A stretch of DNA of 47,172 bases from contig NC_057751.1 of assembly GCF_004010195.1 (NCBI RefSeq), positions 8,510,279-8,557,450 of the forward strand, given 5' to 3'. The notes under the pieces were generated by a model. That model was given only the letters and a program-made list of their open reading frames with translations, was not told the origin of the DNA and did no database searches. Each line of letters begins with the position of its first letter. The stretch's first letter is position 1. Position numbers and translations under genes: made by a program. Shown one piece after another: positions 1-47,172 of the stretch. This stretch comes from Chiloscyllium plagiosum (taxonomy: Eukaryota).

Positions 1-489
1 ATCCCATTGAGGGCATGGATGGGAAATGGTCTAAATTGGTTCTAAAAAAATGTAGGCGAGCAGAAAAGATCAGCTTCCAAGTCCCTCAGAAGGAACAAAG
101 ACTTAAGCAAACTATATCAAAAAGGAACTAAGTATGCAATTAAACACAATGCCATTCTTTCTTTTTAAAACCTCTCCAGTGAATTAACTGCAGCCAATTA
201 ATTTATGTTGGTTACAAACTGAGCTCATTCAACAACACGCCAGGGACAGAGGCTCAAACATATTCCTAAATCTGTTAAAATTCATGTAAGTCATCATTAG
301 TCTTAAGCAACTGAAGCCAACTTATTCATGGGCTGTGGGTCATATCTCAGTGGTCTTCATGCATCTGTGATGTTTCTGAGGGTACACAAAAGGAAAGCAT
401 GGGGTCATGTCACAGAACAGTTTGTCCTACGATCGTGATTTCAGCTATTAAGTTACCTCAACCCTTTATTGTTCTCCTTTAAGCAGTCA

Positions 490-825
490 TGGGAGCAGTT
501 TTTGTGGTGCTGTGTCGCTGCTTCTGAGACGGGAGGCCTGGGTTCAAATCCCACCTGCTCCAGAGCTGTGTTGTATCATGTCTGATCAGGTTGATTTGGA
601 TATATCTAGTGTCAGTGGTGGTGTGTCCCTACTTTTGGGTCAAAAGGTCTGTGCTCAAGTCCCAACAACACATCCACATGATGGATATCCATCACGAGTT
701 TCCAATCAACAACAATTCAGAAGCAGGTTGAGGTGCAGTGGTAACGTCCCTTCCTGCGAGCCAAAAGGTACAGGTTCAAATCCTGCTTGCCCCAGAGCAT
801 GTCCGAACAGATTTCTTAAAACTAT
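490..825 (+). mobile_element. Degenerate tRNA-derived SINE with about three tandem tRNA-like heads
   Basis: Three units with A-box-like GTGGT and B-box-like GGTTCAAATCC / GCTCAAGTCC (about 541, 654, 774). Confidence 0.5.
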
Positions 826-974
826 GTTGTTTTTGGTGTTCCTTCTATCACGGAAACATAAAGTGACATCAGAGCAAATGGCAAGATCGGCGTAAGCTCG
901 ATCAACGTTTTCTCTTTTCATTTTCAGAAAGAAGCCTCAAGACGAATGATGTGAAATAGTTGGTACGTCAGCAA

Positions 975-1254
975 CCAGGCCTAATGGTTTCAAGATTGTC
1001 AGCTCGGAGTGAGATATGGAGAAACTCCTTCAGTCAGAGTTATTAGGATTTGGAATGTGCTGCCCGGGAGAGGCAGACTCCAGAGGAGGTTTTAAAAGAT
1101 AGCTGGATATTTACTTAGAAATGATGAAGCTAGAGGATTATGGAGAATGGGCTAGCAATGGGATTTGCTGGGTAGCTCTTCCTGGAGCTGGTAAAGACAG
1201 TGGGTTGGATGACCTCCTTGTGCACCGTAAAATTCAATGAAATTCTATGAAATT
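975..1254 (+). mobile_element. CR1 LINE 3' end remnant
   Basis: GGAGAAACTCCTTCAGTCAGAG...TGGAATGTGCTGCC motif; ends in an ATTCAATGA/ATTCTATGA repeat tail. Confidence 0.7.
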
Positions 1255-1600
1255 GAATTTGAGATTAATCAGCACGTTTTGGGTGCATTATCTAAGTGAT
1301 TGCATTTTTCACTGACATTTCCTGAGATACACAGTAGATGACATCTGTTGACGGGCGATTTGATTGACATTTTCAGCGCTCTTTGAGGAAGTGCTGGGGG
1401 AAAGAAAGAGAAAGAGAAACCTTTTCACAAACCCACGCCAGTGTTGAGCATTGGGAGATTAAACGTCAGAGCACAGCCGCTGAGAAGGAGACACCACTGT
1501 ACACAAAATCTGGTACAAATCTGGAACTCTCTCATGCGTATGCAGCACAAACTAGCTGAATTAGTAATTTTACATCTGGGCTGGGTAGACTTTTACTTTT

Positions 1601-1940
1601 TTCATTCATTCATGGGATGAGGGTGGCATTGGCTAGGCCAGCATTTATTGTCCATTCCTAATTGCTCAGAGGACAGCTAAGAGTCAGCCATATTGCAGTG
1701 TGTCTGAAGTCATGTGCAGGCCAGACCAGGTGAGGATGGCAATTTCCTTCCCAAAAGGAACCAGGTAGGTTTTACCAACAATGGGTTCATGGCCATTATT
1801 AAGTCTCTTAATTCCAGATTCTTTTATTAAGTTCAAATTCCACCATCTGCCGTGGGTGGATTCAAATTCAGGTCAGTGAAACATTTACCTGGGTCTCTAG
1901 GTGAACGGTCAAGCGACAATACCACTGGACTATTACCTCC
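1601..1940 (-). mobile_element. tRNA-derived shark SINE with CAATAAATGCTGGCCTAGCC...CATCCCATGAATGAA tail
   Basis: Reverse complement aligns by eye along its length with the plus-strand copy at 36076-36745. Confidence 0.8.
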
Positions 1941-2492
1941 ATCTTGCCAAGGCTATTAAGAGACAGGAGGTTAATGCAGGTTACTGCAGTTCTGAGACAC
2001 AGCAGCCTTATTTGTACTGAATGACAGAATAGGGTGAAGGGTGAGAGCGGCAAACTGCTCTTTCACTTCCTAAGAGAATCAAAGACAGTGATTTTGCCTA
2101 AGAACTGGTCACTCCTGGCTGTTTTGGCCATTTCTCCTTCTCTCCCTGATCATGGTCAACGTGAAGGCAGCAGGGAAAAATACTTTGAAGTTCATAGATC
2201 ATAAAAGGTGTAGGTGTAAGGACCATGATGAGTACAACAGATTGCAAGTTGATCTCCTCAGAATTAGGGATAATTAAAGTTGTCTTAATACAAATAAATG
2301 CACATTGCCAAAAACAAATTAAGGTCCGTGTACACTCTGCTGGGTGTGAAGCTCTTGACATTTATTGCATGTTCATCAGATAAAGGGATGTGATCAATAC
2401 TACAAAGCTATTGTAAAAGCCCCAAGAACCTGAAAATGCATTTTCAGGTTAATCAACAGAAATCGAAATACTCAGGTTTTCTGTGTGACCTG

Positions 2493-2620
2493 GAGAAAGT
2501 GAGGACTGCAGATGCTGGAGATCAGAGTCAAAACGTGTGATGCTAGAAAAGCACAGCCAGTCAGGCAGCATCCAAGGAGCAGGACAGTCATCATTTCTAA
2601 CATAAGCTCTTCATTGGGAA
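2493..2620. mobile_element. Short Penelope-derived element
   Basis: GGAGAAAGTGAGGACTGCAGATGCTGGAG...GGCAGCATCC; 9-bp TSD TGTGACCTG at 2484-2492 and 2621-2629. Confidence 0.75.
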
Positions 2621-2821
2621 TGTGACCTGCCTCACTTAGATTTTTTTGTCCAACTCTGGTTTCCTCACCTGATTATCGATAGAGTCATCCTGGAAAAAGT
2701 TGCGTCTGCAATTAGCTAATTGATGACTAGGTTACATGTTTCTCATTCATGCATGGCTCAACAACCTAATTGCTTTTCACCAAAGAAAATGTTGAGATTT
2801 GGTAGGGAGCTCCAGAGTAAT

Positions 2822-3835
2822 TGTTAGGATCTTCACTGATATTTCATTGCTTTATTTATTTTTATTGTTTTTTCAGTTTTGGTTTGGAGTTGTGAATTAG
2901 GAATTGTGAGCTATAAATGTCTTGTGGGCTTTGGGATACCCTGGGGTAAAAAGAAAATAACAGACCAAACAAGCTTTCATGAGTTTGTGGGGCACAGCCT
3001 GGAAATTCAATGTGGGCTGAGTCTTGATTAAAAGGGTTTCCAATGGGCACAGAGACACTGAGAAGAGCATTATGTTTAAATAGTTGGCGATTGACTAGAT
3101 CAGTATCTGGGAATTGGTTCTGTCAAAAGACCCACTGTTCAAGCAGAAGCAGCCTTTCAATAGCAATTGAGGTTTTAAGATAAGTTCAGTCTATCCGGGT
3201 GGAAACAGAATTGAAGGTTTTTCTTTTGGAACCATGATTCCTGAGAAGACAAAACTGATTGCTAACAAGACAATATGAACATTTGAAAATTCTCTGCCTA
3301 GTCTATTATTCCAGCCTCTGGAAAACCAAAGAATAGAAAGCTGAGTGAGAAACATTACCATCTGTATGTTTGTGAAGGTAGGAGGTGATCTTAAACAGTT
3401 GCTCCAGAAGAGGACCTGAGGAGTCCATATTTACGCCTGTGAAACAACATACTTTGAAAACCAATTAAGTAATCTCATCAGTTCTGTTAGTTTCTTTTAT
3501 TTATCCCGTTACTGCATTTGTTTGTCTGTCTGTCTGTCTTTTGCATGAATGGGGGCTAGAAACAAATCTTACAGGTTTAAAGTATAGACAATGATAAACT
3601 TAGCTTGTTGTTTCTACTCAGGTCATCATGTGTCTAATAAACAGTTTAAATCTTTGAAATACAAAACTGTGCCTGGAATTAATTATGCACAAAGTCTGAG
3701 ACTGGTTCTTCACAAGACTACTTAGGGCCCATTGGAGTAATTACTGGGGGTCTTTGAGGATTTATCTTTGCCATGTTTGGACTACAGTGGAATGAAGAGT
3801 GATTTGGTTCAGCTGCCTGTCTTTATGTGCTAACA
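2822..3835 (+). mobile_element. Solo LTR (about 1.0 kb)
   Basis: Ends TGTTAG...CTAACA; 4-bp flanks TAAT/TAGT; AATAAA near 3636. Confidence 0.6.
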
Positions 3836-3899
3836 TAGTGAATGGGTCAACTTCACTCTACATTGAGACGAAATTTTCGGTTACAGAAACAGAGAACAT

Positions 3900-4290
3900 C
3901 AAGATCACTAGAAGTCCTTTATTTCACAAACTAGTTGCTTTTGTGCTCCTCCAAGCAATCCTCAGCAAGTTAACAAGCTGTCCACTTCCTCCATTGCTGG
4001 CAACAGCATGCAGTAACCACATGATGCATTGTACCACCTCAGCAAAGCTTCTGTCAACAGCACATTATAAATCGTCCATCTCGGCCAACTGGAAGGAAAA
4101 TAGCAGCAGAAACATGGGAGCACCTCCTCCTGCAAGTTCCCCTCTCAAGCACACACCATCCTTCACTGCTGCTGGGTCTAATTCCTTTAACTCCCTTCCA
4201 AATAGCTCAGTTAACATACCGATATCCAAGACCTGTAATGGTTCATGAAGGCAGCTGAGCACAAATGGCGGCCACAAATGCTAACATCTG
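3900..4290 (+). mobile_element. Degenerate 3' fragment of a CR1/L2-group LINE (same family as 25863-28205)
   Basis: CACTGCTGCTGGGTCTAATTCCTTTAACTCCCTTCCAAATAGC resembles 28040-28085. Confidence 0.6.
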
Positions 4291-4397
4291 AGACACAAAT
4301 TAAAATAAATAAATAAAATAAAATAGAAATTCTACTTCTTTATTGCAATTTTGGCCATCGCTGGAGGTGTTTTAATCACGTATACACAAAGGGTGGC

Positions 4398-4600
4398 TCG
4401 CGTGCAGAATGAAGTTGCTGTGGAAATGGTGGGTGTGGGTACAATGACAACATTTAAAAGACATTTGGGTAAGTACGTGAATAGGAAAGGTTTGGAGGAA
4501 TAGGGGCCAAAAGCAGGCACGTGGAACTAGCTTAGTTTGGGATCATGTTTGGAATGGACCGGCTAGTCCGAAGGGTCTGTTTCCACACTGTACGAGTCCA
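4398..4600 (+). mobile_element. CR1 (HER1-like) LINE 3' end
   Basis: ACAATGACAACATTTAAAAGACATTTGG...GAAGGGTCTGTTTCCACACTGTA, a tail shared with HE1 SINEs. Confidence 0.75.
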
Positions 4601-4664
4601 CGTATACCTTCATTCACAGTCTACCTGGACCATAATGTGCTGTGGTTCAGGGAGAGCACAAGTG

Positions 4665-4950
4665 CCTCCACTCCAAAAATCTGAATACAAAATCCTGATT
4701 GAACTCGAACACAGTACTGAAAGTGTGCCGCTCTGTCAGCGATACTTTGTCTCAATGGTGATGTTGAACTGTTCTCTTCACCAGACATAAAAGATCCCAG
4801 ATAAGGAGCTTTGCCCCACTGGTTAATATCTACCCATCAACCAACATCACATTACCTGGCTGCTTGTGCATAAACTGGTTTTCACGCGGTAACATTGACT
4901 ACATTTCCAAGGTATTTTGTCATCCTGAGAGCATCAAAGCTACACAAGCC
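4665..4950 (+). mobile_element. Degenerate DeuSINE (SacSINE1-like)
   Basis: CAGTACTGA..GTGCCGC..TAAAAGATCCCA..AATATCTACCCATCAACCAACATCAC match recalled Deu-domain motifs. Confidence 0.65.
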
Positions 4951-5255
4951 TTTTGTGTTTTGAACATAAAAACAAAGTAATGGAAATTGGAAAAAGAACA
5001 AGGTGCACATTTATTCAGGTCAGCTTTCTTTTTGCACCTCATGTAAGTTTTGCCATCTGTGACTGTGCTCAGTACAAGTGCATTCAGATAGTTTAAGCAG
5101 CTTGTAAAAATTACCCCTTTAGTGTAAGTCTGACAAGATGTACAATATGTTTAAATTGGTTTCTCGTTTCCACAAAGGAATATGCTGCCAGAACATTTAT
5201 TTTTCTGTACGAGCAAATAAAAAACATCAATGGGACTACACTCAATAAACAGGGG

Positions 5256-5390
5256 AAAGAAAGACTTTGCATTTATATGGCACGATTTACAACCTCAGGA
5301 TGCCCTTAAGCATTTCATAGTTGTGGGATCTTTAACATCCACTTGTTTAAACTGACAGGGTCTTAGTTTCACATCTCTGGAGAGAACAGT
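5256..5390 (-). mobile_element. DeuSINE fragment
   Basis: AAAGACTTTGCATTTATATGGC...ACAACCTCAGGATGCCC and GGGATCTTTAACATCCAC, antisense to the Deu tail and core. Confidence 0.6.
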
Positions 5391-6562
5391 TCAATTGGAA
5401 ATACATCCAATCATTTTTCTTTTACTGTATGGCCACATTAGCTGCACATATCAATACTCAAGTGTTATCCTAATCAAACCACCCCCACCTCCCCATTCCC
5501 ACATCTTTTAAAATCATTCATAGGATGTGGGCATCTCTGGCTAGGTCAGCATTTATTGCCCAATCAAAATGATGCAGAGAGCAGTTAGATTTAGATATCA
5601 ACTTAATTGTCACAAATACTCAAGTACAAAAGTGCAGGTATACAGTGAAAAGTTTTCACACGGCACCATTTTTGATCTAAGTAACCAGGTACAAAAACGT
5701 AAGAACAAAATAGTAATACGTAAGGAACTAATTTAAAAGTTAAGCACGACAGTGATTCTTAGTGTAGGTAAAAGAGAAAAGAAATGAAGTTGAAAGTTGA
5801 ACATTACAGTACCTCTCAGTATTAAGTCAAAAAAAAGAAAAATAAAGACAGCTAGTGCAGTCTTTCTGAAGTTTTTAGCCATGCTTACTGCACTGGGCTC
5901 AATCTCCTCCACTTTGGCATCCTTTCTCCGCACTGGCTCAGTCTCCCTTTTCTTGGTGTTGTTGCAGGTGTTGGGGGAAACCTCTGTCACCACGTTGGGC
6001 TCGCTCGCAGAATCTCAGACCACCAAAGCCCCCACCCTGACACCATCCCCACCAAACCCCAGCCTTGCCTTGAGTTCATGCACCAGGCCTCAGTCTCACC
6101 TTCAGTTAGAATAAAGACCACGCTGGCATCCCCCTTTCCGGTGCTCTGGACAAAATATTGCTGCATTCTGGCACAGGTTGGAGAGTGGACAGCTCTCGTA
6201 TGTGTGACATTCTGGTACAAAGGTGCCCTATTACCTTCAGTCACATTCTCTACAGCATGGAGCCTATATCATGTTTTCAGACGGTCAGTTATGTGTCAGT
6301 AGTATACAGCAACATCAGTAACCATAGAACCCAGACTATGCGTCAAAGTCTGTGATAGCGTCGCTTTGACAGTGATGAGTACAGCAAATAAACTTCATAT
6401 TACCTGACTCGCCAAGAAGGCAGAGACCTATGGGATACGTTACGTGGGATAACAGAGGCAAAATCACAACCCCATCACAAATCTCCCTCAACCTCCAACA
6501 GAAACAAGCAAACTGGTCACAAAAGCTGCCAGAAACCTGTGAAAATTTATTATAGTCATATC

Positions 6563-6775
6563 TGAAATAACTGCACAGAAGACGGTATCACATCACCAAG
6601 TTACTCTTTATTTACATATGCACAGTTCACAGACTCTGACCAGAGTCAGTCCCGAGAGTGAGGAGAATTCCTGATGCTCCTGTCAGCCAGGGCTTCCTGA
6701 TTGGATCAGGTTAAAAGTCCCAGTCAAGGATTTCATTGTCCATGAGACCAACCTGGCTCCAATCAATACACAATA
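6563..6775 (-). mobile_element. Solo LTR, same family as 7613-9527, without insertion
   Basis: Reverse complement aligns to AATCAGGAAGCCCT..TGACAG and ..GTTATTTCA of the 7613-9527 LTR. Confidence 0.75.
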
Positions 6776-7290
6776 GTAAAGGAGATGCATAAATGAAGGT
6801 TGGTGCTCAATTTTACACTTAGACCATGAAAAGGTTTAAACACTTCTGAGACTAAGGACAGAGTGCTAACTGAACAGTGGGACTTGATCATTTTTTTCTC
6901 TCTGGGGTTCTAGAATACAGCCGCCACAAGGCAATCATTGCACAGTTAAATATACAATGAAACTTAGGTTTATTCATCTTAATTCTGCAAAGTGTCCCAT
7001 GAAACATTTGTCAGTCACTACCTTCACCACGAGCAGGAAGATGAGATGATTTAAAGTGAAATGTGATTTCATGTCTCCCACTGCATCGAGTAGATGAGAA
7101 TATAAATTGGATTCAGAGAGCATATCCGTGCTTGAAATATTAGTTGCCCAGAGTTATGATGGATTTTTACAGTGTTTTTATTTACTGTGGCTGTTGTTTT
7201 TGCAAATTGTATGCGATTCCTGCATGAATTATTTTGCAGAGAGGTTAATATTCAAGGCTCAAGGCCAGTTGTGACTAACACACGAAAAGA

Positions 7291-7555
7291 AAACAACAAC
7301 TTGTATTTATGTGGTGTTTTCAGCATACTAAAATATCCCAAGGTGGTGCACGGACATGCTACGAAACACACTCTGACACCAAGTCACATCGAGGAAAATA
7401 TTTGGGCACATGGCCAAAAGCTTAACCAACGAGACCAGTTTTGAGCAGCATCATAAAGGAGGAGAGAAAGAGAGAGAGAAAGAGAGAGAGAAAGAGAAGG
7501 AAAGGCAGACATTCAAAGAGGAAATATCAGAGCTTTGGGCCCAGGCAACTGAACT
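7291..7555 (-). mobile_element. L2 LINE 3' end with internal (GA)n expansion
   Basis: AACAACTTGTATTTATGTGGTG...TCCCAAGG...CAGAGCTTTGGGCCCAGGCAACTGAA. Confidence 0.6.
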
Positions 7556-7722
7556 CCAAAGGCAAAAACAAAACACTGTGTTTGTGTAGTGCCTTTTATA
7601 ATGTCAGAACATTGTTGTGAATGGGACAAGGCCAGCCAGGTGGATTGCATAGAATATGAGTTCCTTGATCGTTAATCTGGCACAATCAGGAAGCCCTAGT
7701 TGACAGATAGAAACAGGATTTT

Positions 7723-8294
7723 CACCCGGTACGGAAGAGGGAGGGCAGGTCTGAAGACCTCCTCGTGGGTGTGCTCCTGGACCTGGCCAAACTGGCAATA
7801 AACAGGTCCAGGCAGCGGGCCGTGAAGGGGGTCGTTAGGGCCGACTGCCTGCCCCTCTTCCACGGTTAATTTAAAGCCCAGGTGTCCTTGGAGAAGGAGC
7901 ACGCGGTCTCCACTCTCACCCTGGATATGTTCAGGGAGAGGTGGGCGCCGCAGGGAGTGGAGTGCATCATTTCTCCCTCCAACTCTATTTTGATTTAGTC
8001 CCTACCCTCCCCTTCACTGTTTTGATCACACCGCACTGCCCTTTGATGTGAAGGGCAGTGCTTGTCACTGGCCACCCGGGTGTTTTCCTATATTCCTGGT
8101 GGTGGAATTTGAATAAAGATTCGTGCACTTTGTGTCTTTCACTGTGTCTCACACCTGCGCGCACACACCATGGGTGCTGGGGATAAAATAAGCACTACCG
8201 CACTTAGGTGATAATGTGGGGGTTAAAGGGGAAAAAAAATATAAAAAAAAAGAAAGAAAAAAAAGAAAAAAAAATTAAAAAAAGGAAAAAAAAA
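7723..8294 (+). mobile_element. Tx1-clade non-LTR retrotransposon, 5'-truncated copy 1
   Basis: Frame from 7723 reads HPVRKREGRSEDLLVGVLLDLAKLAINRSRQRAVKGVVRADCLPLFHG*FKAQVSLEKEHAVSTLTLDMFRERWAPQGVECIISPSNSILI* (stop 7996-7998), resembling the Tx1 ORF2 C-terminus; 3' UTR; long A-rich tail; flanked by GAAACAGGATTTT. Confidence 0.8.
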
Positions 8295-8307
8295 GAAACA
8301 GGATTTT

Positions 8308-8907
8308 CACCCGGTACGGAAGAGGGAGGGCAGGTCTGAAGACCTCCTCGTGGGTCTGCTCCTGGACCTGGCCAAACTGGCAATAAACAGGTCCAGGCAG
8401 CGGGCCGTGAAGGGGGTCGTTAGGGCCGACTGCCTGCCCCTCTTCCACGGTTAATTTAGAGCCCAGGTGTCCTTGGAGAAGGAGCACGCGGTCTCCACCC
8501 TCACCCTGGATATGTTCAGGGAGAGGTGGGCGCTGCAGGGAGTGGAGTGTATTATTTCCCCCTCCAACTCTATTTTGATTTAATCCCTGCCTTCCCCTTC
8601 ACTGTTTGATCACACAGCATTGCCCTTTGATGTGAAGGGCAGTGTTTGTCACTGGCAACTCGGGTGTTTTTTTTTCTTCCTGGTGGTGGAAATTTGAATA
8701 AAGATTCATGCACCTTGTGTCTTTCGGTGTGTCTCACACCTGCACACACACACAACATGGGCGCTGGGGGAAAAAATAAGAACTACCGCAGTTAGGTGGT
8801 AGTGTGGGAGTTAAAAAAAAAAGGAAAAAAACAGGAATGTCAGAGTTTCTGTTCTCTCTAAGACCTGGCTCTTGAGGGAGCTGGACCAGTGTGTGTTAAA
8901 AAAAAAA
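8308..8907 (+). mobile_element. Tx1-clade copy 2 with 3'-transduced LTR segment (8829-8897) and a second poly(A)
   Basis: Same ORF2 end; A-tail about 8813-8830, LTR-like segment, A-tail 8898-8907; GAAACAGGATTTT at 8295-8307 and 8908-8920. Confidence 0.8.
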
Positions 8908-8920
8908 GAAACAGGATTTT

Positions 8921-9282
8921 AGCCCGGGTGTCTCTGGAAAAGGAGCACATGATGTCCACCAACACTCTGGAGTTGTTCAGGGAGAGGTGGGTGCCGCAGG
9001 GAGTGGAGTGCATTATTTCCCCCTCCAACTCTATGTCGATTTAATCCCTGCCCTCCCCTTCAGTGTTTGATCACACAGCATTGATGTGAAGGGCACCGCT
9101 TGTCACTGGCCACTCGGGTGTTTCCTTTCTCCCTGGTGGTGGAAATTTGAATAAAGATTCATGCACCTTGTGTCTTTCACTGTGTCTCACACCTGCACAC
9201 ACACAACATGGGTGCTGGGGGGAAAAATAAGCACTACCGCAGTTAGGCGGTAGTGTTGGGGGGTAATAGGAAAGAAAAAAAA
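8921..9282 (+). mobile_element. Tx1-clade copy 3 (shorter 5' truncation)
   Basis: Begins in the ..ARVSLEKEH.. region; same 3' UTR; A-rich tail; GAAACAGGATTTT at 9283-9295. Confidence 0.8.
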
Positions 9283-9291
9283 GAAACAGGA

Positions 9292-9389
9292 TTTTCCTTC
9301 TCCTCGGATGCTGCCTGACCTGCTGTGCTTTTCCATCACCACTCTAATCTTGACTCTGATTTCCAGCATCTGCAGTCCTCACTTTTGCC
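9292..9389. mobile_element. Short Penelope-derived fragment inserted in the LTR
   Basis: TTTTCC..CTCCTCGGATGCTGCCTGACCTGCTGTGCTTTTCC..CATCTGCAGTCCTCACTTT; 15-bp TSD CAGATAGAAACAGGA at 7704-7718 and 9390-9404. Confidence 0.8.
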
Positions 9390-10092
9390 CAGATAGAAAC
9401 AGGAGTGTCAGAGTTCTGCTCACCCTAGGAGCTAGCTCTTAGCTAGCTGGGTCAGTGTTATGCGCTATGTATGTGTAAAGAAAGGGTGAGTTGATGCTGG
9501 GATACCGGCCTCTGTGGAGTTATTTCAGACATCTCATGCAATAATTAAGCACTTCTGAAGTCTAGCCACTCGTGTCATGCAGGAAAACTAACTGCCTACT
9601 GCCAATTCTCACATAGCAAGCTCCGACAAACAGCCATGCAAAATAAGTACGAGATGGAAGGACAGATATCAGCCAGGACATGAAAGAAAAGTCCCTTTCT
9701 CTTCTCCAAAAGACTTGTGATGGGAGCTCATAAATCTGAGAAAACACGTGAGTCTCAGTTTAAAAGAGAGCTCAAAGTGAACAGCACTGCACTCGGTGTT
9801 GCAAAAAATATAGGCATAGGATTGACTATCAATGTTGGCAGAGTGTGTGAAATGGATCCACAAAGTTTCTGACTCATGTGTGAGATCTACCGGAGTCTGA
9901 ACAGAATATAATTGATACGTTTCATCGACCTGCCTGGATATACTACATTGTTATTTTATCAAAGAGTTCAGGCACGTTCTGATACAGGCAGAACTTGAAC
10001 CTGCGTTCTAGCTCAGAGCTAAGGACACTGTGACTGATGATGCACCACAAGTGAATGTGTATGTTGTTGTGAATAAACCAAACAGGAACTTT

Positions 10093-11591
10093 TGTCGTGT
10101 TCTGGTTTGCGATCAGTTATTTGCTAACTTTCGGTGGATCGAATCACCCTCAGTTCCCTGATTATGACACCAGACTTACTTAGGAATGTGCAATGAAGAA
10201 GATAGAAGATAGGTGTTTCAGGGCAAAAAAATCTCTGGTTTTATTAAATACAAAAGGTAAGTGTAATTCAAGAAATACAAGCAACGCTAATAAACAGCAA
10301 ATTTGACTGTAATTAAAAACACAATTAAATCAAATACAGATTAAACACTATTAAACAAAACAGCAGCTTTCATCTCAGAAAATTTTAATCAGACTTCCAC
10401 TCCTGAAGGTTCCTGCCCTGTCATTACCTGCCTTCCTCACCCTGCTAGCTAGGTTGGAAACTTCAGTGTTTCAAAAGTTTAAGCTGAACACTGGGGGAGA
10501 ACTGCCATTTTGAAGTACCAGCTGATTGTTTCCACTTGCCATACCCAGTTTCTTGATGAAGACTTGAGATGGTGTAGGCCTTCAGTCTGAGTTGAGTCTG
10601 CTGCTGAAGTAGGACATGTATTGGATTTTAATCAGGTAAGTATTTGGTTTTCCTTACTTCTGGTGGTTTTGCAGCCTGTTTTCAACTTGGGACGTATCTG
10701 TAGCCTTGTAGTACTGGTGGTGTCATTGGTTTTCAGAGGTTGTCGGTTCTCAGTTCTGCTGGTTGTGATTGGTTGCTGGTGGTTCCCCGGTAATAATACA
10801 GGTCTGTGTCGGTAGGTTTCGGAATTGCTGTCAGGATCAGTCTTCTGGAACTAGCTGTGGGGCTAGGTGAGGTTGGGGCCTGTAATTATACTGATGGTGG
10901 GCCTCTTACCTTCACATCAAATCTGTGCTTACCATTGTGTCACTGGTGAGCTGAAAAATTGAGTTGCTGGAAAAGCGCATCAGATCAGGCAGTATCCAAG
11001 GAGCAGGAGAATCAACATTTCAGGCAAAAGCCCTTCTTCAGGATCTGCAATCCTCACTTTCTCCCTGTTACTGGTGAGGTCAATTGTCTTCCCCATAGTT
11101 AATGAATATATGTAAATGTATTCTGATTGAAACTGAATACCAGATATCTCTGCGAATGAATATTGATTGAACTTGAAAGTCCAGTATCTGTACAGGTTCC
11201 AACACGTCTGGGCTGGGTAGCCTGAAGTGTAAAAGTTAATTTCAGTCTTAGTGTGACACTTGGCTAATTGTTCTCTTAGAGTGGAGGTGTATACTTGACT
11301 TCGAGGCTGAACAATAGTCCCAGAGAGAAATCAGGCTAGTTTTGTGTGTGTTTGTTGTAGCCTGAGCGCAGGATCTTGTTCAGCGTTTTAGATATTAGAA
11401 AAGTCCACGTGTTATGAATAAATCTCATGTGGAGGTCTGTCAGGCTGCTGCTTCCTCATTGGCCAGATGCATGTTTACTACCTGAAAATGGAATGTATTA
11501 AAAAATCCAGACTCTCAAAAGATGGCCAAACGTTTCAGTTGCTGGACCCTCCTGTTCTGTTTTATACACCATATCGTTGTAAGATTACACA
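10093..11591. mobile_element. Possible long solo LTR or other unclassified repeat
   Basis: TG...CA candidate ends and a TTTATT signal near 10240; boundaries not confirmed by a TSD. Confidence 0.3.
10951..11065. mobile_element. Short Penelope-derived element
   Basis: CTGGAAAAGCGCA..GGCAGTATCC..CAAAAGCCCTTCTTCAGG; near-perfect 13-bp TSD TGT(C/T)ACTGGTGAG at 10938 and 11066. Confidence 0.7.
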
Positions 11592-11899
11592 GATCTCGTA
11601 AAGTCACTGTACCTTAAAGGCAGCTGGACGAAATCATGGTGTGTGATGCTTTCCAATAAAAGGTCTCAAGTTAATCTTGGTGTGGCTAGTCTATTACCCA
11701 CTGCTGATAATGTAATCATAATCTTACTGAGCATGTAATCCAAACTGCGTACATAAATCAGAGATGTTAGATTAGTGTTAAATACAGTGGCCAGACAGTT
11801 TCCACATATGCTGATAGAATGTAGGACTCGTCAATACCTTGACTTTGGTGTTAGCTAATCGAGAGAACAGTGTTGGACAAAAATCTTGGACAAATACTG

Positions 11900-12095
11900 T
11901 GCTATTCTTCCAGATGGGCCGTCAGTGTTAACCTGAGCTGACAGCCTGGACTTTGGTTAGAATATTTTATTTAAGAGGCAGTACCTGTGACAACACAACT
12001 CTTCCTCAGGTCTCCATCAAGTGTCACCCTAGATAGTCTGCTCCACTCTGAGATCTGGGCTTTGAACATTCACACTTGCAACCCTAGTGGCACCA
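11900..12095 (-). mobile_element. Degenerate DeuSINE 5' part
   Basis: GGCAGTACCTGTGACAACACAAC..CCTCAG..AGTGTCACCCTAGAT, antisense to the Deu domain. Confidence 0.5.
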
Positions 12096-12467
12096 ACTTT
12101 GCAAAGTTGACACTTGATACAAATTAAAACTGAGAGTGAGGAGGAAGAAGTGAAGTGCAATGTCATCATCCTAACAGCAGTGGACTTGTTGAATACATTA
12201 CCAAAATCAGACACTGCTGAAAGTGACTGAAATTGATTTCACAGTCATTTGCAACTGTCCTCCACTTGGTGCATTTTGCTGGAGGAATTCCCATTGCTCT
12301 GATTAGGTGAGGTTCCTGTCAAATTGGGCCATGACCTCTATTTACTGTCATTTGCACAGAGTTTGTAAAATGGACTTTTGTTGTTGGCTGTTGCTATTTA
12401 ACCACATTTCACCCAATTTGCTGTGAAATAGATTGTTTCCTGCTAGCCCTGCCATATGCCTCACCCT

Positions 12468-13677
12468 TGTTATGATCGGTAAAAATGGACCATCAATTTT
12501 TCACTTTCATACCCAAATGTTTAATAGCTGCGACATTTCCAAAGGAGAAACAGTGACTGAAGGTGGGCACACTGATCACTTGACCAGTTTGAGCCAAGCT
12601 CATTAAACCATCAGTAGTAAAGATCCAAAATAAATATGCGATCAAACTATGACTGAGACCAGTTTAATTAACACATTTTTAGAAGTTTCACCTTTTGGGG
12701 ATTAAAGTCACCTGCTCGAGAAACCTCCCCACTGAAGTCAGACAGGGGAATATGCAAATGAACACGATTTCTGACAACAGGTCTTTGGCAGAGAGAGGGA
12801 AGAAAATGAATTTGCAGCATCAGAAATGATATGCTGGCTCTCTGGTATATTATCTATGTGAATCTTCAGAAGTCATTTAACCTCTTCTGCAAACGGCAAC
12901 AGAAAGACAGATAACTCTGAGTTTGAAATCTGGTCTTATTAGCCAAACTGATACCCTGGTTCACAGAGACACACCTCATCAAGTTCACTGCAAGCCAACT
13001 ATAAATAAAGGACAAAACCTTCAATTTCTGTTAAACCAACAAATGAAGGTCTCTTTTCATTCTTGCTGCAGTCCGTGTGAAGGTCTTGATCAACCCTTGA
13101 CTCATTATTAAAAAATGCTCTTCCTGGGTTTGAACATGTATTTTTAAATTACACCTTTTACATCATTCATTTCTGTGTGAAACTGCTTGCCCTCCTCATC
13201 CCAGTGATTCTCATAATACCTTGAAATAAAACGGCCAGTGCCTCGAAGAACTGGAGAAACATCTATTCGTTGATGACTTAAAGATATCTATAAATTTTTG
13301 CCAATGCTGAGAATAGAAGATATCAAGGAAATAATCTTGGTCTCGGGTTAAAACTTAACACCTTAACGACTCAAAGGATTTTTTTTGTTGAAACTTCATC
13401 TTCCTTTTTGCAAGTTCTCCCTTTTTTGAACTTTGTACCTAAATTTGTAGGTATGCATTTGATATCATGTTTTGTTACTTTTCTCCAGGTAGTAACTATT
13501 AAAATTCCTCTTTCTCAAGAAAATCCTGCAATTGGCACCTTAAAGTGAAGTAGGAAGCTACATTTGAAGTGCAATGTAGGGCAAGTATGGGTCAAAAAAA
13601 ACAAGTTGTTTCTTGTGGCAGGCAGCGGAATTTTCAATAAAAGGAGTCAATTCACCCATCATCACCTGGTCGTAACA
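12468..13677 (+). mobile_element. Solo LTR (about 1.2 kb)
   Basis: Inverted ends TGTTATGA...TCGTAACA; 4-bp flanks CCCT/CCTT; AATAAA near 13225 and 13636. Confidence 0.7.
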
Positions 13678-13931
13678 CCTTGACAATATTGAAAAATAAA
13701 TGGGTTTATGAAACTGTGTATCCCTTCAGTATTTAGTGACGTCCTTCCCTCTTTGGAGATCAGTGATGTCTGGACAAATAAATGATGCAAAATACAAGCT
13801 GATCCCTTCACAACACAACAGGAACGAAATCACAACCGCTGTTCCACGTAGCAACCATTGACTGGAGCATTCCAGGCTAACTGCATACTGGCTCAGAGGA
13901 GTGTGCCCTTTCTCATTTCTCAGCCCCTTCT

Positions 13932-14002
13932 TCACAGCAGGTCTGCGCCTGTACTGTTCTGCTGGTTCACTGGCAGCAACCCAGAAGAGGAGACTGTCTC
14001 AG
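13932..14002 (-). CDS. Candidate terminal coding exon (ETVSSSGLLPVNQQNSTGADLL*) of an unidentified gene
   Basis: Good acceptor TTGTTTGTTTCCACTCCAG; phase 1 fits the donor at 22484; no homology recognised. Confidence 0.2.
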
Positions 14003-15589
14003 CTGGAGTGGAAACAAACAATGTCTTCTACTGGGATCTGAACTGATGTCCACTGATGTGTGAATATGCCCGAAATGAAACATATTTGCTCCTAATCAAT
14101 ATTATTTTTAAATTCAAGATTCCACTCCAAAATTACATGCAATTAGCGAAAGCTGCATGTTTTGTTATTCTCGCACTAATATTTCAATATTTGTACAGAG
14201 GCTTGCTGGCACGAACTACTGTTGCTACTGTGGCCCCAGTTAATTAATTTAAAACGTGACGGCCTGAGTTCCACTGATTAATTGCATGAAAGGTTTTTGA
14301 GAATTAATTTTAAAACACATTACTTTATGAAATTAATCTTTATCCTCATCTTGCTTAATGTGCTCCTTTTTGTATTAAAATACAAAATTAGTAACACTTG
14401 TTCAATCGGTTATTGAATTTGGTAGCTATCCATTACACTCTTACACTCTACAGTGATATATCTCTAGTACAAAGCTGAATTATCTGCTATAATGTTACAG
14501 AAGTGAGCATTAGCCTTTCCGAGTTTACATTCAGAGGCACTGTTAAACTGATTAAAGGTAATACTGATGGCATAGAGGAATATCATCTAACATTGTTCAG
14601 ACAAAATTGTGAATGATTTTGCTTTAATTCAGCATATGCAAAAAGCCACTCAAGAGAAAGTCAGAAGCATCCCCACATTGGAATCCACCCTGATTTCTTC
14701 ATCGTGTTGCACAGGACAGGGAGGTAACTTGCGGAAATTTAATGATCTTGACACATTTTCAGCTTCTGGGCCATGAGGGTGATGAAAAAGGTGGAAATTA
14801 TATTCTTTTACTCTGTAACAACATTTTAAGTATTCGTACCCAGGTCCTCTGCACCAAAATTGTTGCCGAGAGGCAACATTAGAAACGTATCACTGCACTC
14901 ATTGAGTACACATGATTATAAAGGCTTTCTATTGAATTCAATAAAGCCACTAAGTTGTGAGGACAACAGAGTTGCAAGACAATTTAAAACAGGGGGCAAT
15001 CTGAACCAACAATTGCAACAGATTCGAGACACACATCTGAATAAAGAAGAGAATTCATTTTTAATTAATGTTGTACTCTTGCTATTGACTAACTTTGCAC
15101 AGACTAGGAATTGAATTCTGGAGCTTTCTTGGGCATTTATTGTGCAGTTAGTCAATGAGAGATTACAAGACCCCAGAGTAAAGTGACACGTAAACACACT
15201 TCCCTTTCACTCGTAACGTCTAAGTTCAATTTCAGTTCAAAATGATTTCTATGTGTGGTAAGTCAAGGTCAGCTGCTATTAACATCTGTTCTGGTCCAGT
15301 GATTTGTCCCTTCACTTCAAGCATATGCATTCCCTGAGCCTTTTCTTCCCATCTCACATCTGATCTCCAATCTTACCTCACCCTTTAACCTTAACTTTAC
15401 CTTCCCTTTTCTTCCCCCAGGAGATTCACATTGGACTAAAAGCATGAACTCTTTCTCTCTCCAAAAATGCTACCACAGCTGCTGAGTTTCTCCAGCCCCT
15501 AGTATTTTTATTTCAACAAGTCCACATTGAGTCAAGTCCAGTTCTTGAGAGTCCAGGACATGCTGTCCTGACGAGGTATTAAAACTTAA

Positions 15590-15745
15590 TCCACCCCAAT
15601 ACCAGACGCTCTCTCTCACTTTGCACTCTCTTGTACTGTTCAGCTTCCTCTTCAAATGCAGCTGCGCTGTTCACTTCAACTACTCCCTGGGGAATTGGGT
15701 TTCACATTCAAAACACTATCTAGATGAAGAGGTTTCTCCTGAATT
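15590..15745 (-). mobile_element. Degenerate CR1 3' end
   Basis: Minus strand AGGAGAAACCTCTTCATCTAGA...CAGGGAGTAGTTGAAGTGAACAGCGCAGCTGCATTTGAAGAGGAAGCTG. Confidence 0.6.
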
Positions 15746-16419
15746 TTATTTTAAAATTAATTTGTGGAATTGGAGCATCACTGGCAAAGTGGAAATTTAT
15801 CGCCTTTCCGGAATCTCCCCCAAGGTGGCGGTGGTGAGCACCCATAGTTTCCTTTAAGGACTGCCATGTGCAAATTTGGTTTCGGGTTCGGAAAATATCA
15901 AATTGTCCAGGTTCTCCCTCACCACCACCTTGTCGATGGCAGAGAACCAAAGGATCCGAAGAAAATCAGATCAAATTATGACTTGAATGTGGATGCCCTC
16001 TTTGGAGCCCTTGTCAAATCAAAACAGAAAACCCTCCCAGCTATTTTGGTTATGCTGACTGTGATTCCACCATCTCAAATGGCACAATTCATTTTTTTTT
16101 ACTAGCAGATGCCAATGTGGCGCAGGCTCCTGTGAAGAGAATGAATGAGCTAACATTGCATAGCCAGAGGGATAGACATATGTTGTGTGGGTAGTGATTT
16201 GCTTGTGTGGAGAAGGGTCTCCATCTGAGATGCTGTGAATAATTCTGATCACTCTACCATCTTCCTCTGGAGGAAGGACTTCCAGGCTTCAAAGCAGGTA
16301 CAGTGTAAGTGGATTGATAATTAGACATAGGGTCCTCTGGGCAGAGACTAAAGAAGCTCTGCATATCCTTAATATGGAAAGAAAAGCCTTGAGAATGGGA
16401 GCTGTACCATCATGATTTA

Positions 16420-16790
16420 CTGCACAAGTGACTCAGGGACCCATACTAATGAGCCAGAAACCTGAGTTCACATCCACCACTGCATCTGGAAAGTAGAAAA
16501 TTCAATGAAACAGATAAAATCTAGAAGGACAAGCTACACTCAATAGTGGTGACCAAGAAACAAGTGGAATTTCACAAAAACATGTCACATCTTGGACAGA
16601 AGGGAACACGTCAAACTATGGTAGTCTTGTCTACATGTGACTCCTGAACCACAGTAAATGAGGTTGGCTCTTAACTGCTCCCGAAGATGACCGAAAATGC
16701 TATTAAGCTGCTTTGAAGTTGGGAGCTCATGGCCATTTTCACAAGGCCATTGCCAGGGTCACACGCATCCCGAAAGAAAAATGTTACATT
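16420..16790 (+). mobile_element. Degenerate copy of the tRNA-SINE family seen at 36076-36745
   Basis: CTACATGTGACTCC..ACCACAG..GGTTGGCTCTTAACTGC..GCCAGGGTCACACGCATCCC. Confidence 0.55.
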
Positions 16791-17795
16791 TAATGGATGT
16801 AAACAAACCCAAAGAAATAAATAATGCTGCAGGCCCACAAACTGGACAACAAATGCATATTTAGGCAAAGGTTTGTGAGCACAGTTTTAACCACTTTCAT
16901 ATTTGGAGCAGACACCAAAGGAGACAATGGAGTTGACCAGCTGTGAGACCATTGGGACTGTCGAATGAGGGAACCACTGATTGAGGGAGGTATGTGACAG
17001 CGTGGCATAGAACATTTCTTCCAGTGCAGGTGGTCATCGGGGTTCTCTGTTTCAGTCTTTGCTGTGATGAAATAAATTGACTATGTCAACATGTAAACAC
17101 AAATGAGTGTTATAAAAGCTAACTTGTCATTATCATCTGTTAAAAATGGAAGTAGCAGAGAATTTGATTAGTTTGACTTTCTTCTTAAACGGTACACACT
17201 CCTTATCCATCTATCCACCTATCTTTCCAAACTAGCAAAGAAGGTGGTTCATATTTCTGAAATGATCTTCAGGATATGCTACAGATTATCTATCTTCACT
17301 GACAGCATCAAAATTGAACTAATTTTCTGTTATTCATGCCACACTGTAATATTCAAGGAAAACTTTGCAAAGTACTTTATCAAGTTAACTGTACGAATTA
17401 GATAAGCAAAAATCAAGGACTTCATAAAACCCATGATGTTGGAACTCAAATCACTGACTCTTCATTTTTAACCAAGCCAAGCTAATCTCTTTTAATTTAA
17501 CTCCAATTAGAGTGTGCGATCCTGCAAAATCCAATTAAAACATGCTTAATACTGGAAAAGGACTTTTTTTCTCACACAACTCAATTTCATGAGATGACTC
17601 TCAGGTATGCACAACTAATTGTGCCCAGACAAAACTAATTAGTTGAGAGTTTAGAGAGCTGAAATCCAAATTATACAAGCCTCGAGTTTTCGAGAAGCAT
17701 AGAAGTCAACAGCAACACAGTTAGGTCAAACAAATACAGAAACTTGACGGACAAAGCTTGGAGAATATTGAGCAGAGTTTCCATACATAATATAG

Positions 17796-18355
17796 TATTA
17801 TGGACCAGGTCAGACTCCCTCAAAATACGTTGAGAAGGGAACCTAGACTCTAACTTTTTCTTATTTTAAAGGCAGACATGTGGTGGATACTCCAGGATTA
17901 ATGCAGCTGGTCAAAGGACTTGGCTGTAAGCAAAACAGAATTTATCTGAACATTACAATTGAAACATGAACAAAAGAAAACGGAATTTAGAATAGTTTAA
18001 TGATTGGAAACTTAAGTGAGGAACTGTTCCAATCCAGTAACATTTCATAAACACATCTGTTGGCAAAAAGATAAATTGAAACACAGATTCTTGCAGGCTG
18101 GAGGGAACAATATCCAAAGAGATTTCAGACAGAACAGTCAGTCAGGAATCATTCACTGAAGCTTAGAACCTTTCTCTGGACTGCAGCATCTTGTGACTGC
18201 CACAGCGAAACCAAACTGGAAGAAAACTGAACTCGGAGAACTGGCCACTCCCTTGCCATTGACGAACGAGACACTTGGTCATCTCTGCCTTAGCAACCTC
18301 TCTTTAAAAAACCCAAGGACAAAACTAACCTTGCTAAAGTGACACCATTGTCACA
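17796..18355 (-). mobile_element. Solo LTR (family shared with 28523-29422)
   Basis: Collinear with 28523-29422; ends ..TGTCACA; 4-bp flanks ATAG/ATGG. Confidence 0.65.
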
Positions 18356-18689
18356 ATGGAGAGTCTGGAGAAGCTGCACAGAAGATTGACCACGTGACAT
18401 CAGAAGTGAAAGGTCATTTCACTCTCAGAACATAATTAATTGGTTAGACCAATGTGACTTCAAAGGAGGACGACAGGCGATCGAGTGAGGTCTTTCCAGT
18501 TATATAGGGACTTGACAGCTTAGATCTGGAAAAAAATGGTTTCACTTGTGGCATTGGCAAAATCTCATAAACATAAATGTAAGATCGTAAGCAGGAACTT
18601 AAGAAAAGCATTATCATATTGAGAGAGTCAAGAGTGATGGCAGCAAGGAACACATGACAAAGGGTAGCTGAGAGGAATAGTAAAGAGGG

Positions 18690-18905
18690 TCCGTCTCGGG
18701 ACCTTCCAACCTAATGGAATCAATGTGGACTTTACCAGTTTCCTCATTTCCCCTCCCCCCACTTATCCCAGTTCCAACCTTCCAGCTCAGCACCGCCCTC
18801 ATGACCAGTCCCACCTGTCAATCTTCCTTCCCACCTATCTGCTCCACCCTCCCCTGTGACCTATCACTTTCACCCCCACCTCCATCCACCTGTTGCACTC
18901 TCACA
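18690..18905. mobile_element. Penelope-like element terminal-region fragment
   Basis: C-rich CCCCCACTTATCCCAG..CCACCTATCTGCTCCACCCTCCCCTGTGACCTATCAC, recalled from shark PLE ends. Confidence 0.45.
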
Positions 18906-19069
18906 AGTGAAGAAACTAAGACTTGAAATTGAGTTAACACCTTTCCGTTCTGACACTTAAGGTGTGGGAGCACTGGCACGAGGCTACATTCCCCATGGTC
19001 AATTGCATTGCTGATACTCTCTGCCTCAGCTCATAAATGAAGGCTGGCACACTAGCTAGAGAATGCAAA

Positions 19070-19266
19070 TCCTCCCACAGTCTTAAGATGTGCAAGTTAG
19101 GTGAACTGACCATGCTAAATTGCCCATAGTGTTAGGTGCATTAGTCAGGGGTAAATGTAGGGGAATGGGTCTGGGACGGTTGCTCTTCGAAGGGTCGGTG
19201 TGGACTTGTTGGGCTGAAGGGCCTGTTTTCACACTATAGGGAATCTAAACTGATCTAATCTAATCT
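19070..19266 (+). mobile_element. HE1/V-SINE 3' half
   Basis: CTCCCACAGTC..GATGTGCAAGTTAGGTGAA..CATGCTAAATTGCCC..GAAGGGCCTGTTTTCACACT and (CTAAT)n tail. Confidence 0.8.
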
Positions 19267-20989
19267 ACGAAAGGCTGAAGTAAGACCACGCCGCAGCAAG
19301 GATTAGCAGAAGGGTAGGGTGGGTGGTTGTTGTTGCTTTGAGGGGGAGATACAATTTACTTGCTGGTAAAAATGCAAAGAGTAAAGTGAGATCTTTCCAT
19401 CATGTTAGTCCAGTAGGACCTGACATTGTCTTTTGTTAAATGTGAAAAGGCAACAGAATTACTATATATCTACAAAGCCACTGAATGAAAAGGCATTGTC
19501 ACACCACAAAAAATTGGGCTTTTTGGTTTTGATTTAGAACTTCAACAGTGCTACTGTAGTACAGAATGAACCATTTTTCTAAAGCAATGACATTTAAGTG
19601 GCTCAATTATGACACTCGTATGATTAAGCAGCAATTTCATGGTCTTAAAAATTCAAAAGGTATAAAAGGCAAGTAAACTGCGTTAGATGTATTTCTGCAA
19701 AATTGGACAAAGATGTTCGTGTTGTAAATGGCAAATGCTATCTGAAAGGTCAACTCTTGTTTCGGGAAGAATTTTTGTCTGCTAGAGTATTTTACGAGAT
19801 ATTTAAGTGTTAATACTGTGCCACAGGATATTCTTAACATGCACATGACTGTGTTCATCTGATATTTCTCTGCCTTCTACTTTAACAAATGCTGAAATAC
19901 CAGTGAAATACCGTAAAATGTGGGAGTTCATTCATCATAATATTTCAGATATCTCACCCATTAACATGCTCAATGCATCAAGTTCACTGAAAGGCATTTG
20001 TGTTTCATCATAGAGGAGTATTTCTTAATGTTTATCAGAGTTGTCAACACCCCAATCTCTCCCAAAGAAAGAGCTTTCAACTGTGAAAAGATGAAGTATT
20101 ATGTTTAGTTGGCATCTCCGTGCTCTGTAATTTAGAAAGTGACTTATCTTGCACAATGTTCCTCCAGCCACAATGCTCCTCCTTGCAACCCAGTCAGGAG
20201 CAGACGTAATGACTGCCACAGTAAATTGGTGCAAATGCCTTCCCTCCCCTTGCAGTCAATTGGCCTCAGAGCTGGTGTAAGATATCATGTGGGGGTTCGG
20301 GGAGGTGTAAATCTCAAAAAGGGTTCTTTCTTATGGTCACTGTCTCATGAACAATGTCGAAAAGTACACTGAGAATATCAAATGAGCATAAGGTTAGGCT
20401 ACTGTGTCAAGCCTCAGCACTTACCATTTCACTTCGGGAGCAGTCCTTTGCAAAGACAATGGAGAGCTAGCACCACCAATTGAACATCTCACAAATAATA
20501 TTAATTTTGTAGGCCACCTTTTGGGTCAGTTGTACACTCAGTATTCAAAATGCAGTGATATGGTTAATTAATAACTCAATTATCATTGTACAATGTGTTT
20601 TATGCCAAGAAGCCGACATCCTGGAAAAGCATGATGGTGTGTCCGAGTTGTGTGTTTCCAAGTATGTGAAAATAAGTGCAGGAAATCACAAATTAACAAC
20701 TCAGAGTTATTAATTAAAAAGGATTGCAGAATTTAAGAGGATGTCACAAAATCAAATACTTTGGAATTTCTCTGGAGACTTCTCTTGCTGCAATTCTGCA
20801 CCTGTGACAGAAATCGTACTTGCACTTGAAAATGGGGTTTTCTGGTGCAGTCGGAAAAAGTCACAGGAAATGTGGTCTTAATTTGTATCATGCCAAATCA
20901 TAGTGAAACAGATCCATTGAGAGAAGGCACAGCGTGCTGTCAAATAGGAGTCAAACCACTCATTGCAAACAGATGACAAAAGGTTAAAT

Positions 20990-21815
20990 ATGCATGCCTT
21001 GCAATACTCAAAAAAGGAATAAAATGGCATTTTTGGAAGGTTGAACAAAAGAACAGTATTATTTAAATGGAGAAGAACTGCAGAAATTGTCAACGCAAGG
21101 AGACTTGGGAGTAATTGTGCAGGAAACACAAAGTTGACACGCAAGCATAGTAGGCAGTCAAAGAGGTAAATGGAATATTGGCCCATATTTCCAGGGGGTT
21201 GGACCCCAAGGGTAGGATGTCTTGTTGTAACTGTCCAAGGTACTGGCCAGACGACACGTGGAATACGGTGAGCAGTTTTTAACCCCTAAAAGAAAGATAT
21301 CATTTCACTGGAGACAGTTCTGAGAAGGTCTGCTGAGGAGATCAATGGTATGGAGGAACTGTCTTAGGAACAAAGGCTAACAGACTGGGATTCTTATGGA
21401 AATTTAGTAGAATGAAAAACAATCTCATTGAATCATAACAGATTCTTCAGGGCCTTGACAGGGTAAATGTTGAGAGACATACTTCCAATCATGGGTGAAT
21501 CTCGGACCAGACGGGATAGTCTCAGAATAAAAGGCTCAAATTTAAGACTGACACGTGGAGGAATTTCTTCTCTCAGAATGTTGAGAGTCTTTAGATCTCT
21601 TTCCGACAGAGAGCTGTAGCTGTACAATCTTTGTGCATACTTAAAGCTGAGATAGGCAGATTCTTTATCAGTTGGGGAATCAAGGGTTACAGGAAAACGG
21701 CAAAAAAGTTGATGTGAGAAACATCTGATAGGGCATGACCCTATTGAGAGACAGATCAGGCTCAGGGACTGAATGGCCTACTCCTGCTTCTATTTTTTAT
21801 GACCTTATTATGGTT
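20990..21815 (+). mobile_element. CR1 LINE 3' fragment (RT C-terminus and 3' UTR), degenerate
   Basis: Collinear with 40459-41310; GAATGGCCTACTCCTGCTTCTATT tail. Confidence 0.8.
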
Positions 21816-22483
21816 ATACCTCGGTATCATTTAACAGTGTCTACCAATCTTGGGGAAATGACATCACAGGCTGCTTCCTGTTGCAAAAAAAGAAGGGCCA
21901 CAGATGCGTTGGAGGTTTTTATTCTGAGGCTTGGGCTGATGCACATTTCTGAAACAGTGTTAAGAGTGTCTCCATTTATTCCGTGCTGTAATTGCCCTGG
22001 AAGGCTTCAAATAGTCTAAGCATTCCACACCAAATGCGCAAAACATTTCTGTTTTCCAAAGCCAGCAAGATCTCAAGCAGAAATCACAGCAGAAGCAAGT
22101 TACACTTTATCCAATTTGCAGAGGTACAAAGGATCACGGCTTTCGGAGGTCAACTTTGTAGCTATCCCCAAGTATATGACTGACAAGGATGGAATTCATG
22201 ACCAAGACCGTTCAGATGAAAAGCATTAGAGTTGGTTGCTTTGTTTTTCCTGTATTCTTTCATGCAATGAGAGGTTTGCAGGTAAGGCCAGCATTTGTAA
22301 CCCAACGCTGTATTCTATTGCATGGACTAGCTTGTTAGAGCCACTTCTGTGGTCGGTTTAATCTCTATGCTATTGTTGTGGGTCTAGAGTCACATGTAAG
22401 CCAGACAGCTGATGAAAATTAAAAAATTGTCAGCCCAGGTATACAAGCATGCACACATCCATATGGACACATTGAAGGGTTAC

Positions 22484-22950
22484 CAGCTCCAGTTCCACTC
22501 CAAGATTTGAGTAAATATTTCTGCTGACATTTCAGTCCAGATGTTTTGAGTGTGGCATGAAATGTTGAACAATTGCAGCAACCAACATTCTCCCCTGAAC
22601 TACCATCAAGAGGTAAACTGGTCAACTCCCTTGCTTTTTGGTTAGAGAATCTGATACAACCATACTCATTGCATTTCAACCCCCTCTTTGCTATCTGAGT
22701 GCTGTAGACAACACAGTTGTTATGGATGAAGTTTTGCTCTTCCAAGGCAAAAGGAACTTCCCAAGGGGAGCACATTCCAAGAGGAACAGGCTCAATTTTC
22801 TGCCCATCTATGATCAGTGGGAGGCCTTTATCCTGTCTGTCCCTTCTTCCTGTACCCAAGGATTTGAATTCATGTGTCGCGTGGAAGTCAAGATCCAGGT
22901 GCAATCTCCCCAGCAGACTGCAACACATATTCAGATTTGATGCACACCAT
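22484..22950 (-). CDS. Candidate coding exon (phase 2 to 1, about 155 aa), unidentified
   Basis: Acceptor TCTTTTACAG, donor CTG|GTAACC; open frame WCASNLNMCCSLLGRLHLDLDFH...KYLLKSWSGTGA in non-repeat sequence. Confidence 0.3.
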
Positions 22951-23273
22951 CTGTAAAAGACTGATGCTTCCAGGATCTCAATGGTAACTCAAGGATCGAC
23001 AAAGGACAGAACGATCGTAAATCAGTTTGAGCTCCATATAAGAGGTGTGAGCTAAGTAATGTAGGATCACTCAATGGGGATGCTGGAGTTCAGGGGAGAC
23101 CAAAAGGGTGAGGTGATGCTCCTGTACCAAGCTGCCTAGCAATGCATACGCGATGCACAACTTAGTTGTGCCTCTACCATCTGCATTCCCCTCACTAAAA
23201 ATATTCAGGGAGCTCTGCACGTAGAAACTCACCAACATTATTAATGCCATCAGTGTGTTGCACCACACATTAA

Positions 23274-23437
23274 GGAGACAGTGAGGACTGCAGATGCTGG
23301 AGAATTAGAATTGATAAAGTGTGGCGCTGGAAAAAGCACAGCAGGTCAGGCAGCATCCAAGAAATGGGAGAGTTGACGTTTCGGGCAGGACCCTTTATCC
23401 TGATGCTGCCTGACCTGCTGTGCCTTTTCCAATGCCA
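23274..23437. mobile_element. Short Penelope-derived element with inverted partial duplication
   Basis: GCACAGCAGGTCAGGCAGCATC ... GATGCTGCCTGACCTGCTGTGC inverted arms; imperfect TSD CACC(A/G)CACAT. Confidence 0.75.
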
Positions 23438-23944
23438 CACCGCACATAAACATGACAAAGACAATGAGCCACCAGACACAGGGCGTCAGTGTGCTTATAG
23501 TTGCTCATGAATGTGCACCTGCCTGATCAGTTTCTAATGTCAACATATATCCCTACTTCCCTCACAGCTCCAGAAACAGCATGGTAATGGAAAATACTCA
23601 CAGCGTTACTTGGTGAACACAGTTCACCATTGAAGTGAAACGAAAAGCAAAATAGATTGCATACATATCAAAATCTGCTTGACAATCTTGTTGAAAACTG
23701 CACACCATAAAAAAATTGAAATCTTGTCTTTTCCACATCGTCCTGGCAATTTATCATTTCCTTCAGGCCCAGGACTAGTTAATGAACGTTACATTTTATG
23801 CTGTTGTGCACTGACATCAATGGTCTCATTGTTTGAATGAAATGTTCTTAGTTAAATCAACATCATGGCAAGATGTGTGACTTGCAGTCTATACAAGGAT
23901 ATGCAAAGCCTGCTTGTGGCATTGGAATCATCTATCAAGCAAAA

Positions 23945-24418
23945 GCAAGGACTGTAACAAACACTACATTAGATAAACAGACAGAAACCTAGCCACCAGG
24001 ATACATGAACATCAACAAGCCACAAAACGACATGACACACTCTCACTACTATTCTTACATACGAATGAGGAAGGACACCACTTCGACTGGGACAATACAT
24101 CCATCCTAAGACAAGCCAAACAGAGACACGCACGAGAATTCCTCGAAGCATGGCATTTCAACCGGAACTCCATCAACAAACACATTGACTTGGATCCAAT
24201 TTACCACCCCCTGAGAAAAAGAACAGGAAATTATGTCACCACAAGAAATTACATCACCAACCCAAGGAAACCTAAACACATAAATAGAAAGCGGGCCATC
24301 CGGAGGCTCACTGATGATGTTAACTAGTATGGTGACGAAATGTCCGAAAACGAACCTTCCAGCTCAGTGAGCAAACCAACATCCAGAACCTCAACCTGAG
24401 CTACAAACCTTCTCAAAA
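23945..24418 (+). mobile_element. Penelope-like retroelement 3' fragment: decayed GIY-YIG endonuclease plus terminal repeat
   Basis: Translates DCNKHYIR*TDRNLATRIHEHQQATKRHD...HHFDWDNTSILRQAKQRHAREFLEAWHFNRNSIN, a degenerate YIGQTGR..L.RI.EH motif. Confidence 0.85.
24311..24345 (+). ncRNA. Type I hammerhead ribozyme motif in the Penelope terminal repeat
   Basis: CTGATGA - stem II GTTAAC/GGTGAC - GAAA - TGTC. Confidence 0.6.
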
Positions 24419-24491
24419 CAGATCTGCACCCAAAACAAGCAGCACAAACTGCACAAATATTAGTCAGCCGTTGTCTTTTGCTGCTCATTAC

Positions 24492-24662
24492 CTGGAAATT
24501 TGTCAAGCTCTCAAGAAATCGATCCACAAAGGCAGCCAGCTCTCTTGCAATCATATCCAAGTGGTCACTTTTAATGTTAGACAGAACAGCTGAGGTCAAG
24601 GAACTATCTGGTGTGGCAGGACAGTGGACCTGAGCCGAAGTCTCTTGTAATTTAAATTTCCA
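24492..24662 (-). CDS. Candidate coding exon (phase 0-0, 57 aa), unidentified
   Basis: Acceptor TGTGTGTTTGTCAG, donor CAG|GTAATG; WKFKLQETSAQVHCPATPDSSLTSAVLSNIKSDHLDMIARELAAFVDRFLESLTNFQ; other frames closed. Confidence 0.4.
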
Positions 24663-24878
24663 CTGACAAACACACACACACATACAAGCAAACCTGAAGC
24701 AGCAGTCATTGCAATTGACTTCATTTTGACCAGCCCTATCCCCTTACATTGATTCAACATAAAGCAGACAGTACCAATTGACATTTGGAGTTCGCTTCCC
24801 AGAATGAAACAAAAAGAGTGTTTGTGTTAGAAAGTTGACCAGCACAGAAGGGGACAAATTGGACAGCATGCTCCTCAC

Positions 24879-24907
24879 CTTTGGGCTTGAAGCTGCCTTC
24901 TGTTCTC
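24879..24907 (-). CDS. Candidate 29-nt micro-exon (EQKAASSPK)
   Basis: Acceptor TTTCATTTCTGCTTTGTTCAG, donor AAG|GTGAGG; phase 1 to 0 joins in frame to 24492-24662. Confidence 0.35.
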
Positions 24908-25862
24908 CTGAACAAAGCAGAAATGAAATTATTTCAGGTTGTCTCCCAAGGAGCTATTGTTCAACAGGGAGCTGTTTTTGATGGGACACAGGGGAGAGGC
25001 AGATCGCCTTTGTTCTGTCTTGCAAAAATTCTGCAAAGTGAATTGGCGCAGTACGACGGAGCCATTGCCAGAAAAGCCAGGATTTGATTGCCCCTTCCAA
25101 ATGGAAACAGATGTCTCTGATGCTGTGAAGGGAAATCTTTTTAATATAATTGAGAAACTTGACAGGTTTGGAACATTTCTGAAGCCGATTTCCTGCTCCA
25201 AGTCTCAGCAACACTGCATGTGGAATCGTTGTCTGGTCCCATGATGTCTGCTGTGGCCTCAAACATCTGTACTGTTAATTAACATGTTGCCCTGATGGTG
25301 GCACTACACTGCTGGTGTCCTTACATTCACGAAGCAACACCGCCTGTGTCTAATTTAATTCTTGACAGGACTCAAATCATGTTTCAGCTTCTTACAAAAT
25401 TTCATTCAACCAAGAAACACAGAGCCATTTCGTCCCCTTTCAGTAAATGAAAGAACACATACTTAAATAAATATGCAAGCCACCAATAGCCAAGTCAGAC
25501 AAGAAGCTTTACTATTTAAGTCACAGTGATGCAGTGGGACATATATATATCGCAGTTTAATTATCTGCTTATTCCTCTGGCAACTAGCTTTCTGTTGAAC
25601 AGAAGCTCCTCCAGAGACAACTGAAAAAGAGTACTTTATCTTTTGCTTTATCTTTTGGTTTGAGCTAACACGAGGCACCTTCAAGCCCTAGGAAGAGGAA
25701 ATTGAGGAATGAGCTGGCCAAAATGCAACCTTTGGCAAACAGATAACCAGACGAGAAAAATCAAATAGCGCTTCGCACACACAAGACTCATCAGTGCATC
25801 CCCTCTCCTCCAATCTCCAAACCATTTGATCTTTGCTCAGTGCCAGCTGAACAGATCTAACT

Positions 25863-28205
25863 GTGTCAAATCCACAACACATAGTATTTGCTGAAGACGC
25901 CTTTGATGTTTCTCAACAACTGAGTCTGTGGCAGGTGGTGAGGGAACAGACAAGAAAGAAAAACATGCTTGACCTCAACCTCATCAATCTTAATGCCATC
26001 AATGGATCTGACCATGACAGTATTGGTGAGAGTGACAACCGCAAAGCCCTTGTGAATTTCCTTCTTAAAGTAAAGATATCCTCCATTGTATTGTTGGGCA
26101 GCTTCATGGTACTAAGTGGGAGAGACTTTGAACAGATCTAGCAGATCATAAGCATCCATGCATTGTTGTGGACCATTAGCATCACCAAAATTGTATCTAA
26201 GCACAACCTTTCACCTCATGACCCGACATATCCCTCACTGTACTTACCATCAAGCCCAGGGATCAACCCAGCTTCAATGCAGTGTGCAGGAGAGCATGCT
26301 GGGAGCAGCACAGCAAATATGAAGTGTCAATCTGATGAAGCTACCAAACAGAACTACTTGCATGCCAAACAGCAAAAAAACAGCAAGTGATGAGATTTAA
26401 GCTATGTTATTCTGCCACACTCAATCTTAAACAGTGGTGGACATTTCAGCAACTCACGGGACTACAGGTTCAACAAATATCCACAATCCAAAGCTGATGC
26501 ATTCGCAACAATCTATAACCAGAAGTAGGTAAAAACAATGACTGCAGATGCTGGAAACCAGACTCTGGAGTAGAGTGGTGCTGGAAAAGTGCTGCAGCAG
26601 TTCAGGCAGCATCCGAGGAGCAGGAAAATCGACATTTCGGGCAAAAGCCCTTCATCAGGCTATAACCAGAAGTGCCAACTTAATGATTCTTCTCAGCCTC
26701 CTCCAGAGGTTCCCAGCATCACAGAAGAAAGTATTCAACCAATTTGACGCACTCCACCTGAAATCAAATCACTGCTGGAGGGACTGGATCCTGCAAAGGT
26801 TTTGGGCTCTAACATTCTAGCAACAGTACTGAAGACATGTGCTGTAGAACTTGGCGATGTCCTTAGCCAAGGTGTTCCAGTTCTGCTGCAATTTTGGGAT
26901 CTGCCCAACCAAGTGGAAAGTTATCTCGGTATATCCTGTATGCAAAAAGGAAATAAAATCCAACCCAGTCAATTACTACTCTATCACTCTACTCTCAATC
27001 ATCAGTTAAGTGTCAACAACAGAGCTATCAAGCAGCACTTGCTGAGGAATAACGCACTCACTAATGCTCAATTTGGGCTCCGCCATAGCCATTCAACTCC
27101 TAACATCATTACAGCCTCAGTTCAAACCTGGACAAAAGAAGTGAATTTCAGAAGTGAGGTGAGAGTGACAGCCCTTGACATCAGGCCGTGGTATCACGGA
27201 GCCACAGCAAAACTGACATCATTGGGAATCAGGGAGAAAACTCTTCACTAGTTTGAATTTTATCTGGTTTTCAAAGATCAATCATCTCAGCTCCAGTTCC
27301 TCGCTCCAACCACCTTCAGCTACTTCATGAATGACCTTCCCTCCAACATAAGGTCAGGAGTGGGGAATATTCACTGATGATGGGACAATTTCAGCACTAT
27401 TTGCAACTCCTTAGATGCTGAAGCGGCCCATACCCAAATGCAGCAAGACCTGCACAACATTCAGGCTTGGGCTGAAAATTGGCAGGTAACATTCCCATCA
27501 CTGACCATCTGCAACAAGAGAGAATCTATCCGTTACCCATCAATGGCATTACAATCCATGAATTCCCCCACTATCAATTTCCTGGAGGTTACCTTTGACC
27601 AGAAACTGAAGTGGATTCATCAAATGAACACTGTAGTGACAAGAGTAGGTCAGAGACTTGGAACAATGCAGTGGGTAATCAATTCCTGACTCTACAAAGC
27701 GCGTCCCTCATTTACAAGGCATAAGTCAGGCGTGTGACAGAACACTCCCCACTTGTCTGCGTGAGGGCAGCTCCAAAAACACTCAATTAGCTTGAACACC
27801 ATCAAGGAGAAACAGCCTAATTGATTGGCATCACATCCACGAACATTTACTCACTTGACCACCACTGCTCAGTAGCAGCAGTATGTAAAATCTTAAAGAG
27901 GCACTGCATATATCCACGAATGCTCCTTGGACAGTACCTTCCAAGCCCACAAGTACGACCATCTACAAAGACAAGGGCAGCAAAAATACACCACCTGCAA
28001 GTTCACCTCCAAGCAGCTCACAATGCTGACCTGGAAATATATTGCTGTTCCTGGGTCAAATTTCAGGAACTCCCTCCCTAACAGCACCGTGGATGTGCCT
28101 ACATCAAATAAACTGCGGCAATTGAAGACAGCAGCAAATCATCACCTTCTCGAAGTCAACTTAGAATGATCAATGAATGCAACACCCACCTCTCCAAAAT
28201 GAATA
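25863..28205 (+). mobile_element. CR1/L2-group LINE, 5'-truncated and frameshifted (end of APE endonuclease, RT, 3' end)
   Basis: QVVREQTRKKNMLDL..SD (APE end), NAQFGLRHSHST..VTALDI, MNDLP..FTDD, MQQDLHNIQAWAENWQVTF. Confidence 0.9.
26527..26659. mobile_element. Short Penelope-derived hammerhead element nested in the LINE
   Basis: 14-bp TSD CTATAACCAGAAGT at 26513-26526 and 26660-26673; minus strand CTGATGAAGGGCTTTTGCCCGAAATGTC. Confidence 0.85.
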
Positions 28206-28522
28206 AGGAGAAAAGGGGATGAATTACAAATGAATGGGGATTGCATAACTTTTATTCTGTATCGAAAACATACTGGAATGTTTGATATGCAACTATTGAG
28301 TAGACTTTGTTGTACTTTCAACGTACAAATCCAATGACATGATATCCAATGTCATCCAGTTTGTCAACATGCCTAAGTCTGGTGTGTTCTTGTAGATATT
28401 GCAATATAATGAGAATGGATATGATAATAAGATAAGTAGCATGGTCTCATGGTGGCATCAGCAGTCACAACAGAGTCCTCCATACTGGTGAAAGGTGTAC
28501 TGACACAATGGTATTGTGTGTA

Positions 28523-29422
28523 TGTTACAGACCAGGCCAGACCTCATCAAAACATTTTAAGAAGGTAGCCCCAGCATAATTTTCTAGTTGCTTTAAGCAG
28601 GTCAATAGTGGATATTCCAGGAGTGATGCAGCTGGCCCAATCACTCAGTTTCAAACAAAATGGAATTTATTTATACATGAGCAAAACAGAACAGAATATA
28701 GAATAACCCAACTTGCCTGAAAACCAAATCGACTCTATCACAATTTAGATTAGATTACATTACAGTGTGGAAACAGGCCCTTCGGCCCAATAAGTCCATA
28801 CCAACCCGCCGAAGCGCAACCCACCCATACCCCTACATTTACCCCTTACCTAACACTACGGGCAATTTAGCATGGCCAATTCACCTAACCTGCACATCTT
28901 TGGACTGTGGGAGGAAACCGGAGACGTGCAAACTCCACACAGTCAGTCGCCTGAGGCGGGAATTGAACCCGGGTCTCTGGCGCTGTGAGACAGCAGTGCT
29001 AACCACTGTGCCACCGTGCTGCCCACTATTTAATGACACTATTCCAAATACTTGCAACATCCCCATAAACACTGCCTTGGCCAAAAGGAAAATTCAAACA
29101 CAGGTTTTTATAAGAGAGATGTCAAGGAGAGAGGGAGAGAGAGAGAATCAGCATGGAACTGCTTCTTTGGGACCCCCCAGCAGCTTCTGTAGGTTCCCAG
29201 CTAAAACTTGACCAGCAGCTGCAAACAAAACAGCTTGGTAAAATCAAACCAAACCCTGAACTGGGTGAACTGGCCACTCTCCTTTCATTGTACAAGTGTT
29301 TTCCAACGAACACTTAAAAGCTTTGTCGAGTAGATATTTCCAGACATATCGGGACTTCTGCCTTTACAACTCCTCTGAAAAAAAGGTCAGAATAACCTTA
29401 TTAAAGGAGCAGCACTGTCACA
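28523..29422 (-). mobile_element. Solo LTR interrupted by an HE1 SINE
   Basis: TGTTAC...TGTCACA; collinear with 17796-18355. Confidence 0.65.
28746..29024 (-). mobile_element. HE1/V-SINE, near full length
   Basis: Minus strand GGGCAGCACGGTGGCACAGTGGTTAGCACTGCTG..GGGTTCAATTCCC (A/B boxes), V domain, CR1-type tail; imperfect TSD CAC(A/T)ATTTA. Confidence 0.9.
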
Positions 29423-30843
29423 CATGCAACAGTGAAAATAAATAAGTTTGCAGAAACTAGTTGGAGAGCAATCACTCAGAGGTGAGGGGAAATGAATTAC
29501 AGGCCTCAAGCCTCCAGCAGAGACAACGATAGACACTTCTCCAATGTGTAGAACGAACCCCAAGCCACAACCTTCAAGGCAAAACAAATCATAATCTTCA
29601 CGCGTGAATGCCCAGATAAAGTTACGATTCAGGTCAGTTATGGTCCAATTGAATGTCTGTACAGGTTCAAGGGGCTGAATGGACTTTTCTTGATCCTGTG
29701 TTCCTAACTGCCCAAATTTCAATGCATCAAGTCATTCACTTTCATCCACAAAACCCAACGAAACCAAAAATACATCAAAGGGTTTGGATAATAACTGCTA
29801 ACCAGCAAAAGAACAGAATCTTACAACAAATGTGCTCAAACCAACTATGCATGACCTTAATACTTCTGAAATGGATTAGATTTAAAATGACTCTTGTGTA
29901 ATAAGGTCCATTAATAGCTTATCTCCATCATCTACTTTTCATCAAATGCAGAAATCTTTCAGAATAATGAGCTTAAAAGCCCAGCTGGAGTGTAATTTGT
30001 TGGAAGTGAATAAATTGTTTTTTCTTAACCCTTAGATAGCTCGTACATCTCCCAAACAAGCCAAATACTCCTTAGCTCTTGCAGCGTGACAATAAGACAG
30101 ACATCAAAATTACAGCAAGGCAGCTGTTCCAGAGTCAAGAAAACATGATCACAGCTGCATTCACTGAAGGTGGCGTTTTAAAAATATGTTACCTTAAATA
30201 CACTGTAAATAGCCTGCTTTCTCTGGAGTCTCAGCATCTCTCATGGAAGAAGATTAACTTGCCAAGAATTAGAATTCAAATCATCACAAACAGGAAGCCT
30301 TTCAGGCAAATTATATTGCCAATTAGAAACATTATGCTCCTGCTGACTGTCAGTGAGATTTCATTGGAAGGTAACCTGTTGGTGACACATCTAAGTTTGC
30401 ATTGGACACTTGACAGAAATTTCCATGTTTAATTATGCAACCTGTCATTAAAATTCATGATCTATGTGTAAATGATAAACTTTTACCTATTCATGCTGCC
30501 GATTACCTCAGTTTAAAATCATCTTGAGATTCTGGCAGCTTGTCTTTGGTTGTTTACCGAAAAAAAACAATCTGAATTTATCTTAATCACCAGAATACCT
30601 TCCAATATGTTTTGAAAACCGTGATCAACTGCTTCCACGGCCTTCTTGTTTCAAGATAATACAGTGCGAGTCCCTTGTGCCAAATGATACCTTAATCAAT
30701 CATTCTCCAAGACTATTGAGTCTGTCATCCTGCCAGGAACCCAAAAGCTCTTCTGCATCACAGATGAGATCCAAGTATCATCATGACCTCTTGACTGTCA
30801 GAATTATTTTCCGTATGAATTTAAACGTCCTGTCTGCCAATAC

Positions 30844-30881
30844 CTTCTAAAATCTCATGATCACATCTGTGGATATTTCTT
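30844..30881 (-). CDS. Candidate 38-nt exon (RNIHRCDHEILE), phase 2 to 1
   Basis: Weak acceptor ATGATTTTAG, donor AAG|GTATTG; chosen mainly because it bridges phases. Confidence 0.15.
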
Positions 30882-30944
30882 CTAAAATCATAATTGAAAG
30901 CGTGTCCCCACATTCATTCCAAGAACCCTCAGCCCTGTGTTTGA

Positions 30945-31350
30945 GGTTGGGAGATCAAACTCCAATTAAGGACTTGAGTGCACAATCTCGGTTGACATTT
31001 GGTGCTGAGCAAGTGCTGCAATGTGCAAGGAGCTGGAATACGGATGTTAAGTTAAAACAAAGCTCTTGAGTGTCCCTGTGATGAACCAAAGATCCATTAA
31101 CATACACAAGGGAAAAGAGGGGAGCATTCCTCATGACCTGTTCCATATCTGTTCTCCAGTCACCAACATTAAATTCAAGTCACTGGGACTTGAATTACAA
31201 AAATTGGCTTTTGCATTTCTTACATTGCAACAGCATTTGTATGTTTAGATTAGAATGGTGCTGAAAAAGCACAGCAGGAAAATCAACGTTTCGGGCAAAA
31301 GCCCTTCATCAGGAATTATATGTCATTAGTACTTCACTGGCTCCGATACA
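30945..31350 (+). mobile_element. DeuSINE (SacSINE1-like) interrupted by a Penelope-derived fragment
   Basis: GACTTGAGTGCACAATCT..GTGCTGCA..AAAGATCCA..AAATTGGCT..TACATTGCAACAG..AGTACTTCACTGGCT. Confidence 0.7.
31281..31317 (-). ncRNA. Minimal type I hammerhead ribozyme motif in a Penelope-derived insert (31245-31317)
   Basis: Minus strand AATTCCTGATGAAGGGCTTTTGCCCGAAACGTTGATT: CUGAUGA core, GGGC/GCCC stem II, GAAAC-GUU. Confidence 0.65.
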
Positions 31351-32059
31351 GTTTGTGACATTCTTGAAATGTATAACATCTAACCAGGTCTATCCATTGT
31401 CTCTCATTCAGGACTCTGGTAAATTTCTTATCATTGACAGAAAGCCAGTGGGTGGATAGTTACTTATCACTCTCGGCTCGTTGAACATACATTAACATTT
31501 ACAACTCCCAGTCCAGTGAAGAGCTCCTATTCTGAAATAAATTGGTAAAGGCACCACCAATAACTACCCCTCACCCTCAGTACACACTCACATCCTCGGA
31601 CATTCATGGGTGCATAAATCCTGGATTGCACAGATTGGGGTCAGTCCCTTAAAAAAACACTCACTTCATAAGTATATATATATTTCCATCACACACTTTT
31701 CAACTTCCTGATTCAGGAACCTTTGAAGACTTCTCTCAATCGTCTCAGCAGTAATTACTTCATTAAACAACTCTGCCATTTCCCTAGTGACTGAAATAAT
31801 CTCACTAGGGCTCATTTTTGAATGACACCAAGCTCCTTTTAATGATTCTCTTTATCCTAATGTCTTTATAAGATGATTGCTTTTCCCCATTAAGCAAGCT
31901 GATATCTATTTTATATCCCCTCATTGCTCCCCATCCCTTAGTTGTGGATTACATCATTTCACATCACTCTCTTTTGCTTTATTACTTGAATTTTTTTTCT
32001 GCACTCATTTTTACAACTTCTTTTAAAATGTTCAAATTGGCTGATGTTATTTTAAATGC

Positions 32060-33500
32060 ATTTTGCAAATGTGGGTGCTGCAGGATTATCTTATATCATC
32101 TGTCCCAAACTGAGAATTTGGTGGTGAGCTGCCCACTTGATCCACTGCATACCTCATAATGTTAGGGACAAAGTTCTATGATTTTGGCCTGGCATCAATG
32201 ACAAACATACTTCCACGTCAGGATGGTGTTTGGCTTAATGGGGAACTCATGGTGCTCTCATCAGACTCCTGCCATTATTCTTCCAGATGGCAAAAGTTGA
32301 GAGTTTGGATGATGCTGCTGAATGAGACTTGGTTTGTTAAAAGTGCATCACACGGACTTTGCAAAACTCTGCCAGTGTGTGTTGTTGGTGGAAGGATTGT
32401 AAATTCAAGTTGGTGGATGCAGTGTCAATCAAGTGAACTACCTTGTCCAGAATGATCTGGAACTTCTTGAGTGTTGTTCTCAGCAGAAAGATAGGACTTT
32501 GGCTCCAAATGACTCTGTGGAGTCAACTTCTACCAACACAACTAAAGGTGGATGCAGCTGCATCAAGTACAGTGGACAGGATAAGTTGTGTCAGGTTCTC
32601 TCTGCTGTTTGTTCTCCTGCACCTGCTGCAGGCTTTGTCAAGCAAGCTGTGTCCTTTAGGAGTGGGATACCTCAGCCAATTCTGTTATAACAAATCACTT
32701 TTGGTGTTGGACATTAAGGTCCCAAACTCAGGTTTGAGTTTGTGCCCTTCAAAGCACACAATTCTCCCAGTAACATATCTAGCCAAACCTTCAGGCATCA
32801 ATGCCTCGACATGTGGGCAGTCTGCAAGTGACACCTTGGATTTTTCAGTCATCTCAGAACCCATTGAACTGGAGTGTAAGCATGACATCCTCAATGAACT
32901 GCTGAAGAAAAAGATGATTGTGTATCTTTCTTACCCTTAATTCAACAGGCAGTGGTCCTGAATCGACTAGTGAGGGAAGTAAAGTAGGTGTTAACCACAT
33001 CTGACCTTCTGTCGTAGGACACTGAGGACACAGCAACCTTGCTGAAGACTCTCAGGGCCACTCCTTTTGACTGTATACTATTGTGCCATCATCCATGTGG
33101 GTCTGTCCTGCCTTGGGATAGGATATGTTGTAGGATTGCATTGGAGCGACCCGTGATGGTGGTTGTAAGGTAGACTCGGGGCTGATTTACCTGATGTAGC
33201 AATGCTTATTTTATCTCCCCATTAGGTAAGAAACTTGGCATGAATATTGTTGCTTTAACAGAATCCAACAGTCATTTGTGACAACTAACCATGAGGCACT
33301 GTTCAGCGATGTAGGTTTTCAGGCTAACATGAAACTATGAGAATACAACAGAAGAGCATGCTTCTGGTCAAATATTATGCTTCAAGTGATCAGAGTAAAG
33401 CCAGTGTCCATGAAACCTTTACACCCTCAGGCCATGTTACGATAAGTGATAATATCAAGTGCACATCTCTTCAAGGAATGCTGTATTACTGACTATGAGA
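32060..33500 (-). mobile_element. Old degenerate antisense CR1/L2-group LINE fragments
   Basis: GGTGGTGAGCTGCC and CTTCTTGAGTGTTGTT are antisense to motifs of the 25863-28205 family; support is weaker beyond about 32480. Confidence 0.5.
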
Positions 33501-33593
33501 CATAATACAACTTGATTATTTTACTATGATGATTTCCATGTTTGGGACTGGTCTCCCCATTCTGACACAGGATTATTTGACATCATGACTATA

Positions 33594-33670
33594 ACGACTG
33601 TTGGACTATAACCTGGTGTCATGTGACTTTTGATCTTGTCCACCCCAGTCCAACACCAGCTCCTCCACAA
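33594..33670. mobile_element. Penelope-like terminal fragment, second family
   Basis: CTGTTGGACTATAACCTGGTGT..GTCCACCCCAGTCCAACACC..CTCCACA, a recalled shark PLE terminus. Confidence 0.5.
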
Positions 33671-33761
33671 CTTTATAAAAAGGGACTTCAGATGATTAAT
33701 TGGTGTAAGTGGGCCCTTGTCACATCTGATGACTACTTCAACAGCAGGTGTCCTTGTGATG

Positions 33762-34054
33762 AGATTAGATTCCCTACAGTATGGAAACAGGCCCTTTAGC
33801 CCAACAAGTCCACACCGACGCTCCGAAGAGTAAGCCACCCAAACCCATTCCTCTGAAAGATGCACCTAACACTGTGGGCAATTCAGCATTGCTAATTCAC
33901 CTGGCCTGCACATCTTTGGATTGTGGGAGGAAGCCCGCACAGACAGGGGAAGAATGTGCAAACTCCATACAGACGGTCACCCAAGGCTGGAATTGAACCT
34001 GGGTCCCTGGCACTATCAAGCAGCAGTGCTAACCACTAAGCCAACGTGCTGCCC
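33762..34054 (-). mobile_element. HE1/V-SINE
   Basis: Collinear with 28746-29024. Confidence 0.9.
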
Positions 34055-34122
34055 TTCAAGCAACAACAACTACAGATCCTGCAAGTGTGAACCTGTCTCT
34101 TGCCAATGCGACACCTGATCAA

Positions 34123-34189
34123 TGTGGGGATTGAACCCACGACTTTGATGTTATTAGCACGACATTGTAACCAGCTGAGCTAACTAACC
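34123..34189 (-). pseudogene. tRNA-Ile(AAT)-derived pseudogene or SINE head
   Basis: Minus strand GGTTAGTTAGCTCAGCTGGTTACAATGTCGTGCTAATAACATCAAAGTCGTGGGTTCAATCCCCACA resembles vertebrate tRNA-Ile-AAT; stems disrupted. Confidence 0.7.
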
Positions 34190-34417
34190 ACCCCGATATT
34201 TTTCTTTTTAGTGCATCTTATTGGAACTTTGGTACTATGGAGCACTTGTTGGGCGTTACATAGTCAACCACACTGCTGTAGTTCTGGAGTAACATGTCAG
34301 CCACACCAGTGAAGGACATATGATTTCCTTCACTGAAAGGCAACACACCTCAGAGTTCCAATCCCATCAAGGCAGCTAAGAAATTTAAATTAATTTGTAA
34401 AAATCCAAGAGAGTACA

Positions 34418-34627
34418 AGAGAAAGTGAGGACTGCAGATGCTGGAGAGTCAGAGTCAAAAAGTGTGGCTCTGGAAAAGCACAGCTCATCAGGCAGCATCC
34501 GAGGAGCAGGACAGTCGACATTTTGAGCGTAAGCCCCTTCATCAGGAATTCCTCGAAATGTTGACTCTCTTGCTCCTCGGATGCTGCCTGACCTGCTGTG
34601 CTTTTCCAGTGCCACACTCTTTGACTC
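34418..34627. mobile_element. Palindromic Penelope-derived element
   Basis: Arm ..GGAAAAGCACAGC..GGCAGCATCCGAGGAGCA.. and its inverted copy around CCTTCATCAGGAATTCC. Confidence 0.8.
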
Positions 34628-36075
34628 CTAGGAAGTACAGCTACGTGATTAACCCCTAAGTTCTCTCCAAAATGTCTGGGCAAACCACTCAGTTCAAGGG
34701 TCATTAGGAATGGGAAGTAAATAGTAGCCATGTCAGCAACACGCACATCCAGAAACCAAAGGAAATCACAATTCCAAGCTGTGGAATTACTACCTCATAA
34801 CAGAACAAAATTGCTCCAACATAGTTGATAGACATAAGATATTTTTGTAAAACGAATAATGATCAGTACTGCATCTGAGGTGCTTACGCAATTTCTTGCC
34901 TTTAAACAACGTCAACCAAACAGATGAAACTCTTCCCTATCTCTAAGTCTGATCAGTTTGGTAACTGTGTCTCGGCTGAGAAACTTAACGGTAGTTGTGT
35001 GGATTAAATAAAGGCTGTGAGTTGTTCAAAATGGACATGTTTTATTCCACAGTTCTTTCTCTCCAGAAAATAGGTTTGGATTGTGTATTTAAGAAAAACA
35101 TTTGGATTAACCCCTGTAAATAGTCTCAAGGTATTCATAAAATCCCTTCATAAAGATGTTGTACATTCAGTCATGTCCATTCCACTGGAAAAAATCTGAT
35201 AATCAAAGTATTTCAGCCTATAACAAAAACGCAATGACATTGCAATGAAAATATAGCAAATCCCAAAAATAATTTGAGCTTTCACTCTCCTTAATGATTG
35301 TGCTGGCTGACTTGGTCCAAATGGGTTGATGAATTTTCTAATATCTACTCAACAGCACCTGATATTTCTTGTGACATTTGATTGTCACATTTAAGATTGC
35401 ATTTTTAGTACAGAAATTGTTTGTTATATTCACCGCCCAGTCAAATCATATTTCACAGTCTACCACAGAAACAGAGGGAAAAAAACACCACTGTCACTTT
35501 TGCTAGCCTCTCTGTGTGTCTGAGAGACGAAGAAGAACAATGAGTATTATACCCATCATGTTGACCGAATGGGAATTTTTCTGGTCTGAAATGCAAATGG
35601 AAATGCCATTCTTAATGGAAACCCTATAGTCGAGGGCAGTGGAAAGAGGTGGAGGTTACCCTCAAATGAAAGTAAAAGTGAATAGAGTGTGACATGAATG
35701 TCCAATCCAAACCCAAGCACAACCTAATCCTGTCAGTAGGATCCCATTAAAAATTGAGGCAGTAATCCTCACCAGGGAATGTAGAAATGCCTGTGCAACT
35801 GAAACATGGGAAGAACCTGTCTGTGGTCAGTAACTCAGTGACAAAGTTGCAGCATTGCTTACAGCACAACTATTTATCCAGCCCAAAACAGAATCACCTA
35901 AACAGCCACTGAACCACCAGAAACTGAAAGCATTAATAGAATGTGGGCCATGCCAAAGCAGGTGCTCAATGGAAATTTCAACCCAAGTGAAGCCAGAAAC
36001 CAAAACTTGCTGAAAAAACATTTGCAGGACAACATGATGGATAAATTCCCATCCTTATCTTCAAATCTCACAAGT

Positions 36076-36745
36076 GGGGTGAGGCGATGGCCGAGTGGTA
36101 TTGTCACTGGACTGTTAATCCAGAGAGTCATGATTAGAGTGGTGCTGGAAAATTCTGGATTAGTGGTGCTGGAAGAGCACAGCAGTTCAGGCAGCATCCA
36201 AGGAGCAGTAAAATTGACGTTTCGGGCAAAAGCCCTTCATCACCCGAAATGTCGATTTTACTGCTCCTCGGATGCTGCCTGAACTGCTGTGCTCTTCCAG
36301 CACCACGAATCCAGAATCTGGTTTCCAGCATCTGCAGTCATTGCTTTTACCCTGGTGCTGGAAAAGCATAGCAGATCAGGCAGCATCCGCGAAGCAGGAA
36401 AATCGACATCCCGGGCAGGAGCCCTTCATTAATCCAGAGATCCAGGTAATGTTCTGAGGACACAGGTTTGAATCCCACCACGGCAAAAAGATGGAATTTG
36501 AATTCAATAAATATCTGGAATTAAGAATCTCTTCATTATTATAAATCCATTGCCAATTGTCAGAAAAAGCTATCTGCTTCACTGACGTCCTTTCGGGAAG
36601 GAAACTGCCACCCTTACCTCGTCTAGCCAACACGTAACTCCAGACCCACAACCAAATGCTTAACTCTCAACTGTCCTCTGGGCAATTAAGGATGGGTAAT
36701 AAATGCTGCCTAACCAGTGACGCCCTCATCCTGTTAAAGAATACA
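36076..36745 (+). mobile_element. tRNA-derived shark SINE, near full length, interrupted
   Basis: A-box TGGCCGAGTGG, B-box GGTTTGAATCCC, tail AATAAATGCTGCCTAACCAGTGACGCCCTCATCC. Confidence 0.85.
36127..36428. mobile_element. Compound (direct/inverted/direct) Penelope-derived insert
   Basis: 12-bp TSD TTAATCCAGAGA at 36115-36126 and 36429-36440. Confidence 0.85.
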
Positions 36746-36784
36746 GAAAAATACCCTCATGTTTCCCATGTCTGTCAGTCCTAC

Positions 36785-37003
36785 CTTGGTTCCAAGATAT
36801 CGATGTTGCTCCAATTATGACAATTCGCGATTTCCAATTTTAACTCATTCCATCGGTAGTGACATCCATTCAACTGTTGCAGGCAAAACTTTGATAGTTC
36901 CCTCCTCAAACTTCCCTCCTCTCTATCTTGCTCTACTCCTTTCAGTTGCCCATTTCTTTGTCCGAGCTTTGTCATTTGACTTGATATCACATTGCTCTGC
37001 TCA
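36785..37003 (-). CDS. Candidate coding exon (phase 2-2, 73 codons), unidentified
   Basis: Acceptor ATAATTTTGCAG, donor AAG|GTAGGA; EQSNVISSQMTKLGQRNGQLKGVEQDREEGSLRRELSKFCLQQLNGCHYRWNELKLEIANCHNWSNIDILEP; other frames closed. Confidence 0.35.
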
Positions 37004-37282
37004 CTGCAAAATTATACTTGATTATGATTCCTGAGAACTGCCTTGGTATGTTGCAATATGTGTGGAATGCAGCTGTGGTATCAGGTGTGTGATTAACATA
37101 TATTTTCATACCATTTCATTTGGGTTTTGTACTTGTGACGTATGGGTTGGTTGTGAACTGAAAGAGTTTAATGATTCACTTCTCAGGATGTCTGTAGCCA
37201 TGTTGATTTCCTTTTTTCAAAAACATTATTACAGAGATATGTCCTGGAGTGTAATGGGGTTTTAGTAACATCAGAAAAGATT

Positions 37283-37625
37283 ACATAGAATCATGGAGTC
37301 ATACAGTCCTACAGCACAGAGACTTGCCCTTTGGACCAACTGATCCATGCTGACTTAAATGTTTATCCGCGCTAACCCCATATTCCTGTACTTGACCCAT
37401 ATCCTTCTAAACCTTAAGAGTAGAGTGGTGCTGGAAAAGTACAGCAGGTCAGGTTTCCTTGTGTTTCTTGATGAAGGGCTTTTGCCCAAAACATTCATTT
37501 TCCTGGTCCCCTCAGATGCTGCCTGACTTGTTGTGCTTTTCCAGCACCAGTCTAATCTTGACTCTGATCTCCAGCATCTGCAGTACCCACTTTCGTCTCC
37601 TTCTAAACCTTTCCTATCCATGAAT
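37283..37625 (-). mobile_element. CR1 3' tail with nested Penelope-derived insert (37416-37597)
   Basis: CATAGAATCATGGAGTCATA tail; 14-bp TSD TCCTTCTAAACCTT at 37402-37415 and 37598-37611. Confidence 0.8.
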
Positions 37626-38317
37626 TTGCCCATTATGAATGAACAGATTGAATAGGTGATATATGAGGCTTTCACATACAAGATTCTAGAAATCTTTTGT
37701 AGGTTTACGACCCAGAACTTGAAAAAAAACATTCAGTTCCAGTCTCAAGGCAGTTTTTCTCAGTCTTTGCTAAAGTTGAACATGTGAAGCAATTGCTCCT
37801 GAGAAAGTGAAACAGCTTCAGGACTGTTTGGCAAGAGATTTCCTCAGCATCAGGGGTTCAGTGTCAAGGTTCCACACCAGGTGTGTTTGTCTGAAATCCT
37901 GAAGGGATTATTTGAAGTTGCAAACTTCTAAGCTCCAGGAAGCTTTATTTCTAAGTACGCAGGCTCCAGGAAGAGGCTATCAAATTCTCAAATGGCAAAT
38001 TGGAAGAAGAGTTAATTAAGCTTTATAGAAGCAAAGCAGAAAAGAATAGTCTCTGGGGTGAGTCACTGATTACTGTTTTTCGGATAATAGGATTGCAGTT
38101 TATTGTGTCTTTTGTAAGCTTTACATCTGTGTTTTATGTAAATAGTTTCATTTTCTCTTCAATTCTTTTATGTAATGAACTTGTGTTTTATTGCTAAACC
38201 CGAATTTTAGCATCACACATCTGTACTTTAGTGAAAACCCACCTCGTTTATAATAAAACAAAATCGACTGCAATCTGAGATTGATAGATTGAGATCTGAC
38301 TTGTCAAGTAATAACAC

Positions 38318-38443
38318 ATGCTAAATTACCCATAGTGTTGGGTGCATTACTCAGAGGGAAGTGGGTTACTCTTTGGAGGGTCGGTGTGGACTTGTTGGGC
38401 TGAAGGGCCTGTTTCTACACTGGAGGGAATCTATTCTAATCTA
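38318..38443 (+). mobile_element. HE1 SINE 3' fragment
   Basis: CATGCTAAATTACCCATAGTG..GGGTCGGTGTGGACTTGTTGGGCTGAAGGGCCTGTTTC. Confidence 0.75.
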
Positions 38444-40458
38444 CTCAACTGGGATCACAACACACTGTCTAATTGCAGGTTGTCATCACTCAGACTAGAT
38501 AAAAGGGTAGGTCTTTGTGACTGCAAATCCCATTCAGGCCAAAACCAGTCGGGATCTCTCTGCAATGAGAGCGAAGTCTCAGTTTTCCAAAAATTAGATT
38601 GTCTCAACCAATTGAGCAGGGTTTACAGTGAAGGTAGTCAAATGGAATTACAAATATTTGGACTAGCTGTGTTCATTCTAATTGAAACAATGTGAGGGTA
38701 GCCAGTCACCACATGAGCAATTAACAGTACATTGCCTGCACAGCCAGTTTTAGGAACTAATGATTAGCAGATTCATTAAAGTTTAATCTTAGACCATCAT
38801 TTGCAGGGTAAAGCAACTGATGTTTTAATTTTAATCAGAAAGTACTGTTTTTAAATCTTTTCCATAAGGCATTAAGTTAATTGGTTGGCATAATTAGCCA
38901 CCCATCAAATATGGTGGCCGTGATTCTTCATTTCATTGACAATTAATCAGTCAAGAAATTATCATGTGAAATTGGCACCTCACAGACAGCAGCTGTATGT
39001 CATTCTGTTGGTAAAGTGCAGAGAGTTAACTGTCTCTGAAGTTTGACCCACCAGAAGGAGAAACAATCCATCTTTTTAATGATACTCATTTCACGGTATC
39101 CTTCTCTTATTCAGCATCTTCCGAGGAGAGGACAAGACCTCAAAGGCATCAAGAACAAATTTCATCAGAATTTTGCCACTTCTTGGCACAAGGCAGCTCC
39201 AACAAACAGGGAAACTATATATTTCTCCCCCAAACAGCTGGCAATAAAGCTCATGGTGATCCCCAAGTATAGGCGAACATGCTCGGAGAGCTTCACAACT
39301 CCAAGGGGATGACTTGGGTCTGCTCTAGACTCTATGGAATTCCTTGGGGCTGTATGAGAATGGAATTTATTTTAAATGTCTGCCTGACTGTGCAGAAATA
39401 ATGGACAAAGGAATTTCCGACAACTGCATTAATCATTAGCATGCCAGACACTGCAGAGGATGTTCATCTTCACCCGAACTGTAAAACATTTTTCTGCAGC
39501 CATATCTTGAACACTCTATTTTCCAAATGACTGGTACCCAGGTTAAGGATGAACCAAACGCAGGTGCCCCATTTCCAGTACATCAGAGAAGCACAGAACT
39601 TCACACATCCTCAGTGTGGAGTGCAAATACAGCTTGATCATGAACAAGCAACTTAATTTGGATGTCTACTTGTGTGGACAATCAATTGAAACTTCAATTG
39701 GTCTTAAGTCTGTGTCAGGCAAGCAGGACACTGGGATCCTCGAATCCTGTTCAAATATACCTTTGCTGATATATATTTTAACTGCATTCATCCTTGGCTC
39801 CACACCTATTAATATCCTTAACCACTGATAATTTATCATCTCAAATTTAAAACAATGAATTCAGATCATGCCTACAGTTATTGTTGAGAGTGTTTCAATT
39901 ATCTCCCACGTTTTGCCTGACAAGGTGCTTCCTGGGTGATCTGGCCCTGATTTTAGTTCACATCTCTCTTGAGAATCTCTCCCACCAGCAGAAATAATTT
40001 CTCCCTATTTGCACTATCATTGCCTCTAAAAATCCATGAATTCCTCAATCAAGTGTGACCCCTTAACCTCCAATATTCCAGGGTCATTTAGCAATGTGAA
40101 AGATCTTGCGACACACAGTGGAGTGCTCCTGTTGCTCTGCTAAAATTCTGGGTTTCAGTCCCAGCCCAGGAACTGGTAGCCAAGGAAGGCACCAAATCAG
40201 TTTCCCAATCAACCTGAGATTCTTTCTGACGCACACAAGTGGCAACTGCTCTCGGTGGGAGGGATTAGCTCATCAGCTACATGAGGCAGAGAACATTGGA
40301 GCCTCTTATCAGTATTGAGAACTCCAGATTACAACATACACATAACAACAAGGACTCCTTGTGTGAAATGTGACACCACTTCCATTTGCCAACAGCACCC
40401 TCAAGCCCAGATGTTCAGTGAAGAGGAGAGAAAAGTAACAGGCAATTATTTTCCAACA

Positions 40459-41310
40459 TTACATAGATACATTGAGTGGGCAAAGGTCTGGCAGATAGAA
40501 TACAATGTTAGTAAACATGAAGTCAAACATTTTGGTAGGAGTAACAGCAAAATAGATTATTACCTGAATGGTAAAAGTTGCGGCACACTGATTTGCAGAG
40601 GGACCTGGGTGTCCTTGTGCATGAATTGCAGAAGGTTGGTCTGCAGATACAACAAGTAATAAGGAAGGCAAATGGAATTTTGTCCTTCATTGTTAAAGGG
40701 GTTGATTTTAAAAGCAGAGAGATAATGTACAGCTGTACAAGGTGCTGGTGAGGCCATACCTGGAGTACTGTGTGTAGATTTGGTCTCCTTACTTAAGAAA
40801 GGATGTACTGGTACTGGACAGGGTGCAGAGGAGATTCACTAGGTTGATTCCGGAGTTGACGGGGTTGGTTTATGAGGGGAGACAGAGTAGATTGGGATTA
40901 TATTCACTGGAATTCAGAAGAATGAGGCAGTGATCTTATAGAAACATCTAAAATTATGAACGGAATAGATAAAATAGAAATAGATAAGATGTTTCCACTG
41001 GTAGGTGAGACTAGGACAAGAGGGCATGGCCTCAAGATTAGAGGGAGCAGGTTAAGAACTGAACTGAGAAGGAACTTCTTCGCCCAGAGGGTTGTTAATC
41101 CATGGAATTCCTTGCCCAGGGAAGTAGCTGACGTTATTTTAAAGCTAAGGGTAGATACTTGTTTTGAAAAATAAAGGAATTAAGGGATATTATGAAAACG
41201 CGGGTAAATGGAGCTGAGTCGACAAAAAGATTAGCCATGATCTTATTGAGTGGTGGAGCAGGTTCGAAGGGCTAGGTGACCTTCTCCTGCTCCTGGTTCT
41301 TATGTTCTTA
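40459..41310 (+). mobile_element. CR1 LINE 3' fragment
   Basis: EWAKVWQIEYNVSK..HFGRSN..YYLNG..QRDLGVLVH; TRTRGHGLKIRG..RRNFFAQRVVNPWNSLP; (GTTCTTAT)n tail. Confidence 0.9.
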
Positions 41311-41469
41311 TTACAAGTTATATCTTGGAGTTAATCGTGCCTGAGGTATGTATCAGAGAGTTGTGTGCAAAATAAATTCCAATGAATACTTTTGGAAAGC
41401 ATAAATGAGAGATTAACCTTAAAGCTACTAGTTTTGGAACATATGTCAACCATTGTACATCAGCTCACT

Positions 41470-41810
41470 CTCAATGCTGGATCATGACATATGCCATTGC
41501 AAACCAGAAGTTCATGAGTTCAAGTCAAACTCATGGAACCTGAGATCAGAAGTCTGTTTTAAACTCTGCAGAAACATTAAACATTAAGCGATTGCTGGAT
41601 TGTTTGAGGGAGCAATTTTCAGACACTGCAGATGCCCCCTCAGGAGTAAATAAAGATCCCTGCACAAGTATTTGAAGAGGAAGAGAATTCTCCCACTGTC
41701 CTGGTGACCATTCCACCCTCCTCCAATAACAGATCATTTGGTTCGTTTATCCCAATGTTCTTTGCAGGACTTGGCTGTCACTAGACTGGCTGTCACATGT
41801 ACCTACATTT
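41470..41810 (+). mobile_element. Degenerate DeuSINE
   Basis: TAAAGATCCC..TTTGAAGAGGAAGAGAATTCTCCC..GTCCTGG..TGGCTG..CCTACATT. Confidence 0.6.
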
Positions 41811-41817
41811 TAAGGGC

Positions 41818-42160
41818 TAAGAACCAGGAGCAGGAATAGCCAACTCATGGCTGGTCTCATTTCAGCCTCACCTCCACTTTCCAACCCACTCTTCATCAGC
41901 CTTTCACTAATTACTCATTAAAAATCTTTCTATTTCCTGTTTAAACATTTCCAGTATCCAGGCATGTGCGGTAGTGAATTCCACAGATTCACACATCTTT
42001 GGGAACTAATTCCTCCTCATCTCTGTTTTAAATCTGCCAACCCTTACCCTAATATTGTGACATCTCATTCTATAATGGTCTACCTAAGGGGACATCCTGT
42101 CTATGTGTACTTTATTAATACTCTTCAGCATCTTCTATATCTCAATTAGATCTCCTGCCA
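41818..42160 (-). mobile_element. CR1 3' end
   Basis: TAAGAACCAGGAGCAGGAATAG tail; GAATTCCACAGATTCAC. Confidence 0.7.
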
Positions 42161-42194
42161 TCCTGAACTGCTATAATTCTTCTCAACCATAATA

Positions 42195-42547
42195 TCCATA
42201 GAATCCCTAAATAGAATCATAGAATCCCTACAATGTGGAAGCAGACTCTTCAGCCCATCGACTCCACACTGACCCTCTGAAGAGTAACCCGCTCAGACCC
42301 CACCCTGTAACTCTGCATTTTCTATGGCTAATCCTCCTAGCCTGCACACTACGGGCAATTTAGCATGTCCAATCCACCTCACCTGCATATCTTTGGACTG
42401 TGGGAGAAAACTGGAGCACCTGGAAGAAATCCATGCAGACACAGGAAGAACATACAAACTCTACACAGTCACCCGTGAGTGGAATCGAACGCGGATCGCT
42501 GGCGCTGTCAGACAGCAGTGCTGACCACTTAGCCACCATGCTGCCCC
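42195..42547 (-). mobile_element. HE1/V-SINE
   Basis: Collinear with 28746-29024; (CATAGAAT)n tail. Confidence 0.85.
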
Positions 42548-42565
42548 AGAACACATAAACTGTCA

Positions 42566-42637
42566 TTGCCTGACTGGGAATTGAACTCAGGCTGTGGCGG
42601 TGAGAACGCAGAGTACCAACCACTAGACCAGCAGGGA
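42566..42637 (-). pseudogene. tRNA-Glu(CTC) pseudogene
   Basis: 72-nt minus strand TCCCTGCTGGTCTAGTGGTTGGTACTCTGCGTTCTCACCGCCACAGCCTGAGTTCAATTCCCAGTCAGGCAA follows the tRNA-Glu-CTC layout with many substitutions. Confidence 0.8.
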
Positions 42638-43504
42638 AGATGGTTTCAATAGACAAGCTTTTCATCTCTGGAATTTATCAAATGAATGCTCTCTGTCCTG
42701 ACTGCAATGCATTTCCATCCTTCCCCAATTAACACGGTCAAAACTGCATGCAATTGAGTGACCATACTTCACTGAGGAAGTGGGTGTCTGAAGAATGGTC
42801 ATTTGGGTTGGAGCCCAGTTGGTAGACTGCAGCTAAACAAGGTCCTGTAGAATTGCAACATCAGTAAAGATCGGGTGGGAAAAAGCGACTCAGTTTAGTT
42901 CAAACATGCACTCACTGCCCTGGCATTGTTTGCTGCAGAGAAAAAAAACATTTACTTTGGTTTATTTAACAAGATTTTCAGTTGCAATACCGACCACCGC
43001 AGTGGCATTTGATGCTCATGGGAACAGCATGAAACATATGAGCAGTATCTAAATTGGGTAATCTGCTTGAACAGAAACTGAATCCAGAACATTTCAATAA
43101 AAATCAAGCCACTTCCATTTGTCTCTTTTATTTCCTTATTTTCATTGCCATAGTTACTCTGTCTTCATTTCAACTGAGTGTTTCCCAAGACCCACTTTTA
43201 CAGCCATTTACATCTCTCAGTTACTACCACTTCAATTGAATGCAACTTGCACAGTGTCTCTGATAGACATCATCTCCCAGGGCCTGAGAACCTTCCATCA
43301 GTTCTATTATTTCTAACCAAGTAGCATCCATACAATTCTAATATGAAAGATCCAGAATATCCACCCAAGGTTCCCAGCTCTCCTCGTTATCCTTCTCAAT
43401 GCTTCCCAACCTTGATCCCTGTGAACTCGAGTCTTGAAGCTTAGATTTTTTCAACCAAAAGAAAGGAATGCCTTGCCATGCAAAATGACACAAAGAAATT
43501 CTAG

Positions 43505-43558
43505 AGGGTGGGGTGGGGGTGGGGGAGGCGGTGTGGTGTGGTGATGGTGGTGGTGGTT
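43505..43558 (+). repeat. G-rich simple repeat (GGGT / GGT)
   Basis: GGGTGGGGTGGGGGTGGGGGAGG..(TGG)n. Confidence 0.8.
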
Positions 43559-44044
43559 AAATGTCAAAGTTCCATAAATACAACAGACACACAATTCAGA
43601 AGGTTCAGAACAACAAGCTGACCCAGTCATTGACACAACAGCCAGAGGAAAATCGGTGATCCAGGAGAGTGCTGTTCCATTGACGAGAATAAAATTAATA
43701 CAGACAAAAGGCAAGACGAGGTTTTCATATTGAACTGGGGTTTCAAAACTTGGAAAATGATATCAGCCAAAGTTATACAGTATGGTGGGAGCAGGTCCGA
43801 GGGGCCAAATGGCCTACTCCCGTTCCTATTTTCTACGTTTCTGAAGAGGGAAACGGCGTGTTGAAGAGTTTTGAACATATAGACCCTCAGGGGATGTGAC
43901 GCTGGGGCGTTGCAGCACAAGGAGAGGGGGAATGGCGGGGGCACAGGAGTCAGATGTAACTTATTTTTACAGAAGGAATGTAAAGTGAAAATAATGGCAT
44001 GTGATCCATAAATGTGGTTCATGACGTAAACCAACAACAATCTT

Positions 44045-44338
44045 CAGAACATTACAAATGGGAGCAGGAATAAGTCATCTGGCCCCTTCAGCCTGCTCCA
44101 CTATTCAATAAGATCATGGCTAATCTTTTTTATGGACTCAGTCCCACTTACCCACTAATCATAACCCTTAATCCTTACATATCTATCTTTGTCTTAAAAA
44201 CATTCAACGAGGTAGTCTCAACTGCTTCACTGGGCAAGGAACTCCATAGGTTCACAACCCTTTGAGAGAAATAGTTCCTCCTCCATTCAGTCGAACATCT
44301 GCCTCCCCTCATTTTGAGGCTATGCCCCCTCGTTCCAG
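44045..44338 (-). mobile_element. CR1 3' end
   Basis: Minus ORF GTRGHSLKMRGGR..RRNYFSQRVVNLWSSLPSEAVE. Confidence 0.85.
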
Positions 44339-44384
44339 TAAACATTACAAGAAATACAATAAAGAGTATATAATGTAAATCCAT

Positions 44385-44570
44385 TTAATTCTTGGGATGT
44401 GGACATGACTGGCTCAGCAAGCTTGTACTGTCCATCGCTAATTGCCCCTGGAACCATGTGGCTTGTTGGGCCATTTCAAAGAGCAATAAAGAGTCAAGCA
44501 CATTGGTCTGGCTCTGAAGTAACATATCAGCCAAACCAGGTGAAGATGGGAGACCTGCTTCCTTGAAGAA
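44385..44570 (-). mobile_element. tRNA-SINE 3' half (family of 36076-36745)
   Basis: GGGATGTGGAC..CTAATTGCCC..AAGAGTCAAGCACATTG..CCAGGTGAAGATGG. Confidence 0.6.
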
Positions 44571-46622
44571 GTGATGATGTGCCCCTCTGAGCCATTTCAT
44601 GTATTCTCCACAATGTGCAGAACCGTCCTCATAAACTTGGTCCACCATGTGCTTCTCATGTGAGGCTGTCTTCAGACATGACAAATGCTTAACTTGCTTT
44701 CTTCCCTTTTATTTGTTCATTCACAGAATTTGGACATCGCTGCTAAAGACAACTTTTGTCGATCTGCCCTGATTGCATGGAGGAAATGGTGGTGGGCTGC
44801 TTTCTTGAATTGGTGCAGTGCTGTTGGGGAGGGAGAGCCAAGACTTGGACCCAGCAGTGAAGAAGTCAAGGCAACATCATTCCACATCAGTCCTTCTTGC
44901 GTTACTTTAGTTCATCTGTTTTTCTCATTCAAGGCAAAGTAACAAACCAATTTCCTGCTCTTTTTCATGATGTTTTTGAGCCCCACATCAGCTCAAAAAC
45001 TGCTAAGCTCCACAAAAGATTTGTGTGGACATGTCCATTCATGTCTTCAGAACCTTCATTCAATGAAATCTGTCATCTAAATTTTAACAGGCTTATTTCA
45101 AAGCAGCAATCACCTTAGCTTTCAGTGTTGCTCTAAGTAAGTCTGCATGCATCTTTTATCACTTCATAAGAAAAATGACTTCAATTTCCATCGCTTCTTT
45201 GATGACCTCAGGATGTCCCAGAGTGCCTTAAACCCAATTCAAACCTTTTTAAAAGGAGTATGCACTGATGCAGGAAAAGCAGGGGGAATTTACACACGGC
45301 AAGATCACATAAACAGAATTGCAATCATGGCCAGATTGTCATGGAGTATTATATTATTTTTGGGAAGAAATACTGAGTCTAAAGTGGATCTTAATGAAGC
45401 TTCGGTTTTCAGTTCTGTGAAGATGCCTTGCTCTTTACAAAGGGTTTGAAGTTCATGCTTTTAAGCAGTGGGTCAAAATAATATTTCCAAGAAATCATGT
45501 TGACAAGACAATCTCCTTACTGAGTTCATAGCTGAAGTGATAACAAAGTTGATATTTCACAACTAACAGAAAGAGATGCAGGAGGAGTTTGAGTTCCGAA
45601 GAAAAGATCCATACTGACAGTTCAGTTTTGGCAGTCTCCAGGGCAGAAGAGCTGGAAAGAAGTTAAAGCTGTTTTAACAGTCTACGTTCACAGGCTGGAA
45701 AAAGCCCTGAGTTTTTTCCTCAGCATTCAGTAAGTTACTTCATATAAAACAGTAATATTGAGAAGTACACTTAATGAGGATGCAGAAATTCTCCAAACGC
45801 AAACACTTTTGAACTCTTCATTGCGTAACAAATTAAAGGGTGAAGATAGGACTTATAGTTCACTTAGGTCGAGTGTCCATTAGAAATACTTCTGGAAAAA
45901 AGCATTTTCTTTTTCTTTGCTGCTTCCAACAAGATCTTGCCAAATTATTGTCTACAATTTTTTTCTCTCTTTTGGGTGTAATGAAAAGGGATGTTCTTTT
46001 GCTGAAGGTACAGTGGCAGCCTGTTGTTAACAGACTCAGTGCCTGACCGCTGTTGGAAACAAACTGCAAAAGTAAAACTTTTGATATACCAAGCCAATTT
46101 TCACTTTGGGATCTGACCAATCCGGCATGATCATCAACCAGGATCATAACAACAATGTAGAGTCATGGAGATATACAGCACGGTAATGACAGATAAATGG
46201 TTCGGACACCAGAAATAGCTCCAATAATGTTTCACAAATCATCACTGAATTCCACTCTGAGCCCTGAACATACATGTCACTAAGGAAATGATCAGAACTG
46301 GTTGGAACAAGACAATTTCTGGATCAGGCAAGCTGTCAGGAAAGATCTTATGGGGTTTCCACTCGCAGAAAGGTGTAGCTGCAGTATGACAAATGGACAC
46401 AGATTAGTCAAATGTTTTTCACAGCCATAGCATTCAATTCCCCTTACAGGTACTCCATTTCCATCCCAGATATTCCAATCCTCTCTAAGGTAAATGCCTA
46501 ACTTTGGACCAAGCTCTTTGGAATTTTCCAGATTACCCACAACATCTTCTGTACCATTGCCAGTCTCCAGTTGCGCCTCTTCCCAACTGCTGCCTTCTTT
46601 CTGTTTCCTCCACATTCAACAA

Positions 46623-47172
46623 TTACTACATCCTCAGGAGAATTCATACTCTCAACAAACAGTATTTCAACTCCATCTCAAACATCAAAAACTGTAAGTA
46701 CAACAAACTTTTATCTACCCACCTCCATAACCAGCGCTCTTCAAACATTCCAGAAGATTCCCCCGGCCTCTGGAACTATTTGGATGCCATTAGCCATGCG
46801 GCTGGTGCAGCTGCCACCCCCACGCTGATTGATGATGTCACGTCCACCCCCATTATGGCCACTCCCACAACCACTTCTGCCCCTCACAATTCCTCATGCA
46901 TCACACGTGACATCATTTCCGCCCCTCACATCATCGCTGATGTCACACGCTCAGTGACGACCACCACCCTGACTGCCGCATCATGGCCACTCCCACAACC
47001 ACCTCCACCCCTCACAATTCCTCATGCACCACACGTGACATCACTTCCGCCCCTCACATCATCACTGATGTCACACACTCAGTGACTTCCACCCCCCCCC
47101 ACTGCCGTGTTTGCCACCACTTCAACTCCCACCAACGCCACTCACCTGCATTCTGCTGACACGCCCCCCACA
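46623..47172 (+). mobile_element. Probable Penelope-like element ORF N-terminal region, running off the window end
   Basis: YYILRRIHTLNKQYFNSISNIKNCKYNKLLSTHLHNQRSS followed by T/P/S-rich repeats; abrupt C-rich shift. The assignment is recalled, not searched. Confidence 0.5.
46855..47110 (+). repeat. 128-bp tandem duplication
   Basis: ATGGCCACTCCCACAACCAC..CCCTCACAATTCCTCATGCA begins at 46855 and 46983. Confidence 0.85.

What the first reader, a model, noticed from the sequence alone, without database searches (positions are those of the whole stretch)
7613..9527. Candidate sequence-specific Tx1 retrotransposon that targets the TATA-like site of an LTR family
Seen: three 5'-truncated copies of one LINE 3' end lie in tandem inside a solo LTR. 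Every junction carries the same 13-mer GAAACAGGATTTT (7710, 8295, 8908, 9283), so each poly(A) end joins the same base (AGATA|GAAACAGGA). Copies 2 and 3 have different truncation points and scattered differences, so they look like independent insertions. Known: Tx1-clade elements are often target-specific (Xenopus Tx1L/Tx2L in Tx1D/Tx2D, Kibi and Koshi in microsatellites, Keno in U2 snRNA, Mutsu in 5S rRNA, Dewa in tRNA spacers). Inference: this family parasitises an LTR retroelement at its presumed promoter (GATAGAAACAGG), using a multicopy safe site and perhaps silencing or borrowing that promoter. I do not know of this pairing being described, but cannot exclude that it is catalogued.
Basis: partly seen in the sequence, partly recalled or inferred. 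Interest (0 to 1): 0.85.

Follow-up and report, generated by a model that had tools for sequence, protein, structure and literature searches.

The report
Tx1 LINE targeting an LTR's TATA motif
A jumping gene of the Tx1 type has landed several times, head to tail, at one exact spot (the TATA-like promoter motif) in the terminal repeat of another jumping gene; this habit is already known for the group, and here it appears with a new host and a new target.

Summary
Three 5'-truncated LINE 3' ends (7723-8294, 8308-8907, 8921-9282) lie in tandem inside a solo LTR (7613-9527). The 13-mer GAAACAGGATTTT sits at all four junctions. It is a target-site duplication.

- **The LINE is Tx1-clade.** Its ORF2 is colinear with Xenopus Tx1L ORF2: 41% identity in the endonuclease, 54% in the RT, 40% in the C-terminus. 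Human L1 ORF2p matches far more weakly.
- **The target is the TATA-like motif** (GATATAAACAGGAGTGT) of a ~235-bp LTR that also has a CCAAT box, an AATAAA signal, TG..CA ends and an upstream purine tract.
- **From the LINE side:** 29 of 58 sampled arrays abut this LTR at this nucleotide, all in the LTR's orientation.
- **From the LTR side:** 8 of 40 sampled LTR halves carry a Tx1-type insert at this spot.
- **The rest** lie at dispersed sites with clean 9-19-bp duplications, so this is a strong preference, not strict specificity.
- **Arrays are the family's rule** and fit repeated insertion into the regenerated site.
- **In the window,** copies 2 and 3 arrived separately. Copies 1 and 2 share their start and 24 private substitutions, so their 5' parts are not independent.
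- **Promoter borrowing or silencing is untested.**

Tx1 families that target LTR retrotransposons are in print for crocodilians, so this is a new member of a known kind.

The parts
7613..7709 (+). 5' part of the solo LTR (U3-like), up to AGATA just before the insertion point. It contains a CCAAT-like box (cacaatcagg).
   Evidence: It aligns to LTR positions 17-118 of intact genomic copies. The alignment of 14 intact LTRs is.
7704..7718 (+). Upstream copy of the 15-bp direct repeat CAGATAGAAACAGGA, which is the duplication made by the older 99-nt insert.
   Evidence: The same 15-mer stands at 9391-9405. Intact LTRs have the motif once.
7710..7722 (+). Target-site duplication, copy 1 (GAAACAGGATTTT).
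7723..8294 (+). LINE copy 1: the last ~96 codons of ORF2, the 3' UTR, and a 64-nt A-rich tail (8231-8294).
   Evidence: Its 3' half is close to the young family majority.
8295..8307 (+). Target-site duplication, copy 2.
8308..8828 (+). LINE copy 2 with its first A tail. It has the same 5' start as copy 1. Its 5' 300 nt share 24 private substitutions with copy 1, and its 3' 250 nt share 12 with copy 3.
8829..8907 (+). LTR-like piece (8829-8897, matching LTR positions 85-147) followed by a second A tail. It is probably 3' flank carried over from a source copy lying in another LTR.
   Evidence: (89% identity to LTR copy L083) and family D9.
8908..8920 (+). Target-site duplication, copy 3.
8921..9282 (+). 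LINE copy 3. It is shorter, has a different 5' truncation point, belongs to an older subfamily, and ends in an A-rich tail.
9283..9295 (+). Target-site duplication, copy 4.
9292..9390 (-). Older 99-nt fragment of a hyper-abundant dispersed repeat, inserted at the same motif before the LINEs arrived. On the minus strand it ends in GGAAAA.
   Evidence: It is flanked by the 15-bp repeat. Summed word depth over 9248-9401 is 2.4-3.6 million in three DNA-type runs. The LINE duplication includes its TTTT, so it is older than the LINE insertions.
9391..9527 (+). 3' part of the solo LTR: the second, empty copy of the target motif, then the R/U5-like part with the poly(A)-signal region, ending in TTATTTCA.
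   Evidence: It aligns to LTR positions 92-230 at 88%. The matching 3' ends of other copies are.

Best explanation
A Tx1-clade non-LTR retrotransposon (apurinic-type endonuclease, RT, C-terminal CCHC finger) inserts by target-primed reverse transcription, with a strong preference for one site. That site is the TATA-like motif of a ~235-bp LTR, and insertion is in the LTR's orientation.

Shown by the junctions:
- The LINE's A tail abuts (A)TAAACAGGAG. In the window's LTR variant this reads GAAACAGGA.
- The LINE's 5' end follows ..GGAGTGT.
- This gives a 13-15-bp target-site duplication.

Inferred from the TPRT model: the bottom strand is nicked at GAT(A)|(T)AAAC, and the top strand about 13 nt downstream.

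Because the duplication regenerates the motif on both sides, the site can be hit again. Tandem arrays of differently truncated copies therefore build up, each separated by the duplication, together with tail-only inserts. Growth mainly at the 5' junction is inferred from a 15:4 asymmetry and is only suggestive.

In the window the order of events was:
1. The LTR integrated.
2. A 99-nt piece of another repeat inserted at the motif.
3. At least two separate LINE insertions followed (copy 3 and copy 2, from an older subfamily).
4. Copy 1 arose. Its 5' part duplicates copy 2's, and its 3' part is of the young type, which points to recombination or homology-assisted joining.
For: **Clade**
- Pfam finds RVT_1 (1.5e-35), plus zf-RVT and Exo_endo_phos below their gathering scores.
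- Xenopus Tx1L ORF2 (P0007) matches at 54% identity over 100% of the 582-aa RT ORF, 648 bits.
- The endonuclease is 41% identical to Tx1L residues 47-468, and the C-terminus 40% identical to residues 885-1291.
- Human L1 ORF2p scores 120 bits.

**Target seen from the LINE side**
- I examined 58 distinct 3.2-kb loci, the loci returned for the best-scoring 30 of the 40 matches scored in each of two searches.
- 25 have the LTR 5' half ending in ..GACAGATATAAACAGGAGTGT directly followed by LINE sequence.
- 17 have A tail + (T)AAACAGGAGTGTCAGAGG.. continuing as the LTR 3' half.
- The union is 29 of 58, and 13 have both sides. All 29 are on the LINE's strand, as the count required; on the opposite strand one LTR piece lies next to a LINE, at another position (L036).
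- ACAGGAG (up to 1 mismatch) lies within 16 nt of the tail end at 39 of 112 complete 3' ends, against 389 of 10,840 random windows.

**Target seen from the LTR side**
- Of 20 sampled LTR 3' halves, 14 are intact, 1 has this LINE and 1 has a second tail type at the site.
- Of 20 sampled 5' halves, 13 continue as LTR, 5 have this LINE and 1 has the second tail type right after the duplication.

**The motif belongs to the LTR, not the LINE**
- Intact LTRs carry it once and contiguously.
- Non-LTR insertions have their own duplications.

**Relative ages**
- LINE copies are 95-97% alike.
- LTR halves are 78-88% alike.
- So a younger LINE invaded older LTRs.

**Repeated hits**
- Junction motifs recur within arrays alongside different truncation points.
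- L063 has three tail-only units.
- The best copy is 5'-most in its array in 15 loci, 3'-most in 4, in the middle in 7 and single in 4, out of 30.
Against: - 29 of 58 loci show no LTR at the array's edge. Some arrays run off the 3.2-kb locus, but 14 have clean duplications at unrelated sites. Those sites resemble the LTR motif only weakly (mean 7.07 against 6.13 matches of 14; one-sided Mann-Whitney p = 0.009).
- The loci are the top-scoring matches among more than 1,000 candidates, not a random sample.
- Another abundant repeat also landed at this TATA motif twice (window 9292-9390, and L121). The motif could therefore be partly a general hot spot.
- The endonuclease's specificity was not assayed.
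- No contig from public runs spans the window's array.
- Copies 1 and 2 share ancestry, so the window holds fewer than three clean insertions.
- Clade placement rests on similarity, not on a rooted tree.
Confidence: 0.85

Rival explanations
1. One insertion followed by local duplication. The window's array arose from a single LINE insertion that was multiplied by unequal crossing-over or replication slippage between the short repeats, so there was no repeated targeting.
For: Copies 1 and 2 have the same 5' start, are 97% identical over 300 nt, and share 24 private substitutions. Copy 2 is a mosaic of copy-1-like and copy-3-like parts.
Against: Copy 3 starts about 200 nt further in, and it shares only 2 derived changes with copy 1. 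Only copy 2 carries the LTR-like carried-over piece. Dozens of other arrays show different truncation points at every junction. Duplication probably contributed to copy 1 but cannot explain the whole array.
Confidence: 0.07
2. A generic AT-rich hot spot. The LINE has only an L1-like taste for (T/A)|A(T/A) sites, and the LTR's TATA box is just an abundant, accessible AT-rich island. No specific recognition of the LTR is involved.
For: Non-LTR duplications start with A(T/A) after a T or A and resemble the LTR motif only weakly. An unrelated repeat also inserted at this TATA motif in the window and in L121.
Against: 29 of 58 arrays lie at one nucleotide position, and the only adjacent LTR piece on the opposite strand lies at another position (L036). 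The LTR family covers roughly 0.015% of the genome, estimated from the 2,302 first-look candidates. My by-eye reading of unrelated LTR pieces in the sampled loci suggests at most about 0.3%. AT-rich sites of this kind are everywhere, yet 20-30% of sampled LTR copies are occupied.
Confidence: 0.06
3. Assembly artefact. The tandem array in the window is a mis-join of reads from several dispersed copies.
For: No contig from the four public runs laid on the region spans the array. The region consists of very high-copy words.
Against: The same architecture (LTR half, duplication, fragments, tails, duplication, LTR half) recurs at dozens of loci on different contigs. The three copies differ from each other in sequence and in ends. 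Contigs cover the outer junctions (records 7, 8 and 25).
Confidence: 0.02

Closest known systems
Tx1L of Xenopus laevis (the type element of the Tx1 clade), which inserts into the DNA transposon Tx1D
   Same: ORF2 is colinear with Tx1L ORF2 and 40-54% identical across the endonuclease, RT and C-terminal CCHC region. Like Tx1L, it inserts at a fixed site inside another multicopy mobile element. Tx1L's endonuclease nicks its target specifically (PMC1950540, passages read).
   Different: The target here is an LTR retrotransposon's TATA-like motif, not a piggyBac-type DNA transposon. About half of the sampled arrays lie outside the target, so specificity looks looser than reported for Tx1L. The endonuclease was not assayed here.
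Tx1-8_Crp and Tx1-4_AMi of crocodilians (Kojima 2015, PMC4494074)
   Same: [quoted passage not shown] By that paper's criterion, more than 20% of flanks in one kind of sequence makes a family target specific (passage). The present family qualifies with 29 of 58.
   Different: The host lineage and the LTR family are different. The paper's supplementary figures with the exact insertion positions could not be read, so I cannot say whether those families also hit a TATA motif. Whether the two are sister lineages or convergent is untested.
R1 tandem arrays and 'double insertion' dimers in Drosophila (McGurk and Barbash, bioRxiv 10.1101/158386)
   Same: Head-to-tail copies are separated by the target-site duplication. 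Distinct 5' truncations are taken there as evidence for separate insertions at one site (passages read).
   Different: Here arrays are the rule rather than the exception. They include tail-only units and 3'-truncated pieces, and they also form at non-LTR sites.
Human L1
   Same: Apurinic-type endonuclease, target-primed reverse transcription, A tails, 5' truncation and variable duplications. The nick lies at a T-rich/A junction (L1 consensus TTTT/AA; PMC1950540, passage).
   Different: The RT match is only 120 bits, against 648 for Tx1L. L1 has no comparable preference for a single site.

Membership tests
Tx1 clade of non-LTR retrotransposons | The RT domain groups with Tx1 elements rather than with L1 or other clades | tested here: met
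   The test is by similarity only. Tx1L scores 648 bits, 54% identity and 100% coverage. Human L1 ORF2p scores 120 bits and R2 scores 62-64 bits. No rooted tree or RTclass-type classification was run.
Tx1 clade of non-LTR retrotransposons | N-terminal apurinic-type (APE) endonuclease in ORF2 | tested here: met
   41% identity to Tx1L residues 47-468. The Pfam Exo_endo_phos hit is weak: E 6e-4, 20.1 bits, below the 24.5-bit cut-off.
Tx1 clade of non-LTR retrotransposons | C-terminal cysteine-histidine motif after the RT | tested here: met
   CLFCG..H....C aligns with Tx1L residues 1150-1180. The zf-RVT hit (9e-5, 23.5 bits) is below its 27.5-bit cut-off.
Tx1 clade of non-LTR retrotransposons | An ORF1 upstream of ORF2 | tested here: inconclusive
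   ORFs upstream of ORF2 in L063 gave no Pfam hit. Long stretches of that region in other copies read as N. The 5' end could not be defined.
Target-specific Tx1 family, by Kojima's working criterion | More than 20% of flanks fall in one kind of sequence (PMC4494074, passage) | tested here: met
   29 of 58 sampled loci lie at one position and in one orientation of one LTR family. The loci are the top-scoring matches, not a random sample.
LTR retrotransposon (identity of the target) | Terminal repeat with TG..CA ends and internal promoter and poly(A) signals | tested here: met
   The 14 aligned intact copies begin TGTAGTG and end TTTCA. They carry CCAATCAG, GATATAAAC and AAATAAAG in that order.
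LTR retrotransposon (identity of the target) | Internal coding region with a polypurine tract next to the 3' LTR | tested here: inconclusive
   Three copies (L035, L044, L063) share upstream sequence that ends in a purine tract just before TGT... One 70-aa ORF there hits the integrase core rve at E 1.5e-4, 22.4 bits, below the 32.6-bit cut-off. I found no full element with two LTRs.
LTR retrotransposon (identity of the target) | Short (4-6 bp) duplications flanking solo copies | tested here: inconclusive
   A 4-bp match is readable in 2 of the 5 copies whose flanks I compared by eye, among the 8 printed with both flanks: the window copy and L028. The copies are old and diverged.
TATA box as a functional promoter element | Directs transcription initiation of the LTR | not testable with these tools
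   Only position supports it: it lies 3' of the CCAAT box and about 105 nt 5' of AATAAA. No usable RNA evidence was available.

The most novel reading that the evidence does not exclude
The LINE does more than use the LTR as a safe harbour. It lands 15 nt downstream of the first T of the LTR's TATA box and in the LTR's orientation. The LTR's CCAAT/TATA promoter would then start transcription a few bases inside the insert, supplying the LINE's promoter, while the LTR's own R-U5 is cut off from it.

On this reading, recognition would rest on the U3 side plus the duplicated motif. That would explain why arrays grow at their 5' junction, and why the upstream motif copy in the window was hit while the downstream copy stayed empty.
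Probability: 0.2. Interest if true: 0.6.

Novelty: new member of a known kind. Interest (0 to 1): 0.4.

Why it matters
The finding adds a well-resolved case to the list of Tx1 elements that home onto other mobile elements. The host genome has abundant young copies, and the junctions can be read to the base.

The target is a core-promoter motif of an LTR. This makes two ideas directly testable:
- whether a target-specific LINE takes its transcription from the element it parasitises;
- whether it disables that element's promoter.

The mix of about 50% on-target arrays and clean off-target insertions is also useful material for asking how much of Tx1 targeting comes from the endonuclease and how much from something else.

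It does not change what is known about the kind. Target preference in Tx1 elements, LTR targets, and tandem arrays formed by repeated insertion are all in print.

Tried and rejected
- **Whole genome as a file:** I used searches of the window's own genome and short stretches instead.
- **Locus allowance:** I sampled the first 20 places of each as 220-350-nt stretches.
- **Checking the array against public runs:** all four runs laid on the region are short contigs. None spans the array, so the misassembly question stays open. No RNA holder was listed. One run guessed to be RNA holds LINE words, but this cannot show transcription.
- **Defining the LINE's 5' end, to test promoter borrowing:** the putative 5' UTR has 443 first-look candidates. 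In all 20 copies read, it is preceded, without an A tail, by the LINE's own ORF2 end and the first ~95 nt of its 3' UTR. Those upstream parts end at variable points next to the duplication motif. No fixed 5' end was found.
- **LTR origin of that 5' UTR:** I rejected the idea. The best local match is 15 nt, and 10 of 300 shuffles reach its score.
- **ORF1 region:** Pfam gave no hits.
- **Supplementary figures of PMC4494074** (exact LTR insertion sites of the crocodilian families): not readable here.
- **Earlier notes of this scan:** nothing by place or by sequence. A search by words gave cases in other genomes only.
- **Literature searches for a cartilaginous-fish Tx1 with an LTR target:** none found. 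Repbase and Dfam could not be queried.
- **Not attempted:** a rooted RT tree, because no L1 outgroup sequence was at hand as a protein id.
Full report
**What is in the window**

The 13-mer GAAACAGGATTTT stands at 7710, 8295, 8908 and 9283. With one mismatch allowed, 0.13 matches are expected, and none of 100 shuffles reached four.

Three copies of one LINE 3' end lie between these 13-mers, each ending in an A-rich tail. Against a long genomic copy they align at 7723-8208, 8308-8796 and 8898-9248, with 87-93% identity. The outer flanks (7629-7724 and 9390-9527) match the two halves of a ~235-bp repeat.

- Copies 1 and 2 begin at the same LINE base.
- Copy 2's tail is followed by a 69-nt LTR-like piece (8829-8897) with a second A tail.
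- The TTTT at the end of the 13-mer belongs to an older 99-nt insert (9292-9390). This insert has its own 15-bp duplication, CAGATAGAAACAGGA, at 7704-7718 and 9391-9405. It doubled the target motif, and only the upstream copy was used by the LINE.

**What the LINE is**

The window's genome is 3.56 Gb in 101,977 contigs. The first-look candidate counts are lower bounds:
- at least 1,170 for the LINE's 3' UTR;
- 2,446 for the ORF2 end;
- 443 for the putative 5' UTR.

A long copy (L063) and a 582-aa open RT frame (in L065) gave these Pfam results:
- RVT_1 at 1.5e-35;
- zf-RVT at 9e-5, below its cut-off;
- Exo_endo_phos at 6e-4, below its cut-off.

The best named full-length relative of the RT frame is the Xenopus laevis 'Transposon TX1 149 kDa protein', at 54% identity, 100% coverage and E 4e-189. 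Turtle proteins match at 48-52% with full coverage, and fish 'pol-like' proteins at 39-45%. The endonuclease part is 41% identical to Tx1L residues 47-468. The C-terminal part, including the CCHC motif, is 40% identical to residues 885-1291.

Solved human L1 ORF2p chains score only 120 bits, and R2 proteins 62-64 bits. I take this as membership of the Tx1 clade by similarity. I did not build a rooted tree.

**What the host repeat is**

Fourteen intact genomic copies align over ~235 bp. They begin TGTAGTG and end TTATTTCA. In order, they carry a CCAAT box, the motif GACAGATATAAACAGGAGTGTCAG, and AAATAAAG about 105 nt further on.

Three copies (L035, L044, L063) are preceded by a shared sequence that ends in a purine tract directly before the repeat. 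One ORF there gives a weak integrase-core hit (E 1.5e-4, below the cut-off). Downstream flanks of the other copies are all different, so those are solo copies. A 4-bp flanking duplication is readable in 2 of the 5 copies I compared by eye, among the 8 printed with both flanks.

This is an LTR of an LTR retrotransposon. I did not determine its superfamily. That the motif is its TATA box is inferred from position only.

**Target preference, from the LINE side**

I mapped LINE and LTR pieces in 58 distinct 3.2-kb loci. These were the loci returned for the best-scoring 30 of the 40 matches scored in each of two searches, with one duplicate locus dropped.
- In 25 loci the LTR 5' half, ending ..GACAGATATAAACAGGAGTGT, is followed at once by LINE sequence truncated at various points.
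- In 17 loci an A tail is followed by (T)AAACAGGAGTGTCAGAGG.. and the rest of the LTR.
- The union is 29 of 58, and 13 loci show both sides.
- All 29 are on the LINE's strand, as the count required. One further LTR piece lies antisense next to a LINE, at another position (L036).
- A crude tail parser finds ACAGGAG (up to 1 mismatch) within 16 nt of the tail end at 39 of 112 complete 3' ends, against 389 of 10,840 random windows. This undercounts, because the parser stops early inside interrupted tails.

The LTR family covers about 0.015% of the genome if the 2,302 first-look candidates are taken at face value. My by-eye reading of unrelated LTR pieces in the sampled loci suggests perhaps 0.3%. 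Either way, the excess at one nucleotide position is very large.

**Target preference, from the LTR side**

Of the first 20 LTR 3' halves returned by the search:
- 14 are intact LTRs;
- 1 has this LINE's tail at the motif;
- 1 has a second kind of A/T-rich tail there;
- 2 have another LTR's end plus an A-rich stretch there;
- 2 have the LTR element's internal region joined directly at the motif.

Of the first 20 LTR 5' halves:
- 13 continue as LTR, two of them with deletions around the motif;
- 5 have this LINE right after the duplication;
- 1 has the second tail type;
- 1 has the hyper-abundant repeat.

So 8 of 40 sampled halves carry a Tx1-type insert at this spot.

LTR halves are 78-88% identical to the window's copy. 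LINE 3' ends are 95-97% identical to the window's copy 1. A younger LINE family has therefore colonised an older LTR family.

**How it works**

The junctions show that the LINE's A tail meets the motif at (A)TAAAC (GAAAC in the window's variant), and that the LINE's 5' end follows GGAGTGT. The target-site duplication is 13-15 bp.

On the standard target-primed reverse-transcription model (established knowledge, not tested here), this means:
- a bottom-strand nick opposite GAT(A)|(T)AAAC, whose T-rich 3' end can pair with the A tail of the RNA;
- a top-strand nick about 13 nt downstream.

The duplication restores the motif at both junctions, so the site can be used again.

Arrays are the rule in this family:
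- Most loci hold several fragments with different 5' ends, and the same short motif recurs at each junction.
- L063 even has three units that consist only of the motif plus an A run.
- Many fragments also lack the 3' end and carry an A tail at internal positions. I did not explain this. Internal priming or template switching are possibilities.

The best-matching copy is 5'-most in its array in 15 of 30 loci, 3'-most in 4, in the middle in 7 and single in 4. In total, 15 copies lie upstream of it and 48 downstream. This suggests that new copies enter mainly at the 5' junction, where the U3 side and the motif are both intact. It agrees with the window, where the upstream motif copy was hit and the 5'-most copy has the youngest-looking 3' part. 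The inference is suggestive, not proven.

Tandem copies separated by the duplication are the known signature of double insertion (R1 arrays and jockey dimers; bioRxiv 10.1101/158386, passages read).

**Off-target insertions**

Fourteen arrays or single copies without an LTR at their edges have clean duplications of 9-19 bp, most of them 12-16. These typically start with A(T/A) after a T or A. They resemble the LTR 14-mer only slightly more than matched random sites do (mean 7.07 against 6.13 matches of 14; one-sided Mann-Whitney p = 0.009).

The family therefore has a strong preference rather than strict specificity. What confers the preference is open. It could be the endonuclease, as shown for Tx1L (PMC1950540, passages), or another part of the RNP.

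Short motif-plus-tail modules occur ahead of local duplications at non-LTR sites, for example in L037 and L045. The LTR-like piece after the window's copy 2 is of the same kind. Both fit source copies that lie in LTRs and whose transcripts run a little past their own tail.

**History of the window's array**

Against the majority of ten young copies:
- copies 1 and 2 share 24 private substitutions in their first ~300 nt;
- copy 2 shares 12 with copy 3 in the last ~250 nt, the signature of an older subfamily seen elsewhere at 81-88% identity;
- copy 1's 3' part is close to the young majority.

Copies 2 and 3 are thus separate insertions. Copy 1 is a mosaic whose 5' part duplicates copy 2's. The cause may be unequal exchange followed by conversion, or a new cDNA that finished by copying the resident copy. 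I cannot tell which.

**Comparison with what is known**

- Tx1 elements are known for target preference: Tx1L in Tx1D, Keno in U2 genes, Kibi and Koshi in microsatellites (PMC4494074, passages).
[quoted passage not shown] Its supplementary figures could not be read, so I do not know their exact sites.
- Whale shark and Callorhinchus are reported to possess Tx1 L1-like repeats (PMC8455134, one passage).
- Three full-text searches found no description of a Tx1 family with an LTR target in cartilaginous fishes. Repbase and Dfam could not be queried.
- Earlier notes of this scan describe LINEs in other genomes that sit next to the TATA box of an LTR. These are unchecked leads, not support.

**Limits**

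- The loci are top-scoring matches, not a random sample.
- The array in the window is not validated by long reads. Only short contigs were available, and they cover the outer junctions but not the inside.
- A run under a second species label also holds the family at high depth. It has a junction-like loose end carrying the motif (run X10), which hints that the family and its target habit are shared beyond one species.
- Promoter borrowing or silencing is untested. I could not define the LINE's 5' end, and an apparent LTR-like stretch in its 5' UTR is not significant.

**Verdict**

This is a real and well-supported case of a Tx1-clade LINE with a strong preference for the TATA-like motif of an LTR family, forming tandem arrays by repeated insertion. 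It is a new member of a known kind and of moderate interest.

Noticed in passing
window 9292-9390 (minus strand), with 15-bp repeats at 7704-7718 and 9391-9405; also L121: A 99-nt piece of a hyper-abundant dispersed repeat inserted at the same TATA-like motif before the LINEs arrived. Summed word depth is 2.4-3.6 million in three runs. A longer copy of the same repeat sits at the TATA motif of another LTR, in L121. The motif may also be a hot spot for other retroposons.
   Followed up: partly
window about 6541-6770, minus strand: A second solo copy of the same LTR family. In it, the TATA-like motif is missing through a ~10-bp deletion between two GACAG/ACAG words. It carries no LINE.
   Followed up: partly
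L063 oriented 719-800 (G000:C14, minus strand): Three successive units that consist only of the target motif plus an A run (tail-only inserts), lying between the LTR 5' half and the first LINE fragment.
   Followed up: partly
L075, L125, L008, and L063 oriented about 8920-9417: A second kind of 3' tail, with a different ~450-nt end region and an A/T-rich end, abuts the same LTR motif. In L008 it is fused to the first ~35 nt after the LINE's stop codon. It may be a sister subfamily or a non-autonomous partner.
   Followed up: no
L086-L105, L106, L107-L112: The LINE's putative 5' UTR is GC-rich and has internal tandem monomers. In 20 of 20 copies read, it is preceded, without an A tail, by the LINE's own ORF2 end and the first ~95 nt of its 3' UTR. 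Templates therefore seem to be read-through or tandem units. No fixed 5' end was found.
   Followed up: partly
L069 and L082: The internal region of the LTR element is joined directly to the LTR at the TATA-like motif. The end of the internal region, the purine tract and U3 are missing. Unexplained.
   Followed up: no
L070 and L074: The 3' end of one LTR copy, then 20-30 nt, then an A-rich stretch, abuts the target motif of a second LTR copy. This could be retroposed read-through RNA placed at the same site.
   Followed up: no
L101 and L106 (oriented 3100-3420): An antisense SINE-like piece followed by an A tail lies inside arrays next to the target motif.
   Followed up: no
many loci, e.g. 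L002, L003, L010, L015: Many LINE fragments are truncated at the 3' side too, and carry an A tail at internal positions of the 3' UTR. The mechanism is open: internal priming on A-rich stretches, or template switching.
   Followed up: no
L062 1-2784 and 4343-5425; L065 1-2835; L106 4697-5795; L112 371-870: Long stretches of the upstream (ORF1 / 5') part of the long LINE copies read as N. This limited the reading of the full element.
   Followed up: no
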